A stretch of 64,000 bases of DNA from Vicinamibacteria bacterium (GCA_963668695.2 CAXXLQ010000004.1:3808001-3872000), one strand, 5' to 3'. Positions 1-64,000 are shown, numbered from the stretch's first letter. Numbers and translations: made by a program. Notes: generated by a model not told the origin, from the sequence alone.

Positions 1-992
1 CGCACCTCGGGATCGCGCAGCCGTTCGAGCATCGCTTCGACGCCGCCCTCCTGCGCCCAGGCAGGGATGTAGTCGCTGAGTCCGGTGATGCCCCAGGTAT
101 AGGTGTAGCTGTCTCCGGTGATCTTGAGGCCTCGATCCCGGGCTTCGTCGATGATGGCGAGGAAGGTGTCCGCCTCGGTGGAGGAGATCGAATTCAGGTG
201 GAAGAAGTGGACCGGGGCGCCCGATCGTTCGCCGATGGCGATGGCCTCGCGGATCGCTTCCGGGTCGGTGCCGTTCATGGTGCGGGCGTGGTTTGCGAAG
301 ATGCCGCCAACCGCGGCTGCCTCAGAGACGATGGCGGCGAGCTCATCGGTCGACATGTAGATGTTGGGCACGTAGCTCAGGCCGGCGGAGACTCCGAACG
401 CCCCCTCCGACATGGCGTCCCGTACCAGTCCCAGCATCTGCTCGAGTTCCTCGTCGGTGGGCGCGCGGTCCTCGTAGCCCAGGACGTAGGCCCGGACCGT
501 TCCGGAGGCGACGTAGGACACCACGTTGATCGCGATGCCGGTTTCCTCCAGGTAGTCGAGGAACCCGCCCAAGGTCTCCCACTTCCCCTCCAGTTCCTCA
601 GGCAGGGTGCTCTCGATCCGGCCGCCCCGCGGACCCATCGAGAAGGTCTCCCCATAGATCTCGGTCGTGAGTCCCTGAAACGCGAACGAAGGACCCTGGC
701 CGCCGTCGAGCAGGCGCCGGACCTCGGAGTGGCTGTGCATGTCGATGAACCCGGGGGCCACATAAAGGCCGGCGGCATCGATCGTCCGTTCCGCCCTGCC
801 GTCGATTTCGCCGATCGCAACGATGCGATCCCCGTCGATGGCCACATCGGCGACGACGCCCGGCGCCCCGCTCCCGTCGAAGACGGTGCCCCCCCGGATC
901 ACCAGGTCGTAGTCGGGCGCGCAACCGGGGAGGCACACCGCCAGCACGAGACCGGGCCAAGGAATAAGTTGCCGCACGCGTCCCCGTGCCAT
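1..992 (-). CDS. N-acyl-D-amino-acid deacylase (D-aminoacylase) family, lipoprotein-like signal; runs off window start
   Basis: Manual translation from ATG at 992: MARGRVRQLIPWPGLVLAVCLPGCAPDYDLVIRGGTVFDGSG...APGFIDMHSHS, the typical D-aminoacylase N-terminus. Confidence 0.85.
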   Translation of the reverse strand, partial: MARGRVRQLIPWPGLVLAVCLPGCAPDYDLVIRGGTVFDGSGAPGVVADVAIDGDRIVAIGEIDGRAERTIDAAGLYVAPGFIDMHSHSEVRRLLDGGQGPSFAFQGLTTEIYGETFSMGPRGGRIESTLPEELEGKWETLGGFLDYLEETGIAINVVSYVASGTVRAYVLGYEDRAPTDEELEQMLGLVRDAMSEGAFGVSAGLSYVPNIYMSTDELAAIVSEAAAVGGIFANHARTMNGTDPEAIREAIAIGERSGAPVHFFHLNSISSTEADTFLAIIDEARDRGLKITGDSYTYTWGITGLSDYIPAWAQEGGVEAMLERLRDPEV

Positions 993-1191
993 TAGCGGCG
1001 CCCGCTTCCGGGAAGCGCCGCGGTCCCGGGATCCGTCAGGACCACGTGGGGAAGGAGGTCGTCCATCGCCAGGTCGGCGCGGCGGACGATCCGGGGGGGC
1101 AATCCGGGGGGGCAAGGTCGGGATGATGTCGGAATCTAACACCTCATCGGTGTTGCCGGCGAAGAGCCGCCCGAGGAACGCGGTGATGCTG

Positions 1192-2427
1192 CTACCTCTC
1201 CAGAGGCGCCGGGTCCGGTGCGCCTCCACCGCTGTCAGCCCAGCGCATCGCGGCAAACGCTGCCGCCCCGAAGACGGCAAAGGCGCCGATCTGGATATAC
1301 ATGGTCCCGTCGAAGCTTTGGCCCACGAGCGCACCGAAAAACACCGCAATGAACGTGGAGAGCGAAGCGACGACTGCCGCTCCCACGCCCGCGAGGTGGC
1401 CGAGGGGCTCCATCGCGAGCGCATTGAGATTCCCGAAAAGCACGCCGCAGCACAGGAAGACGACGAGCAGGTAGGCCATGAAGAGCCAGAACGGAGGCAG
1501 GCCATCGAAGGCGAACAGCACCGTCCACGCCGCAACCGACGCCAGTGTGAAGGTCACCGTCGCCGCCATCGAGAGCCGGTGCATCCCGTGCTTCATCACG
1601 AGGCGGCCGTTCACGAGCGAGGCGCCGCCGATCGCGAGCGCCAGCACTCCGAACCAGACCGGGAAGAGCGCCCCGGTTTGGTAGGCGTCCTGGAAGATCT
1701 GCTGGGCCGAACTCAGGTAGGCGACGAACGGCGCAAACACGCACCCGGTGGCGAGGGTGTAGCCGAGCGCGGCCCGGATTTTCAGGACTTCCAGAATGCC
1801 CCTGCCGATGTCCCGCAAAGAGAAGGGTCGCCGGCGGGCGGCGGGCAGGGTTTCCGGCTGGCGTATCGCAAACCACGCAAAGGTGATCGCGGCGATCGCG
1901 AAGAACGTGGTGAAAATCGCGCGCCAGCCTCCGAGCCACAAGATCCCCTGGCCGAGGGCCGGGGCAACGGTGGGAATGAGGATGAATACGGCCATCACGA
2001 ACGACATGAGACGAGCCATTCGGCGGCCTTCGTACTGATCGCGCACCAAGGCCAGGGTCACGATGCGCGGTCCCGCGGCCCCGATGCCCTGCAGGATCCG
2101 GCCCGCGATCATCGCCTTGAACGTGGGTGCGAAGATGCTCACGAGGCATCCGGCCATGAACAGGACGAGGCCGGCATGGATGGCGGGCCTTCGTCCAATG
2201 CGGTCCGAGAGCGGGCCGAAGAGCATCTGGCCGAGGCCGAGCCCCACGAACAGAGCCGTGATGACGAACTGGGTGTCGTTCGGGCGCGGCACCCCGAGGT
2301 CGCGGCCGATCGCGGGCAGCGCCGGCAGCATCGTGTCGATCGCGAGCGCGACGAGCGACATCAGGAGGGCGATGAGGGGAACGAACTCGCCGAGACGAAG
2401 GGCCGGCCCGTCCGCCGTCCGGCTCAT
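1192..2427 (-). CDS. Bcr/CflA family multidrug efflux MFS transporter
   Basis: Motifs ALAIDTMLPALP and GPLSDRIGRRP; ~12 hydrophobic segments; ATG at 2427 chosen. Confidence 0.9.
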   Translation of the reverse strand: MSRTADGPALRLGEFVPLIALLMSLVALAIDTMLPALPAIGRDLGVPRPNDTQFVITALFVGLGLGQMLFGPLSDRIGRRPAIHAGLVLFMAGCLVSIFAPTFKAMIAGRILQGIGAAGPRIVTLALVRDQYEGRRMARLMSFVMAVFILIPTVAPALGQGILWLGGWRAIFTTFFAIAAITFAWFAIRQPETLPAARRRPFSLRDIGRGILEVLKIRAALGYTLATGCVFAPFVAYLSSAQQIFQDAYQTGALFPVWFGVLALAIGGASLVNGRLVMKHGMHRLSMAATVTFTLASVAAWTVLFAFDGLPPFWLFMAYLLVVFLCCGVLFGNLNALAMEPLGHLAGVGAAVVASLSTFIAVFFGALVGQSFDGTMYIQIGAFAVFGAAAFAAMRWADSGGGAPDPAPLER

Positions 2428-2565
2428 ACGCTCACCTTGCCGTCCGATACGGTCTGGTTTGCCGCCAGCCCGATCGGAACCCGCGAGCACCGGGGCCGGG
2501 ACCGGTCAGGGGGTACAGGCGTCACCGGTCGCCGAACGCACCGCTCGAGGGTCCGAAATCGCCTG

Positions 2566-3903
2566 CTACTGCGGGGGTTTCGGACGCGACCGGTACTTCT
2601 CGTAGAGCTGCAGGTGCCGGTTGTCGAGCGAGACCGGAACTCCGTTCACGAAGACGTGTTCCACCTCGGTGCGGATCTCGAGCGGGTCCCCGTTGACCAC
2701 GATCAGGTTCGCGACTTTCCCCTCCTCCAGGGTTCCGAAGTCGGCCTCCAGTCCGAAGAGCTGCGCGGGAACCAGGGTGATCGCGCGGATCGCGGCGTCC
2801 GCTGGCAGCCCGTAACCGACCGCGTGCCCTGCCTCATACGGCAGGAGCCGTGAGTTCGAGGACCCGAAGCTCGCGAAGGCCACCGTTACGCCCGCCGCGT
2901 GCAGTTCACCCGGGGTCGTGAAGGGCCGGTCGTAGGGATCGTCCTCCTCCCCGGGCAGCCTCTGGGTCGGCCCGAGAATCACCGGGACGGCGTTCTCGGC
3001 GAGAAGCTCCTTCACTTTCCAGGCTTCGTTTCCGCCGAGCAGGATCATCTTCACCCCCTGCTCCTTCGTGAACTCGACGGCGTGGCGGATCTCCCGAGCG
3101 CCCTGCGCCAGGATCAGCAGCGGCATTTCACCCCCGACGACCGGACCGAGGGCAGCGAGCCGGATGTCACGCTCCCGCGCATCGGCTTCGCCAGCGGCCG
3201 CGTAGCGGCGCGCCGCGTCCAGCACTGCCGCCAGTTCCGCCACCGCCCGGTCGTATTCCTCCTCGGCCTCGCGGAAGGGCCGCCGTCCGCCCCCGAACGT
3301 GCCCGGGTTGAACGTCCGCGTCGAGTAGGTCGGCCAGGTCAGGACCATCCCCGCGGACGCGTCGATATCCATCTCTTCCACGGTCCAGCCGTCGAGGTGG
3401 ACGATGGACGCCTGGCCGCTGATGCCGGCCCCACCGCCGCCGAAGCCTCCGAGCCGGCCCGGAGCCACCACCGCATGAGTAATGCCGTTCGCGCGCGCAA
3501 CCGGCAGGTGCTCACTCGAGGGATGGATCGCGGTCGCCGCCTTCAGATGCGGGTTCATCTCGCCCAGTTCGACGGTGTCCACCGTCGCGCTGACGGAGCC
3601 GATCTCGGTGAGGCCGAGCTGGCTCACCGAGTCCATCATGCCCGGATAAACGTCGAGCCCGGAGGCGTCCACCACCGTCGCTCCCGCCGGCGCCGAGATC
3701 TCGTCGCCGATCTCGACGATCCGGCCGTCCCGGATCAGAATGGATCCCGACTCGATGGGCGCCGCTCCCTCGACCAGGGTGTGGATTCGCGCGTTCTTGA
3801 TGAGCCAGGACTCTTCTTCCTGAGCCGTCGCCAGACCGCCCGCGAGTGCGAGCGCCAGCGGAACCGCGGCGAGCCGAAGCCCGCTCTTCCCAAGACCGGT
3901 CAT
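2566..3903 (-). CDS. Secreted amidohydrolase-family protein (N-terminal HxH degenerate)
   Basis: Signal peptide; IKNARIHT...PGMMDSVSQLG; GTLEEGKVANL; ATG overlaps upstream stop. Confidence 0.8.
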   Translation of the reverse strand: MTGLGKSGLRLAAVPLALALAGGLATAQEEESWLIKNARIHTLVEGAAPIESGSILIRDGRIVEIGDEISAPAGATVVDASGLDVYPGMMDSVSQLGLTEIGSVSATVDTVELGEMNPHLKAATAIHPSSEHLPVARANGITHAVVAPGRLGGFGGGGAGISGQASIVHLDGWTVEEMDIDASAGMVLTWPTYSTRTFNPGTFGGGRRPFREAEEEYDRAVAELAAVLDAARRYAAAGEADARERDIRLAALGPVVGGEMPLLILAQGAREIRHAVEFTKEQGVKMILLGGNEAWKVKELLAENAVPVILGPTQRLPGEEDDPYDRPFTTPGELHAAGVTVAFASFGSSNSRLLPYEAGHAVGYGLPADAAIRAITLVPAQLFGLEADFGTLEEGKVANLIVVNGDPLEIRTEVEHVFVNGVPVSLDNRHLQLYEKYRSRPKPPQ

Positions 3904-5303
3904 CGCCGGACTCCTTCCCGCGGTCCCCGCGGGCCGGGCCTGCCGGGGCCGGGCCTGCCGGGGCCGGGCCTGCCGGGGCCGCGCTCGGCGTCGTCCCCCT
4001 CGGACAGCTTCTCTTCGAGTTCGGCGCGTTCGGCGGCGGCACTCTCCCGCATCGCCAGATCCTGCTCGCGGCTGAAGAGCATCTCCCCATCCACGAAGGT
4101 CATCTGGTTCACCGCGTAGGTGCTCAGCGGATGGCGGTCGAAGACCGCCAGGTCCGCGTCCTTCCCCACCTCGATCGAACCGATCCGGTCCCCGACCCCG
4201 AGCTGAATCGCCGGGTTGATGGTGATCATGCGGAGCGCCTGTTCCTCGGTCATGCCGCCCCACTTCACGGTCTTGGCGGCCTCCTGATTCAGGTGCCGGG
4301 CTTCCTCCGCGCTGTCGGAGTTGATGGATACCAGAATCCCCCGTTCGGTCATGAGCGCCGCGTTGTAGGGAATGGCGTCGTAGGCCTCGACCTTGTAGCC
4401 CCACCAATCCGAAAACGTTGAAGCCCCTGCCCCGTGCGCCGCGATCTCGTTCGCCACCTTGTAGCCCTCGAGCACGTGCTGGAGCGTCGCGATCCGGAAC
4501 CCGAATTCCTCGGCGAGCCGCAGGAGCTGCAGGATCTCGTCCTGCCGGTAGCAGTGGGCATGCACGAGGCGCTCGCCCTCCAGAATCTCGACGAGCGGCT
4601 CGAGTTTCATGTCCCGCCGGGGCGGCAACACCCGCTCGCCGCGGGCCTTCGCCGCCTCGTAGTCGGCGAACTCCTGGCGGTAGGCCTCGGCGTCGGTGAA
4701 CGCCTGCCGGATCACGTCCTGGACCCCCATTCGGGTTGCCGGATAACGCCGCTCGACTCCCGCCGGCATGCCGCGGGACCGCTTCGGGTTCTCGCCGAGC
4801 GCGAACTTGATTCCCGGCGGAGCCCCCTCGAACACGAGCCCTGCGGCATCCGCTCCCCAGCGGTGCTTGATGACCACGTTCAGGCCGCCGATCGGGTTTG
4901 CGCTCCCGTGGAGGATGTTCGAAGTGGTCACCCCGCCCGCCAGCTCCCGGTAGATGTTGACGTCGTAGGGATCCACCACGTCACCGGTCCCGGTCATGGA
5001 GGAGACCGAGACGCTCCCCTCGTTGATGGACTCGGCGGCGATGTGCGAGTGGGCGTCGATGATGCCGGGCATCACGAACATCCCGTCGGCCTCGATCACC
5101 TCGGCCCCCGCCGGGACCTCGACGCTCGCCCCCACTTCCGCGATCTTCCCGTCCCGGATCAGGATCGCTCCCGGAGACAGGATCCCCTCGGTCACGGTGA
5201 GCACCGTCGCTCCCCGGATCACGGTGGTTGCCTCCTGAACGGGGGCGGCGGCAAGCGGCGCGGCGGCGAGCGCCGCCGTCAGAAAAAGACTCTTCAGTCG
5301 CAC
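3900..5303 (-). CDS. Secreted amidohydrolase-family protein (intact metal ligands)
   Basis: PGIIDAHSH, KFALGENPK, HAHCY, SINSD, GSIEVGKDADL. Confidence 0.9.
   Translation of the reverse strand: MRLKSLFLTAALAAAPLAAAPVQEATTVIRGATVLTVTEGILSPGAILIRDGKIAEVGASVEVPAGAEVIEADGMFVMPGIIDAHSHIAAESINEGSVSVSSMTGTGDVVDPYDVNIYRELAGGVTTSNILHGSANPIGGLNVVIKHRWGADAAGLVFEGAPPGIKFALGENPKRSRGMPAGVERRYPATRMGVQDVIRQAFTDAEAYRQEFADYEAAKARGERVLPPRRDMKLEPLVEILEGERLVHAHCYRQDEILQLLRLAEEFGFRIATLQHVLEGYKVANEIAAHGAGASTFSDWWGYKVEAYDAIPYNAALMTERGILVSINSDSAEEARHLNQEAAKTVKWGGMTEEQALRMITINPAIQLGVGDRIGSIEVGKDADLAVFDRHPLSTYAVNQMTFVDGEMLFSREQDLAMRESAAAERAELEEKLSEGDDAERGPGRPGPGRPGPGRPGPRGPREGVRR
3931..3981. repeat. 15-bp tandem repeat (3.4 copies) encoding PGRPG tail
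   Basis: gggccgggcctgccg x3 + gggccg. Confidence 0.9.
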
Positions 5304-5307
5304 TTCG

Positions 5308-6810
5308 TTACTCCTCGCTCCCGCTCGGGGCGGAGCGGCCCGCGGCCGAACGTTCGGGCTCGTCGTCTTCGGTCTCGGCTTCGTCCTCCGCGTCCGGGCG
5401 GTGAATCACTCCGTCCACAAACACCGTTTCGACCCTCGCCCCGTCCTCGAAAATGTCCCCGTCCGCGACTAGCAGGTTGGCGATCCGCCCTGTCTGGAGC
5501 GTCCCAACCCGGTCCGCCACCCCGAAGATCTCCGCCGGGGCCAGAGTGAGCGCGGTCAGCGCCGCCTCCCGGCCGAGGCCGCGCTCGACGGCCTTCCGGA
5601 CCGCCGCGATATCGCCGCCGGAACTCCCGGCGGATGCACCGCGCTCGCGCGGCCCTCCGCCCGCTTCCGGGCCCTCCCCCAGGTAGAAGGCGAAACGGAC
5701 GCCGGCCGCGGCGAGCGCTGCGGGGCCGGCTGGCGCCTGGTCGCGGAGGCGAAGGGTGCGCAGCGGAATCTCCGCTTCGGGGTCTGCCTGCGGATCGGCC
5801 TTCGGCCAATTCAGATCCACCAGGATGGGCACGCCGTGCTCCTTCAGGAACTGCGCGGATTCCCCTGCCTCGTGGCCCCCGTAGAGGACCGGGCGAATAC
5901 CGAACTCTTCCGCGAGCCCCACCATCCGGCGCACTTCCTTGTCGAGGCTCGCCGGCAGCAGCACCGGCTGGTCACCGGAAGCCGCCGCGGCGAGCGGGGC
6001 GAGGGTCCGGTCGTAACGCGGCCGCACGAGGCCCGCCGGATCCTCTTCGTACATGCGCCAAACCTCGCCGTAGTGCGAAGCGTCGAGGAAGAGCTGCCGC
6101 AGGTAGGCGATCACCCCCATCAGGGAACCGGGGAAGGAGCGGAAACCGCGCGTCCCGAGCCGGACCACCACCGCCACGTCCGGAGCGACCACCAGATCGC
6201 GTGAGTCGACTCCTTCGGGGCCGGCCAGGTTCAGCAAGGCTGCCCGGCCCGAGACGATCCCGTCCGGCGGCGCCGAGACCGCCGAGGTAAACCCGGTGCT
6301 CCGGCGCGCCGCGATCCGTTCGTCGCTCGCCCGCAGGTCGTCGGCGGCGAGTCGCCAGGAGAAGGTGTCGGGCCGGTCCTCGGGCCCCCGCGAAGGAGGC
6401 GGCGGCGATGGCGCGCCCGCGGGTGGCGCGCCCGCGCCTGCGGCGCGCGGCCCCCGGGCCGGACCCGCCGTCGAATCCCCGCCGAGGCCGAGATCGCTGA
6501 GCGCAGTGATGAAACCCGGATAGACGTGCTTCCCGGCCGCATCCATTCCGGCAGCCCCGGCCGGGACCTCGCCGCCCGCCTCGACCGAAACGATCAGCCC
6601 GTCCCGGATTACCACGGTGGCTCCCTCCAGGACGGTCCCGTCGCCGACGTGGACCATGCCCCCGGTGATAGCCCAGGCCCGCGGGCCCCGGTCGGCCACC
6701 TCCCGGGAGGAGAGCTGGGCGGCCGCGGTCGCCGGCCCTGCCGCGAAGAAGAGCACCGCCAGCGGTGCAAGCAGGCGGGAGGCGCGCCGCCGGAGGTTTC
6801 GTCTCGCCAT
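5308..6810 (-). CDS. Secreted amidohydrolase-family protein (HxH degenerate)
   Basis: AITGGMVHVGDG...YPGFITALSDLG; FPGSLMGVIAYLRQ; GTLQTGRIANL. Confidence 0.8.
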   Translation of the reverse strand: MARRNLRRRASRLLAPLAVLFFAAGPATAAAQLSSREVADRGPRAWAITGGMVHVGDGTVLEGATVVIRDGLIVSVEAGGEVPAGAAGMDAAGKHVYPGFITALSDLGLGGDSTAGPARGPRAAGAGAPPAGAPSPPPPSRGPEDRPDTFSWRLAADDLRASDERIAARRSTGFTSAVSAPPDGIVSGRAALLNLAGPEGVDSRDLVVAPDVAVVVRLGTRGFRSFPGSLMGVIAYLRQLFLDASHYGEVWRMYEEDPAGLVRPRYDRTLAPLAAAASGDQPVLLPASLDKEVRRMVGLAEEFGIRPVLYGGHEAGESAQFLKEHGVPILVDLNWPKADPQADPEAEIPLRTLRLRDQAPAGPAALAAAGVRFAFYLGEGPEAGGGPRERGASAGSSGGDIAAVRKAVERGLGREAALTALTLAPAEIFGVADRVGTLQTGRIANLLVADGDIFEDGARVETVFVDGVIHRPDAEDEAETEDDEPERSAAGRSAPSGSEE

Positions 6811-6843
6811 GGCGGGCGAGTCTGTCCGAGCGGCGGGTAGCGG

Positions 6844-7458
6844 TCAACCGGGGTGGGCCCCTTGCCGCACCGAACTCGGCAGACTGGGGCACGAAGCCGC
6901 CCTTTCTTTTCCAATCAGGGCCACGACTTCAGAAAGCCGCTCCAAGGGAACGCCCATCCGAGCGCGCTGCAACGCGGCCACGATGGCGTCAACCTGACCG
7001 GCTTGACCCAGCGCGGTCCTAACGGCGGGATGAAGCAGCAGATCCACGGTAGAAACGACCGCAGTACCCGGGAAACGCTCTGCGCAGATCCTCCGCGCCT
7101 TCTTCTCGTCCATCATGGCTGCGCGACCGTACGCCGCGGCATACGCGACGGTCGCCGCCTCCCCGTCGCCGAGGGTGTCCTGTGCACGCCCTTCGGCCAG
7201 AGATATCTGGATTGTGGCGCCCTTGCCGATCTCCACTACCCGGCACGCTCCCGTGCAAACGAGCGCCTCAAGACCTGTGATATCTCGGTGTCCCCGGTTT
7301 CGTCCGGCCTGTAGTTCGAACCGCACCGACTCGGTCACAACGGGCGGCGAGGGGAAGAGTCGGAAGATCTCCTCGGCTCGACCCGTCGCGTTCAGGTTGA
7401 TGATCGCACTGGTATCCGCGACGATCCTTCGCCACGACTCAGGCAGGGAGTGCAACAC
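6844..7458 (-). CDS. PIN-like domain protein (DUF3368-like), putative toxin/effector
   Basis: IVADTSAIIN, LGDGEAAT, MDEKKARR, STVDLL acidic PIN pattern; probable GTG start overlapping upstream gene end. Confidence 0.7.
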   Translation of the reverse strand: MLHSLPESWRRIVADTSAIINLNATGRAEEIFRLFPSPPVVTESVRFELQAGRNRGHRDITGLEALVCTGACRVVEIGKGATIQISLAEGRAQDTLGDGEAATVAYAAAYGRAAMMDEKKARRICAERFPGTAVVSTVDLLLHPAVRTALGQAGQVDAIVAALQRARMGVPLERLSEVVALIGKERAASCPSLPSSVRQGAHPG

Positions 7459-8623
7459 GCTCCGCAGCTTCGGCTTTCTCCTCCTCGGCGCCTTCCACAA
7501 GCTCGCGGACGGCTAACCGATCGAGCGCGAGCAGATCGGCGAGCTGGCCCTCGCTGTACAGATCGCGTTTCCACGCCTCTCTGACGAGGAGGCCGACCCG
7601 CGTCGGAACAATGCCCCCGCCGGAATCGGGAGTGCGCCCCTCGTCCGGCGGATGTCCGATCACGTCTTCGAACTGAGCATCTGTGATCCCGCCGTTGTCC
7701 TGAAACCAATCCCACGTCCCCTTCCTGACGACCCGCAGCTCCTCGAGGCGGCGCACCATCGCCTCGCGGGACACCGCGAACGAGTGCGCCAGCAGAATCA
7801 CATGGCGCCGCGTCAGATGGGACTGCCCGGCCGTCAGTTCACCAAACCGTTGGCGGACGGCCCGGCCAGGGGTCAGGAACGACCGCGCGAAAGCGGCCGC
7901 GTACTGTTCTTCGCGCGACCGCGAAATGTCCTGTTCCACCAGAAGTTCCGCTTCCTCCCGTGTCGTGATGAAGTGTCCGAGCTCGTGCGCGCCGGTCTGG
8001 GCAATACGGCCCCTTGGATGGTTTGCATTGAGCAGCACACAGGCGCCGGCGGCTTCGGTGTAAGCGAACAACCCGGAAATCGTGCTCACCAGCGGTCGCA
8101 AATAGACTCGCATTCCGACCTGCAACTCCAGGAACGTCACCATATCCAGAACCGGACCCGCCCCTAGCCCGAACCATGACCGCAGATCTTGGGCGTCCTC
8201 TTCCGCCTGCGCCGCGACATCGCCCGGAAGAATCTGCTTCTCCCGCGGATAGCGCTGCCTGCGCTGAATTCCGAGAACATTCTCCAGTTCCACTTCCGCA
8301 CTGACGAGCCGGCTTAGCAACTGCGCGGCGTCCTCCCTGGCCTCTTCGGAACTCTTCGGGAGCTTGCGGAATCGGGGCGCGAGGTCCAGGTGGACTGCCT
8401 CCCGCCGCAGGATCGCGTTTACGGAGACTCCGCACAGGTGTGCAAGCCTCTGGATCTCATCGCTCCGAATGCGACGTTTCCCCTGTTCGATAGCTACCAG
8501 CGTGGTTCGCGCGACCCGAATCCTCTCGGCGGCGTCGCTCTGGCGCAAACCACGCGCTTCCCGGATCGTTCGGAGTCGCCTGCCGATTTCCTGGTCCGAC
8601 AGTATCGGCGAGCCAATAGACAT
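7439..8623 (-). CDS. XRE-HTH fused to ImmA/IrrE (DUF955) Zn metallopeptidase
   Basis: N-terminal HTH (RLRTIREARGLRQSDAAERIRVARTTLVAIEQGKR); HExxH AHELGH; EQYAAAFARSFL; ATG overlaps upstream TGA (TGATG). Confidence 0.9.
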   Translation of the reverse strand: MSIGSPILSDQEIGRRLRTIREARGLRQSDAAERIRVARTTLVAIEQGKRRIRSDEIQRLAHLCGVSVNAILRREAVHLDLAPRFRKLPKSSEEAREDAAQLLSRLVSAEVELENVLGIQRRQRYPREKQILPGDVAAQAEEDAQDLRSWFGLGAGPVLDMVTFLELQVGMRVYLRPLVSTISGLFAYTEAAGACVLLNANHPRGRIAQTGAHELGHFITTREEAELLVEQDISRSREEQYAAAFARSFLTPGRAVRQRFGELTAGQSHLTRRHVILLAHSFAVSREAMVRRLEELRVVRKGTWDWFQDNGGITDAQFEDVIGHPPDEGRTPDSGGGIVPTRVGLLVREAWKRDLYSEGQLADLLALDRLAVRELVEGAEEEKAEAAERVALPA

Positions 8624-9978
8624 CAGTTCAAAGCTCCCCACTCTCGGATGAATGAGCGGCTGCCCAGCGACGCCAGGTAGTTCACCCACTCCTCTCGATG
8701 CTTCTCGAACATCTCACGAATACGCTTCTCTACTTCCTCTACCTCCAGTTCCAAAACAGGAGCGAGGCTTGCGGCATGAGCCCCAATCGTCTCGGTTTCC
8801 TCCGCGATCTCCGCCATTCGCCGCATATGCAATGTCCCCGCAATTGCGTACTCTCGATACCGTTCGTTGAGCTTCGTAAATCCGGGATCCACCGCCTCCT
8901 CTAGCGACTCCGCCGACATGTTCACGCAAACGTACGTTCCTCCCGGCTCATCGAGACCGGCCGCATGAACGCTGAGGCGTCTCAACATACATGCCGCGCA
9001 CACACCGCAGTGCCTCCACGAACCGGCGATGGAACTCCACCGACCGTCGCGCCAGCAGGACTTGGCGTCCTTCCATGCCTCAGTTTCCGCGAGGCGCGCG
9101 TACTCTGAGAGCGTCTCTCCCTTCGTAGCCCACAGACGAGGAAACCTGTATCGGACATCCGATCCCAGCAAGGCCTTCAGGAACGACTCCATCCGCCGCG
9201 TGAAGAGCGGGTGGCTCCGATAATCCTGATATGAATGCCCCACGGTTGCCAGTACAGGTCCGAGCACACCCTGTCCGCTTTCCGGACAGATTACGCGTGG
9301 CGAGTTTGTCAGATAGGCCGCAAGCCCAGAGATCAAAGCAAACTTGAACCCTCTACTCCGTCCGCTCGTTTCTCTGCGAAGCTTGTTAGCCGAAAGCGAG
9401 TAGGGAACCTTAATGAAAGGCGTCTTTTCCGAGTATTTGAAATGCGACCCTCGCTCAACCCGAACGAGAACCAGTTGTTCACCTAACCGATTCCTTTCGA
9501 TCCCGGACACGGCCAGGGAATCCAAGCCAGCACTGTATGGCAGACAGGCTCCCCTCGGTACTGAGAACTCTAGGTATCCACGTCTTGGCTCGGTCTGCTC
9601 TTCGCTCCTGGCGCAGAATGAGAACTCCCAAACGTCCCCCGTAAGGAACCCGAGTGCAGAACAGAGTGAACGGACTACGTCTGGAGCCTCCCAGCGCGCC
9701 GGATCGTGTACAGGAACGTGAACGCACAGGTGACGCGCCCAGCCAAGCGACGGGCGGCGACCGACAGAATCCGCGTATTCGACGGCGGCGCAAACTGCCA
9801 TCGCGTCATAAATCACGGCTTCCCACCTTGCCAGCGCGAAACGTCGCAGCGCCTCGATCGAAAACTTGAAGTCCTTTCGGTGCTGGAAGGCGATCCAGCC
9901 GCGCGGGGCTCGTCCGTCCTTCTCGAGAACTGCAACCCTAGTAAGCGGCAGCCGACCCGCTTTTCGCTTACCGCTCAC
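8623..9978 (-). CDS. QueC-like PP-loop enzyme of the QatC/Cap9 type (not the housekeeping preQ0 synthase)
   Basis: ~450 aa; YSAGLDS PP-loop, RSRGFKF, PESG, RSHP, TKGE, SCW, HCGVCAACMLRR Zn site; GTG start overlaps upstream TGA. Confidence 0.85.
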   Translation of the reverse strand: MSGKRKAGRLPLTRVAVLEKDGRAPRGWIAFQHRKDFKFSIEALRRFALARWEAVIYDAMAVCAAVEYADSVGRRPSLGWARHLCVHVPVHDPARWEAPDVVRSLCSALGFLTGDVWEFSFCARSEEQTEPRRGYLEFSVPRGACLPYSAGLDSLAVSGIERNRLGEQLVLVRVERGSHFKYSEKTPFIKVPYSLSANKLRRETSGRSRGFKFALISGLAAYLTNSPRVICPESGQGVLGPVLATVGHSYQDYRSHPLFTRRMESFLKALLGSDVRYRFPRLWATKGETLSEYARLAETEAWKDAKSCWRDGRWSSIAGSWRHCGVCAACMLRRLSVHAAGLDEPGGTYVCVNMSAESLEEAVDPGFTKLNERYREYAIAGTLHMRRMAEIAEETETIGAHAASLAPVLELEVEEVEKRIREMFEKHREEWVNYLASLGSRSFIREWGALN

Positions 9979-10499
9979 AACGGAGGTCCTTGCTCCAACC
10001 CCTTCCGCTGCGGCGGCCGGGATGGGTTTAGTGCCCCAGCGCCACCCCGGACTAGGCGCTTCGCAAGCGCAGAGCAATCGTACGCGCGGTGGATTTCACC
10101 TAAACGCCCAAGCGCACGGCCTGCTCTCACATCGTTCCGGTGTCGGAGGCAATGCTCTTCCATGCTCCACATGCGTCGGCGCAGGAAGTCGGCCAGAGCA
10201 GCTGCCACAGCCCGTTCACGCGTGGCCAGACTGGGGGGAGCGCCGTTCTGAAGTCGCTGAATGTGTTCGATCATGATGTTTCCGAGAGCGCTTGGGCCGC
10301 ACCCGCCGTCCACGTCAACGTCAGGTTGAACGAGCCAAGGGCGGAAGAGCGCCTTCGGAAGTTGGCTGCAATCCGTGGTCAGGGCGTAGTCCAGCGCCTC
10401 AACGTTCTCTACCAGAGGACGGGCGGCATTCTCAGCGCGCCTCAGGATTTCGCGCCACAGCTTGGACAGAGGCAGGCTACTGTGGGGGCCGTCACTCAT
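9975..10499 (-). CDS. Hypothetical 174-aa protein (N-terminus MSDGPH), first gene of the QueC-like cassette; positionally QatB-like
   Basis: ATG start; stop overlaps QueC-like start (GTGA); no recognisable domain. Confidence 0.7.
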   Translation of the reverse strand: MSDGPHSSLPLSKLWREILRRAENAARPLVENVEALDYALTTDCSQLPKALFRPWLVQPDVDVDGGCGPSALGNIMIEHIQRLQNGAPPSLATRERAVAAALADFLRRRMWSMEEHCLRHRNDVRAGRALGRLGEIHRAYDCSALAKRLVRGGAGALNPSRPPQRKGLEQGPPL

Positions 10500-10503
10500 G
10501 ATA

Positions 10504-10532
10504 TGTCAGCATATCACATATCGTCTCTGACA
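10504..10532 (-). promoter_or_regulatory. Extended -10 (TGaTATGCT) 8 nt before the ATG, within TGTCAG-N17-CTGACA inverted repeat; candidate leaderless promoter/operator of the cassette
   Basis: Minus strand reads ttgtcagagacgatatgtgatatgctgacatatcATG; no Shine-Dalgarno. Confidence 0.4.
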
Positions 10533-10771
10533 ATGTCGAATATGCCTTGGAAGCAGAGGATTGACTCCAGAGGCCGTTCAAGACATGCCCATCGGGACCC
10601 TGCAGCGAACCTCAGGAAGGGAGCCTGATGGAATGGCCAACCGAGTTCGGGGCAATGACACTGTCTGTTCCGCCGCCCTCCGGGCGGCGGTCCCGGCCGT
10701 CTCCGCCACCAACTCGCCCACAGCTCGGTCCTTGGCCCTCCCCTCCCCACGCGTAAGATTCCGGCCGCCTC

Positions 10772-12301
10772 GTGCCTCGTTTCTATCTGACCACCGCCAT
10801 CGACTACGTCAACTCGCCGCCGCACCTCGGCACGGCCTACGAGAAGATCACCGCCGACGTGATCGCGCGCTTCAAGCGGAGCGCGGGGTACGACACCCAC
10901 TTCCTGATGGGGGCCGACGAGCACTCCCTCAACGTGCGCCGGAAGGCTGAAGAACAGGGCCTCGATCCGCTGGACTACTGCGCCAAGATGGAGGACACCT
11001 TCCGCGCGGTCTGGGCGAAGCTCGACGTCTCCTACGACGAGTTCATCCGCACCACCGAGAAGCGCCACCACCTGGGGGTCCAGAAGCTGCTCGAGGCGAT
11101 TCGCGCGCGGGGCGGCATCTACGAGGGAACGTACGAGGGCTGGTACTGCGTCTCCTGCGAGGCCTTCAAACAGGAGAAGGATCTTGAAGACGGCACCTGC
11201 CCCCTCCACCGGGCAAAGCCGGACTGGATCTCCGAGAAGAACCACTTCTTCCGCCTCTCGGCGTACCGCGACCGGCTGCTCGAGCTCTACCGGGACCAGC
11301 CGAGCTTCATCGAGCCCGAGACCCGGCGGAACGAGCTGACGAACGTCCTCGAAGCGGGGCTCCTCGATCTTTCGGTCAGCCGGCCGAGCACCGGCTGGGG
11401 GATCCCGGTGCCTTTCGACGACGCCAGCGTGGTGTACGTCTGGTTCGACGCGCTCATGAACTATCTCTCGGCAACCGGTTACGGGACCGACGAGGAAGGC
11501 TGGGAGGAGCGCTGGCCCGCCGACCTCCACATCGTGGGCAAGGACATCACCCGCTTCCACGCCGTGATCTGGCCGGCCATGCTGATGGCGGCCGGGCTTC
11601 CCATCCCCCGGCAGGTCTTCGGGCATGGCTTCGTGAACTTCCAGGGAGAGCGGATGAGCAAGTCGCTCGGAACGGCAGTGGACCCGCTCGAAGCGAGCGA
11701 CCACTTCGGCCCCGACCCGCTCAGACTCTTCCTGGTCCGCGAAGTCCAGTACGGACAGGACGGTGACTTCTCCTGGGATCGTTTCGAGGCGCGTTACGAC
11801 TCGGATCTCGCCAACGCGCTCGGGAACCTGGTCAGCCGCATCACCTCGATGGCCGCCCGCTATCGCGATGGCCGGCTGGCCGCTTCGGCCCGCTCGGCTC
11901 TTCCCGAAATCTCGACCCGGGCGGTCGCCGACTACCGCGAGGCGATGGAGGGACTTCGTCTTCACGACGGGGCGGCCGCCGCCTTCCGGATCGTGGGGGC
12001 GGTCAACGAATTCCTGACCTTGCGCGCTCCCTGGAAGCTCGCCAAGGATCCGGACGCCGGAGAGGCGCTCGACGAAGCTCTCTACGAAGCCGCGGAGGCA
12101 ACCCGGATCGCCGCCGTCCTTCTCCATCCGGTCATGCCGAAGTCCACCGCTCGCATTCTTGAACGCTTGGGCGGCGCGTCCGCCGATCCGATCCGCTTCG
12201 ACGAGCACGCCGTCTTTCAGGGAGCCCGGGTCCTCGCCACGCAGGCGGGGGCACCCCTCTGGCCGCGGCTCTCCACCCGGCGATCAGGAAACCGGGGGTA
12301 A
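10772..12301 (+). CDS. metG: Methionine--tRNA ligase (short form)
   Basis: FYLTTAIDYVNSPPHLG, YCVSCE, VYVWFDAL, GKDI, RMSKS. Confidence 0.95.
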   Translation: MPRFYLTTAIDYVNSPPHLGTAYEKITADVIARFKRSAGYDTHFLMGADEHSLNVRRKAEEQGLDPLDYCAKMEDTFRAVWAKLDVSYDEFIRTTEKRHHLGVQKLLEAIRARGGIYEGTYEGWYCVSCEAFKQEKDLEDGTCPLHRAKPDWISEKNHFFRLSAYRDRLLELYRDQPSFIEPETRRNELTNVLEAGLLDLSVSRPSTGWGIPVPFDDASVVYVWFDALMNYLSATGYGTDEEGWEERWPADLHIVGKDITRFHAVIWPAMLMAAGLPIPRQVFGHGFVNFQGERMSKSLGTAVDPLEASDHFGPDPLRLFLVREVQYGQDGDFSWDRFEARYDSDLANALGNLVSRITSMAARYRDGRLAASARSALPEISTRAVADYREAMEGLRLHDGAAAAFRIVGAVNEFLTLRAPWKLAKDPDAGEALDEALYEAAEATRIAAVLLHPVMPKSTARILERLGGASADPIRFDEHAVFQGARVLATQAGAPLWPRLSTRRSGNRG

Positions 12302-12540
12302 CAGCCTGTGGTGAAACCCACGCGGCCCAGTTCTCCCGGTGGGGGCTCGAGCGGCGATCCATCCCGCCTGAACCGCCCCCCCACCGGGAGAACTGGCGCT
12401 TTGCGGCGCTCGACGTTGCGTTTCGGTCGAAATACACTCGGGCCAGTTCCTCCCTCACGCGCCTTGTCAGGCGGACCCCCACCGGGAGAACTGGGCCTCA
12501 CCGCTCTCGGCGCTCACCCGGGTTCCACCACAGGCTGGTA
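12299..12540. mobile_element. MITE-like element, TIR subtype 1 (copy A)
   Basis: TAacagcctgtggtgaaaccc...gggttccaccacaggctggTA; begins at TA of metG stop; shares core with other copies. Confidence 0.75.
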
Positions 12541-12579
12541 AGCGGGCAGGCCACGGCTCGCGGCGCCTCGGGAGTGGCG

Positions 12580-13839
12580 ATGACCTCCAGCGCCGCCAAT
12601 CCCTTCTCGCGGAACTGGTTGATGGGGTTCCGGGCGGACCTGATCTGGATCATCCTCTCGGCCGGCATCGGTTGGGCCTACCTGGCGCTCATCCTCGGGG
12701 TGGGCGCCGGGCTGGACAACCCGCTCCGGGACGCCTTCGCCACCCTGCGGGTCGGGGACTTCGCCCTCCCGGTGAGCCTGGGACTGGTAGTGGTCACGAG
12801 TTGGGCGGTGCTGCTCGACGCGCCGCACCTGTTCGCCACCCTGGCCCGCACGGTGCTGGATCCCGAGGAATGGCGCCTTCGTGGCGGGGTGCTGCTGGCT
12901 TCGTTCGGCTTCTTCCTGCTTGGCCCGGCCCTCATCCTGGCCCCCCGGCTGCTGGCTTCCGCCGGCGTCCTCCCGTCCGGCTGGCAAACCGCCGGAAGTG
13001 TCGTCTTCCTGGTCTTCTTCCGCCTGTGGGCGTACTACCACGTGGTTCGCCAGCACTGGGGGTTCTTGCGGCTCTACGCCCGCCGGAATCCGGCGGCGGA
13101 GGACGAGTTCGAGTTCCGTGCGGATCGGATCGTCTTCCCGATCGTCTTCTACCTGCCGATCGGGTGGTTCCTGACGGCTTCCTGGTACGCGGAGAGCGGG
13201 CTGCCGGAACTGGGGTTCGCCACGGAGGTGGGCGGCAGCACTCTCGGGTCCTGGCTCCACCTCCCGATCGGGTCGCTCTGGCTCCTGACCGTGATCGGCT
13301 ACGCCGCCTTCCAGTGGCGCCGCTACCTGCGGGGCAAGCCAAGGAATCTCCCCAAGCTGCTCCTGCTCGCCGCCACCGTGCCGCTCCACGCCGCGGCGTT
13401 TTCAAACCCGCTTCTCGTCCTCTTCGTGGTGCCGCTGGTCACCGCCGGCCACAACCTCCAGTACCACCGGTTCGTCTGGGACTATGCCAAGCGGCGCTAC
13501 CGCGCGGGACGGAGCGCCGCTGCCTTCTCGTTCCGTAGTCCGGCGCTCTACTTCGCGCTCGGGCTGGTGTTCACCTTCCTCGCTTACCGGGGACCCCTGG
13601 TCCACTCGATGAGCGGGATGCTCTCCGGGCTGCTCAACGAGGTGCTGCTGCCCCTGGCAGGTCTGGTGGCCGGGGCTCCGGGTGACGGAGGGGGCGCCTT
13701 GGGAGCCGAGGTGGTAGCGGCTTCACTCCTCGGCTGGGCAATGCAGCACTACTACCTCGACGCCCGCATTTGGCGGGTCTCGAAGGACGAACGTCTGCGG
13801 AAGGTGCTCGATTCGCCCGTCTCTGCGGCCCATTCCTGA
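12580..13839 (+). CDS. Integral membrane protein with His motifs, function unknown
   Basis: Multiple TM segments; PHLFAT, YHVVRQHWG, HNLQYH, QHYYLDARIWR. Confidence 0.75.
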   Translation: MTSSAANPFSRNWLMGFRADLIWIILSAGIGWAYLALILGVGAGLDNPLRDAFATLRVGDFALPVSLGLVVVTSWAVLLDAPHLFATLARTVLDPEEWRLRGGVLLASFGFFLLGPALILAPRLLASAGVLPSGWQTAGSVVFLVFFRLWAYYHVVRQHWGFLRLYARRNPAAEDEFEFRADRIVFPIVFYLPIGWFLTASWYAESGLPELGFATEVGGSTLGSWLHLPIGSLWLLTVIGYAAFQWRRYLRGKPRNLPKLLLLAATVPLHAAAFSNPLLVLFVVPLVTAGHNLQYHRFVWDYAKRRYRAGRSAAAFSFRSPALYFALGLVFTFLAYRGPLVHSMSGMLSGLLNEVLLPLAGLVAGAPGDGGGALGAEVVAASLLGWAMQHYYLDARIWRVSKDERLRKVLDSPVSAAHS

Positions 13840-14025
13840 CACCGGCCGGGAGCGGCCCCGGCGAGCACCGCTCGCAAGGGACAGGTCTGCGGATCTCGCT
13901 GGCCTCCGGCCAGCGGTGCCGGTCTGAATGAAGGTCCCTACATTCCGCCAAACTCTGGGATTCCCGCCGAGAAGGGGCCACCTCGGAACTCGGGGTCCTT
14001 CCCGCCGCCCGCCTCCGGCGGGCTG

Positions 14026-14133
14026 TGCCGACCGGAGGTCGGCGTTCCAAGCCGTCCCCGCACTTCTTCGCGTTGGAGTTACGGGAGTCTCGCTCCCCTG
14101 CGGGGAGCGGTGCCGGTCCAAAACCGGCGCTCC
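14026..14133. repeat. Two REP-like palindromes with GGA(A/G)CGCC foot
   Basis: tgccgaccggaggtcggcgttcc (14026-14048) and tgccggtccaaaaccggcgctcc (14111-14133) between convergent genes. Confidence 0.55.
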
Positions 14134-14137
14134 CGGT

Positions 14138-15001
14138 CTACCGCTCCAGGGATTTCCGGAACGCTTCGATCGTAATCTCCGCCCGGCGCGCCACCATCGC
14201 CTGCCCGTTCGCAATCGTCTGATCGAGCGGGTCGAGCGAGACGCCGTTGATCTCGAAGAGGCCGGCCGCCCGACGTTCGCGCGCCCGGATCGTTCCCGGG
14301 TCCACGGTCGCCATGATCGCGTCGTAGTGATAGTCGTCGTGGATCCCGGCTCGCGACGCGGATTGGACGTCCGGCTCCTGGTGCACCCCGAGTTCCTTGA
14401 GCTGTTCGAAGCTCCAGATGTCCTCCCGGTAGTACTCGAGGATGTGATGGAGGCGTACGCCGGCATGCGGCGGTTCGGCGTTCCAGCGCTCCGCAACCGC
14501 GGCCATTCCGCGCTGGTTCCCGCCGCTGTCACCGATCATGAGGATGTCGGTGAACCCACTGGTCGCCAGGCTTCGCGCCACGTCGGTGAGGACCATCTCG
14601 AAGGTCTCCGGGGTGAGGCTGAAGGTCCCCGGGAAGCGCATGTGCCCGGTCGGGGGGTCGTGGTCCCCTTCGGGCACGAGCTTGACGATGGGAGCGACCA
14701 GCGCGTTGCCCAACCGCCGGGCGATCGCTTCGGTGGTGGCCCGGAGCACCACGTTGTGCTTCCCGGTGACCACGTAGGGACCGTTCTGCTCGATGCCGCC
14801 GGTGGCGACGATCGCGGTGGTTGCACCGTCGGCGATCCGGTCGCGCACCTCCATCCAGGTCAGCTCTTCAATGAAGACGCTGTCAAACGCCGCGATGGGC
14901 CGCTCGGCGTCGAGCGCGTTCCAGGGATGATCCTGGGCTCCGCCGCCGCAACTGAGCGTTGCCACCGAAAAAAGAAGAACGAAAAGGCACCGAACGGACA
15001 T
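14138..15001 (-). CDS. Creatininase-family lipoprotein
   Basis: EELTWMEV, ATGGIEQNGP, FPGTFSL, GDSGGN; lipobox-like LSC. Confidence 0.8.
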   Translation of the reverse strand: MSVRCLFVLLFSVATLSCGGGAQDHPWNALDAERPIAAFDSVFIEELTWMEVRDRIADGATTAIVATGGIEQNGPYVVTGKHNVVLRATTEAIARRLGNALVAPIVKLVPEGDHDPPTGHMRFPGTFSLTPETFEMVLTDVARSLATSGFTDILMIGDSGGNQRGMAAVAERWNAEPPHAGVRLHHILEYYREDIWSFEQLKELGVHQEPDVQSASRAGIHDDYHYDAIMATVDPGTIRARERRAAGLFEINGVSLDPLDQTIANGQAMVARRAEITIEAFRKSLER

Positions 15002-15067
15002 GGGGACCATTGTTGGCGGAGAAGGCCCGTAGCGCAACCGCATCGCGGGTCCAACCCGCGCCCGCCG

Positions 15068-16180
15068 CTACGCGGGAAAGACCGGCACCGGCCCCGCGGG
15101 ACGAAGACCCACCCGCTGTCCCGGCCGGAGGAGCCCCTGCCAGATCTCTCGCGCCGGAGACCGTGCGGCAATGGAGTTTCCCGAGGGAAGACGCGCCTCG
15201 ATGAGCTGGAAGGCTCCGTGGAACGATGTCCGGGTCAGCACCGCGGAGGTGGCCGCGGCGCGCTCTTCGTCCACGAAGGGCTCCACCAGCAGCCCGTCGA
15301 GCGGCAGGAGGACCTCGACCGGACCCCGGGGCGGCGCTTCACCGGAAGCCGGCGCCAGGATCTCGACCCGACCAATCTCGCAGACCGCAGTCTTGCCGTC
15401 GCTCTCGCCCGGGAGGAAGTTGGTCTCCCCGAGAAACTCGGCGCCGGCGCGGCTTCCGGGATCCCGGGCGAGTTCCTCGGGCCTTCCGGAACGGACCACC
15501 CTCCCGTCCAGCAGGAGAACGACCTGGTCCGCGAGCAGAAACGCCTCTTCCCGGTCATGAGTAACGAGTACCGCCGTCGTACCGAGGCGCCGGAGGAGTT
15601 GCGCCACTTCCTCCCGCACGCCCGCCCGGCGGGGCGCGTCGAGGTTCGAAAACGGCTCGTCCAGCAGCACCACCGCCGGCTCGGGGGCGAGGGCGCGCGC
15701 GAGCGCCACCCGTTGCTGTTCTCCACCGGAGAGTTCGTGGGGCCGCTGCCCTGCCATTTCCGACAACCCGACCATCTGGAGAGCGCCCCAGGCACGCGAC
15801 AGACCCGCCGGTCCCGGCACTCCGAAGGCCACATTCCCGAGGGCGGAGAGATGCGGGAAGAGCGCGTATTCCTGGAACACGAGACCCACCCGCCGCGACT
15901 CCGGTGGAACGAACACGCCCTTTCCGCTCACCGTCCGCCCCAGCAGCCGCACTTCTCCCGCGTCCGCCGTTTCCAGACCGGCCACGATGCGGAGCAGGGT
16001 TGTCTTCCCCCCGCCGCTCGGCCCCAAGACGGCGGTCAGGCTGCCGGAAGGGACATCCAGATCCACTCCGGCCAGCACCGTGCGGTCCGGATCCCGATCC
16101 CCGTTGCCGCGAAAGCGTTTTTCAATCGCCCGGCAACAAAGCGCCGGTTCGTGGGCAGCGTCGCCGCCCGCACCACTCAT
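15068..16180 (-). CDS. Fe3+ ABC transporter ATP-binding subunit (FbpC-like)
   Basis: Walker A GPSGGGKTT, FQEYALFPHL, LSGGEQQRVALARAL, LLDEPF. Confidence 0.9.
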   Translation of the reverse strand: MSGAGGDAAHEPALCCRAIEKRFRGNGDRDPDRTVLAGVDLDVPSGSLTAVLGPSGGGKTTLLRIVAGLETADAGEVRLLGRTVSGKGVFVPPESRRVGLVFQEYALFPHLSALGNVAFGVPGPAGLSRAWGALQMVGLSEMAGQRPHELSGGEQQRVALARALAPEPAVVLLDEPFSNLDAPRRAGVREEVAQLLRRLGTTAVLVTHDREEAFLLADQVVLLLDGRVVRSGRPEELARDPGSRAGAEFLGETNFLPGESDGKTAVCEIGRVEILAPASGEAPPRGPVEVLLPLDGLLVEPFVDEERAAATSAVLTRTSFHGAFQLIEARLPSGNSIAARSPAREIWQGLLRPGQRVGLRPAGPVPVFPA

Positions 16181-17769
16181 CAGCGCACCGCCGGACGAAG
16201 TGGACGTCCCGGACGCAGGACGACGAGAAGCGCCACCGCGCAGAACAGGAGCAGGATCAGCGAAGCGGCCGCCGCCCGGCCGAGTTCAACGTTCTCAGCC
16301 GCACTCCAGACGGTGGTAGCGAGAGTGGTGTATCCGGTGGGCGCCAGCATGAGGGTGGCGGGCAACTCCTTGACGCTGGTCAGAAACACGAGGGCGAGTC
16401 CCGACGCCAGGCCGGGGCCGAGCAGGGGCAGCGTAATCTGCAGATGGCGGCGCATCCAGCGGGCGCCCAGGGAACGCGCCGCGTCGTCGAGCCGCGCGCT
16501 GAGCGGCGCGAGGGTGGCCTCGATCGGCGCGATCGCCTGCGGCAACATGTGAACTGCGTACGCGAAGACCAGCAGGGCCAGCGTCTGGTAGAGGAAGGGC
16601 GCCAGGTTCACCGCGAAAAAGACGAGCGACAGGCCGACGACGAGTCCCGGCAAACCGAAACCGATGTGCGAGATGGCACGGAGGGCGGAACTCCGCGGCG
16701 AGGGGAAGCGGACCGTCAGGAAGGCCACCGGGATGGCGAGCGCGGTCGTCACAACCGCGGCGAGCAGCGATACGAGTCCCGTTCGTCCCAGCGCGGGAAC
16801 GAGCCCGGTCACCGCCCCGACAGGGGCCTGGACCAGCCAGTAGACACAGACCCCGACCGGAAGGACGAGCGCCGGCAGCAGAACCAGGAGGCACAGGAGC
16901 AGCCCCGCCCACTTCCAGCCGCCGAGCGCGTGGATGCGGGGCGGCCGGGCTTGCACGGCCCCGGGAGACGGGCCCGCGGAACTCTCGAACCGCCTGGCGG
17001 CGGCGAGCACCAGGAGGGTCGCGAACACCAGCAGGAGGGCGAGCCCGGCCGCCGTGTGGCGGTCCAGCGATCCGCGGAGCTGGTTGTAGATGGCCCAGGT
17101 GAAGGTCTCGTAGCGCAGCAGCGAGACGGCTCCGAAGTCGCTCAGGGTGTAAAGCGCCGCGAGCAACCCGCCCGACAACAGGGCCGTCGACAAGAGCGGC
17201 AGGGTCACCCGGGTGAAGCGCCGCCAGCGGCTGGCGCCGAGCACTTTCGCGGCATCGTCGAGCGATCCATCCAGAACCGCAAACCGCGCACGGGCCGCCA
17301 GATACACGTAGGGGTAGTTGAGCAGCACGAGAACCAGAAAGGCGCCGGGGAAACCGTAGATCTCCGGAAGCCGTTCCCACCCCGTGAAGGGTTCCAACGC
17401 GCGTTGGAGCAGCCCCCGCGGGCCGAGCGCGGTAGCCACGGTAAAGGCCGCCACGTACGACGGCACCGCGAGCGGCAGCGCCAACAGGCCGGTCAGGATT
17501 CGCCGGCCGGGGAGGTCGGTCCTCGCAGTGAGCCAGGCCAACGGCAGCCCGAGCCCGGCGGCCCCCGTCGCCACCGCTGCGGTCAGGAGGAGGGTCCTGC
17601 CGGCGATTCCGATGCTGCGCTCTCTCAGCAGCACGTCGAACAATCCGCCGCCGCCCAGCGCCCGTCCCGCCAGATAGAGGAGCGGCAGGATGCACATCGC
17701 CGCGACAAAGATGCCCGAGGCCTGGAGAAGCCGGGAAGGCGGGCGGCTCCACCGGGCCGGAGCGCTCAT
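16180..17769 (-). CDS. Fe3+ ABC transporter permease (FbpB-like)
   Basis: Two EAA-type loops (DDAAKVLGAS, DDAARSLGA), SDFGAV, KELPATL. Confidence 0.9.
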   Translation of the reverse strand: MSAPARWSRPPSRLLQASGIFVAAMCILPLLYLAGRALGGGGLFDVLLRERSIGIAGRTLLLTAAVATGAAGLGLPLAWLTARTDLPGRRILTGLLALPLAVPSYVAAFTVATALGPRGLLQRALEPFTGWERLPEIYGFPGAFLVLVLLNYPYVYLAARARFAVLDGSLDDAAKVLGASRWRRFTRVTLPLLSTALLSGGLLAALYTLSDFGAVSLLRYETFTWAIYNQLRGSLDRHTAAGLALLLVFATLLVLAAARRFESSAGPSPGAVQARPPRIHALGGWKWAGLLLCLLVLLPALVLPVGVCVYWLVQAPVGAVTGLVPALGRTGLVSLLAAVVTTALAIPVAFLTVRFPSPRSSALRAISHIGFGLPGLVVGLSLVFFAVNLAPFLYQTLALLVFAYAVHMLPQAIAPIEATLAPLSARLDDAARSLGARWMRRHLQITLPLLGPGLASGLALVFLTSVKELPATLMLAPTGYTTLATTVWSAAENVELGRAAAASLILLLFCAVALLVVLRPGRPLRPAVR

Positions 17770-17986
17770 TGTTTCCGGAAAGGGCTGTTCATGAGTGACT
17801 CATCACCGTGGCCAGTGCGGCCGTTCGGCGCTCCCCGGCGTAGAGGGCCAGAGGAGTCGGTGCCGGAGACCTGCCGGGCCGCTACCTCGCGGCGCGCAGC
17901 GCCGCGGGGGTGGGATTGGGATGCGGGGAGGGGTGTCCCCTCCCCGCAAAAAACGACGTCGCGAATCGCGCCGCGAATCGCGACAT

Positions 17987-18477
17987 CAGCAGCCGGTGGG
18001 CAGAGTGGCGTGAGCACCGAGAGCGGTGAGGCGCCCGGCTGACAAGGCGCGCGAGGGAGGAGCCCCCACCGGGAGAACTGGCCCGAGTGTGTTTCGACCG
18101 AAGCGCAACGATGAGCCACGCGAAGCGGGGCGGCCAGTTCTCCCGGTGGGGGCCAGCCGGGATGCATCGCCGCTCGCTTCCGGAGCGGGGCGCCAGCACC
18201 GCGGAGACCCCGGAGCGGAAGAGACGGGGGACGGGAGCACCCGACCCCCATCCCTCTTGACTCGGGCTTCCGGAGCGGGGCGCAAGCACCGCGGAGACCC
18301 CGGAGCGAGAGGGATGGGGGACGGGAACACCCGACCACCATCCCTCTTGACTCGGGCTTCCGGAGCGGGGCGCAAGCACCGCGGAGACCCCGGAGCGAGA
18401 GGGATGGGGGACGGGAACACCCGACCACCATCCCTCTTGACTCGGGAATGCCACGAGACTCTGTCTACAGGCTGCTT
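17987..18477. mobile_element. MITE-like element, TIR subtype 2 (copy B), with 3 x 90-bp array
   Basis: cagcagccggtgggcagagtggcgtg...cacgagactctgtctacaggctgct; lies between iron-binding protein and permease genes. Confidence 0.75.
18176..18445. repeat. 90-bp tandem array, 3 units
   Basis: Units start gcttccggagcggggcgc at 18176, 18266, 18356. Confidence 0.9.
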
Positions 18478-18568
18478 GCCCGTGGGGAACGCGCCCCGCA
18501 TGCAGCGAACTCGGCAACTGTGTCGTGTCCTTCATGTGGCGGTGATGCGGGGTGCTTTCCCCGCGGGC
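18478..18568. repeat. 24-bp imperfect inverted repeat just downstream of the iron-binding protein gene
   Basis: gcccgtggggaacgcgccccgcat ... atgcggggtgctttccccgcgggc (3 mismatches). Confidence 0.65.
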
Positions 18569-18570
18569 GA

Positions 18571-19611
18571 TCAGATCGCCCCGACTTCGCGGAGGAGATC
18601 GAGCGTTCCCCGCAGGTCGTCCAGATCCCCGAGTTCGAGGTCCGGCGGATTGATTTCGGAGAGGGGCGTCACCGCGGGATCGGTAGGGATCCCCTCAACC
18701 AGCGGATACTCGAACGTTTCCCGGGCGAAACGCTCCTGCACCGATTCCGTGAGCAGATAGGCCAGGAACCGCTCGGCGGCTTCGGGGTTGGCCGCCGTGT
18801 TCACCACCCCGCCGCCGGAGATGTTGATGAGGCCTCCGGCTCCTCCTCCCGCCGGGCTCACGGTCCGCGCGGCGAACTCCGGTCCCTGCTGGACCAGGAA
18901 GCGGAAGAGGTAGTAGTGGTTCGACAGCGCCAGCTCCACTTCCCCGTCCGCAACCGCCTGGTAAATCGCCGAGTTGTTCGGGTAGGCCACCGGGTCGTTG
19001 GCCAGTACTCCTTCGAGCCATTCCCTGGCAGCGTCCTCTCCCTCGAGCCGCCGGACGGCCGTCACGAACGCCTGGAAGGATCCGTTCGTCGGCGCCCAGC
19101 CGATGCGGCCTTTCCAGCGAGAATCGGTCAGACCGTGGATCGTGTCCGGCAGATCCTCGGGGGTCAGGAGTTCGGTGTTGTAGACGAACACCCGGGCGCG
19201 GCCGGTGGTGCCCACCCAGCGCCCGTTCGGATCCCGGAAACGGGATGAAACCCGATCAAGGATCGACTCGGGAAGCGGACTCAGACGGCCTTCGCTCGCC
19301 AATTGGCCAAGGGCTCCCGCGTCTTGACCGTAATAGACGTCCGCCGGACTCTGGTCGCCCTCTTCGAGAATCTGGGCCGCGAGGTCCGCGGTCCCGCCGT
19401 ACCGGATCTCCACCTGGATCCCCGTCTCCTCCTGAAACGCCTGAACCACCGGCCCGACGAGCGACTCTCCTCGGCCACAATAGATGGTCAGGGTCTCGGG
19501 CTCGGGAGTGCCAGTGCAGCCGGCAACGGCGGTGAGGACAATTGCGGCGGCTCCAAGCTTCCCGAAATCGGTCGCCGAGAGCCGCTTTGTGATACTGAAA
19601 ATGGCTTTCAT
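18571..19611 (-). CDS. Fe3+ ABC transporter substrate-binding lipoprotein (FbpA/FutA-like)
   Basis: LTIYCGR, SPADVYY, WAPTNGSFQ, NHYY; lipobox VAGC; start uncertain. Confidence 0.9.
   Translation of the reverse strand: MKAIFSITKRLSATDFGKLGAAAIVLTAVAGCTGTPEPETLTIYCGRGESLVGPVVQAFQEETGIQVEIRYGGTADLAAQILEEGDQSPADVYYGQDAGALGQLASEGRLSPLPESILDRVSSRFRDPNGRWVGTTGRARVFVYNTELLTPEDLPDTIHGLTDSRWKGRIGWAPTNGSFQAFVTAVRRLEGEDAAREWLEGVLANDPVAYPNNSAIYQAVADGEVELALSNHYYLFRFLVQQGPEFAARTVSPAGGGAGGLINISGGGVVNTAANPEAAERFLAYLLTESVQERFARETFEYPLVEGIPTDPAVTPLSEINPPDLELGDLDDLRGTLDLLREVGAI
19596..19610. promoter_or_regulatory. Fur-box-like 7-1-7 palindrome
   Basis: tgaaaatggctttca matches TGATAATnATTATCA at 10/14 positions, at 5' end of iron uptake operon. 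Confidence 0.35.
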
Positions 19612-19675
19612 AGTTGATAACTCTACCAAAATTATTCCGCCGGCGCGTTTCTTGCTAACACCACCTTCGCACCCC

Positions 19676-20776
19676 ATGCCAACCCGGACACTTGCGTCAG
19701 CCGTCCTGGTGGCCGCTCTGTTCGCAGGCCTCGCCGAGGGTGCCCAGATCGAGCTGGAACGGCGGATCTCGGCGGTCTACCGGACGGCCAGCCCCGCGGT
19801 CGTGAACATCACCGCTGAAATCCAGAGCTACGACTGGTTCCGGGGCCAGGTCACCCAGCAGGGCACCGGCTCCGGGTTCGTCTACGACGGCCAAGGGCAC
19901 ATCGTCACGAACTACCACGTCGTGGAGGCGGCCGATCAGCTTCAGGTCACCTTCTCCGACGGCGAAGTGCGCGATGCCCGGCTCGTGGGAGCCGATCCCT
20001 CGAACGATCTTGCGGTCCTCGAAGTGGCGGCCGGCGCCAACGATCCGGAACCCTTGGCGCTCGGAGACTCCGACGCCCTCGAAGTAGGGCGGTTCGTGGT
20101 GGCCATCGGACATCCCTTCGGCCTCGACCAGACCTTGACCACCGGAGTCGTGAGCGGCCTCGGCCGCATCATCGAGAGTCCCGATCGGGGATTCATCGGC
20201 GAGATCATCCAGACCGACGCGGCCATCAATCAGGGGAACTCCGGAGGGCCCCTGCTAGACCTCGATGGACGGGTGGTCGGTGTAAACAGCGCCATCGTGA
20301 GCCCCACCGGGACCTCCGCGGGAATCGGGTACGCCATTCCCGCCGCCACGCTGGCGCGCGTCGTGCCGGAACTGATCCGGAACGGCCGATACCCGCACCC
20401 CCACCTGGCGATTTCGGTCCAGGAGATCAACGAGCAGTTCGCGGCCTACTTTCGCCGGGTCGGAATCGCGGCCCCCCCGGAGGGAGGTCTCATGATCCGG
20501 GCGGTCGCGCGGGGCGGGCCCGCGGACCGCGCCGGGCTGCGCGGAGCGGGCCAGGTTGGACGAATCGGCAACCTGCGGATCCGCTACGGCGGGGACTACC
20601 TACTGGCGGTAGACGGACATGCCGTAGGTACGGAGCGCGACCTCCTGCTTCTCCTCGAAACGAACTACCGGGTAGGTGACGAAGTCGGCCTGCGGCTCTG
20701 GCGCGACGAGCGCGAACTGGAGGTACGGGTCCAGCTCATCGACCGCGACACCGTCGTGCGCAGGCGGCGCCGGTAG
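19676..20776 (+). CDS. HtrA/DegP-like trypsin serine protease with PDZ domain
   Basis: GTGSGF, TNYHVV, DLAVL, QTDAAINQGNSGGPL. Confidence 0.92.
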   Translation: MPTRTLASAVLVAALFAGLAEGAQIELERRISAVYRTASPAVVNITAEIQSYDWFRGQVTQQGTGSGFVYDGQGHIVTNYHVVEAADQLQVTFSDGEVRDARLVGADPSNDLAVLEVAAGANDPEPLALGDSDALEVGRFVVAIGHPFGLDQTLTTGVVSGLGRIIESPDRGFIGEIIQTDAAINQGNSGGPLLDLDGRVVGVNSAIVSPTGTSAGIGYAIPAATLARVVPELIRNGRYPHPHLAISVQEINEQFAAYFRRVGIAAPPEGGLMIRAVARGGPADRAGLRGAGQVGRIGNLRIRYGGDYLLAVDGHAVGTERDLLLLLETNYRVGDEVGLRLWRDERELEVRVQLIDRDTVVRRRRR

Positions 20777-20781
20777 AACGC

Positions 20782-21091
20782 TAGCAGCCTGTGGTGGAAC
20801 CCGGGTGAGCGCCGAGCCCGGGGAGGCCCAGTTCTCCCGGTGGGGCCAGTTCTCCCGGTGGGGGCCCGGCTGACAAGGCGCGTGAGGGAGGAGCCCCCAC
20901 CGGGAGAACTGGCCCGGGTGTATGCCGACCGAAACGCAACGATGAGCGGCGCGCAGCGACGCGGTTCAGCCGGGATGGATCGCCGGCCGAACGCCGCGTG
21001 GGTTTCACTACCGGCTGTTTGGCCGGGATGGATCGCCGGGCGAGCCCCCACCGGGAGAACTGGGCCGCCTGGGTTTCACCACCGGCTGCTA
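20782..21091. mobile_element. MITE-like element, TIR subtype 1 (copy C)
   Basis: TAgcagcctgtggtggaaccc...gggtttcaccaccggctgcTA; right TA is part of the convergent gene's stop codon. Confidence 0.8.
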
Positions 21092-22825
21092 ACTCCGGGC
21101 GGATAGCAGCCGGGTCAGCGCGAAGGCGGACGCCAGGGCGAGGAGAGCCCAGGACAGGGTGATGGCGAGACCGCGTCCGAAGAGCAGCGCCCCGCTCCCG
21201 AAGAGCACGGAATAGACCATCACGCAGGCCACCGGCCACGCGAGAAAAGCGCGGGTGACGGGCTCGGGGCGCAACCGCGTACGAACGTAGGCGGCGTCCC
21301 AACCGGGACGCGGTGGCCGGGTTCGCTCGACGAAAGCGTCGAGCGTCTCCTTCGACTCGGCCGGGGTCACCAGAGTTGCGCCTACCCAAATCACCGTAGT
21401 GGCGGCCAGGCCGATCACCAGTCCCCGAATCGAGCCCGGCTGGATCCCAAGAAGCGGAAGGGACACCGCCACCCCCAGCGATCCCGCCATGCCGGCGATC
21501 TCGCTCCAGGCGCTGATGCGCCACCACAGCCAGCGCGCGATGAAGAGCGGCCCGGTACCGGCCCCGATCTGGAGCAGCAACCCGAAGCCTCCCCGCGCGG
21601 TGTCGATGAAGAGCGTGAGCAGTCCGGCCGCCGCCATCAGGAGGATGGTGGCGGCGCGCGCTACCGCAACGGATTCGCGAGCTCCGGCGGCGGGCCGGAA
21701 GAACCGCCGGTAGACGTCCTCCACCACATAGGAGGCGCCCCAGTTGAGGTGGGTGTCCACGGTGGACATGTAGGCCCCCGCGAGCGAAGCGGCGGCCAGA
21801 CCCAGGAGTCCGGGCGGCAGGAGCCGGAGCATGAGGGGATAAGCGAGGTCGTCGCCGACAAGCGCCGGGTCGAGGCCGGGCAGCGCATCCCGGAGAGCGG
21901 CCAGATCCGGATAGACGGCCAGTGAGGCAAGGGCCACCAGGATCCAGGGCCAGGGTCTCAGGGTGTAGTGGGCGATGTTGAACCAGAGCGTCCCCCGGAG
22001 CGCGTCCTTCTCGCTCCGGGCGGCCAGCATCCGCTGGGCGATGTAACCGCCCCCCCCGGGCTCCGCTCCCGGGTACCAGACGCTCCACCACTGGAGCGCC
22101 ACCGGCACCACGAACAGGACCGCGAATGCTTCGGTCCCGGTCGGTGGAACGATGGCGAGGCGGTCCCCGAACTGCTCCACCAGCCCCGAAAGACCACCCA
22201 CCGCCGGGTGTCCGAGCGCCCAGACCGCCGCCACCACGGCCCCCACCATGGACAGGACGAACTGCAGGAGGTCGGTGACCACCACTCCCCAAAATCCCGC
22301 GACCACCGCGTAGGCGGCCGCCAGCACGCCGGCGATCAGGACGGCGGTCGACTTGTCCAGTCCGAAAAGTACGCCGCCGATCTTGGCGCCCGCGAGGGTG
22401 ACGGTGGCAATGACCACGCAGTTGAAGAAGACCCCGAGATACACCGCGCGGAATCCGCGCAGGAAGGCGGCCGGTTTTCCCGAGTAGCGGATCTCATAGA
22501 ACCCCAGGTCCGTCGTGAGCCGACTCCGCCGCCACAGCGGCGCGAAGACAAACACCGTGAGCATGCCGGTGATGCAGAAGGCCCACCACGCCCAGTTGGC
22601 GGCCACGCCGTTCTGCCGGACAAGTTCGGCGACCAGGTTCGGGGTATCGGTCGAGAAGGTGGTCGCCACCATCGAGGTCCCGAGCAACCACCAGGGAAGT
22701 CGCCGCCCGGCGAGAAAGAAGGAATCGCTGTCCTTCGCCGCGAAGCGGACCGCCCACAGACCAATGGCGAGCACCGCAGCCAGATAGAGCCCGAAGACGA
22801 TCCAGTCCAGCCCGCCGAAAGCCAT
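21089..22825 (-). CDS. Sodium:solute symporter family protein
   Basis: FFLAGRRLPWW, SMVATTFSTDTP, YIAQRML, AYMSTVDT. Confidence 0.9.
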   Translation of the reverse strand: MAFGGLDWIVFGLYLAAVLAIGLWAVRFAAKDSDSFFLAGRRLPWWLLGTSMVATTFSTDTPNLVAELVRQNGVAANWAWWAFCITGMLTVFVFAPLWRRSRLTTDLGFYEIRYSGKPAAFLRGFRAVYLGVFFNCVVIATVTLAGAKIGGVLFGLDKSTAVLIAGVLAAAYAVVAGFWGVVVTDLLQFVLSMVGAVVAAVWALGHPAVGGLSGLVEQFGDRLAIVPPTGTEAFAVLFVVPVALQWWSVWYPGAEPGGGGYIAQRMLAARSEKDALRGTLWFNIAHYTLRPWPWILVALASLAVYPDLAALRDALPGLDPALVGDDLAYPLMLRLLPPGLLGLAAASLAGAYMSTVDTHLNWGASYVVEDVYRRFFRPAAGARESVAVARAATILLMAAAGLLTLFIDTARGGFGLLLQIGAGTGPLFIARWLWWRISAWSEIAGMAGSLGVAVSLPLLGIQPGSIRGLVIGLAATTVIWVGATLVTPAESKETLDAFVERTRPPRPGWDAAYVRTRLRPEPVTRAFLAWPVACVMVYSVLFGSGALLFGRGLAITLSWALLALASAFALTRLLSARS

Positions 22826-22900
22826 TAGCCTGCCAAACCGTAACCGAACCCCACGGCCGCCCCCGACCGACCTTGACCGCGCCCTAAACTCCCGTTCCTG

Positions 22901-23779
22901 ATGCGGGTGGCGACACTCCTCTGGATCTCGCTGGCGTTAGCAGCCGGTGGACAAAGTCAGGCCTCCGCCCAGGAAATTCAGATCGGGGGAAGGCGGGCTG
23001 CGGAAGCGCTGCTCGCGCGGGTGCTGGAACACCGCGAGGCCGTGCGGCGGCTGGAAGGCCGGCTGACCTTCCGGCAACTGATCACGACCGAAGCCCTCGA
23101 CGAACAGCGGAACGTCGTCTCCACCGCCAACGCACTCTACGAATACGAGCCGGTGTTCGGCCGTCACCTCTGGAAGCTGCTCGAACTCGACGGCGAGGCG
23201 ATCGGCGGGCGGCGGTTCCGCCGGGAAGAGCGGCGTTACCGGCGGGCCGTCGAAGCGGCAAAGGAGGAGGCCGAAGAGGACCGCCTGGCCCTGGAACGCC
23301 AGGATCCGGACTACGAAGTCCTCCCCAAGAACGGAATGGACCTCTTCTACGAGATCGCGAAGGACGCGCTCGAGCTCGAGATGTTCGAGGGAGAACTGTT
23401 CCGGGGCGCTACCTTGCGCGGCCGGCCCATGCAGATTGTGCGCTTCCGGCCTCGGCCGGGGTTCGAAGACGCTCCCAACCGGATGATGTCGGTCGTGTCC
23501 AAATGCGCGGGCGAGCTATGGGTGGATCCGGAGAGTCTGCAGATCGCCCGGGTTCGGAGCGTCCTCCAGCAGGACGAGAACTTCGTTGCCGGCCTCTTCG
23601 GGCGTCTCCACCGCGGGACGAGCGCCGAGGTGGAAAGCCAGTTCGACGGAAGGATCTGGCTCCCGCAGCGAGTGACCATGACGGTGGACGCCCGGATGTA
23701 CTTCATCCGCAGGATTCGCCGGCGGGTCCACTACGACTTCCTGGGTTTTCGTTCGTTCCCGCCGCCCACAGACCGGTAG
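22901..23779 (+). CDS. Hypothetical exported protein
   Basis: Signal peptide; GELWVDPESLQIARV beta-rich C-terminus. Confidence 0.7.
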   Translation: MRVATLLWISLALAAGGQSQASAQEIQIGGRRAAEALLARVLEHREAVRRLEGRLTFRQLITTEALDEQRNVVSTANALYEYEPVFGRHLWKLLELDGEAIGGRRFRREERRYRRAVEAAKEEAEEDRLALERQDPDYEVLPKNGMDLFYEIAKDALELEMFEGELFRGATLRGRPMQIVRFRPRPGFEDAPNRMMSVVSKCAGELWVDPESLQIARVRSVLQQDENFVAGLFGRLHRGTSAEVESQFDGRIWLPQRVTMTVDARMYFIRRIRRRVHYDFLGFRSFPPPTDR

Positions 23780-23798
23780 CATTATCTGTTCGTCGGCC

Positions 23799-24548
23799 AT
23801 GCTCACCCTCACCCCACTCGAAGGGATCCCGGAAGTCGAACCCGGATGCGATCTGGCCCACCTGCTGCTCGACGGCATGCTCCGAGCGCACCTGGACCCC
23901 GCCGACGGCGACATCCTCGTGGTGTGCCACAAGGTCGTTTCCAAGGCGGAGGGCCGCCTGGTCCGCCTCGACCGCATGCGGCCTTCCAAGATCGCCCGCG
24001 CCTGGGCCCGCGCGAACGGACGGGACGAACGCGAGGTCCAGGCAGTAATGGGCGAGGCGCACAGCATCGTCCGGGTGCAGCGCGGGGTTTTGATTACCCA
24101 GACCCGTCACGGCTTCGTGTGCGCCAACTCGGGCGTGGACCGCTCGAACGTGCCCGAAGGCCATGTGTGCCTGCTGCCGGAGGATCCCGACCGTTCGGCA
24201 GGCGAGCTTGCCGCGCGGCTGTCCTCAGCGACCGATGCGGCCCTGGGAGTCGTCATCACCGATACGTGGGGCCGTCCCTTCCGGTTGGGAGCGATCAACG
24301 TGGCCATCGGGATCGCGGGCGCCTGCTCGCTCCTCGACTATCGGGGGCAGCAGGATCCTGCCGGCCGCACACTCCGGTCGGCGACGACCGCCGTGGGAGA
24401 CGAGTTGGCGGCAGCCGCGGGCATCGTGATGGGCAAGTTGAGGCGAATTCCGGCGGTCCTGGTAAAGGGGTTCCCGTCGGATCCGGCTGGACAGCGCGGC
24501 ACCGGGGCTTCGCTGATTCGCGACCGCGGGGAAGACCTCTTCCAGTGA
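23799..24548 (+). CDS. cofE: Coenzyme F420-0:L-glutamate ligase
   Basis: HKVVSKAEGR, CANSGVDRSN, LLPEDPD, ITDTWGRPFRLG, DELAAAA. Confidence 0.92.
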   Translation: MLTLTPLEGIPEVEPGCDLAHLLLDGMLRAHLDPADGDILVVCHKVVSKAEGRLVRLDRMRPSKIARAWARANGRDEREVQAVMGEAHSIVRVQRGVLITQTRHGFVCANSGVDRSNVPEGHVCLLPEDPDRSAGELAARLSSATDAALGVVITDTWGRPFRLGAINVAIGIAGACSLLDYRGQQDPAGRTLRSATTAVGDELAAAAGIVMGKLRRIPAVLVKGFPSDPAGQRGTGASLIRDRGEDLFQ

Positions 24549-25285
24549 GCGGCCCCCGCTTCGCGGTGCTGGGCGGGAGCGGACGGTTCGGACTCGGGCT
24601 CGCGTGGAGGCTTGCGGTCGGCGGAGCCGAGGTGGTGATCGGCTCCCGCGATGAGGGCCGAGCCATGGACGCCGCGACTCGAGTCCGCCGCGGGCTGGAT
24701 CCCGCGGGCGGCGCTCCTTTCCCGGAACAGGAACTCACTGTGTCCGGGACGACCAATCTGGCGGCGGCGGGCGCTGCAGAAACAGTGTTTCTCAGCGTGC
24801 CTTTTTCCGCGCAGGAGGTCCTGCTGCACGAGGTCGGCCCCGCGCTCGAATCGAAAATGGTCATCTGCTGCGCCGTGATGTGGCCACCGGGTTCACGGCC
24901 GGAGACCTCAGCAGCCGAAGAAGCCGAGCGGACCCTCCGCCGGACGGGCGCCCGGAAGGTCCGCATCGCCGCCGCCTTCCAGACGATCGCCGCCGGCGTC
25001 CTGCGGCGCCTGCCGGAGCCGGCCTCCCGGGACGCATCACCGGATGTCCTCGTATTCGCCGACGAACCGGCGAACTGTGAGGCCGCCGCCCGGGCGGCGG
25101 CGTTCTCCGGGTTGCGGGCGGTACCCACCGGACCGCTGCGAGGATCCCGCGTCGCCGAGGCCGCCCTCTCGTTACTGATGGAGCTGAACCGGGGTCCCGC
25201 GCGCCACGCCGGGCTGATGGTCACCGGTCTGGCAGCCGGTGGGCAAAGTCACGTGAGCACCGAAAACGGTGAGGCGCCCGGCTGA
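24545..25285 (+). CDS. npdG: NADPH-dependent F420 reductase-like oxidoreductase; C-terminus runs into a MITE
   Basis: GTG overlapping cofE stop; AVLGGSGRFGLGLA...IGSRD Rossmann motif, TNLAAA, AAFQTI. Confidence 0.7.
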   Translation: MSGPRFAVLGGSGRFGLGLAWRLAVGGAEVVIGSRDEGRAMDAATRVRRGLDPAGGAPFPEQELTVSGTTNLAAAGAAETVFLSVPFSAQEVLLHEVGPALESKMVICCAVMWPPGSRPETSAAEEAERTLRRTGARKVRIAAAFQTIAAGVLRRLPEPASRDASPDVLVFADEPANCEAAARAAAFSGLRAVPTGPLRGSRVAEAALSLLMELNRGPARHAGLMVTGLAAGGQSHVSTENGEAPG

Positions 25286-25972
25286 CAAGGCGCGCGAGGG
25301 AGGAGCCCCCACCGGGAGAACTGGCCCGAGTGTATTTCGACCGAAGCGCAACGACGAACGAAGCGTAGCGAAGTGCTTCAGCCGGGATGCATCGCCGGTC
25401 GCTTCCGGAGCGGGGCGCAAGCACCGCGGAGACCCCGGAGCGAGAGGAATGGGGGACGGGGACACCCGGCCCCATCCCTCTTGACTCGGGCTTCCGGAGC
25501 GGGGCGCAAGCACCGCGGAGACCCCGGAGCGAGAGGGATGGGGGACGGGAGACACCCGACCCCGATCCCTCTTGACTCGGGCTTCCGGAGCGGGGCGCAA
25601 GCACCGCGGAGACCCCGGAGCGAGAGGAATGGGGGACGGGGACACCCGACCACCATCCCTCTTGACTCGGGCTTCCGGAGCGGGGCGCAAGCACCGCGGA
25701 GACCCCGGAGCGAGAGGAATGGGGGACGGGGACACCCGGCCACCATCCCTCTTGACTCGGGCTTCCGGAGCGGGGCGCAAGCACCGCGGAGACCCCGGAG
25801 CGAGAGGAATGGGGGACGGGGACACCCGGCCACCATCCCTCTTGACTCGGGCTTCCGGAGCGGGGCGCAAGCACCGCGGAGACCCCGGAGCGAGAGGAAT
25901 GGGGGACGGGGACACCCGGCCACCATCCCTCTTGACTCGGGAATGCCGCGTGACTTTGTCCACAGGCTGCTA
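25230..25972. mobile_element. MITE-like element, TIR subtype 2 (copy D), with 6 x 90-bp array
   Basis: tggcagccggtgggcaaagtcacgtg ... cgcgtgactttgtccacaggctgcTA (~26-bp TIR). Confidence 0.8.
25401..25940. repeat. 90-bp tandem array, 6 units
   Basis: Units start at 25401, 25490, 25581, 25671, 25761, 25851; last three essentially identical. Confidence 0.95.
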
Positions 25973-25997
25973 GACGCCTGAGCGGTCTCGCGGAAAC

Positions 25998-27098
25998 ATG
26001 GAATCCGGATTCGGGGCGAAGCGGCTTCTCCTGGCGGCGCTCCCTTTCGTCGGAGCAGCCCTCATCCTCGCGCTCCTCTTCCGCCGGATCCCGCCGGACC
26101 GGATTCTGGATGCGCTGTCGGGAGCCGATCTGCTCCTCTTCTTCGCGGCGCTTCTTCCGGTATCCATCCTCTACGTCTTGCTCGACGGCGCCCTCCTGAC
26201 GGCGGTGCTCCGCTGGTTCCACCCTCCCGGGATCAGCTTCCGCGACTCGCTCGCGGTTCGCGCGGTCGACTACCTGGTTTCGCTCTGGAACGGGCGCGCC
26301 TCACAGGCCGCCATGGTGGGCACCCTGGGACGGCGCTTCGAGGCTGCCGAAAACAGCCCGAAATCGCACGCGAATTCCGGCTATTGGGAGTGCGCCGGGA
26401 CAATCCTCTTTCTCGACCTCTGCCAGCGCGCCCACCTCCTCTTCTGGGCCGCCGGGGGCGCCGTGGTACTCGGGAGCGAGGCGCCGGACCACGTCCCCGC
26501 CGCTGCCGCACTGGGGTTCGCCGGCCTCTGCCTGCTGGTCGCGTTCCTGCGGGGACGCCTCAAGAGCGCCGGCCTCGGACCTCCGCGCTGGAGGTTGCTG
26601 CGATCGCTGCGGAGGGCCACTCCGAAACACTATCTGTGGGTACTCGCGTTCAAGGCGCCCCTCATCGTCGCCGCCGCCGTGGGACACCACTTCGCCCTCG
26701 GGACCTTCGGCATCCAGATTCCGGTGGGCTCTCTCCTCGCCACCCTCCCGATCATCTTCCTCGCGGGCGCGCTGCCGATCGCGGTGGCGCGCATCGGAAC
26801 GAGCCAGGCCGCCTGGCTCTTTTTCCACGCCGGAGCGGCCGCCGCCTCACCGGGTGGAGAAGCCGCCCTGCTCGCCTACAGCCTGTCCGCCCACCTGACC
26901 TTTCTGCTTCTGAACGCTGCGCTCAGCGCGCCGTTTCTTCCGGCGGCGTGGCGCACCATCCGCGGCGCTTCCCGGGCGGGTTCTCCCGGTGGGGGTCTGC
27001 TCGGGAGAAAACCCGACGAGCCCGGAGGTGGATCCGCTACGGGATCCGCCGGTACACGCTCCGGAGAAGCACCGGATCCCCTCTCCGTGGCATCTTGA
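25998..27098 (+). CDS. Lysylphosphatidylglycerol-synthase TM / flippase-like membrane protein
   Basis: Hydrophobic; LPIIFLAGALPIAVARIGTSQAAW resembles UPF0104 motif. Confidence 0.6.
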   Translation: MESGFGAKRLLLAALPFVGAALILALLFRRIPPDRILDALSGADLLLFFAALLPVSILYVLLDGALLTAVLRWFHPPGISFRDSLAVRAVDYLVSLWNGRASQAAMVGTLGRRFEAAENSPKSHANSGYWECAGTILFLDLCQRAHLLFWAAGGAVVLGSEAPDHVPAAAALGFAGLCLLVAFLRGRLKSAGLGPPRWRLLRSLRRATPKHYLWVLAFKAPLIVAAAVGHHFALGTFGIQIPVGSLLATLPIIFLAGALPIAVARIGTSQAAWLFFHAGAAAASPGGEAALLAYSLSAHLTFLLLNAALSAPFLPAAWRTIRGASRAGSPGGGLLGRKPDEPGGGSATGSAGTRSGEAPDPLSVAS

Positions 27099-27711
27099 GT
27101 TCGGTGCGCACAACGAGCACGTCTTCCGTGGCCTGAAGGGTGCGGAACACTTCGAGCTTTCCCGTCGGCAGCTCCCGGACCTCCCGCACCCGCACGATGC
27201 CGCCGCGGAATTCGGCCGCACTGGTGAATTTCCCTCCACGCCCGTCTTCCCGGACGTGTTCCTCGCCGTCCAGGTAGAGGATCTGGACCCGCTCGTCGAG
27301 GACGAGCCGCAATTCGCCGCCACCCGATTCGATCTCCAGCAGATCCGGCAGGCTCAGCAGGCTGTTTCCACCACCGCCCGGGCCACCGCCGGCACCACGT
27401 CCGCCCATCCCTCCCCGGCCCATCCCACCCGGCGGCCCGGACCTCGCTCCCCGACCCCGGCGCCCGCCGCGGCCGCGACCCTCTTCTTCGCGGGCTGCGG
27501 CCCGCTGCATCACCTCGGCGGGGTCGTCGCTCTCTTCGGGGTCGAGTTCCCAAATACCCGCCAGGAGCGCCAGCTCCTGTCCGGATTCCGGGCCGGATCC
27601 GGAGGTCGCCGGCGAGGCGAGCGCGACGACGGCCACGCACACCAGCAGGGCCGCAAGAGCCGGAGCGGGCGCAAGGCGCGAAATCGTGTCCGGGGAGGCG
27701 GAGATCGTCAT
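27037..27711 (-). CDS. Hypothetical exported protein with Gly-rich linker
   Basis: Signal-like N-terminus, LAGIWELDPEESDD, GGRRG linker, C-terminal RSVYRR. Confidence 0.6.
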   Translation of the reverse strand: MTISASPDTISRLAPAPALAALLVCVAVVALASPATSGSGPESGQELALLAGIWELDPEESDDPAEVMQRAAAREEEGRGRGGRRGRGARSGPPGGMGRGGMGGRGAGGGPGGGGNSLLSLPDLLEIESGGGELRLVLDERVQILYLDGEEHVREDGRGGKFTSAAEFRGGIVRVREVRELPTGKLEVFRTLQATEDVLVVRTELKMPRRGDPVLLRSVYRRIP

Positions 27712-27850
27712 TGCGCCGAGTCTAGGCGCAAGGTCCGTACCACCGGTTTTTTGGCGGCCGGAGAAAGCGGACTTGCCGCGTCCCGGGGTCCGTTTGACCC
27801 GGGTTCGGAACCCTCCATACAATCACCTCTTCGGAGATGCTGACGCCCCT

Positions 27851-29797
27851 ATGTTGACCCCTGTACGCGTGGGCTTGATCACCGCTGCGGCGATGGTCTT
27901 CCCTCTTTCCGCGGTGGCGCAACCACCGACGAGCCAAGGCACACCGGACCAGCAGGAAGACCCACAGGAAATTCAGGATCGGCTGGCCGATCGGGCGCAC
28001 CGGATCGCCGCTGAAGGCGAGACGGCGGGCGAGAAGGCGCGCCGGGCGATCGCCGCCGCGGGCCGGCTGCCGCGCGGCGCGGGCGCCGCCGCCGACCCGG
28101 TCAGCCAGGTTCTTCCACGGCGCACCCTGGTGGACGAGATCCTCGGAGCGCAACAGGAGGCGCTGGGAATCCCCCACGCCGCTCCGAGTTCCGACGCGGC
28201 CTTCCTCAGGCGCGCCATGCTCGACGCCACGGGACTCATTCCCACGCCGGAAGCAATCCGCGCGTTCCTCGCCGACGACCCTCGCGACAAACGGACGCGG
28301 CTCGTGGACGAACTGGTGGGTACGGATGAATTCGCGGAGCAGTGGGCGTGGTTCTTCGGGGATCTCTTCCGCCTCGCCCACCAGGTAGGCGCGGTTCGCA
28401 ACCCGTTCCAGAGCTGGATCAAGGAGTGGCTCACCACCGACCGGCCCTACGACGAGGTGGTACGCGACCTCCTCACCGGAGTGGCCAAGGCGCACGGGAG
28501 CGTTCCTTCGCTGGCGTTGCTGGCGCGCGCGCACCAGGTCAAGAGCCGGATCGTCATGGGTCCGGACGACTACTCCATCCACAACCGGCTGGACGCGATC
28601 GACCAGTTCAACGTAGACGTTTCCCGGATCTTCCTTGGCATCAACACCTCCTGCTTCTCCTGCCACGACGGCGCGGCGCACCTCGAGCCAATGAACGAGT
28701 GGCTCTCGAAGCGAACCCGCGAGGAGTTCTATCGGCACTCGGCGTTTATGGGCAATGCCCGGCAGATCACGACCTGGGACGATCGGTCGAAGAACGTGGT
28801 GGTGGATCTGCTCGTGGACGATCTTGCCAAGGGGTACGACACTGGAAACGACGCGCCGTACCACACCCTCTCCGAGGGACGCTTCCCCCGTCTCGAGGGG
28901 CTCGCTTACGAGCCCGCCTTCCTGCTGACCGGGGAGACGCCCCGCCCGGGGGAAAACCCTCGGGACGAGCTGGCCCGGATGCTCACCGAACACCCGCAGT
29001 TCGCGCGCGCCACCGTGAACCTGGTCTGGGGCAAGCTGATGACGGTCGCCTTCGTGGAGCCGTACAACGCCTTCGATCTCGACCGGCTGGGACGGCTGGC
29101 CGCCGGCGAGGAGGATGCCCTGCCCCCACGTCCCCTGAATCCCGAACTCATGGACGCGTTGGCCGAGGACTTCCGGCAGAGCGGCTTCAGCTTCTGGCAC
29201 CTGGTCAAGACGATCATGAAGTCAGAGACTTACGGCCTGTCGCCCCACTTCGATGGGGACTGGGACGAAGCCTGGACCGGCTACTACCCCCGCCGCTATG
29301 TCCGGGTGCTGACCGGGCCGGAGCTCGTGGACTCGCTGGCGCGCGCCACCGACGTCCCCACGGAGTTCTCGTTCGCCGGAACGACCGTCGGGCGCGTCAA
29401 GGAACTCACCACGCCCTCCGATCTCGGAGGGCGGCGCGGGCGCGGCGAGGGCGCGGAGGTGGACGCTCTCATGCAGAGCTTCTTCCAGAGCAACCGGATG
29501 ACCCCGGCGCCGGTCGGGAACCGCGGTTCGATCCTGCAGGCGCTGCTCATGATGCAGTCGGGGGTCGTGAACCGCCGGGTCTCCAGCGAGTCCGGAGGGC
29601 GGGTGGCCGACCTGCTTGCTTCGGACAAGGCCGACGGAGATTTCGTCAACGAACTGTTCCTGGGGACGCTCGGACGCCTGCCGACGGCGGCCGAAGCGGA
29701 ACTCGGCGCCGCGCAGCTCGCCGAGGACCGCCACCAGGGCGCCCAGAACCTGCAGTGGGTGCTCGTCAACTCTCCCGAGTTCCTCCTGAACCACTGA
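27851..29797 (+). CDS. DUF1549/DUF1553 (planctomycete PSD1-type) protein with CxxCH
   Basis: FLRRAMLDATGLIPT, DRPYD, CFSCHD, NPELMDALAEDF, C-terminal NSPEFLLNH. Confidence 0.85.
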   Translation: MLTPVRVGLITAAAMVFPLSAVAQPPTSQGTPDQQEDPQEIQDRLADRAHRIAAEGETAGEKARRAIAAAGRLPRGAGAAADPVSQVLPRRTLVDEILGAQQEALGIPHAAPSSDAAFLRRAMLDATGLIPTPEAIRAFLADDPRDKRTRLVDELVGTDEFAEQWAWFFGDLFRLAHQVGAVRNPFQSWIKEWLTTDRPYDEVVRDLLTGVAKAHGSVPSLALLARAHQVKSRIVMGPDDYSIHNRLDAIDQFNVDVSRIFLGINTSCFSCHDGAAHLEPMNEWLSKRTREEFYRHSAFMGNARQITTWDDRSKNVVVDLLVDDLAKGYDTGNDAPYHTLSEGRFPRLEGLAYEPAFLLTGETPRPGENPRDELARMLTEHPQFARATVNLVWGKLMTVAFVEPYNAFDLDRLGRLAAGEEDALPPRPLNPELMDALAEDFRQSGFSFWHLVKTIMKSETYGLSPHFDGDWDEAWTGYYPRRYVRVLTGPELVDSLARATDVPTEFSFAGTTVGRVKELTTPSDLGGRRGRGEGAEVDALMQSFFQSNRMTPAPVGNRGSILQALLMMQSGVVNRRVSSESGGRVADLLASDKADGDFVNELFLGTLGRLPTAAEAELGAAQLAEDRHQGAQNLQWVLVNSPEFLLNH

Positions 29798-29816
29798 AGC
29801 CCCTGGATGTGTCTTT

Positions 29817-31229
29817 ATGTGTAGTCACGAACCCCGCGTCGCCGACCTCTTCCCGGCTCGCCGGGAAGTCCTGAAACTCGGAGGCTTGGCGCTGGCCGGA
29901 ACCTTCGCGAACCAGGTCATCTGGCCGCTCCAGGCCCACGCGAACGGCAAGGCGAATCCGCGCCGGACCGCCCGCTATTGCATCTTCATCGAGATGGGCG
30001 GGGCGATCAGCCCCATGGACACCTGGGACTTCAAAGAGACCCGCTGGACCCCCACGGACCTCGACATGGTGCAGATCAACGACGAGGTTTCGCTGTCGCG
30101 CGCGCTGTTCCCCACCCTCGTGGACCGCGTCGACGAGGTCGCCTTTGTCCGCTCCATGCGGGCGCCCGAGCTGATCCACTTCAACGGTCAGTACCACACC
30201 CAGACCGGCAGGGCTCTCAACGTGGCGCTCGCCCGGGAAATCCCCGCCTTCGGAAGCATCATCGCTGCGGAACTCGACAAGGAACGGCGCGAAACGGACA
30301 GCTTTCCGACCTACGTCAGCACCTACCTGACGCGGGCGCGCGCCGGCTCGATCGGCGCCGGCTTCCTGCCCACGCGGTTCTCCGGCCTCGATCTGGATCC
30401 CACGACGGTCTTCGACTCCTTCGGAGGCGACGTGGAAGGCAGCCGCCGGGTTCTGGAGGAGCGCTTCCGCCTGCTGAACCAGATGGCGGAGGTCTCCATC
30501 CCGGAGCGGGCCTCGCTGGGCGACAAGGAAGACGACTACCGCGCCTACTACCAGTCGGCCTACGAGCTGCTCACCGACGAACGCTGGCCCAAGCTCTTCG
30601 CCGCGAGCGAGGAGGACAAAGCGCGCTATGGCGCCGACGAGTTCGGGCTTGGCTGCATCCTCGCGCGCAACCTGATCGAGGCCGATGCCGGCACCCGATT
30701 CATCTATATCTACGACGGCGACAAATGGGACCACCACTCCGGCATCTTCGACCGGTCGCGCCAATGGAACCACTACACGACCTGTCCGCGGCTGGACAAG
30801 GGCTTCACCTCCCTGCTCACCGACCTCGGCGCCCGGCCGGGCAGCGAGCCGGGCACGACGTTGCTGGACGAGACCCTGATCGTGGTCACCAGCGAGTTCG
30901 GCCGCACTCCGGAAATGAATCCGGTGGCCGGCCGGGATCACTACCGTTTCGCCTACGCCACGATGTTTGCGGGCGGCGGCGTTCAGGGTGGCCGCGTCGT
31001 CGGGCGGACCAACGAGGATGGTTCCGAAGTCGTTGATCCCGGCTGGAAACACGCCGGGCAGCCGTTCATGGACAACACGGTGGCGACCATCTATTCAGCG
31101 CTCGGCATCGACTGGAGGAAGTCGGTCCGCAACACCCCCTCGGGCCGCGAATACATCTACGTGGATTCCGTCTCCCTCGGCGGGTCGGAGATGATGTTCG
31201 ACGACGAGATCGCCGAGATCTTCGCCTGA
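29817..31229 (+). CDS. DUF1501 protein, Tat signal
   Basis: RREVLK; GAISPMDTWD, WDHH, SEFGRTP, GRDH. Confidence 0.88.
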   Translation: MCSHEPRVADLFPARREVLKLGGLALAGTFANQVIWPLQAHANGKANPRRTARYCIFIEMGGAISPMDTWDFKETRWTPTDLDMVQINDEVSLSRALFPTLVDRVDEVAFVRSMRAPELIHFNGQYHTQTGRALNVALAREIPAFGSIIAAELDKERRETDSFPTYVSTYLTRARAGSIGAGFLPTRFSGLDLDPTTVFDSFGGDVEGSRRVLEERFRLLNQMAEVSIPERASLGDKEDDYRAYYQSAYELLTDERWPKLFAASEEDKARYGADEFGLGCILARNLIEADAGTRFIYIYDGDKWDHHSGIFDRSRQWNHYTTCPRLDKGFTSLLTDLGARPGSEPGTTLLDETLIVVTSEFGRTPEMNPVAGRDHYRFAYATMFAGGGVQGGRVVGRTNEDGSEVVDPGWKHAGQPFMDNTVATIYSALGIDWRKSVRNTPSGREYIYVDSVSLGGSEMMFDDEIAEIFA

Positions 31230-31273
31230 TCCCGACCACGCGGGTCCGCTCGGAAGTTCACTGACCGGCGGCG

Positions 31274-32152
31274 ATGGGAGAGCGGCGCCGGATTCCCGCC
31301 ATCCGCAAACTCGTCACGGCGCTGCTGGCGGCGACCCCTCTCCTCACAGAGACGGCGGCACCGGCGTTCGGGAACGAACCCCCGCCGGCGCATTGCAGCG
31401 ACGATCGCGCCGAGAACATCTGCTGGGTCCCGCCCGGGGACTTCTGGATGGGGAGGACCCGGCTCTGGCTGATTGACGAGATCCACTGGCAGACCCGGGA
31501 CCGGGTGGACGCCCGGCCGGTGCACCGGGTCACGCTCCCCGGCTTCTGGATGGACCAGAAGGAAGTCACCCAGGAGTCCTATCGGGAATTCACCCTCTCG
31601 ACCGGGCGGCCCGAGCCCTTCCACTGGCGACAGGGTTTCCCGGAGGACAAGGCGCACCTCCCGGTGTACAACGTGAACTGGAACGACGCGCACGACTACT
31701 GCGCCTTCCGGAGAAAGCGCCTGCCGACCGAGGCCGAATGGGAAAAGGCGGCGCGCGGCGGCCTTGAGGGAGCGTCGTGGTCCTGGGGGGATCAGTATCG
31801 GCCCGACCCCGAAGAAGACTCGCCGGAGGGGACCCGGCTTCCCCCGCCGGCGCGGATCGGCCACCCGGGGGCGCCTGCCGCAGTCGCTTCCTTCCCGCCG
31901 AACGGGTACGGGCTCTATGACATGGTCGGCAACATCGCCGAGTGGGTCGCGGACGGCTACGACCTCGGGTACTACGCCGTGAGCCCGCCCGTGGACCCGC
32001 GCGGGCCGCAAGACGCTCCCTACCGGATCTTCCGGGGCGGGAGTTGGGCGGACAGCGACGAGCGGATCGCCAGCGTCTTCTATCGAAACTTCACGAGACC
32101 CGATACCAGGATCCACAGCATCGGCTTCCGGTGCGCACTTAGCAACCCGTGA
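31274..32152 (+). CDS. Formylglycine-generating enzyme (SUMF1) family protein
   Basis: RLPTEAEWEKAARGG, PNGYGLYDMVGNIAEW, RGGSW, IGFRC. Confidence 0.9.
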   Translation: MGERRRIPAIRKLVTALLAATPLLTETAAPAFGNEPPPAHCSDDRAENICWVPPGDFWMGRTRLWLIDEIHWQTRDRVDARPVHRVTLPGFWMDQKEVTQESYREFTLSTGRPEPFHWRQGFPEDKAHLPVYNVNWNDAHDYCAFRRKRLPTEAEWEKAARGGLEGASWSWGDQYRPDPEEDSPEGTRLPPPARIGHPGAPAAVASFPPNGYGLYDMVGNIAEWVADGYDLGYYAVSPPVDPRGPQDAPYRIFRGGSWADSDERIASVFYRNFTRPDTRIHSIGFRCALSNP

Positions 32153-32162
32153 ACAGCGTGAG

Positions 32163-32432
32163 CCGGAAGCCCGAGCCAGAAGGGCTGGGGGTCGGGTGAC
32201 CCCGTCCCCCGTCCCTTCCGCTCCGGGGTCTCCGCGGTGCTGGCGCCCCGCTCCGGAAGCGAGCGGCGATGCATCCCGCCTGAACCGCGACGCTTCGCGT
32301 CGCTCATCGTTGCGCTTCGGTCGGAATACACCAGGTATTCCTCCCTCGCGCGCCTTGTCAGCCGGGCGCCTCGCCCCCACCGGGAGGACTGGCCGCTCTC
32401 GGTGCTCACCTCACCCTATCCACGGACTGCCA
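32163..32432. mobile_element. MITE-like element, subtype 2, inverted and truncated (copy E), one 90-bp unit
   Basis: Reverse complement of the core and of one unit (32171-32260); only one degenerate TIR (ctatccacggactgcca). Confidence 0.7.
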
Positions 32433-32457
32433 ATCATCCAAGAGAGGAAGAAACGGA

Positions 32458-33474
32458 ATGACCAAAGCTCGGAACAACGGAATGGGACGCCGCGAGGCAC
32501 TCCGTCGCCTTTCGGCCGGAACCGGCGGAGCGGCGCTCGGCGCGACCGGAGGGACGGCCTTCGGCGCGGGGGTGGCAGCCTGCGCCCCCATGGGCTCGGA
32601 GGCCGCCCCGGACCCGGGACAGCGGTTCCGGACGATGCTCGGCGCCGGAGACCCGGTGATCTGCCCGGGGGCCTTCGACGTCATCTCGGCCCGCCTGATC
32701 GTCGAAATGGGCTTCGAGACGGTGCTCATCGGCGGAAGCGCCGCGTCCGCGGCGAACTGGGGAGTCCCGGATTACGGACTCGCCTCCATCACCGAGCTGA
32801 TCGAGATCGCCTCCCGCATCGCGGGGAGCGTCCCGGTTCCCTGCTTCGCGGACGCCGACGACGGGGGCGGCAGCCCGCTCGCGGTGGCGCGGGCAGTCCG
32901 CGGCTACGAGCGGGGCGGCCTCGCCGCGGTGATGATCGAGGATCACGTCCAGGCGAAACACCTCGGAGAAGGCGGTGTGCTGATCGAGGTGGGCGCGATG
33001 CAGGACAAGATCCGCGCGGCGGTGGACGCCCGGAAGACCGGCATGATGCTGGTTGCCCGCTGCGATTCCGTTTCCATCGGGCAGAGCGAGGCGGAGGCCA
33101 CGGAGCGAGGCGCCGCCTACGTCGAGGCCGGAGCCGACCTCCTCTTCTTTGCCGGACTGCCTCCCGAGAGCATGGGCGCGGTAGCAGAGGCGGCCGGCCG
33201 GCCGGTGATCGCGAGTGTCCACGACACACCCATGACCACTCTCCGGGAAAACCGGGTCCCGCTCGTCCTCTACGCGGGACAGATGCTCCGCCTCGCCCTC
33301 GGGGCGATGCGCCAGGGACTCCAGGACATCCACGACGGCGCGACCTGGCCCGGCTACGCCGACCGCGCCCTTCCGGGCGACACCTACCAAAACCTCATCC
33401 AGTCCGGGAAGTGGCGCGAAGACGCCGGCCGCTACAACCTCGTGGATGAGAACGGCCGCCAGGTCCGGGGGTAG
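32458..33474 (+). CDS. Isocitrate lyase / PEP mutase family protein with Tat-like leader
   Basis: PGAFDVISA, GVPDYGL, ADADDGGG, MIEDH, ARCD, YVEAGAD. Confidence 0.85.
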   Translation: MTKARNNGMGRREALRRLSAGTGGAALGATGGTAFGAGVAACAPMGSEAAPDPGQRFRTMLGAGDPVICPGAFDVISARLIVEMGFETVLIGGSAASAANWGVPDYGLASITELIEIASRIAGSVPVPCFADADDGGGSPLAVARAVRGYERGGLAAVMIEDHVQAKHLGEGGVLIEVGAMQDKIRAAVDARKTGMMLVARCDSVSIGQSEAEATERGAAYVEAGADLLFFAGLPPESMGAVAEAAGRPVIASVHDTPMTTLRENRVPLVLYAGQMLRLALGAMRQGLQDIHDGATWPGYADRALPGDTYQNLIQSGKWREDAGRYNLVDENGRQVRG

Positions 33475-33497
33475 AACGAGGCGCGAAACGCCAGCCA

Positions 33498-33616
33498 GGA
33501 GCGCCCCCCTTTCAAAGCGGCACGCCAGCGCGGAGGAACGCCGCTCTTCAGAGCGGCATCGCCCGCGCATGGGAACGCCGCTCTTCAGAGCGGCATCGCC
33601 AGCCTGAGGCTGGCGA
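33498..33616. repeat. Cluster of REP-like palindromes
   Basis: ggaacgccgctcttcagagcggca x2 (33535, 33572), a degenerate copy at 33498, and tcgccagcctgaggctggcga. Confidence 0.65.
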
Positions 33617-33672
33617 AACTCCCGTAGCCATCCCAGACGACGGCGACGGCGCTGCGAAAGAATCCAGGATCC

Positions 33673-34260
33673 GTGAACCCCCTCCCCGGGAAACAGATCA
33701 CCCCCCGCAACCGGCAGGAATGGCGCCGTTGGCTGGCCGCCAACCACGGCACGGTCCCCGAGGTCTGGGTCGTCTTCTACAAGAAAACCGCCCAGCGAGC
33801 TGGTCGGCCCACCCTCACCTACGACCACGCCGTCGAGGAGGCGGTCTGTTTCGGCTGGATCGACGGCCTCAAACGGCGCGTTGACGACGAACGATACGCC
33901 CACCGCTTCACACCGCGGAAACCGGACAGCCGGTGGTCGGAGAGCAATCGGGTGCGGCTCGAAAAAATGAGGTCCCGGGGCCTCATGACTCCCACCGGTG
34001 AGGAAGCGGTCGAGGCCTCGATACGGTCCGGCGCCTGGGAGAAACCCGCGACCTCGGCACCCCCGGACGTCCCGGCGGAGCTACTCGCCGCCCTCGAAAG
34101 CGATCCGCAGGCGCGCGCCGGCTGGTTGAGGCTCCCCCGCTCGGAACGGCGCCGCTACGAAACCTGGATCGGCATCGCCAAGCGGGCCGAAACCCGAGCC
34201 CGGCGGCTCACCGAGAGCCTGGACCTCCTCCGCCGCGGCGAAAAACTCGGAATGCGCTGA
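33673..34260 (+). CDS. YdeI/OmpD-associated family protein
   Basis: WRRWLAANH, AVEEAVCFGWIDG, FTPRKPDSRWS, AKRAETRARR. Confidence 0.9.
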   Translation: MNPLPGKQITPRNRQEWRRWLAANHGTVPEVWVVFYKKTAQRAGRPTLTYDHAVEEAVCFGWIDGLKRRVDDERYAHRFTPRKPDSRWSESNRVRLEKMRSRGLMTPTGEEAVEASIRSGAWEKPATSAPPDVPAELLAALESDPQARAGWLRLPRSERRRYETWIGIAKRAETRARRLTESLDLLRRGEKLGMR

Positions 34261-34289
34261 ACCATCTCCCGCCGGTGTAATTGTAGTTC

Positions 34290-34310
34290 GGATAGAATAG
34301 TATTCTATCC
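34290..34310. promoter_or_regulatory. Perfect 10-1-10 palindrome abutting the antitoxin ATG; probable autoregulatory operator
   Basis: ggatagaata-g-tattctatcc. Confidence 0.7.
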
Positions 34311-34565
34311 ATGAGCACAACCATCCACCTCTCGGGTGACCTGCTGGCGGCCGTAGACCGCCGCGCGCAGGATCTGAGAGTCACCCGGAACCGATACATC
34401 GTCCGGGCGCTCGAACGATCCCTGAGTAGTGACACGGAGTGGAGCCCAGCATTCGTCGAGGAACTCCGTGCTGCCCGCCACGATCCGGAAGACCATAGGG
34501 TCCTCGCCGAAATGCGTGCCGCGATCAAGGCGAATCGGGAGAGCAAGGGGCCTCCGGCACTTTGA
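34311..34565 (+). CDS. Ribbon-helix-helix antitoxin (VapB-like)
   Basis: TTIHLSGDLLAAVDRRAQDLRVTRNRYIVRAL; overlaps PIN gene by 4 bp. Confidence 0.8.
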   Translation: MSTTIHLSGDLLAAVDRRAQDLRVTRNRYIVRALERSLSSDTEWSPAFVEELRAARHDPEDHRVLAEMRAAIKANRESKGPPAL

Positions 34566-34969
34566 AGTACGTCCTCGACACGAACATCGTCTCCCTAGCC
34601 ATGGCGGGCACACCATCCGTCACAGAGCGCATGTTTTCCCTGGCAAGAACCGATGTGCTGCTTCCACAACCCGTCATCGCCGAGATCGAGTACGGAATTG
34701 CCCGGTTGCCGGAGTCTGGGCGGCGCCAGCGCTTAGCCGGACGCCTTGAGAAGTTCGTGGAGAACACCTCCGGAGTGCCATGGACCGCCGACGTCAGCCG
34801 TGCTTTCGGCACAACCAAAGCCGATCTCGAGGCTCGGGGCCAGCGGATCGAGGACTTCGACGTGGCAATTGCCGCCCACGCCCTCGCGCTCGACGCGGTC
34901 CTGGTTACCGACAACACCGCCCACATGGGCCGGATTCGCGGGCTGCGACTCGAGAACTGGGGCGCATAG
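34562..34969 (+). CDS. vapC: VapC-family PIN toxin
   Basis: YVLDTNI, AEIEYG, DVAIAAHAL, LVTDN. Confidence 0.9.
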   Translation: MKYVLDTNIVSLAMAGTPSVTERMFSLARTDVLLPQPVIAEIEYGIARLPESGRRQRLAGRLEKFVENTSGVPWTADVSRAFGTTKADLEARGQRIEDFDVAIAAHALALDAVLVTDNTAHMGRIRGLRLENWGA

Positions 34970-35128
34970 CACCTGGCCTCGTGTGTCTCGCCGCCCTATG
35001 GGCGGCGATGCCGGCCGGAGGCCGGCGGTCCCTTTCCTAAGCGCGATGTGGCAGAGTGGTCCCGCGTTATCCCGACTGGTGCACCATCTACTCCAGTAGC
35101 GATGCCGGCCCGGAGAGCGGCGGTGCCG

Positions 35129-36076
35129 CTACTGGGACGACAGGCTGCGGTGGACCAGGCGGACGAAGCGTTCGGCGTTCACGAAGCCGGCCGCGTCGGG
35201 AGACCAGCCGATGTCGGTTCCGATTCCGGTGACCAGTGCGACGTAGTCGGCCGCGGCGTCGTCCTCGCTCTGGCCCGCCTCGACGCGCTCGCTGATCCGC
35301 TCCCGGGCCATGCGGAGCGCTACCCCGTACTTGACCAGGGTGGCGCGGTCCGCGACCGGGCCGTGACCCGGAATGATCTTCGTCTGGTCGTCGGTGCTCT
35401 CCGCGACCGCCTCGGCGGCCGCAATCAACCCGTCGATCCCGCCCCCTGAGTCCACGTCAATGAACGGGAAGGCGCCGTTGAAGAACAGGTCCCCCATGTG
35501 GACCACGTTCGCGCCTCGGAAGAAGATCGCCGAATCGCCGTCGGTGTGGGCATGAGGCTGGTGCCGGACTTCGATGGCGAGGCCATTCCAGTGCAGGGTG
35601 ACCTCCTGCTCGAAGGTCACTACCGGCAGGGCTTCGGGGGCCGCCTGGTCGCTGCGGCCGACCAGGTCGGCAAACTCGGCGGGGTTCAGGCGGCGCCGGA
35701 CGTTCTCGTGGGCCACGATGAGGCTGCCGGCCTTTCCGAGGTTCTCGTTGCCGCCGGTATGGTCACCGTGCCAGTGGGTGTTCACCAGGAAGCGCACCGG
35801 ATCGGTGGTGATCGAGCGCACCGCGGCGAGAATCTTGTCGGTCAGCGGCGCGTACTGATCATCCACCAGCAGGGCGCCGTCGGAGCCGGTGGACAGGCCG
35901 ATGTTGCCCCCGCTCCCAAAGAGGACGTGGATGCCGCCGCCCAGATCCTCGCTGGTGATCGAGACGGCGTCCCAGTCCTGGTCCTGGGCCGCGGCTGGAA
36001 ACGCAGCGAGCGAAAGGCAGATCGCGGCGAGGAAAACCGGCCGAGGGCGGCGATACGATGGATCAGTCAGGAACAT
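35129..36076 (-). CDS. MBL-fold metallo-hydrolase (cyclase-like), exported
   Basis: NTHWHGDHTGGN, AHTDGD, HMGD, IPGHG. Confidence 0.9.
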   Translation of the reverse strand: MFLTDPSYRRPRPVFLAAICLSLAAFPAAAQDQDWDAVSITSEDLGGGIHVLFGSGGNIGLSTGSDGALLVDDQYAPLTDKILAAVRSITTDPVRFLVNTHWHGDHTGGNENLGKAGSLIVAHENVRRRLNPAEFADLVGRSDQAAPEALPVVTFEQEVTLHWNGLAIEVRHQPHAHTDGDSAIFFRGANVVHMGDLFFNGAFPFIDVDSGGGIDGLIAAAEAVAESTDDQTKIIPGHGPVADRATLVKYGVALRMARERISERVEAGQSEDDAAADYVALVTGIGTDIGWSPDAAGFVNAERFVRLVHRSLSSQ

Positions 36077-36154
36077 GGCGTAACAAACTCCAGAAGAAGG
36101 GCAAATGCGGCCACACGGATCCCGGTGGCCTGACGAGGGGCCGGCGGCGGGGTG

Positions 36155-37963
36155 TCAGCAGCCGACGCAGGCGTTGTTGTTCTTGGCGCCGTAGCTGGCG
36201 AGGAGCGCGATCGTTTCCGGGAACGGATTGATGCGCTGCACCGGACCGTTGGCGAGGTCGATGGTCGTCTGTCCGGTGCGGGCGACAGCCAGCGGGTCAG
36301 CGCCGTGGTCGATCAGGTACTGCACCATCTCGATGTCGCCGCGCGACGCCGCGTGGTGGATCGTGGAGTAGCCGTTGTAGTCGCGAACGGTCGCATCCGC
36401 CCCGCATTCCTCCACCAGGTATTTCACCGCCGGCAGCCACGCGTCGGGCGCGTGCCGGTGAGAGTTCGCGGCGAGTCCGAGGCCGTATCCCACTCCGGCC
36501 GCTGCATGGAGCGGGTAGACCGCCGGATCCCCATACTCGGCGGAAGGCAAGCCCGACGGATCCGGGGCTCCCTCTTCGATGAGCATCGGGAGACGACGAC
36601 GCTCCGGCACCTTGACCGTGGGGAGGTGGGGATCCGCCCCGTTCGCCACCAGCAGCTTCATGGCCGGGATGTCGAGCGAATAGGCGGCGCGCCAGAAGGC
36701 GGTCGCTCCGCTGCGGTCCACCCCGAGTTGATCCACGTCGTACACCGTGTACCAAAGCGAATTGTCGATCCGCGCGTTCACGTCGGCACCGGCGTCGATG
36801 AGCACCTGCATGAGTTCGAGATGCGAGACCTCCTGCTGCAGGTAGTCGGCCGGCTGCGGGTGACGCGCTTTCGGGATCCACTGTGTGTTGATCGTCCCGT
36901 AGAGCGGAGTCGCGTTCTGCGAATCCGCCATCGTCGGGTCGGCGCCCTGCTCGAGCAACCTCATTGCGAGGTCGAAATGACCGTTGATCGTCGCCATGAG
37001 CAATGGGGTGGTGCCGCTTCCCTCGGCGCGCTGGTTCAAGTCAGCGCCGGCGTCGAGCAGCGCCAGCGCGCTGTCGATCTGGCCTTCGCGGGCCGCGAAC
37101 AGGAGGGCGGTCAACCCGCCGTGGGTGCCGACGCGTTCCTCGTAGGTCTTGGGCTTCGGCTCGTTCGGATCACGGCTCTCGTCCAGGTCGGGGTTGAGCG
37201 GATCCGGGGGAAGACCGGCAGCACCCGTGCTGGTCCCGCTCTTGCCGACGCGGTCGGTCCCGTTGGCGGGGAGCGGACGCTCGGCCTGGATGATGCCGGT
37301 CCCTCCGCGCACCTCGGCAAGACGGGCCTGCCGCTCGCGGCGCTCTGCCCGGTCGAACCGCGAACGCTCGACGACGTCCAGGACATCCGCGGTGGCGGAG
37401 GCGTCCGCGCCGGCGTCCAGCAGGGCTTTGATCGCTTCGACGCGGCCCCGGACCGCTGCGAACATGAGCGGAGTGAGGTCCCACGCGGTTTCCCGCGCAT
37501 CCACGGGAGCTCCGTGGTCGAGAAGTGAAACCACCGTTTCAGGGACGCCGGCGGTTGCCGCCAGGTGAAGCGGTTGGGCGCCGGTAGAGGTCATGGCGTC
37601 GGCAGGGGCGCCGGCGTTGAGCAGAGCTTCGGCGACTCCGGCCTTACCGGCCGCCGCCGCCACGTGCAGCGGCATGTGGCTCCCGAGACGCGTGGTGGCG
37701 CGGACGTCCGCACCCGCCGCGATCAAGACCTCCGCAACCTCGCGGTTCCCCGTCTTCGCCGCCCAGTGCAGCGCCGTGAACCCGTCGCCCTGCGCCGCGT
37801 TCACGTCCGCGCCCGAACGCAGCTCCGCCTTCAGCGTCTCCAGGTCACCGCGTTTCGCGGCGTCCAGCACTGGCGACAGCAGCGCCGCATACCCGGCTCC
37901 GACCAGCACTCCCAGCACTGCGAGCAGTGCCGCCAGGCCGATCCATCGCTTTTTGATCTTCAT
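36155..37963 (-). CDS. Ankyrin-repeat protein, N-terminal TM anchor (module copy 1)
   Basis: Repeated TALHWAA/TPLMFAA/GADVNA; C-terminal CVGC. Confidence 0.9.
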   Translation of the reverse strand: MKIKKRWIGLAALLAVLGVLVGAGYAALLSPVLDAAKRGDLETLKAELRSGADVNAAQGDGFTALHWAAKTGNREVAEVLIAAGADVRATTRLGSHMPLHVAAAAGKAGVAEALLNAGAPADAMTSTGAQPLHLAATAGVPETVVSLLDHGAPVDARETAWDLTPLMFAAVRGRVEAIKALLDAGADASATADVLDVVERSRFDRAERRERQARLAEVRGGTGIIQAERPLPANGTDRVGKSGTSTGAAGLPPDPLNPDLDESRDPNEPKPKTYEERVGTHGGLTALLFAAREGQIDSALALLDAGADLNQRAEGSGTTPLLMATINGHFDLAMRLLEQGADPTMADSQNATPLYGTINTQWIPKARHPQPADYLQQEVSHLELMQVLIDAGADVNARIDNSLWYTVYDVDQLGVDRSGATAFWRAAYSLDIPAMKLLVANGADPHLPTVKVPERRRLPMLIEEGAPDPSGLPSAEYGDPAVYPLHAAAGVGYGLGLAANSHRHAPDAWLPAVKYLVEECGADATVRDYNGYSTIHHAASRGDIEMVQYLIDHGADPLAVARTGQTTIDLANGPVQRINPFPETIALLASYGAKNNNACVGC

Positions 37964-38014
37964 GCCCCGTCCTTCTCCTCCGGTCAGAGTCCTCGTTGCG
38001 GATTCCGGTCCTTG

Positions 38015-39403
38015 CTACACCGCCTGCGAAAGCGAGAACGCGCCCGTGCTGTTCCCGAAGGTTTCCAGATCATCCATCCCCAGCTTGTGCGCCAACGTCA
38101 GCATCACGTTCGCCAGCGGGGTCCCGGGCTCCGCACGCAGGTGCAGGTTGTGCTCCAGCGCTCCGTTCGCGCCTCCCGCCACAAAGAACGGAACACGCTT
38201 GTGGTTGTGGATGTTCGGATCCCCCATCGGAGACCCATACAGGATCATCGTCTTGTCCAGCAGCGTCCGATCCTCTTCCTGAATGCTCCGCAGCTTCTCC
38301 ATGAAATACGGAACCAGGCTCACGTGATACCGGTTGATCCGGCCCAGAACCTCAACCCGCTCGGGATCGTTCCCGTGGTGCGAGGCCGGATGGAACGCCA
38401 TCGATTCGCCGCTGTCCGGATACACCCGGCTCGACGCGTCCCGGCCCAGCTTCAAGCTGAACACCCGCGTCATGTCCGACTGGAAGGCCAGCGCCTGCAG
38501 GTCGAACATGATCTTCACATGCTCGTCGAACGAGTCCGGAACCCCTGACGGAGCGTCCGGAAGCTCACGAAGCTCCCCGCTCGTGTTCCGTTCCACGATC
38601 CGCTCGATCCGACGCTCCATCTCCCGGACGTCCGTCAGGTACCGGTCCATCCGGCGCACATCCTGCGGATCCAGCGCTCCCTTCAGCCGCTGCACCTCCG
38701 AACCGATGAAGTCCAGAACGCTCCGGCGCGCGTTCTGCCGCGCCACCCGGCCCTCCGGGGTTCCCCCCGCGCCGAACAACTGGTCGAACACGATCCGGGG
38801 ATCCCGCGTCATCGGAAGCGGCTCCGTCGGCGACGCCCAACTGATGGTGTCGGTGTAGACGCAGGCATACCCGTAGGCGCAACCACCCGCCTGGTCCACC
38901 GTCTCGATGCAGAGCTGCATCGAGGGAATCGGTGTGTCCTGGCCGAAACGGTTCGCATACATCTGATCCAGCGAGGTCCCGGCAAAGACATCCGAACTCT
39001 CGGTCTGCTTGGGATACGACTGGGTCAGGAACGCCGCGCTCGAGCGGAAGTGGTCTCCACCGATCTCACGCGCCGTGCGCGCCTCCGCGGGCTCCACATC
39101 GCAATCGCTCACGATCGTGACGTAGTCCCGGACGGACTCCAGGGAGCTGAGCGCACCCTTCGACAGATCGAAGTCCGCGCCCTCTTTCTCCGGAGTCCAC
39201 AGATGCTGCGATCGGCCGTACTTGTTGCTGCCCGCCGACCCGTGAACGATCTCGATCGCCACGAGCCGCGTCGGATCCTCTGCGGTCGGCTTCGCGATCA
39301 CGCTCGCCGGAACCATCGCGTCCAGGAACGGCAACGCGACCGTTGCTCCCGCTCCCCGAAGGAACGTCCGCCGTGGGAGGCTCTTGCCGGTCAGATAGTT
39401 CAT
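38015..39403 (-). CDS. DUF1552 protein, Tat-like RR leader (copy 1)
   Basis: LPRRTFLRGAGATVALPFLDAM, SLDQ, HPASHH, YGSPMGDPNIH. Confidence 0.88.
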   Translation of the reverse strand: MNYLTGKSLPRRTFLRGAGATVALPFLDAMVPASVIAKPTAEDPTRLVAIEIVHGSAGSNKYGRSQHLWTPEKEGADFDLSKGALSSLESVRDYVTIVSDCDVEPAEARTAREIGGDHFRSSAAFLTQSYPKQTESSDVFAGTSLDQMYANRFGQDTPIPSMQLCIETVDQAGGCAYGYACVYTDTISWASPTEPLPMTRDPRIVFDQLFGAGGTPEGRVARQNARRSVLDFIGSEVQRLKGALDPQDVRRMDRYLTDVREMERRIERIVERNTSGELRELPDAPSGVPDSFDEHVKIMFDLQALAFQSDMTRVFSLKLGRDASSRVYPDSGESMAFHPASHHGNDPERVEVLGRINRYHVSLVPYFMEKLRSIQEEDRTLLDKTMILYGSPMGDPNIHNHKRVPFFVAGGANGALEHNLHLRAEPGTPLANVMLTLAHKLGMDDLETFGNSTGAFSLSQAV

Positions 39404-39695
39404 GGTGTTCTCCTGTCAGGGCGCCCCGCCGTCCCGGTGTTCCGGTGGGGCTGGAGTCGCTGTGTAGAGAGCCCGAGATCCTCGGGTGACTTGGATGATC
39501 CGGCCCAGGGTGGAACCGGCTGGGGACCCGCCGTTGCAGGGATACGCCCCCCACAAAGTACGGGATCGATGGGCTCCCATAACCGGACTAGGATAGGAAA
39601 TCAACCGTCCCGGCGCAAGGGGCATCCGGCCCGGTCGAGAACTGCTGCGAGAGCCGACTCCGGGAACCGGAGAGCGCCCCCCCAAGAGGAGGAGA

Positions 39696-42247
39696 TCAGG
39701 GCTCGCCCGCGACCGTGGTTTCGATCTCTGCGGGGACCCCGCCCTTCATCTGGAAGGCCGGGCTCGTCGCCACCCCCAGGATGAACGCTGACATCCGGTA
39801 GTCCGAAGCCTCCGCCTGCCGGACGATCTCCCGGATCAGCGGCTGATCGAAATACTCCACCCGCCGGCCCAGCGCGTACGCCATCAGGTTCTCCGTGAAG
39901 GTTCGAAGCAGCGGCGTCGGACGCTTCAGCAGCGCCTCCCGCAGGTCCCCGATGTTCTGGATCGGGGTCCCGTCGTAGAACTCACCCGAAGCGTCAATCG
40001 GCTGGCCCGCGTCCTTCACCCGCACTCTGCCCGTCACGTCGAACTGCTCCAGCGCCAACCCGATCGGGTCCATCATCCGGTGGCACGAACGGCACGCCGG
40101 GTTGTCCCGGTGGATCTCCAGCCGTTCACGCGCGGTCAACTCCCGGCCGTTCTCCGACGCTGCCGTCGCGTCCAGATCCGGAACGTCCGGCGGCGGTGGC
40201 GGCGGCGGACTGCCCAGCAGAACCTCCATCACCCACTTCCCACGAAGCACCGCCGACGTCCGATACGGATGGGACGTCAGCGTCAGCATGCTCCCGTGGG
40301 CGAAGATCCCACGCCGGTTCGGGTCCTGATACGACACCATCCGGTGCTCCGGACCGGCAATCCCCTCCATCCCGTAGTGCTTCGCGAGGCGCTCGTTCAC
40401 GAACGTGTAGTCCGCGGTGAACAGGTCGAAAACGCTCCTGTCCTCCGTCACCAGGTGCTGGAAGAACCGCTCCGTCTCCTCCACCATCGCCGTCTTCAAC
40501 TGCTGGTGGAAGTCCGGATACAACCGAACGTTCGGGTTGATCTTCTCCAGATCCTGCAGCCGGAACCACTGATACGCGAACCGCTTCGCCAGCGCTTCCG
40601 AGCGCGGGTCCGCGAGCATCCGACGAACCTGGGTCTCGAACGCCGCAGGATCCGACAACTGCCCCGCCTCGGCCGCATCGAGCAGCTCGTAGTCGGGGAT
40701 CGTCCCCCACAGGAAGAACGACAGGCGCGACGCCAGGTCGGTATCCGTCAGCCGGTACCCGAACTCCGCCTCCCGCGGGTCCAGCGGCTCCTCGATCCGG
40801 AACACGAAGTTCGGGCTCGCGAGGATGCCCTCCACTCCCATCCGGATCCCTTCTTCGAAGCCGACCGTCTCGGCCCCCACGTCGTAGAGCAACATCAGCG
40901 CCGCCCGACTTTCGTCGTCGAGACTCCGGCGATAGGCCAGCCGGCCCAACCGCGAAAGGATCTCCTCGGCGCACGGCCGTGCTTCGTCCGCTGCCAGCGG
41001 GCGGCAGGCGAAGATCGCCTTTCGGCTCGGCGTCTCCGACACCCCCGTGGTGTCGAACGGTCCCCGAACCAGAATGTCCCGCAGATGGGGAAGGCTGTGG
41101 ATCCCGTAGGTGAGCGCGATGTTGGTGCTCGCCAGCGACCATTCGTGCGGCGAGATCAGATCCAGCGTCGCGCCGTCAAACTGGCGCAGGAACGCAGCGG
41201 CCACCGTCCTGGGACCGGCCTTGATGAAGAGGGGCTCCGTGATCATCGTCGCCCCGTTGGGATCCGAGGTGTGCATCCACGGGTCGATGGAGAGGAGCGC
41301 GACCCGCTCTCCGTCGATCGAGATCTCGAGCTGTTCCGGGTTCTCCTCGGAGTTCAACGCTCCGGCGGCGGTGCCGACGACAGGGCCGCACACTTCGTGG
41401 TGCAGCGAAACGCGGAAGACGTAGTTCCCGTCCGCGGCAAAGGTGTGATCCACTGCGATCCCGCCGCGGGTGCCGTACGGGGCTCCCTCGACCTGAACCC
41501 GCTGCGAAGCCCAACGGGAAACGAAGTAACTGGTCTCGGCCGGTGCGGCGTCGGGGTCCCCTACGGCCAACCGGCTGATCTCGCCCGCCGCGCGCAGATA
41601 GGAGTCCATGAGCGTGGCCGACAGCAACTGGACATCCGCGATGTTGTCGAAGTTCGCGCTGATCGTGTCCTGCGGCAGATACTCGGCGGCATCCACGGCG
41701 AGCGCCAGGAGATCCCGGATGGCCGCCGTGTACTCCGCCCGGTTGAGCCGCTGGAAAGAACGGCGTCCCGGATTCGGTTTCGCCTCCGCGCTCGCGTCAA
41801 GCTGGGTTTCGAGCGACCCGGCGACCTCGGCGAGCACCTCCTCTCCGGGGCGCCGGGCCCCCGGCGGCGGCATCATGCCGAGCCGCAGCTTCGAGACCAT
41901 CTTTTCCGCGAGGGCGGCATCTTCCGGCGCGTTCCCGGCGTCGAAACCGGAGAGCGTCATGTTCCCGGTCTTCATGCGGTCGTTGTGGCAGACATGCAGT
42001 AGGTCCGCAGCATCCGGTTGTGGGCGGCCGCGTTTTCGGGGGACACCGCCACAACGGCGCGCTCCGTCGCTGACGGCTCCCAGGACCGAACGGTGGCGAC
42101 CGTCGGCCCGGAAGCGGTGGGCTCCGATCCTTCCAGCCGGGCCAGCCGGGCTTCAAGCCCGGGCGCCGCCGCCGCGACGGAAGACGCGAGCAGGCCGGCG
42201 AAGAGAACCGGAATCAGCGAAACCGCTTCCAGCCTGGATGTCCCCAT
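39696..42247 (-). pseudogene. DUF1592/DUF1588-type cytochrome-c-domain protein (copy 1), 1-bp frameshift near 41993
   Basis: ORFs 41972-42247 and 39696-41975 join if one G is restored (atg tc tgc cac vs paralog atg gtc tgc cac); RLNRAEY, LASRLSFFLW, CRSCH. Confidence 0.8.
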
Positions 42248-42256
42248 CGTGGCGCC

Positions 42257-44290
42257 TCAGCAACCCACGCAGCGGTTGTTGTTTTTCGCCCCGTAGGTCT
42301 CGAGGAGGGCGATGGTCTCCGGGAAGGGGCTGATCCGCTGCACCGGCCCGTTCGCCAGGTCCACCGTGGTCTGCCCGGTCCGGGCGATTGCCAGCGGGTC
42401 GGCGCCCTTCGAGATCAGGTATTCGATCATCTCGTTGTCGCCCCGCGAGGCCGCGTGGTGGATCACGCTGTAGCCGTTGTGGTCACGGGCGTCGGGATCG
42501 GCGCCCAGCTCTTCCACGAGGTACTTCACGGAGGGCATCCAGGCGTCGGGGGCGTGGCGATGCGAGTTCGCGGCCAGCCCGAGCCCGTACCCGACGCCGG
42601 CAGCGGCGTGTACGGGATGGACCCCGGGGCCCCCGTGGAGAACCTCAGGGAGGCCCGAGGGATCTTCCTCAGGCTCTTCCGCCGTCAGGTCGGTCAGCCC
42701 CCGGAGGGTCCGCTCGGGAACCTTGATGGTCGGGATCCCGGGGTCCGCGCCGCGCGCGACCAGCATCTTCATCGCGGGGATGTCGAGCGCGTAGGCCGCG
42801 CGCCAGAAGGCGGTGGCCCCGGCCCGGTTCACCCCGAGCTGGTCGGTGTTGTAGGTGCTGTACCACTGCTTCCGCTCGAGCCGGGAGTTCACGTCCGCCC
42901 CGGCATCGATGAGCGCCTCCATCAACTCGATGTGCGAGGTCTGCTGGCGGAGGTGATCCGCGGGCTGGGGATGGAAGGGTTGCGAAATCCAGCGGGCGTT
43001 GATCGCGCCATACAGCGGAGCGCCGCCGGAGACGTTCTTCAGGTTCGGGTCCGCACCGCGTTTGAGCAGTTCCATTCCGATGTCGTAGTGGCCGTTGATC
43101 GCCGCCATCAGGAGAGGTGTGGTGCGGTGGCCCTCGGCCCGCTGGTTGATGTCGGCCCCACCGTCCATGAGGGCGACGGCGGCTTCCAGATGGCCGTCAC
43201 GAGCGGCGAGCAGCAGAGCCGTCAGGCCGCCGTGCGTCCCGACCAGTTCGGCGTAGCGGAGCGGCTGGAGGCGGTTCCGGTCCCGCTTCCTGCTCGCTCT
43301 GCGCTTCTTTGCCTCTTCGATGGCCTTGGCCCTGACGAGATCGTCCTCGGGATGACCGTGCGCCGCGGCGTGCTCGTCCTCCTCCGCCGCCAATTCCTCC
43401 GCGGTCTTTGCGGTCTTCAGATCAGCAAGGTCCTTCGCAAGGTCCGCAGAACCGGATTTCCCGGTGCCGGCGTCGGCTCCCGTGGAAGCGGTCGCGGGGG
43501 CCTCCTCGATGCGTCCCTTCTCGTTCGCCGCCTTGGCGGCCGCGGCCCGCGCCCGTCGCTGGGCCTCCCGGGCCTTCTTGTCGCGTTCCCGCTCGTCGTA
43601 GATCACGCCCGCTGCGCCCCGTCCCTGGTCGATCCGCGCCTGGCGAGCCCGACGCGCGATGAGATCCCGCTCGGCGCGGGCCGCGACGTCCAGTACCGAA
43701 GCGGTGATCGAGGGATCGGCGCCCGCTTCCAGAAGCGTCGCGACGGCCGCGGTGCGGCCCACGGCGGCCGCGAACATGAGCGGGGTCTGTCCCCACTGCG
43801 GCTCGACGGCGTCGAGGTTGGCGCCATGCTTCCCCAGCACCGTGAGGGTCGGTGTGCTGCCGGAAGCCGCGGCGAAGTGGATCGCCCGGGCTCCGGTTCC
43901 GGTCGGCTCGGCGATCGGGGCGCCGGCCTCGAGGAGGACTTCGGCAACTCCCGCCTGGCCGGCCGCCGCCGCCACGTGCAGCGGCATGTGGCTCCCGAGG
44001 CGCGTGGTGGCGCTGATGTCCGCACCCGCCGCGATCAAGACCTCCGCAACCTCGCGGTTCCCCGTCTTCGCCGCCCAGTGCAGCGCCGTGAACCCGTCGC
44101 CCTGCGCCGCGTTCACGTCCGCGCCCGAGCGCAGCTCCGCCTTCAGCGTCTCCAGGTCACCGCGCTTCGCGGCGTCCAGCACCGGCGCGAGCAGCGCCGC
44201 ATACCCGGCTCCGACCAGCACTCCCAGCACTGCGAGCAGTGCCGCCAGGCCGATCCATCGCTTTTTGATCTTCCGCTTTCCAATCTTCAT
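42257..44290 (-). CDS. Ankyrin-repeat protein, N-terminal TM anchor (module copy 2)
   Basis: Same architecture as copy 1 with a longer charged central insert; C-terminal CVGC. Confidence 0.9.
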   Translation of the reverse strand: MKIGKRKIKKRWIGLAALLAVLGVLVGAGYAALLAPVLDAAKRGDLETLKAELRSGADVNAAQGDGFTALHWAAKTGNREVAEVLIAAGADISATTRLGSHMPLHVAAAAGQAGVAEVLLEAGAPIAEPTGTGARAIHFAAASGSTPTLTVLGKHGANLDAVEPQWGQTPLMFAAAVGRTAAVATLLEAGADPSITASVLDVAARAERDLIARRARQARIDQGRGAAGVIYDERERDKKAREAQRRARAAAAKAANEKGRIEEAPATASTGADAGTGKSGSADLAKDLADLKTAKTAEELAAEEDEHAAAHGHPEDDLVRAKAIEEAKKRRASRKRDRNRLQPLRYAELVGTHGGLTALLLAARDGHLEAAVALMDGGADINQRAEGHRTTPLLMAAINGHYDIGMELLKRGADPNLKNVSGGAPLYGAINARWISQPFHPQPADHLRQQTSHIELMEALIDAGADVNSRLERKQWYSTYNTDQLGVNRAGATAFWRAAYALDIPAMKMLVARGADPGIPTIKVPERTLRGLTDLTAEEPEEDPSGLPEVLHGGPGVHPVHAAAGVGYGLGLAANSHRHAPDAWMPSVKYLVEELGADPDARDHNGYSVIHHAASRGDNEMIEYLISKGADPLAIARTGQTTVDLANGPVQRISPFPETIALLETYGAKNNNRCVGC

Positions 44291-44341
44291 GCCGCGTCCC
44301 TCTCTTGGGTCAAAGTCCCTGATGTGGATCCCGCTCCCGGG

Positions 44342-45730
44342 TTACACCGCCTGCGAGAGCGAGAACGCACCCGTGCTGTTCCCGAAGCTCTCCAGATCAT
44401 CCATCCCCAGCTTGTGCAGCAACGTGAGCATCACGTTCGCCAGCGGGGTCCCGGGTTCCGCACGCAGGTGCAGGTTGTTCTCCAGCGCTCCGTTCGCGCC
44501 TCCCGCTACAAAGAACGGAACGCGCTTGTGGTTGTGGATGTTCGGATCTCCCATCGGAGACCCATACAGGATCATCGTCTTGTCCAGCAGCGTCCGATCC
44601 TCTTCCTGGATGCTCCGCAGCTTCTCCATGAAATACGGAATCAGGCTCACGTGATACCGGTTGATCCGGCTCAGGAGTTCCACCCGCTCGTCGTCATTCC
44701 CGTGGTGTGAGGCCGGATGGAACGCCGTCGATTCGCCGCTGTCCGGAAACACCCGGCTCGACGCGTCCCGGCCCAGCTTGAGGCTGAACACCCGCGTCAT
44801 GTCCGACTGGAACGCCAGCGCCTGCAGCTCGAACATGATCTTCACGTGCTCGTCGAACGAGTCCGGAACCCCTGACGGAGCGTTCGGAAGCTCACGAAGC
44901 TCCCCGCTCGTGTTCCGTTCCACGATCCGCTCGATCCGACGCTCCATCTCCCGGACGTCCGTCAGGTACCGGTCCATCCGGCGCAAATCCTGCGGATCCA
45001 GCGCTTCTTGCAGGGTCCGCACCTCTTCACCGATGAAGTCCAGAACGCTCCGGCGAGCCTTCTGCCGCGCCACCCGGCCCTCCGGGGTTCCCCCCGCGCC
45101 GAACAACTGGTCGAACACGATTCGGGGATCCCGTGTCATCGGAAGCGGCTCCGTCGGCGACCCCCAACTGATGGTGTCGGTGTACGCGCAGGCATACCCG
45201 TAAGCGCAACCACCCGCCTGGTCCACCGTCTCGATGCAGAGCTGCATCGAAGGAATCGGCGTGTCCTGGCCGAAACGGTTCGCATACATCTGATCCAGCG
45301 AGGTCCCGGCAAAGACATCGGACCCTTCGGTCTGCCTTGGATGGGACTGGGTCAGGAACGTCGAGCTCGAGCGGAAGTGGTCCCCGCCGATCTCCCGCGC
45401 CGTCTCGGCCTCCGCGGGCTCCACGTCACAGTCGCTCACGACCGTGACGTAGTCCCGGACCGGCTCCAGGGAGCTGAGCGCACCCTTCGACAGATCGAAG
45501 TCCGCGCCCTCTTTCTCCGGAGACCACAGGTGCTGCTCACGACCGTACTTGTTGCTGCCCGCCGCCCCGTGGACGATCTCCACCGCCACGAGCCGCGTCG
45601 GATCCTCCGCCGTCGGCTTCGCGATCACGCTCGCCGGAACCATCGCGTCCAAAAACGGCAACGCGACCGTGGCCCCCGCTCCCCGCAGGAACGTACGGCG
45701 TGGAAGGCTCTTGCCGGTCAGGTAGTTCAT
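44342..45730 (-). CDS. DUF1552 protein (copy 2)
   Basis: 462 aa, colinear and highly similar to 38015-39403. Confidence 0.88.
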   Translation of the reverse strand: MNYLTGKSLPRRTFLRGAGATVALPFLDAMVPASVIAKPTAEDPTRLVAVEIVHGAAGSNKYGREQHLWSPEKEGADFDLSKGALSSLEPVRDYVTVVSDCDVEPAEAETAREIGGDHFRSSSTFLTQSHPRQTEGSDVFAGTSLDQMYANRFGQDTPIPSMQLCIETVDQAGGCAYGYACAYTDTISWGSPTEPLPMTRDPRIVFDQLFGAGGTPEGRVARQKARRSVLDFIGEEVRTLQEALDPQDLRRMDRYLTDVREMERRIERIVERNTSGELRELPNAPSGVPDSFDEHVKIMFELQALAFQSDMTRVFSLKLGRDASSRVFPDSGESTAFHPASHHGNDDERVELLSRINRYHVSLIPYFMEKLRSIQEEDRTLLDKTMILYGSPMGDPNIHNHKRVPFFVAGGANGALENNLHLRAEPGTPLANVMLTLLHKLGMDDLESFGNSTGAFSLSQAV

Positions 45731-45813
45731 CGCTGTCTCCTTGTGGTCAGACTGACTTTCTCTCTTGGCTTTCTCGTTTTGACTCTTCTCGGTTTGATTC
45801 TCTGTAGGGCTTC

Positions 45814-48387
45814 CTAATGCTCCGCGGCATGCTCCGCGGCGAGCGTCGTCTCCGTCTCGGCTTCGACCCCGCCCTTCATCTGGAAGGCCGGACTCGTCGC
45901 CACCCCCAGGATGAACGAAGACATCCGGTAGTCCGAAGCCTCCGCTTCCCGAACGATCTCCCGGATCAGCGGCTGGTCGTAATACTCCACCCGCCGACCC
46001 AGCGCATACGCCATCAGGTTCTCCGTGAATGTCCGCAGCAGCGGCGTCGGACGCTTCAACAGCGCCTCCCGCAGGTCCCCGATGTCACGGATCGGAGTCC
46101 CGTCGTAGAACTCGCCCGACGCGTCGATCGGCTGGCCCGCGTCCTTCACCCGAATCCGCCCAGTCACGTCGAATTGCTCCAGGGCCAACCCGATCGGATC
46201 CATCATCCGGTGGCACGAACGGCACGCCGGGTTGTCCCGGTGGATCTCGAGGGCTTGGCGGGCGGTGAGTTTGCGGACCGTCTCGCCTGACTCCCCGGCA
46301 TCCAGGTCCGGAACGTTCGGAGGCGGAGGTGGCGGCGGACTCCCGAGCAGCACCTCCATCACCCACTTCCCACGAAGCACCGCCGACGTCCGATACGGAT
46401 GGGACGTCAGCGTCAGCATGCTCCCGTGGGCGAAGATCCCACGCCGGTTCGGATTCTGATACCGCACCAGACGGTGCTCCGGACCGGCAACCCCCTCCAT
46501 CCCGTAGTGGTCGGCCAGGTTGTCGTTCACGAACGTGTAGTCCGCCGTGAACAGGTCGAAGACGCTCTTGTCCTCGGACACCAGGTGATGGAAGAACCGC
46601 TCCGTCTCCTCCACCATCGCCAACTTCAACTGCTGGTAGAAGTCCGGATACAACCGAACGTTCGGGTTGATCTTCTCCAGATCCTGCAACCGGAACCATT
46701 GATGCGCGAACCGCTTCGCCAGCGCTTCCGAGCGCGGGTCCGCGAGCATCCGACGAACCTGCGTCTCGAACACCGCAGGATCCGACAACTGCCCCGCCTC
46801 GGCCGCATCGAGCAGCTCGTGGTCGGGGATCGTCCCCCACAGGAAGAACGACAGGCGCGACGCCAGGTCGGTATCCGTCAGTCGGTACCCGAACTCCGCC
46901 TCCCGCGGGTCCAGGGGCTCTTCGATCCGGAACACGAAGTTGGGGCTCGCGAGCATTCCCTCGATCCCCATCCGGATCCCTTCCTCGAAGCCGACGCTCG
47001 CGGCCCCCATGTCATAGAGCGACATCAGCGCCTTGAGGTTGCGCTCGGTCAGATTCCGCCGATACGCGAGACGCCCGAGCCGCGACAGGATCTTCTCGGC
47101 ACAGGGGCCCGCCTCTTCCGCCGAGAGCGGCCGGCAGGTGAAGATCGCCTCGCGGCTCGGGGTCTCCGACACCCCGGTCGCGTCGAAGGGCCCCGTAATG
47201 ATCAGATCCCGCAAGTGGGGTACGTTGTGGATGCCGTAGGTCCTCGACGTCGCGGTGCTGGCAAGTGACCAGTCGTGGGGGGAGATCAGGTCGAGGACCG
47301 GTCCCTCGTAGTGCTTCAGGAAAACCGCGGCCACCTTGCGCGGGCCACCCCGCACGAAGACCGGTTCGCTCCGCAGATTGACCCCGTCGGGGTCGGAAAC
47401 GTGCATCCAGCGACCGACGTCCAGGAGCGCGAGCCGCTCACCGTCGATCGAGATCTCGACCTGCTCCGGAGTGTCGACCGTGTGAAGCGAACTCGATCCC
47501 GAGCCGACAATGGCGCCGGTCGTCTCGTGGTGGAAGGCCACCCGGAACCGATACGCGCCGTCCGCCGGGAATACGTGGTCCACGACGATTCCGCCCCGCG
47601 TTCCGTAGGGAGCTCCCTCGACCAGATCCAACTGGGCAGCCCAGCGGGACACGTGGTAGCCGGACTCCGCGGCCACCGCGTCAGGGTCCCCGACCGCGAG
47701 ATGACTGATATCGCTGGCCGCCCGCAGGTAGGAGTCCATGAGCGTCGCAGACAGCAACTGGACGTCCGCGATGTTGTCGAAGTTCGCGCTGATCGTGTCC
47801 TGCGGGAGGTATTTGGCCCCATCCAGCGGGAGGTCCAACAGGTCCCCGATCGCCGCGGTGTATTCGGCCCGGTTCAAGCGCTGGAAGGAGCGGCGCCCGG
47901 GATTCGGGTTTTCCTCGGCGCTCGCGTCAAGCTGGGTCTCGAGCGACTCCGCGACCTCGCCAAGCAGGTCCTCCGCCGGCCGCCGGGCCCCCGGCGGCGG
48001 CATCATGCCGAGCCGGAGCTTCGAGACCATCTTCTCCGCGAGGGCCGGGTTCGCGACTGCCTCGCCGGCATCGAACGCGGCAAGCGACATGTTCCCGGTC
48101 TTCATCCGGTCGTTGTGGCAGACCATGCAATAGGTCCGCAGCATTCCGTTGTGCGCGGCGGCCGTCTCCGTGCTTATGGACCCAGTGTTTTTGGACCCAT
48201 CGTTTTTGGACCCACCGGGGGAACTCTCCGGACTCCAGTTCCGGACAGACGCGATGGTAGGCGCCGCCGGCGCGATGGTGGGCGCCGCCGGCTCGAAGCG
48301 CGGCGTCTCCTCGGCATCAGCGGCCGGCGGCAGCAGGTATGCGCCCACGCCGAGGGACCACGCTGCGACGATGGGAATTAGGCGCAT
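45814..48387 (-). CDS. DUF1592/DUF1588-type cytochrome-c-domain protein (copy 2, intact)
   Basis: Signal peptide; CMVCH and CRSCH heme motifs; RLNRAEY, TSAVLRGKWV. Confidence 0.88.
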   Translation of the reverse strand: MRLIPIVAAWSLGVGAYLLPPAADAEETPRFEPAAPTIAPAAPTIASVRNWSPESSPGGSKNDGSKNTGSISTETAAAHNGMLRTYCMVCHNDRMKTGNMSLAAFDAGEAVANPALAEKMVSKLRLGMMPPPGARRPAEDLLGEVAESLETQLDASAEENPNPGRRSFQRLNRAEYTAAIGDLLDLPLDGAKYLPQDTISANFDNIADVQLLSATLMDSYLRAASDISHLAVGDPDAVAAESGYHVSRWAAQLDLVEGAPYGTRGGIVVDHVFPADGAYRFRVAFHHETTGAIVGSGSSSLHTVDTPEQVEISIDGERLALLDVGRWMHVSDPDGVNLRSEPVFVRGGPRKVAAVFLKHYEGPVLDLISPHDWSLASTATSRTYGIHNVPHLRDLIITGPFDATGVSETPSREAIFTCRPLSAEEAGPCAEKILSRLGRLAYRRNLTERNLKALMSLYDMGAASVGFEEGIRMGIEGMLASPNFVFRIEEPLDPREAEFGYRLTDTDLASRLSFFLWGTIPDHELLDAAEAGQLSDPAVFETQVRRMLADPRSEALAKRFAHQWFRLQDLEKINPNVRLYPDFYQQLKLAMVEETERFFHHLVSEDKSVFDLFTADYTFVNDNLADHYGMEGVAGPEHRLVRYQNPNRRGIFAHGSMLTLTSHPYRTSAVLRGKWVMEVLLGSPPPPPPPNVPDLDAGESGETVRKLTARQALEIHRDNPACRSCHRMMDPIGLALEQFDVTGRIRVKDAGQPIDASGEFYDGTPIRDIGDLREALLKRPTPLLRTFTENLMAYALGRRVEYYDQPLIREIVREAEASDYRMSSFILGVATSPAFQMKGGVEAETETTLAAEHAAEH

Positions 48388-48669
48388 GGGACGTTTTGCC
48401 GGACGTGGCGAGGCGGTGTTTCCGCCCCCGAATACGCTCCGGCCCAATTGGAAGAGGATAGTGGCGAGCGACCCCCGATGCAAGCAGCGGAAACCCGTTC
48501 CGGGGCGTTCGGCGGAGGCGCCCAGCGGCCCCCGCAGCGCGTCGGATCAGCCCGGAATCCGGCGATTCTCTTCGCAGGCCACGGAGCGCGGTCGCGTGAT
48601 CGCGGCGGAGTCCGGAGCCTGCTTCCGAGACCTTGCGGAGCTGGAGCGGGGCGGGGTCGGTCGATCGGA

Positions 48670-48696
48670 GTATGGTATTATGGTATTGGTATGGTC
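48670..48696 (+). promoter_or_regulatory. Direct-repeat (TGGTAT-like x4) AT-rich site overlapping the antitoxin start; probable operator/-10
   Basis: gtatggtattatggtattggtatggtc. Confidence 0.45.
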
Positions 48697-48966
48697 AAGG
48701 TTACCTACTCGCTTGACGACGCCACGGTGCGCCGGATCCGCACCATCGCGGGCCGACTCGGCATTCCCCAGAGCCAGATGGTGCGGGAGGCCGTCGCCGA
48801 CTATGCGGCACGCAAGGATCGGCTGAGCGAGGCCGAGCGCCTCCGCATGCTGGAAGTGCTGTATCGCCTGCGCGACACGCCACCCCGCCGGTCCCGAGCG
48901 GAGGTGGAGGCGGAGCTGAGGGAAATCCGCGATGCGCGGCGCCGGGGCTGGCGGCCGGAGCGGTGA
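48691..48966 (+). CDS. Ribbon-helix-helix antitoxin (VapB-like)
   Basis: MVKVTYSLDDATVRRIRTIAGRLGIPQSQMVREAV; GTGA overlap with PIN gene. Confidence 0.8.
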   Translation: MVKVTYSLDDATVRRIRTIAGRLGIPQSQMVREAVADYAARKDRLSEAERLRMLEVLYRLRDTPPRRSRAEVEAELREIRDARRRGWRPER

Positions 48967-49337
48967 TCGTCCATCTCGACACCTCGGCGCTCGTGGACGC
49001 GCTGGCCGGCCAGAGGTCCTCGCTCACACGGCTCATCGCTCTCGTGGACGCGGGACACCGCCTGAACATTTCCGCCCCCGTCCTCTACGAGTGGCTACGG
49101 GGACCCAGAACTCTCGACGAATTAAGGGATCAGGAGGCGCTTCTGCCTCGCCGCGCTGCCGTCCCTTTCGATACCGACGCCGCGGCGGCCGCGGCCGATC
49201 TCTATTCCGGACTCGGGAGGGCGCGCGGCCGCGAAACGGACCTGGCGGTCGCGGCGTGTGCGATCACGCAGGACGCCGCGCTCTGGTCCCTGAATGAGGA
49301 GGATTTCCAGGACATTCCCGGCCTCAACCTGGTGTAG
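48963..49337 (+). CDS. vapC: VapC-family PIN toxin
   Basis: HLDTSALV, LYEW, DLAVAACA, SLNEEDF. Confidence 0.85.
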   Translation: MIVHLDTSALVDALAGQRSSLTRLIALVDAGHRLNISAPVLYEWLRGPRTLDELRDQEALLPRRAAVPFDTDAAAAAADLYSGLGRARGRETDLAVAACAITQDAALWSLNEEDFQDIPGLNLV

Positions 49338-49385
49338 CCGGCCGGCGCCCGACGACCGAATTCGTCCGGATCGGTCGGTTTCCCG

Positions 49386-50183
49386 CTACGGGAACTCGAG
49401 ATCGCAGAGGACCGGCGCGTGGTCGGAGGGAATGTCCTCACCCTTCCGCTGACGCCGCTCGTCCCGGTCTACCCGGACCGATCCGATCCGACCGGCGAGA
49501 GGACCGGTCAGATAGATGTGATCGATGCGGGCGCCGACGTTCCTGGCGAAGGCCAGGCGGGTGTAGTCCCACCAGGTGTAGAGGCCCTTTTCCGGTTCCG
49601 CCCCCTCCGCGTAGACCGTTCGATAGGCATCGGACAGTCCCCACGCGGCAACGCCTCGGAGCGCCGTGCGGGCGTCCGGGTGGCAGAGCACCCCTCCCGG
49701 GTCCGCCACCGCGGCGTCTTGGTCCTTCGGGGCCACGTTGAAGTCTCCGCAGAGGATGAGCGGCTCCGCGGGATCCGCGTTGCCGGCAAGATGGTCCCGG
49801 AGCGCTCCGAGCCATTCCAGCTTGTACTTCCAGTCGTCGGTGCGGCTCACCGCCTTCCCGTTCGGTACGTAGGCGGTGATCACCCGGCATCCCGCCGCGC
49901 GGACGTCCAGCAGGCGCGCCTCGCCGCGCTCCCGGCACGGAGGAAGGCCGCGCTCCAGAACCTCCAGAGACTCGCGGGCGAGGATGGCCACCCCGTTCCT
50001 CGCGGCCTGGGCGTGCACGACGGCCCGGTAGCCGGCAGCCTCGATATCCAGCCAGGGGAAGGCCTCCGCGGGAGCGCGAAGCTCCTGGAGACAGAGGATG
50101 TCGGGCTCGTGTCTTGCGAGCAGACGGAGCAGGCGAGGCCGGCGCGTCCGGATCGAATTCAGGTTCCAGGTAATGACGCGCAA
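49386..50183 (-). CDS. xth: Exodeoxyribonuclease III
   Basis: TWNLNS, LCLQE, YVPNG, GDFNVA, YTWWDY, RIDH, SDHAPV. Confidence 0.93.
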   Translation of the reverse strand: MRVITWNLNSIRTRRPRLLRLLARHEPDILCLQELRAPAEAFPWLDIEAAGYRAVVHAQAARNGVAILARESLEVLERGLPPCRERGEARLLDVRAAGCRVITAYVPNGKAVSRTDDWKYKLEWLGALRDHLAGNADPAEPLILCGDFNVAPKDQDAAVADPGGVLCHPDARTALRGVAAWGLSDAYRTVYAEGAEPEKGLYTWWDYTRLAFARNVGARIDHIYLTGPLAGRIGSVRVDRDERRQRKGEDIPSDHAPVLCDLEFP

Positions 50184-50247
50184 CGAGACAACCGGGCCGG
50201 ATCATAGACGGCCCTCAGCCCCTACACTTGGCACCCGCCGACCCCGC

Positions 50248-50496
50248 ATGAAAGCCTTCTTTCCGATGCCGCCGCGCGAGCGCGTCGCGCTCTTCGCCCT
50301 GGTCGCCTTCTCGACGATCGCCTTCCTGCCGGTGTTCGGAGAAACGTCGGTGCTCGGCGTCGCGGTCTTCGGTTGGCTGATGGCGGTGCTGCTGCTCGGA
50401 TCGCCGGCGATGCTTCTCCTGTTGCTCCTTGCCGAGCCGGACAGGGGAAGCGGCCAGGAGAATCACGAATCGGCGGAACTCCGCCCGGATCCATGA
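50248..50496 (+). CDS. Small 2-TM membrane protein, probable symporter accessory subunit
   Basis: Two hydrophobic helices; ATGA overlap with downstream symporter. Confidence 0.6.
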   Translation: MKAFFPMPPRERVALFALVAFSTIAFLPVFGETSVLGVAVFGWLMAVLLLGSPAMLLLLLLAEPDRGSGQENHESAELRPDP

Positions 50497-51923
50497 TCGA
50501 ACGCTGGCTCGTCCTCGCCTACCTGCTGGTATGCGTGGTGGTCGGCGCGCTGGCCACCCGCCGCGTGCTCGGCTCGGCGGACGAGTACTGGGTGGCCGGG
50601 CGCCGCGTCGGGACGGGGGTCAACGCGCTCGCAATCATGGCGAGCCTGGCAAGCGGCGGCTCGCTGATCGGAGTGTTGGGCCTTGCCTACCGGGACGGCA
50701 TTCCCGCAACGCTCGCGCTGTTCGCAGGGGCGGTGGTCGGGTTTCCGCTCGCCACCATCCTGGTCGCCGCGCCGCTTCGCCGACTGGCGAAATTCACGAT
50801 CACCGACTTCATGGTTTTCCGCTACCCCCACGGACTGGTGCGGGCGCTGGTCCCGGCGATCATCGTGGTGTCGCTGACCGTCTACATGGTGGCCCAGATG
50901 AAGGCCGCCGGGATCACCGCCGAGGCCCTGCTGGGCGTGGACTACGGGACCGCGATCACCGTCGCCACCCTCGTGTTCGTCCTCTACGTGTCCTTCGGCG
51001 GAATGGTTGCCGTAACGGTCACCGACGTGATGCAGGGGGCTTTGTTGTTCCTCCTGATGGGGGCTACCGCCGTCATCCTGGCGCTTTCCGCGGGCTCGCC
51101 GTTCGCGTCGCTCCAGGCGGCGACCGCGGCCTCCCCGGCCTTCGGACAGCTCCCCCCGGGGGGATCCGGCTACCTGAGCTACTTCGTGATCTGGGCTTCG
51201 GCGATTCCGGTGATCCCCCACATCGTGATGCGGGTGGCCACCGCCCGGAATCCGCAAAGCGCCCGGGTCTCGCTGAACCTGGCGACGGCCATGTACGGCG
51301 TGATGATCCTGGCGGCGATCCTGCTCATCGCCCCGGTGGGGATCCTCGAATTCCCCGGGCTGACCGACCCGGATCAGGTGTTCCTGCGCATCGTGGGCGA
51401 TCACTTTCCCCCGGTGCTGCGCGGGCTTGCGGTGGCGGCGGTGCTGGCGGCGGTGATGTCCACCACCGATGCCTTCCTGCTGGCGGTGAGTTCCGCGGTC
51501 GCCCACGACTTGCTGGGCGGCTACCTGTCCCGGAAGAGCAAACGAGCGCAGGCCGCCGCCCGCCTCGGAACCACCTGGCTCGTGGGGGCCGCGGCGCTCT
51601 ACTGGGCCTGGTCGCCGCCCGAGTTGCTCACTCAGTTCTATACCGCCGGCGTCGGTCTGCTCTCGGCGGGGCTCTTCGTGCCGGTGGTCTTCGGCATCTG
51701 GTGGCGGCGGGCGAATCTGGTGGGCGGCGTTTTGGCGCTCGTGTCCGGAGTGACCACCTATTCCGTGCTGCTGCTCGCGGGCCCACAGCTCGGAATCGGG
51801 ATCGGTCCCATTCTGCTGGCGCTTCCCGTGAGTCTGTTGGCGATGCTGATCGGCGGGCTGTGGGGCGGACGCGATCCCGCCGAGCGGTTAAGGGCCGTCG
51901 AACGACTCCACGGGGCGCAGTAA
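50493..51923 (+). CDS. Sodium:solute symporter (ActP/PutP-like)
   Basis: YWVAGRRV, SFGGMVAVTVTDVMQ, PHIVMR, AAVMSTTD. Confidence 0.9.
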   Translation: MIERWLVLAYLLVCVVVGALATRRVLGSADEYWVAGRRVGTGVNALAIMASLASGGSLIGVLGLAYRDGIPATLALFAGAVVGFPLATILVAAPLRRLAKFTITDFMVFRYPHGLVRALVPAIIVVSLTVYMVAQMKAAGITAEALLGVDYGTAITVATLVFVLYVSFGGMVAVTVTDVMQGALLFLLMGATAVILALSAGSPFASLQAATAASPAFGQLPPGGSGYLSYFVIWASAIPVIPHIVMRVATARNPQSARVSLNLATAMYGVMILAAILLIAPVGILEFPGLTDPDQVFLRIVGDHFPPVLRGLAVAAVLAAVMSTTDAFLLAVSSAVAHDLLGGYLSRKSKRAQAAARLGTTWLVGAAALYWAWSPPELLTQFYTAGVGLLSAGLFVPVVFGIWWRRANLVGGVLALVSGVTTYSVLLLAGPQLGIGIGPILLALPVSLLAMLIGGLWGGRDPAERLRAVERLHGAQ

Positions 51924-51927
51924 GGGT

Positions 51928-52166
51928 TAACAGCCTGTGGTGAAACCCGCGCGGCCCAGTTCTCCCGGTGGGGGCTCGGCCGGCGATCCATCCCGGCTGA
52001 ACCACTCCGCTTCGCTGCGTTCTGCGTTGCGTTTCGGTCGAAATACACCGGGTATTCCTCCCTCACGCGCCTTGTCAGCCGGGCCCCCACCGGGAGGACT
52101 GGCCCCACCGGGAGAACTGGGCCTCACCGGCCTCGGCGCTCACCCGGGTTCCACCACAGGCTGTTA
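51928..52166. mobile_element. MITE-like element, TIR subtype 1 (copy F)
   Basis: TAacagcctgtggtgaaaccc...gggttccaccacaggctgtTA. Confidence 0.8.
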
Positions 52167-52170
52167 GACG

Positions 52171-53619
52171 TTGCCGGCCGCTATCTCGGGGGCCGTACTT
52201 CTTCTCTACACCGCCCTTCTGTTCGGGATCGCGTGGATCTCCAGTCGCCGCGTCCACAACTTCTCGGACTACCTGGTCGCCGGCCGGCGTCTCGGGACAC
52301 CGCTCGCCTCGCTGAGCCTGCTCGCCACCTGGTTCGGGGCCGGCACGCTCCTCGCTTCCGCCGAAGAAGTCCGGTCCGTAGGGTTGTCGGCAGCCGCCCT
52401 GGAGCCCATCGGTCCTGGGATCTGCTTGTTGCTGGTCGGTCTGTTCTACGCGGCCCCGCTCCGGCGGCAGGGGCTCCTGACGCTCGGGGATTTCTTCGCC
52501 GGCCGTTTCGGCCGAAGCGCGGAGATCGTCTCGGCCGCCATCATGGTTCCGAGCTTTTTCGGCTGGATCGCCGCCCAGTTCTCGGTGTTGGCCGCGCTCC
52601 TCGGCGAACTCTTCCAAATCCCGCTCGCTGCGGGTCTCCTGTTGGTCGCCGCCGTTGCCATCGGCTACACGCTGATCGGGGGGATGTGGTCGGTGACCCT
52701 CACCGACGCGGTACAAGGGGTCATCGTGGGCTTCGCGCTCATCGCCCTCGGGGTTTCCGCCCTGGCCGAACTGGGCGCCGGATCGGCCTTGGGAGGGCTG
52801 GCCCGGCTCGGACGCGAGACGCCGCCGGACCTGCTCGCCGTCGTACCCGGCGAAATGACCGCGCTGTTCGCCTGGTCCGGACTCCTGATCGCAGGCGCCC
52901 TCGGGAACATCCCCGGACAGGACGTGCTGCAGCGGGTGTTCTCCTCACGCTCGGAACAGGTGGCCCGGCGCGCCTGCCTGATCGCCGGCAGCCTCTACCT
53001 CGGCCTCGGCGCCATCCCGGTGATGCTGGGACTGGCCAGCCGCCTCCTGCTACCCGGGCATGAAGGCGACATGCTGGCCGCGCTCGGCCGCATTCTCTTC
53101 AGTCCCCTCGCAGCACTGGGGCTCATCTTGCTGGTGGTTTCGGCGCTCCTGTCGACCGTGGACAGCGCGCTAATATCGGCCGCGTCCGTACTGGCGCAGA
53201 ACCTGCTCCGCCACCCCCTGCCCCGGGTGGGGCTCTTGCGGTTGAGCCGGCTCTCAGTCCTGATGGTCGGTGCGGCGAGTCTCTTCTATGCGTTTCGTGG
53301 TCTCAATGCGTACTCCCTGCTGGAGGACGCGTACGAGCTCACGCTCGTGGGGCTGTTCGTACCGTTGACCGCAGGACTCTTCTCGGAACGCGGCGGACGC
53401 TTCGCCGCGCTCACCTCGATGGCCGGCGGCACCGTTTTGTGGATCATTCATCTGGCGTTCGGGTGGGACTGGTTCCTCGAGCCCGCGCTGTATTCCGCCG
53501 GCATAACGATTCCGAAGGCCATCGGCCTGACGGCCGCGAGCGGCGCCGGGTACCTGCTCGGGGCGGCCTTCGACACCGCGAGCCGGCGGCGGCCCCCGCG
53601 CCCGGGAGCCGCCGCCTGA
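52171..53619 (+). CDS. Sodium:solute symporter (high-affinity choline transporter-like)
   Basis: YLVAGRRL, ATWFGAG, GGMWSVTLTDAVQ, GNIPGQDVLQRV. Confidence 0.88.
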   Translation: MPAAISGAVLLLYTALLFGIAWISSRRVHNFSDYLVAGRRLGTPLASLSLLATWFGAGTLLASAEEVRSVGLSAAALEPIGPGICLLLVGLFYAAPLRRQGLLTLGDFFAGRFGRSAEIVSAAIMVPSFFGWIAAQFSVLAALLGELFQIPLAAGLLLVAAVAIGYTLIGGMWSVTLTDAVQGVIVGFALIALGVSALAELGAGSALGGLARLGRETPPDLLAVVPGEMTALFAWSGLLIAGALGNIPGQDVLQRVFSSRSEQVARRACLIAGSLYLGLGAIPVMLGLASRLLLPGHEGDMLAALGRILFSPLAALGLILLVVSALLSTVDSALISAASVLAQNLLRHPLPRVGLLRLSRLSVLMVGAASLFYAFRGLNAYSLLEDAYELTLVGLFVPLTAGLFSERGGRFAALTSMAGGTVLWIIHLAFGWDWFLEPALYSAGITIPKAIGLTAASGAGYLLGAAFDTASRRRPPRPGAAA

Positions 53620-53626
53620 GCGCCCG

Positions 53627-55066
53627 ATGAGCGAGTTCCGCAACCGCGCCGAATCGCTGCGGCGCCGCTCCCGTGCGCTCGAGCCGGATGCGGAAGAGCG
53701 GCGCACGCTCACCGAGGCAACCATCCGCCACACCGAGGAGTTTCTGGAGGGCCTGATCAGCGGCCCGTCCTGGGTTCCGCCGAGGGAATCCCGGGAAATC
53801 AACGAACTTCCCATCGGCGCGGAAGGCCGCCCCTTTCCCGAACTCCTGGATCTGGTTCGGCGAGAGGTCGAGCAGCAGGGTCTGAACCCTGCATCCCCGC
53901 GCGATCTGGGCTACGTCCCCGGCGGCGGGATTTTCGTATCGGCGCTCGGCGACTACCTGGCGGCCGTCGGGAATGCATTCGCCGGGTATTTCCCCGCCTC
54001 GCCGGGAGCGGCCCGCGTGGAAAACCGGCTCGTGGAATGGATCGCCGAGATCGTGGGCTACCCGAAAGAAGCCGGAGGGACGCTGACTTCAGGGGGAAGC
54101 GTCGCCACCCTGACCGGGGTCATCGCCGCCCGCGAGGCCAAGGGACTCCGCTCAACCGACTTCTCCCGGGCATCGATCTACGTGACCAGCCAGGAGCACT
54201 ATTCGGTCCGCAAGGCGGTCCACCTCGCGGGTGTGGGTGAGGCGCCCTGCCGGATCGTCGCCGTGGACGGCGCTTTCCGCATGGCTCCGGAATCCCTGGC
54301 CGCCCAGATCCGGAAGGATCGCGCCGACGGCCTGCTGCCCTGGCTCGTAGTCAGCACCGCCGGCACCACGAACACCGGCGCGGTGGATCCGCTGGACGCG
54401 ATATCCGAGATCGCGCGGGCCGCCGGCGTCTGGCACCATGTGGACGCGGCCTACGGCGGGTTCTACCTGCTCGTTCCGGCGCGGCGGGATCTGTTCCGGG
54501 GCATCGAGAAGTCGGACTCCGTCGTACTGGATCCCCACAAGAGCCTGTTTCTTCCCTATGGAAGCGGCGCGCTCGTGGTCCGGAATGCGGCGCACTTCGA
54601 CACGTTCCGCTTCCAGGCCCCCTATCTCCTTGATAAGCCGCAGGAGGAAGTCTCCCCTTCCGAGCGGTCGATCGAGCTCACCCGGCACTTCCGCGGGATG
54701 CGCCTCTTCCTGCCGCTGCTACTCCACGGCACCGAGGCATTCGCGGCCGCGCTCGAAGAGAAGTGGTGGCTTGCCCGCTACCTCCAGGACGAACTCGGTC
54801 GCTGGGAGGACATCGAGGTGGGGCCGGAGCCCGCACTTTCGACCATGTGCTTCCGCTACCGGCCGGAAGGTCGGACCGAAGAGGAAACGGATGAACTCAA
54901 CCGCCGGATCGTCGCGGCGCTCCACGCCGACGGCCGGATCTTCATCACCGCCACCTACCTGAACGAACGCTTCTGGCTCCGGCCCTCGATCGGCATCTTC
55001 CGCACCCACATCGAGCACCTCGACGAGTTTCTGGAGATCCTGAAAGGCTTCATCGCGGAGCTCTGA
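53627..55066 (+). CDS. Group II PLP-dependent decarboxylase (aromatic-L-amino-acid decarboxylase-like)
   Basis: TSGGSVA, HYSVRKA, AGTTNTGAVD, HVDAAYGG, DPHK. Confidence 0.9.
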   Translation: MSEFRNRAESLRRRSRALEPDAEERRTLTEATIRHTEEFLEGLISGPSWVPPRESREINELPIGAEGRPFPELLDLVRREVEQQGLNPASPRDLGYVPGGGIFVSALGDYLAAVGNAFAGYFPASPGAARVENRLVEWIAEIVGYPKEAGGTLTSGGSVATLTGVIAAREAKGLRSTDFSRASIYVTSQEHYSVRKAVHLAGVGEAPCRIVAVDGAFRMAPESLAAQIRKDRADGLLPWLVVSTAGTTNTGAVDPLDAISEIARAAGVWHHVDAAYGGFYLLVPARRDLFRGIEKSDSVVLDPHKSLFLPYGSGALVVRNAAHFDTFRFQAPYLLDKPQEEVSPSERSIELTRHFRGMRLFLPLLLHGTEAFAAALEEKWWLARYLQDELGRWEDIEVGPEPALSTMCFRYRPEGRTEEETDELNRRIVAALHADGRIFITATYLNERFWLRPSIGIFRTHIEHLDEFLEILKGFIAEL

Positions 55067-55102
55067 GGCAAGAGACCGCCAACAGGCCGGGCGGCACCGC
55101 CA

Positions 55103-55231
55103 GCGAGGGGCCCCCACCGGGAGAACTGGCCGCCGACCTCCAGGTCGGCACTGCGAGGGGCCCCCACCGGGAGAACTGGCCGCCGACCTCCAGGTCGGCC
55201 CAGCGAGAGACCGCCGACCTCCAGGTCGGCA
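55103..55231. repeat. 50-bp tandem repeat x2 plus partial: 20-bp MITE motif fused to REP-like palindrome
   Basis: gcgaggggcccccaccgggagaactggccgccgacctccaggtcggc at 55103 and 55153; third palindrome ends ~55230. Confidence 0.8.
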
Positions 55232-55399
55232 ACTGCCGCGCGCAAGCGCGGCGAAACGCGGTCTACAACCCTTATTCCTTGCAAATCGTCCCGTGGACGG
55301 TACGTTTTGCACGGAACACCGTCCCTTTGTCCCTGTCAGGCCGCGCGTCGGTATCACGAGCGTTAATGCCGGCAGACCTGCGGTAGGCTCCATCCAGCC

Positions 55400-55777
55400 A
55401 TGGGTCGAGCGGCGGTGCAAGGGAACCCCGATCCTCCTGGGGCCGCTGCGGTGACCGACGCCGTGATCGCCGAGATGGTCGAGACGCTCGTAATGGAGGC
55501 CGATCCCGAACAGGTCATCCTCTTCGGGTCTCGCGGCCGCGGCGACGCGCGGGCCGACTCGGACGTGGACCTGATCGTGGTGGAGGCGGAACCCTTCGGT
55601 CCCGGCCGGGACCGCGTGAAGGAGATGGCGCGGCTCTACAAGGCGCTCGCTGGATTTCTGGTTCCGGCCGACATCCTCGTGTACTCGCGAGAGGATGTGG
55701 AGTACTGGCGGGATTCGCTGAACCATGTCCTGGCGCGAGCGCTCCGCGAAGGCAGGGTCGTCTATGAGCGACCCTAG
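55400..55777 (+). CDS. Minimal nucleotidyltransferase (MNT) antitoxin; start may be GTG 55451
   Basis: VILFGSRGRGDARADSDVDL, ADIL, ALREG. Confidence 0.88.
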   Translation: MGRAAVQGNPDPPGAAAVTDAVIAEMVETLVMEADPEQVILFGSRGRGDARADSDVDLIVVEAEPFGPGRDRVKEMARLYKALAGFLVPADILVYSREDVEYWRDSLNHVLARALREGRVVYERP

Positions 55778-56186
55778 GTGCGCCGACGCGATGCTTCGAG
55801 CGGCGGAGCGCGATCTGCTGACCCTCCGGAGCATGAATCACGAAGCGCCGGAAGAGTCCTTCGGGTTCCACCTCCAGCAGGCCGCCGAGAAGGCTTTGAA
55901 AGCATGGATCGCGGCACTGGGGGACGAGTATCCGCTGACGCACAGCATTGAAACGCTGGCGAGCCGCCTCCGAGCCCTTTCCGTGGTGACGGAGCCCTTC
56001 GCACCGCTCGCCGAATTCACGCCCTACGCCGTGACCTTTCGGTATGAGGGGGTCGGTCCGGAAGCCGAACCCATCGACCGCGAAGCGATGATCGCACTGC
56101 TTGACGCGCTGCTTGAGCGAGTGCGCGCCGAGGTCCGCAGTGGGCCTGAGGCACCGAGGTCACCTACCGACCGTCCGCCTGAGTAA
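55764..56186 (+). CDS. HEPN domain protein
   Basis: FHLQQAAEKALKA, YPLTHSI, YAVTFRY; overlaps MNT gene. Confidence 0.88.
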   Translation: MSDPRCADAMLRAAERDLLTLRSMNHEAPEESFGFHLQQAAEKALKAWIAALGDEYPLTHSIETLASRLRALSVVTEPFAPLAEFTPYAVTFRYEGVGPEAEPIDREAMIALLDALLERVRAEVRSGPEAPRSPTDRPPE

Positions 56187-56199
56187 CCCGCGGCACGTT

Positions 56200-56614
56200 A
56201 CTCCCGCGACCTGGGATCACGATCCCGACCGAGACACTGCGGCGGTCTGGACCATGATCGCTCACCACCAGTTGGCCGGACACGAAGGTGGGGGCGTCTT
56301 TCGAGGGGTTCGCGATCAAGCAGGTGCTGTCCTGCCTGGGGCTCGGAAACGCGTCCTTCCGGGGCACCCAGGGCCGAGCCGAGCTCGACCTGTTGATCAC
56401 CCACCGCGGGAAGCGATACGGCTTCGAGGTCAAGTACGCGGACGCACCGGGCACGACACGGTCAATGCACACCGCCATCGCGGATCTGGGACTCGAACAC
56501 CGGTGGGTGATCTATCCGGGGAGCGAGCGCTACCGGTTGCGCGAGAAGATCACCGCGCTGCCGATCGGTCACGTTCCCTTCGTATTTGGCGACGGGAGTC
56601 CGGTTATCCCCTGA
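56200..56614 (+). pseudogene. Remnant of AAA-ATPase/DUF4143 gene with internal deletion and frameshifts
   Basis: Fragments LGITIPTETLRR/WTMIAHH directly joined to KVGASFEGFAI...ELDLL...GFEVK. Confidence 0.65.
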
Positions 56615-56639
56615 GAACTGCCGGTCGCGGCTTGGCCTT

Positions 56640-57044
56640 TAACAGCCTGTGGTGAAACCCACGTGAGCGCCGAGGCCGGCCAGTTCTCCCGGTGGGGGCG
56701 AGGCCCAGTTCTCCCGGTGGGGGTCCGGCTGACAAGGCGCGTGAGGGAGGAATACCGCGTGTATTCCGACCGAAACGCAACGCAGAACGCAGCGAAGCGG
56801 AGTGGTGAACAGCCGGTGGTGGAACCCACGGGAGCGCCGAGGCCGGCGAGGCGCCCGGTTGACAAGGCGCGTGAGGGAGGAATACCGCGTGTATTTCGAC
56901 CGAAACGCAACGATGAGCGGCGCGCAGCGACGCGGTTCAGCCGGGATGGATCGCCGGGCGAACGCCGCGTGGGTTTCATCACCGGTTGTTTGGCCGGGAT
57001 GGATCGCCGGTCGAACGCCGCGTGGGTTTTGCCACAGGCTGTTA
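56640..57044. mobile_element. MITE-like element, subtype 1, nested/dimeric (copy H)
   Basis: TAacagcctgtggtgaaaccc...gggttttgccacaggctgtTA; second left end ~56808, second right end ~56970-56990; right TA forms stop of convergent gene. Confidence 0.75.
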
Positions 57045-58346
57045 CGGGCTCTTGACCACCTCGCCGCCCTTCATGACGAACTTCACGTCCTCGAGGAGCC
57101 GGATGTCGTCGAGCGGGTTGCCCGCCACCGCGATGATGTCGGCCAGCTTGCCGTCCTCGATAGAGCCGAGGTCCGCCTCCCAGCGGAGCAGTTCCGCGGC
57201 GTTGATGGTGGCCGTCTGGATCGCCGCCATCGGCGAGATGTCCATCGCATCCACCATGATGGCGAAGTCCCGGGCGTTCCTGCCGTGCGGGAACACCGCG
57301 GCGTCCGTCCCGTAGGCGAACTTCACGCCGGCGTGGAAAGCGGCGGCGAGCCGCTCGCGCTGCTGGGCCGCCATCTCTTTCGCCTTCTGGATGGCGTATT
57401 CGGGGATGTCGTTGTCGGCCCCTTCGTCAATGATGTAGTCGAGTGTGTAGAGGGTGGGAACGACGAAGGTGCCGTGCTCCTTTGCGAGGCGGATCCCCTC
57501 GTCGTCGATCAGGGTTCCGTGCTCGATGCTGGCCACCCCGGCGCGGATCGCATCGTTCATGGCCGCCGGCGAGTGGGCGTGCGCCGCCACCGGGGTGTCG
57601 AGCATGTCCGCGGTCTCGACGATCGCCTTCAGTTCATCGAAGGAGTACGCCTGGTCGTACACCGAGTCGCCGTGCGAAAGCACCCCGCCGGAGGCGGTCA
57701 CCTTGATGACGTCGGCGCCGTACTTGACCTGGTAGCGCACGGCGCGGCGCAGCTCGTCGGCGCCATCCGCGATCATCGCGTAGCCGGGGGTCGGCACGTC
57801 GGGGTTCCAGCCGTTGATGTCGGCGTGTCCGCCCGTCGAACCCACGCCCCAGGTCGCCGCCTGGATCCGGGGTCCCGGAACGACGCCCCGCTCGATCATG
57901 TCGCGGAGCGCCGCGTCGTGATAGTTCCCCGCGCCGATGTTGCGAACGCTGGTGAAGCCCTTTTCCAGGGTGATCTTCGCGTGCGCCACCGCGTAGATCG
58001 CCTCGTGGGCGACCGTCTCCCGCATCTTCTGGGTGTCCCCGCCGTCGCCCGGAATGCCGCCGAGGTGGACGTGGCAGTCGAAGAGTCCGGGAAGGATGGT
58101 GTGGCCGCTCAGATCCAGCACGGTCGCACCCGGCGGGATCGGAATCGCCCCCATGGGGCCGACAGCGGTGATCCGCTCTCCCTCGATGACCACCTCGGGG
58201 TTCAGGATGGGAGGGACGTCGGTGCCGACAATGAGCCGGTCGGCCCGGATCACCACCGCAGTTTCGGACTGCCATCCGGCCGCTGGAAGCGCGGCGAGAA
58301 CGGCGACGCCGAGGGCGAGAGTCAAGCGGCAGAACGAATTGCGCAT
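57042..58346 (-). CDS. Exported amidohydrolase (Xaa-Pro dipeptidase/carboxypeptidase-like)
   Basis: PGLFDCHVH, GGHAD, GADVIK, AAHAH, SIEHG, YGTDA. Confidence 0.9.
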   Translation of the reverse strand: MRNSFCRLTLALGVAVLAALPAAGWQSETAVVIRADRLIVGTDVPPILNPEVVIEGERITAVGPMGAIPIPPGATVLDLSGHTILPGLFDCHVHLGGIPGDGGDTQKMRETVAHEAIYAVAHAKITLEKGFTSVRNIGAGNYHDAALRDMIERGVVPGPRIQAATWGVGSTGGHADINGWNPDVPTPGYAMIADGADELRRAVRYQVKYGADVIKVTASGGVLSHGDSVYDQAYSFDELKAIVETADMLDTPVAAHAHSPAAMNDAIRAGVASIEHGTLIDDEGIRLAKEHGTFVVPTLYTLDYIIDEGADNDIPEYAIQKAKEMAAQQRERLAAAFHAGVKFAYGTDAAVFPHGRNARDFAIMVDAMDISPMAAIQTATINAAELLRWEADLGSIEDGKLADIIAVAGNPLDDIRLLEDVKFVMKGGEVVKSP

Positions 58347-58523
58347 CGGAAATCCCTCCGGGAGAAGCGGGCGATCGTACCCGGATTTCGGTGGGGCCAG
58401 GCACCTTCAGCGCTGTCCGGGGAGGCGAAATTGCGCATCTCGCCCCGCTCCGGGGGGCGGTTCCCGCCCCCACCAGGAGAACTGGCCGGCGTTCCCGCAT
58501 TCCCGGCGGATAATCGGCGGGTC

Positions 58524-60794
58524 ATGAGAACCCGGATCGCCCTCTTCGTAACCGCCGGCCTGCTCTTCGCCGCCGGAGCCCCAGCCCAGACCGAACCCGC
58601 CCAGACCGAATCGGCCCAGACCGAACCAGCCCAGACCGAACCCGCCCAGACCGAACCCATCGAGCTGAGCCAGCTCTACGGTCCGGAGGCGCTCTCGTTC
58701 TCCCCCGAGCTCCCGCGGGTCCGCTGGATGCCCGGTGGAACGCACTACCTGACCGGGGCCGGAGAGGAAGCCGAACGCTCCTGGAACGTGGTGGAGGCCG
58801 CTACCGGCGCCTCCCGGGCTCTTTACGACGCGGACGCCCTGGCCGCGGCGCTCACTGAGACGCTCTCGCTTCCGGAAGAAGAGGCTGCCCGGGCGGCGCG
58901 GCCGGCGTCGCTCACCATGTCCACCGGCGGAGAAAGGCTGCTCCTGAACCTGGCTTCCGACCTTTTCTCCTGGGAGCCGGCCGAGGGCGCCCTCCGCCGG
59001 CTGACCCGGGGCCCGGAGACCGAGGAACTGGCCCGCTTCTCGCCGGACGGGAACCGCATCGCCTTCATCCGCGACAACGACCTCCACGTCGTGGATCTCG
59101 CGGGCGGCGATCTCCGGCTCACCACCGGGGGCGGACCCGACCTCCTGAACGGGAAGCTCGATTGGGTCTATCAGGAGGAGATCTACGGGCGCGGCAACTT
59201 CTTCGCCCACTGGTGGAGCCCCGACGGCAGCCGGATCGCGTTCCTGCAGAGCGACGAGCGGGACGTCCCCCGTTTCACCGTCGTGGACCACATCCCCTAC
59301 CACCTGGGACTCGAGGTCTATCCCTATCCGAAGGCCGGAGACCCGAATCCCCGCGTCCGTCTCGGCGTCGTCCCATCGTCCGGGGGCGACGTCGTCTGGT
59401 TGAACCCCGGCGGCTACGGCAACGCGGAGACGCTGATCGTGAACGTGGCGTTTTCTCCGGACGGCGACGTCTGGTACCAGGTTCAGGACCGGACCCAGAC
59501 TTTCCTGGATCTCCACCGGGCGGACTCGCGGACCGGCGAGTCGTCGCGGGTGCTGCGGGAAGATGCCGGGCCCTGGGTCAACGGACACGGCGCCCCCCAC
59601 TTCCTCTCGGAAGCGAGTGGCGGCGGTTTCCTCTGGTTCAGCGAACGAACCGGCTTCAAGCACCTCTACCGCTACGACGCGGCCGGCGAGCTGGCCGGCG
59701 CGCTCACCGAAGGCCGTTTCGAGGTCCGGCGACTCCACGCGGTGGACGAAGAGGCCGGGGCGGCGTATGCCTCGGGTACCTACCGCTCGTCGCTGGGCGC
59801 CGACACTCTGAAAGTGGCCCTCGACGGGTCCGGCGCGACCCTGCTGGGCGAGGCGCCGGGCACGCATCAGGCCAACTTCCCGGAGGGGCCGAACGTCGAG
59901 CACTACGTGGCCGTATCCCACGATCTGGACAGCCCCCCGCGGATGAGCCTGCGCCGCGCCGCCGACGGCGCCGCCCTCCGCGATCTTGGAGGCGGCGAAG
60001 TTCCAGACCTCGCCCGCTTCGAGATCTCTCCGCCGGAGCTACTGAAGATCCCCACCGCGGACGGCACGCAACTCGAAGCGATGATGGTGCGGCCGCACGG
60101 CTTCGATGCTTCGCGCGTCTACCCGGCCTGGGTCCACGTATACGGAGGCCCCCACGCACCCCAGGTCCGCGACGCCTGGCCGGGGACGCGCGGCATGTGG
60201 TTCCAGTACCTCGCCCAGCAGGGGATCGTGGTCCTCGTGGTGGACAACCGGATCGCCTCCGGCAAGGGGGTGGAGTCCACCTGGCCGGTGTACGGCAACT
60301 TCGGCGAGCAGGAACTCAGCGATCTGGTCGAGGCGGTGGACTGGCTCGGCTCCCGCGATTTCGTGGACGCCTCCCGGATCGGAGTGGACGGCTGGAGCTT
60401 CGGCGGCTACATGACGCTCACCGCGCTCACCAAGTCCGACCGTTTCCGCGCCGGCATCGCGGGCGGCAGCGTCGTGGACTGGCGCGACTACGACTCGGTG
60501 TACACCGAGCGTTACATGAGCACGCCGGACGAAAACCCGTCGGGCTATCAGAAGAGTTCCGTGCGCGAGGCGGCCGGGAACCTCACCGGCGACCTGCTGC
60601 TGATCCACGGGACGATGGACGACAACGTGCACCTCCAGAACACCGTGCAGTTCGTCCACGACCTGCAAGAGGCCGGGAAACCCTTCGAACTGATGGTCTA
60701 TCCGCAGTCGCGCCACGGGGTTCGGGACGACAACCTGGTGCTCCACCTGCGGGAGACCATGGCGCGGTTCATCCTGAAGACGGTGTCGCCCTAG
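58524..60794 (+). CDS. S9B dipeptidyl peptidase IV family protein
   Basis: DWVYQEE, YPKAG, GWSFGG, IHGTMDDNVH, SRHG. Confidence 0.93.
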   Translation: MRTRIALFVTAGLLFAAGAPAQTEPAQTESAQTEPAQTEPAQTEPIELSQLYGPEALSFSPELPRVRWMPGGTHYLTGAGEEAERSWNVVEAATGASRALYDADALAAALTETLSLPEEEAARAARPASLTMSTGGERLLLNLASDLFSWEPAEGALRRLTRGPETEELARFSPDGNRIAFIRDNDLHVVDLAGGDLRLTTGGGPDLLNGKLDWVYQEEIYGRGNFFAHWWSPDGSRIAFLQSDERDVPRFTVVDHIPYHLGLEVYPYPKAGDPNPRVRLGVVPSSGGDVVWLNPGGYGNAETLIVNVAFSPDGDVWYQVQDRTQTFLDLHRADSRTGESSRVLREDAGPWVNGHGAPHFLSEASGGGFLWFSERTGFKHLYRYDAAGELAGALTEGRFEVRRLHAVDEEAGAAYASGTYRSSLGADTLKVALDGSGATLLGEAPGTHQANFPEGPNVEHYVAVSHDLDSPPRMSLRRAADGAALRDLGGGEVPDLARFEISPPELLKIPTADGTQLEAMMVRPHGFDASRVYPAWVHVYGGPHAPQVRDAWPGTRGMWFQYLAQQGIVVLVVDNRIASGKGVESTWPVYGNFGEQELSDLVEAVDWLGSRDFVDASRIGVDGWSFGGYMTLTALTKSDRFRAGIAGGSVVDWRDYDSVYTERYMSTPDENPSGYQKSSVREAAGNLTGDLLLIHGTMDDNVHLQNTVQFVHDLQEAGKPFELMVYPQSRHGVRDDNLVLHLRETMARFILKTVSP
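58584..58658. repeat. 15-bp tandem repeat x5 encoding AQTEP linker
   Basis: gcccagaccgaa(ccc/tcg/cca) x5 just after the signal peptide. Confidence 0.9.
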
Positions 60795-62002
60795 TCCCCG
60801 GCCAGGGCCGCCACCTGCTCGGCGATGGCGAGCGACGCCGTGGCCGCGGGCGAAGGGGCGTTCAGCACGTGGATGCGGTTCTCGCGGCGCACGATGCGGA
60901 AGTCGTCCGCGATGCGGCCGTCCGGGAGCACGGCAATCGCCCGCACCCCGGAGGGCGAGGCGGTGAGATCTTCCGCGCGGATTTCCGGCACCAAACGCTG
61001 CAACCGCCGGGTGAAGGCCCGTTTCGAGAGGGACCGGTGGATCTCGTCCACCCCGACGCGCCACTCGCGCAGCGCCAGACGGCGGAACCCGGAATAGCCC
61101 GCCATCTGCCGGAGATCGCCGAGGTCCAGATCGCGGCGGCGGTACCCCTCGCGGGCGAGGGCGAGCACCGCATTCGGGCCCGCGTCCACCTGCTTGTCGA
61201 GGTTTCGGTGGAGGTGCACCCCGAGGAACGGGAACCGCGGATCGGGCGTCGGGTAGATCAGCCCGCGCACCAGCCCGGCCCGTTCCGGCCGGACCCGGAA
61301 GTACTCGCCCCGAAAAGGCACCACCTGCAGTTCCGGATCGTCCCCCGCCAGTCGCGCGACGCGGTCGGCGTGGAGGCCGGCACAGGTGACGAGCCGCCGG
61401 CAGGCGAAATCCCCTCTCGTGGTGAGAATCCGGGTCCCGCCGTCAGAACGGGAAAACCCGAGCACCCGCGCGCCGGTCTCCACCCGGCCCCCCGCAGTCT
61501 CGAAGAGACGGCGGAGCGTCGCCGCCACCTCACGGAAACGGACCACCCCGGAGGTCGGGGAGTGGAGCGCCGCGACCCCCTCGGCGTGGGGTTCGATCTC
61601 GCGGAGCGCCGCCCGATCCAGCAGGCGGAGGCCGGGAACGCCGTTCGCTTCACCGCGCCGATGCAACTCGTCGAGCCGGCCCCGTTCGGCCTCGTTCGCG
61701 GCGACGATCACCTTGCCCGAAAGGGCGAAGGGAACTGCGTGTTCCCGGCAGAAACGGAGCAGCAGCTCCACCCCGCGGCGGCAGTTCCGGGCCCGGAGCG
61801 AACCGGGCGCGTAGTAGATCCCGGAATGAATGACCCCGCTGTTCCTTCCGGTCTGGTGCCGGGCGATGTCCGCCTCCTTCTCGAGAACCAGAATCGACCG
61901 CGAGGGCGCCGTTTCCTGAAGGCGGCGCGCCACCGCCAGGCCGACGATCCCTCCCCCGACCACCGCGACGTCCAGAGGTTTCGTCCCGCCCGCTCCGCTC
62001 AT
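60791..62002 (-). CDS. lhgO: L-2-hydroxyglutarate oxidase
   Basis: VVGGGIVG, HQTGRNSGVIHSGIYY, FRGEY, PDPRFPFLGVH, NAPSPAATASL. Confidence 0.92.
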   Translation of the reverse strand: MSGAGGTKPLDVAVVGGGIVGLAVARRLQETAPSRSILVLEKEADIARHQTGRNSGVIHSGIYYAPGSLRARNCRRGVELLLRFCREHAVPFALSGKVIVAANEAERGRLDELHRRGEANGVPGLRLLDRAALREIEPHAEGVAALHSPTSGVVRFREVAATLRRLFETAGGRVETGARVLGFSRSDGGTRILTTRGDFACRRLVTCAGLHADRVARLAGDDPELQVVPFRGEYFRVRPERAGLVRGLIYPTPDPRFPFLGVHLHRNLDKQVDAGPNAVLALAREGYRRRDLDLGDLRQMAGYSGFRRLALREWRVGVDEIHRSLSKRAFTRRLQRLVPEIRAEDLTASPSGVRAIAVLPDGRIADDFRIVRRENRIHVLNAPSPAATASLAIAEQVAALAGD

Positions 62003-62007
62003 CGGCT

Positions 62008-62715
62008 TAGTAGCCTGTGGATAGAGTGGCGTGAGCACCGAGACCGGCGAGGCCCAGTTCTCCCGGTGGGGCCAGTTCTCCCGGTGGGGGCCCGGCTGAC
62101 AAGGCGCGCGAGGGAGGAGCCCCCACCGGGAGAACTGGCCCGAGGGTATTCCGACCGAAGCGTAACGATGAGCAAAGCGAAGCGGAGTGGTTCAGCCGGG
62201 ATGCATCGCCGGTCGCTTCCGGAGCGGGGCGCAAGCACCGCGGAGACCCCGGAGCGAGAGGGATGGGGGACGGGGACACCCGGCTCCGATCCCTCTTGGC
62301 TCGGGCTTCCGGAGCGGGGCGCGAGCACCGCGGAGACCCCGGAGCGGAAGGGACGGGGGGCGGGGTCACCCGACCACCATCCCTCTTGGCTCGGGCTTCC
62401 GGAGCGGGGCGCGAGCACCGCGGAGACCCCGGAGCGGAAGGGACGGGGGGCGGGGTCACCCGACCACCATCCCTTCTGGCTCGGGCTTCCGGAGCGGGGC
62501 GCGAGCACCGCGGAGACCCCGGAGCGGAAGGGATGGGGGACGGGGACACCCGGCCCCCATCTCTCTTGGCTCGGGCTTCCGGAGCGGGGCTCGGGCTTCC
62601 GGAGCGGGGCGCAAGCACCGCGGAGACCCCGGAGCGAGAGGGACGGGGGACGGGTCCACCCGGCCCCCATCCCTCTTGACTCGGGAATGCCGCGTGACTT
62701 TGTCCACAGGCGGCT
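62008..62715. mobile_element. MITE-like element, TIR subtype 2 (copy I), with 5 x 90-bp array
   Basis: TAgtagcctgtggatagagtggcgtg...cgcgtgactttgtccacaggcggct. Confidence 0.78.
62215..62684. repeat. 90-bp tandem array, 5 units plus one 20-bp internally deleted unit
   Basis: Units at 62215, 62305, 62395, 62485, (62575 short), 62595. Confidence 0.9.
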
Positions 62716-62851
62716 CACGCCCTCATGGTGTCAGAAGGCGGCAGTATCACCAGCGCCGCAACCTCTTGAACGCGAATTCAGAAGATCCCCGCAATTCCTT
62801 GAATTCGAGGTCAATTCCGAACCGGAGCGCCGGCGCCTCGTTGCCGGGGAT

Positions 62852-63550
62852 ATGCGCGTTCGTCTCCGACCCCTTCTCCTCTCCGGCGCTCTCCTCACCG
62901 CGTCGAACTCCGCCGCCTCGAACTCCGCCGCGGTTTCTCCCGGCCTCCTCCTTCCGCAGATCGAGTTGCCGGCGGTCGCTCGGACGGAGCCGCTCCAGGT
63001 GCGGTTCTATGACCCCTATCACCTGCTTTCCCGCGAGACCCGCGAACGGCTCCAGGAGGAGGTGGTCCTCGCTTTCGAGGCGAGCGAAATCGGACTCCGT
63101 TTCGTCGGCCGCGGAGGCCCGGGGGTGATTCCCGCAACCCTCTATCCCGAGCTCCCGGACCGCTGGGACGTTGCCCCCGAGGCGATCGGAGTAGCGATCG
63201 GGGTGCAGGGGGAACGCCGGTCGATATTCCTGTCGCTCGGGGCCGCCGAGCGGGCGCTCGGTTTGCCCCTTGCCCGGCGCACCGAGTGGAACGGAAAGGG
63301 GAAGCGGGCAAAACGCCACCTGGCGGGCTCGCAGCCCCGCCGCCTCGGAATCGCCCTCGGCCGCGTCCTTGCCCACGAACTCACCCACACGATCGCCCCC
63401 GAATGCCCCCACACGAAGAGCGGTCTGATGGCAAAGCGGCTGAGCCGCAGAATGCTTACCGCTCCCGGAGTCCGGTTCGACGCCCAGGCGACCCGTCACC
63501 TGCAGCAAAGGGTGGCGAATCTCCGCGCGAACGCTCCGGAGTCAGGCTGA
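62852..63550 (+). CDS. Exported HExxH putative Zn-metalloprotein
   Basis: Signal peptide; LGRVLAHELTH...HTKSGLM. Confidence 0.7.
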   Translation: MRVRLRPLLLSGALLTASNSAASNSAAVSPGLLLPQIELPAVARTEPLQVRFYDPYHLLSRETRERLQEEVVLAFEASEIGLRFVGRGGPGVIPATLYPELPDRWDVAPEAIGVAIGVQGERRSIFLSLGAAERALGLPLARRTEWNGKGKRAKRHLAGSQPRRLGIALGRVLAHELTHTIAPECPHTKSGLMAKRLSRRMLTAPGVRFDAQATRHLQQRVANLRANAPESG

Positions 63551-63654
63551 TCCGGCTCCCGGAGAGGCCCGGGCCCGGCCCCCGGAGAAACCCGGACCCG
63601 GCCCCCCGTCGAATATGGAGAGGAGCGCCCGCCGGACCCGGTTAGAGTTTGCCT

Positions 63655-64000
63655 ATGCGGCGTCAGAGTCCGCACCGGCAGCGGATCCTCGTGCTCGCCG
63701 GCCTGGTGGCCGGCGCCCTCGGGGTCGCCCTGTTCCAGGGCGCGCTCACCATGCCGGAACGGGTGGAAGCGCTCTACACCACCGGTATCTATCCGCTGGT
63801 CGTCCGCGGGTTCTCCTTCCTCAGCGGCCTCGTTCCCTTCTCGCTGGCCGAACTGCTGATCGCGGCCGCCGCCTTGTTCGTGATCGCGCGCCTCACCTGG
63901 CGCCTCACCTCGCGCCTCACCTGGCGGTTGACCGGCCGCTTCCGACAAAACGCCGCGACCGGGGAATCGCCGCCGGCGCAAACCACCACTCTCCGCCGGC
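63655..64000 (+). CDS. DUF3810-like membrane protein, partial (runs off window end)
   Basis: Manual translation: PERVEALYTTGIYP...LSGLVPFSLAELL. Confidence 0.6.
   Translation, partial: MRRQSPHRQRILVLAGLVAGALGVALFQGALTMPERVEALYTTGIYPLVVRGFSFLSGLVPFSLAELLIAAAALFVIARLTWRLTSRLTWRLTGRFRQNAATGESPPAQTTTLRR

Follow-up and report, generated by a model that had tools for sequence, protein, structure and literature searches.

The DNA analyzed here, a 64,000-nucleotide stretch from a Vicinamibacteria bacterium that we call the window, contains a cassette of four co-directional, overlapping minus-strand genes, g1 to g4, which fill positions 6844-10499:

9975..10499, minus strand: g1, 174 aa
8623..9978, minus strand: g2, GTG start at 9978, 451 aa
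7439..8623, minus strand: g3, ATG start at 8623, 394 aa
6844..7458, minus strand: g4, most likely GTG start at 7458, about 204 aa

The stop codon of g1 and the start codon of g2 overlap as GTGA, those of g2 and g3 overlap as TGATG, and g3 and g4 overlap by 20 nt if g4 begins at GTG 7458. The start codon of g4 is uncertain, the alternatives being TTG 7455 and TTG 7500. Read at the junctions, these overlaps bear out an earlier interpretation made from the sequence only (the sequence-only reading), which had described four same-strand genes with overlapping stop and start codons. It had also placed the cassette between metG and amidohydrolases, correctly: one flank is metG (tRNA-synt_1g, 1.3e-102), and the other consists of three Amidohydro_1/3 genes. 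Its statement that the first two genes are AT-rich held for g2, since GC drops to 0.56-0.61 over 8250-9750 (g2 and the beginning of g3) against 0.68-0.77 in the flanks, but only loosely for g1, whose GC of 0.64 is only mildly below that of the flanks.

A palindromic operator and a half-site lie upstream of g1:

10528..10538, minus strand: palindromic operator CGACATTGTCA, located in the sequence and conserved upstream of g1
10504..10509, minus strand: downstream operator half-site CTGACA, 30 nt past the palindrome and 5 nt before the g1 ATG

The family consensus of the operator is TTGACAwTGTCAG, the first six bases of which form a -35-like hexamer, and the operator overlaps both this hexamer and the likely transcription start. 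In 80 upstream regions of homologous loci, GACANTGTC was present in 77 and TTGACANTGTCA in 71, and a TGACA half-site followed the palindrome in 73 (spacing 31 nt in 65 regions, 30 nt in 6). The GGAG ribosome-binding site of most homologous loci is missing from this copy of g1. At loci where g1-g2 is missing, the same operator architecture lies directly upstream of g3.

The cassette is horizontally acquired, accessory and mobile. It is contained in a low-GC insertion of 3.9 kb that separates an amidohydrolase gene from metG and was delimited by comparison with a congener:

6859..10744, no strand: inserted accessory segment, relative to congener G009 with an empty site

In G009 the counterparts of window positions 2565-6858 and 10745-12301 lie next to each other, about 25 bp apart. 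At this insertion site congeners G004 and G008 carry different cargo, and g2 is present in 0 of 15 congeners. A search of 185,579 species genomes gave 353 relatives, and the best 80 loci were fetched for gene-order counts. The order g1-g2-g3-g4 was found in all 80 as far as the contigs reach, confirming that the four-gene arrangement is more than chance. Upstream of g2, g1 was found in 79 of the 80 loci (the single miss has 6 bases of upstream sequence); g3 was directly downstream of g2 in 79 (the miss is a contig end), and g4 was present in 76 of these loci sampled through g2, all misses being contig ends. The co-occurrence of the two gene pairs, on which the sequence-only reading depends, was borne out in the best 80 of the 353 relatives. 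Carriers among the same 80 belong to Alpha-, Beta- and Gammaproteobacteria, Gemmatimonadota, Acidobacteriota, Nitrospinota and Geomonas. The cassette was also found in 35 plasmid records, of which 14 are conjugative, and the annotation of two plasmid records likewise shows 4-nt gene overlaps.

Neighbors of the cassette are often defense or toxin-antitoxin genes. The 138 nearest flanking ORFs included matches to SoFic (8), AbiEi models (6 and 4), HipA (6), GajA (4) and mad3 (7); Lit, DUF3800, an Eco57I-like methylase and PLD were found nearby on plasmids (two records), and another congener carries a DRT1 remnant at the same hotspot.

The product of g2 has the architecture of a QueC-family PP-loop enzyme with N- and C-terminal extensions of the QatC type. 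Its motifs are a PP-loop (S149-A-G-L-D-S154), Y250-Q-D252, H256-P257, T285-K286 and a zinc motif, C308...C324-G-x-C327-x-x-C330. Residues S149, G151, D153, S154, C308, C324, C327 and C330, together with D252, R254, H256 and P257, were invariant across 20 homologues. The proposal that g2 is a long QatC-like protein was supported by matches to QatC models of PADLOC (2.9e-28) and NCBIfam (7.4e-30) and by alignment to the solved QatC 9vlk (2e-13; 8.9e-26 over positions 55-362 with the family profile); g2 also aligned to QatC 9zee. Its score on the NCBIfam QatC equivalog NF041925 was 104.1 bits, under the 280-bit cut-off, and a QatC positive control from a same-order genome gave 340.1 bits. On Pfam QueC it scored 18.9 bits, under the cut-off of 22. 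Y250-Q-D252 (family consensus YPDY) aligns with YPDC of QueC 2pg3, at a position where QatC has TRTT, and by this alignment g2 keeps the Y-x-D nucleobase motif of QueC and Cap9 that QatC has lost. One detail of the sequence-only reading had to be corrected: Cap9 is not a protein of about 450 aa, its median length being about 185 aa according to PMC13329287.

A housekeeping QueC was rejected as the identity of g2, which scored 16.1 bits on canonical QueC (TIGR00364) against a cut-off of 150.3 bits and is missing from all 15 congeners. As had been claimed, no queuosine genes lie in the window. In the whole genome (completeness 91.7%), a Tgt and a PTPS/QueD-like gene are encoded elsewhere, the sole Tgt being 3.5 Mb away; canonical QueC was not found, nor was QueE by three models. 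Canonical QueC was found in 2 of 5 other carrier genomes. Because this genome yielded neither QueC nor QueE and QueC is present in only 2 of those 5, the proposed substrate, 7-deazaguanine carboxylate (CDG), may be unavailable. A genome with Tgt and no canonical QueC, the label "7-cyano-7-deazaguanine synthase" that PGAP gives g2 in the plasmid records, and the 35 plasmids would all suit a cassette with a function other than phage defense, either stabilizing a plasmid or genomic island by addiction or working as a metabolic or regulatory operon, with g2 making or salvaging a 7-deazaguanine compound. We consider this very improbable given the low canonical QueC score, the 15 congeners without g2 and the defense genes in the neighborhood. 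In addition, YxQxHxxE and VPxRN were not seen in g2 when it was inspected by eye against the motif list in PMC13329287, a source in which QatC also fails to complement a queC deletion, and no QueE that would supply the substrate of g2 was found.

The g1 protein had no match in Pfam, PADLOC, NCBIfam or PHROG (E<=0.1 for PADLOC and NCBIfam). Its AF2 model (pLDDT 86.6) is helical throughout. Family members are 174-190 aa long, and the copy at this locus is without about 13-17 loop residues. The N-terminal tail, MSDGPH[RK]SLP..W, is nearly invariant (MSDGPHSSLPLSKLW at this locus), with M-[ST]-D-G-P carried by 145 of the top 150 cluster representatives, and the C-terminus is conserved as G-L-[DE]-x-G-P-x-L. 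A g1-g2 complex was predicted with an ipSAE of 0.86 (runs 0.85, 0.89 and 0.86; best of 3 controls 0.00), in runs that share at least 63% of contacts with a partner pLDDT of at least 73. Of 80 solved complexes, 58 pass the mark used for such predictions, as do 2 of 110 mismatched pairs. This calibration is only rough here because the g1-g2 prediction was built on custom alignments; since QatBC complexes have already been solved, the pass could also partly reflect likeness to them. The predicted interface comprises g2 loop 244-251 and C-terminal helices 372-404; in the crystal structures described in PMC13279940, the same loop and C-terminal helices of QatC bind QatB. Residues 1-5 of the g1 tail were not among the confident contacts. 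The model thus predicts that g1 binds g2 as QatB binds QatC, and in function g1 corresponds to QatB, as a putative partner and substrate of g2. Likeness to QatB itself was not detected: the NCBIfam QatB model NF041924 (cut-off 100 bits; 141.2 bits for a control QatB) gave no match, hhalign against true QatB gave a probability of 0.2%, and fold searches returned no match.

In g3, an XRE-type HTH (residues ~12-70) is fused to an M78/ImmA-IrrE zinc peptidase with a HELGH motif at about residues 222-226, followed by a C-terminal region. It is the best conserved of the four proteins (50-65% identity). The HTH-zinc-peptidase of RosmerTA type named in the sequence-only reading was recovered by PADLOC as RmrA (9e-24), besides capP (1.4e-13) and capH (3.6e-7), and in Pfam both HTH_31 (49 bits, cut-off 27) and Peptidase_M78 (45.5 bits, cut-off 22) passed. 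We regard g3 as a putative antitoxin and as a putative autorepressor, inferring that it binds the palindrome that covers the promoter.

The assignment of g4 as a PIN protein likewise stood. Its AF2 model (pLDDT 94.8) is a PIN fold with a helical C-terminal extension, about 70 residues more than VapC, and the top Foldseek matches were all VapC PIN toxins at probability 1.00 (from Shigella, Pyrococcus and Rickettsia; target-normalized TM 0.6-0.69). Sequence models gave 0.022 and 15.8 bits on Pfam PIN, under the cut-off of 23.6, and 8.9e-9 on PADLOC PDC-S70; no RmrT model of PADLOC matched. At least 76 of 77 sequences keep the acidic residues D15, E48, D98/E100 and D117, and in a set of 39 sequences D15, E48, D98 and D117 do not vary at all. 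The g4 protein is the putative toxin and effector nuclease. In the NetFlax network, ImmA/Rosmer antitoxins with an N-terminal HTH have PIN-like toxins as partners (PMC10440598).

The g3-g4 pair is a module in its own right and is also found where g1-g2 is missing. In 14 loci sampled through g3, g4 followed g3 in every case, and g1-g2 was missing from 7 of them and from congener G008. At L096, L098, L099 and G008, g3-g4 stands alone behind the same operator; at L100 the N-terminus of g1 is fused to the C-terminus of g2 next to g3-g4; and at L101 and L102 a partial g2 remains while g3-g4 persists. Because g3-g4 occurs without g1-g2, the term "hybrid" used in the sequence-only reading is apt but the dependence is one-way, and the two pairs need not act together.

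Both the solitary g3-g4 loci and the decay of g1-g2 beside a persisting g3-g4 would be expected of two independent systems under one promoter, in which a QatBC-like g1-g2 restricts phage by itself and the g3-g4 toxin-antitoxin pair serves only in regulation and addiction and so keeps the cassette in the genome. That QatB and QatC alone suffice against some phages, as stated in PMC13279940, also fits. We regard this arrangement as possible though rather unlikely, because in the best 80 of 353 relatives g3 came right after g1-g2 wherever the contig continued (79/80, the miss being a contig end), a count to which exceptions could exist among the other 273, and because all four genes are linked by start/stop overlaps behind one operator and promoter, which lie upstream of g1.

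The capP and capH matches of g3, and an operator placed over the -35-like hexamer and likely transcription start, could instead point to g3 as a CapH/CapP-like switch only, not an antitoxin, whose built-in protease de-represses the operon upon DNA damage or infection so that g4 and g1-g2 both become effectors once induced. ImmA/ImmR and IrrE/DdrO operate likewise (PMC10440598 and PMC12828697). We think this improbable, since a leaky promoter with an unrestrained PIN nuclease would be costly, RmrA models outscore capP and capH on g3, and the adjacency of g3 and g4 is absolute (14/14 via g3; 76/80 via g2, with contig ends as the misses), with the two genes often overlapping as in toxin-antitoxin pairs.

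On balance, we lean towards an anti-phage module related to Qat: g1 and g2 would form a QatBC-like modification pair, which either feeds or acts alongside a toxin-antitoxin effector of the Rosmer type made up of the protease and the PIN protein. The chemistry of g2, the neutralization of g4 by g3, the linkage of the modules and defense itself are what we infer here, and the PIN protein g4 is still only a presumed effector of the QueC-like pair. Under this model, g2 would be an ATP-dependent QueC-family ligase built like QatC and in complex with g1. On the model of Cap9 and QatC, it would activate CDG with ATP, and CDG may then be joined to the exposed g1 N-terminus, Ser2 after removal of Met1. 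The operon would be kept low by g3 on the palindromic operator, and g4 would be held in check by g3, as in RosmerTA. An infection cue, with the g1-g2 complex as its likely sensor or its product as the likely cue, would activate the M78 peptidase of g3; the peptidase would remove the repressor/antitoxin, and g4 would cut RNA and abort the infection.

Compared with known systems, the cassette seems to be related to Qat but itself undescribed, and PADLOC-DB v2 matched no single system to the whole of it, consistent with the claim that it lies outside named systems. As in QatABCD (PMC13279940, PMC13376578 and PMC13639016), there is a QueC-family enzyme of about 450 aa with a PP-loop and zinc cysteines, and g2 shares the QatC motifs DxWxxxF, RxRxxxF, ExG, HP and PxxxxTK (by eye, against PMC13329287). 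As in QatBC, a helical partner with a conserved N-terminal tail is encoded immediately upstream of the enzyme, and the predicted interface is 1:1, formed by the active-site loop of the enzyme and its C-terminal helices. The cassette nevertheless departs from QatABCD in several tests (NF041925 at 104.1 of 280 bits, no Thr-x-Thr, no QatB match, no QatA or QatD). Unlike QatABCD, the cassette encodes an HTH-M78 peptidase along with a PIN nuclease, and it has neither QatA (KAP NTPase) nor QatD (TatD nuclease); that QatA, QatD and a CD-NTase are missing had been proposed, and Pfam, PADLOC and NCBIfam matched none of them among the four cassette proteins. Where QatC has an invariant Thr-x-Thr (T278/T280), g2 has Y-x-D; g1 is 174-190 aa and starts MSDGPH, whereas QatB is about 265 aa and starts MGTS. 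Gly2 is essential in QatB and CD-NTase (PMC13279940), and the g1 N-terminus is without it.

Like type IV CBASS Cap9 (10.1101/2025.04.06.647259), g2 keeps the Tyr/Asp nucleobase-recognition motif, and g1, like the Cap9 partner, is conserved at its very N-terminus, where Met1 should be cleaved off; the acceptor in g1 would be Ser2, not the Gly2 of Cap9/CD-NTase. Unlike type IV CBASS, the cassette has no CD-NTase, Cap10 (TGT-like) or Cap11, and unlike Cap9, a minimal QueC of ~185 aa, g2 has QatC-type extensions. With RosmerTA (RmrT/RmrA) it shares the RmrA design of g3 (N-terminal HTH and M78/ImmA peptidase), a toxin-like gene that adjoins and overlaps g3, and the existence of g3-g4 as a two-gene unit; it differs in that g1 and g2 precede g3-g4 in the same operon and g4 matches PDC-S70 models, not RmrT. 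An XRE-type HTH, an M78 protease and a palindromic operator over the promoter are also found in CapH/CapP, ImmR/ImmA and DdrO/IrrE, protease-repressor switches that control defense or mobile-element operons; unlike CapH/CapP, repressor and protease are one polypeptide in g3, which matches capP and capH more weakly than RmrA. Finally, g4 resembles VapC in its fold and in its conserved acidic residues D15, E48, D98 and D117, but its partner is of the protease type and not a VapB-type antitoxin.

Gene layout confirmed the sequence-only reading of four same-strand genes with overlapping stops and starts at 6844-10499. A conserved element lies upstream of them. The features are as follows.

Features of the cassette and its upstream region
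10499 to 9975, minus strand: g1, the first gene, a helical protein of 174 aa
9978 to 8623, minus strand: g2, a QatC-like QueC-family enzyme of 451 aa; GTG start, GTGA overlap with g1
8623 to 7439, minus strand: g3, an HTH plus M78 peptidase protein of 394 aa; ATG start, TGATG overlap with g2
7458 to 6844, minus strand: g4, a PIN-fold protein of 204 aa; GTG start (uncertain), 20-nt overlap with g3
10538 to 10528, minus strand: putative operator CGACATTGTCA, conserved in homologous upstream regions
10509 to 10504, minus strand: half-site CTGACA, 5 nt before the g1 ATG

The GC content is 0.56-0.61 over g2 and the start of g3, compared with 0.68-0.77 in the flanks. These flanks are metG and three amidohydrolase genes, which confirms the placement between metG and an amidohydrolase cluster. 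Because the amidohydrolase gene and metG are adjacent in the congener G009, with about 25 bp between them, segment 6859-10744 is an insertion. Comparison of loci L092, L093 and L094 showed that this junction (window 6859 and 10744) is a variable hotspot within the genus. At the same site, the congener G004 carries a DRT1 fragment that is split by transposase genes of the Mutator family, and a 1437-aa Ig/Calx-beta protein. The congener G008 carries a g3 homologue (69% amino-acid identity) and a g4 homologue (59%) there, together with STAND-like NTPase ORFs (AAA_16/TPR) and a HicB-like gene, and it lacks g1 and g2. g2 was not detected in any of 15 same-genus genomes, and 41 related genomes gave only three g2 matches, all distant paralogues. 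Downstream of metG, a 421-aa ORF of hydrophobic, membrane-like appearance (12574-13839, plus strand) had no Pfam match at 1e-5.

Across 185,579 species genomes, 353 relatives of g2 were identified. The two gene pairs also occur together in these genomes, as had been proposed: the order g1-g2-g3-g4 recurs in the best 80 of the 353 loci, with g1 before g2 in 79, g3 after it in 79 and g4 after it in 76, and every missing neighbour among these best 80 coincides with a contig end. Carriers belong to the Alpha-, Beta- and Gammaproteobacteria, Gemmatimonadota, Acidobacteriota, Nitrospinota and Geomonas. g2 is present on 35 plasmid records (predicted mobility: 14 conjugative, 7 mobilizable, 14 non-mobilizable); tblastn with g2 gave no match in 50,697 phage records, and no cassette relative was found in IMG/VR viral contigs. 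On a Pannonibacter plasmid the cassette is surrounded by a DUF262 protein, a RelE/ParE pair, an AAA ATPase, an Eco57I-type methylase and a PLD-family protein, and on pAoF64/95 it adjoins a Lit-family exclusion protein and a DUF3800 protein. The 138 nearest flanking ORFs of the 80 loci, chosen by a crude longest-ORF rule, had as their commonest matches, in raw counts, SoFic/Fic (8), mad3 (7), HipA (6), AAA_21 (6), AbiEi families (6 and 4), GajA (4), ArdC (4), resolvase (3) and integrase (2).

A sample seeded with g3 covered 401 genomes of the phylum and gave 14 carriers besides the window genome.

Neighbours of g3 in the 14 g3-seeded loci
g4 downstream of g3: 14 of 14
full g2 upstream of g3: 4 of 14 (in two, at just 28% identity)
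g2 remnants upstream of g3: 3 of 14
no g2 within 1.5 kb upstream of g3: 7 of 14

These outcomes suggest that g3-g4 is an autonomous, persistent pair resembling a toxin-antitoxin module. In locus L100 (G298:C1:4287406-4291545; g3 on the plus strand), an 80-aa ORF at about 1233-1475 joins a g1-like N-terminus (MSDGTLHPEH...) to the last 40 or so residues of g2, directly after the operator and before an intact g3-g4. This fusion is a deletion scar, and g1-g2 can therefore be lost. Judged from the gene content of these loci, g1-g2 is an add-on, apparently losable without killing the cell, and the dependence is one-way. The retention of g3-g4 where g1-g2 has been lost speaks against a need for g1-g2 to hold the PIN protein in check. 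The pattern fits g1-g2 acting as a sensor or modifier upstream of g3-g4, and it fits an independent effector as well. The frequent loss of g1-g2 with g3-g4 kept offers a natural experiment on the assembly and decay of defence sensor and effector modules.

g3 consists of an XRE-type HTH and an M78 peptidase (HELGH). Its best model match is RmrA (9e-24), with capP and capH weaker, and it is the most conserved protein of the cassette (50-65% identity). The Pfam PIN match of g4 is marginal (0.022); its model has a pLDDT of 94.8, its top PDB neighbours are all VapC PIN toxins, and D15, E48, D98/E100 and D117 are conserved in at least 76 of 77 sequences. The RmrA match and the PIN fold fit the earlier comparison with RosmerTA, in which an HTH-Zn-peptidase precedes a toxin-like gene. 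In the excerpted part of the NetFlax network paper (PMC10440598), ImmA/Rosmer-type antitoxins with an N-terminal HTH are paired with PIN-like partners.

Upstream of g1, GACANTGTC was present in 77 of 80 regions, lying inside TTGACANTGTCA (-35-like hexamer) in 71 of 80. A TGACA half-site follows the operator in 73 of 80 regions, at 31 nt in 65 of these. We infer that this element (TTGACATTGTCAG with its half-sites) serves as the operator for the g3 HTH, because g3 is the most conserved protein and because the same promoter-operator layout stands directly before g3 where g1-g2 is missing (L096, L098, L099 and G008). A sigma-70 consensus scan detected no promoter in 6600-10900, and the promoter reading is based on the conserved TTGACA hexamer of homologous loci. 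Most of these loci read CTGACATGGAGA...ATG; window 10497-10540 is without a GGAG ribosome-binding site, and g1 expression from this copy may be weak or leaderless. A further site resembling the operator, TGACACTGTCT (one mismatch to TGACANTGTCA), was observed at 10656-10666, between the divergent metG and g1 and about 125 nt upstream of the main operator; in 8 of 100 shuffles, chance alone produced two or more such matches.

Genome pipelines at present label these genes '7-cyano-7-deazaguanine synthase' and hypothetical proteins. g2 matched the QatC models of PADLOC (2.9e-28) and NCBIfam (7.4e-30), the latter at 104 bits, far below the 280-bit equivalog cut-off, and it also fell below the canonical QueC cut-offs (Pfam, 18.9 against 22; TIGR00364, 16.1 against 150.3). 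A housekeeping QueC identity was rejected on these QueC cut-offs, the absence from the 15 congeners and the lack of a detected QueE in the genome; the QatC-like assignment made from sequence inspection was upheld. A genuine qatABCD operon from a genome of the same order exceeded all NCBIfam cut-offs (QatB 141/100, QatC 340/280, QatD 314/230). Therefore the models work, and g1 and g2 lie outside them. g2 could be aligned to the solved QatC structures 9vlk and 9zee, and inspection of its sequence against the motif list in the excerpted part of PMC13329287 showed that g2 shares the QatC-type motifs. The g2 family profile 'aYPDyRnHP' was aligned by HMMER with 'gYPDCRd' of QueC 2pg3, in register at an overall E-value of only 0.04, whereas QatC has 'TRTTHP' at this place. 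According to the excerpted text of PMC13279940, the Tyr/Asp pair by which QueC and Cap9 recognise the nucleobase has given way in QatC to the invariant T278/T280. In the window, g2 has Y250 and D252, and D252, R254, H256 and P257 are invariant in 20 homologues. Because its Y-x-D is in register with QueC, g2 is predicted to be a QatC-shaped enzyme that retains the ancestral 7-deazaguanine pocket, a point that is new here. With the canonical Tyr/Asp pocket kept, intact-mass spectrometry offers a direct test of a Cap9-like deazaguanylation.

g1 belongs to no family in four libraries (Pfam, PADLOC, NCBIfam and PHROGs), and the PHROGs search matched neither g1 nor g4. The g1 model is helical (pLDDT 86.6) and had no PDB match by Foldseek at E<=0.001. 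The best VIA-align score for g1 among 48,161 chains, a Z of 7.0 with a stressosome helical domain, was rejected as helical-protein noise, and QatB was not among the matches of that search. The g1 profile against PDB sequences did not recover QatB either (best match 0.038, a designed protein), and hhalign against a true QatB gave a probability of 0.2%. Among 1.84 billion cluster representatives (50% identity clusters), 938 belong to the g1 family at E<=0.001. Homologues are 19-35% identical overall, and residues 1-16 are nearly invariant: M-[ST]-D-G-P-[HY]-[RK]-[ST]-L-x-[ML]-x-x-x-W-[KR]. This tail motif is present in 145 of the best 150 representatives, exactly at residue 1 in 137. A near-invariant N-terminal tail is a pattern found also in QatB, whose tail MGTS...P16, W18 enters the QueC-family active site (PMC13279940, in part), and in type IV CBASS CD-NTases, whose tail MGGS does so (10.1101/2025.04.06.647259, in part). 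The g1 of the window is about 13-17 residues shorter than its homologues, in a low-confidence loop. The codons for its conserved C-terminus, G-[LIV]-D-[DE]-G-[PV]-x-L (window 9975-10010), are GA-rich and lie about 10-20 nt ahead of the g2 start; this conservation may be due in part to the g2 ribosome-binding site, not to protein function.

The predicted g1-g2 complex had an ipSAE of 0.86 (runs 0.85, 0.89 and 0.86), against a best value of 0.00 in three controls; the runs shared at least 63% of their contacts, and partner pLDDT was at least 73. Of the solved complexes 58 of 80 attained this mark, as did 2 of 110 mismatched pairs, rates that are rough here since our own alignments were used. Part of this result could come from likeness to already solved QatBC complexes. 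The predicted interface comprises loop 244-251 of g2, which holds the Y-x-D, its C-terminal helices 372-404, and the g1 helices carrying invariant E115, H116 and R119. g1 residues 6-12 are placed on invariant W80/R82 and T113-G-D-x-W117 of g2, and residues 1-5 are without confident placement.

The window's own genome encodes Tgt (C4:265776-266873, 413 bits) and a PTPS/QueD-like gene (C4:1162536-1162886). At 91.7% completeness, no canonical QueC was found in it, nor QueE by three models that were positive in 9-10 of 14 control genomes. The presence of the former two and the failure to find the latter two suggest a salvager of queuosine precursors. Among five other carriers, canonical QueC was over cut-off in two, and QueE was clear in one and plausible in a second. 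Some hosts may be without a supply of 7-deazaguanine carboxylate (CDG), if CDG is the g2 substrate. Three readings remain: g2 uses a substrate other than CDG; the cassette is idle in hosts without CDG; or, the boldest, the invader supplies the substrate. Under an extended form of the last, QueE and QueC would be absent, as they apparently are, from this host and at least one other carrier, and CDG would appear only with a 7-deazaguanine-modifying phage that brings its own folE/queD/queE. g2 would then tag the g1 N-terminus, tagged g1 would trigger the g3 M78 peptidase, and the triggered peptidase would free the g4 PIN nuclease. That all these steps hold jointly, making the cassette a metabolite-gated toxin-antitoxin switch that senses phage 7-deazaguanine metabolism, we consider very improbable.

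A same-order genome contains an intermediate QatC-like gene (L085, G029:C24:284193-288137, at 588-2625) that scores 181 bits, below the 280-bit cut-off. Its upstream partner of 260 aa starts MGHIRLQSLPRTRKW, with Gly2 and a g1-type SLPxxRxW tail motif, and the gene is followed by a 255-aa protein of no known kind and a ParB_N-like ORF. By hhalign, only the SLPxxRxW tail aligned with g1 (probability 0.9%), a lead and not evidence; the locus may be another Qat-like variant.

Literature searches returned no description of the cassette (the supplementary neighbourhood table of PMC13329287 could list M78/HTH neighbours of 'Cluster 2'), nothing on QueC together with RosmerTA, and, on QueC-like proteins with PIN in defence, nothing beyond papers on Qat and unrelated papers on phage genomes. 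The excerpts of the QatBC structure papers and the QueC-family survey hold no passage on peptidase, helix-turn-helix or PIN-nuclease partners. The Qat papers (PMC13279940) leave open the QatC reaction and the route from QatB to restriction, and the cassette family bears on both. Here the g2 family is wired to an explicit output, a putative protease-controlled PIN nuclease. The family is widespread (353 species-level genomes for g2, 938 clusters at 50% identity for g1, 35 plasmid records), and the present label mis-assigns a probable immune gene to tRNA modification.

Taken together, the hybrid Qat/Rosmer-like reading was supported and extended. The cassette appears to be Qat-related and to fall outside QatABCD, type IV CBASS and plain RosmerTA. 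It resembles Qat in its QatBC-like pair but has a new g1 tail motif; it resembles type IV CBASS in the predicted Cap9-like nucleobase pocket of g2; and it resembles RosmerTA in its Rosmer-type repressor-protease/PIN pair, which is placed with the QatBC-like pair under one putative operator.
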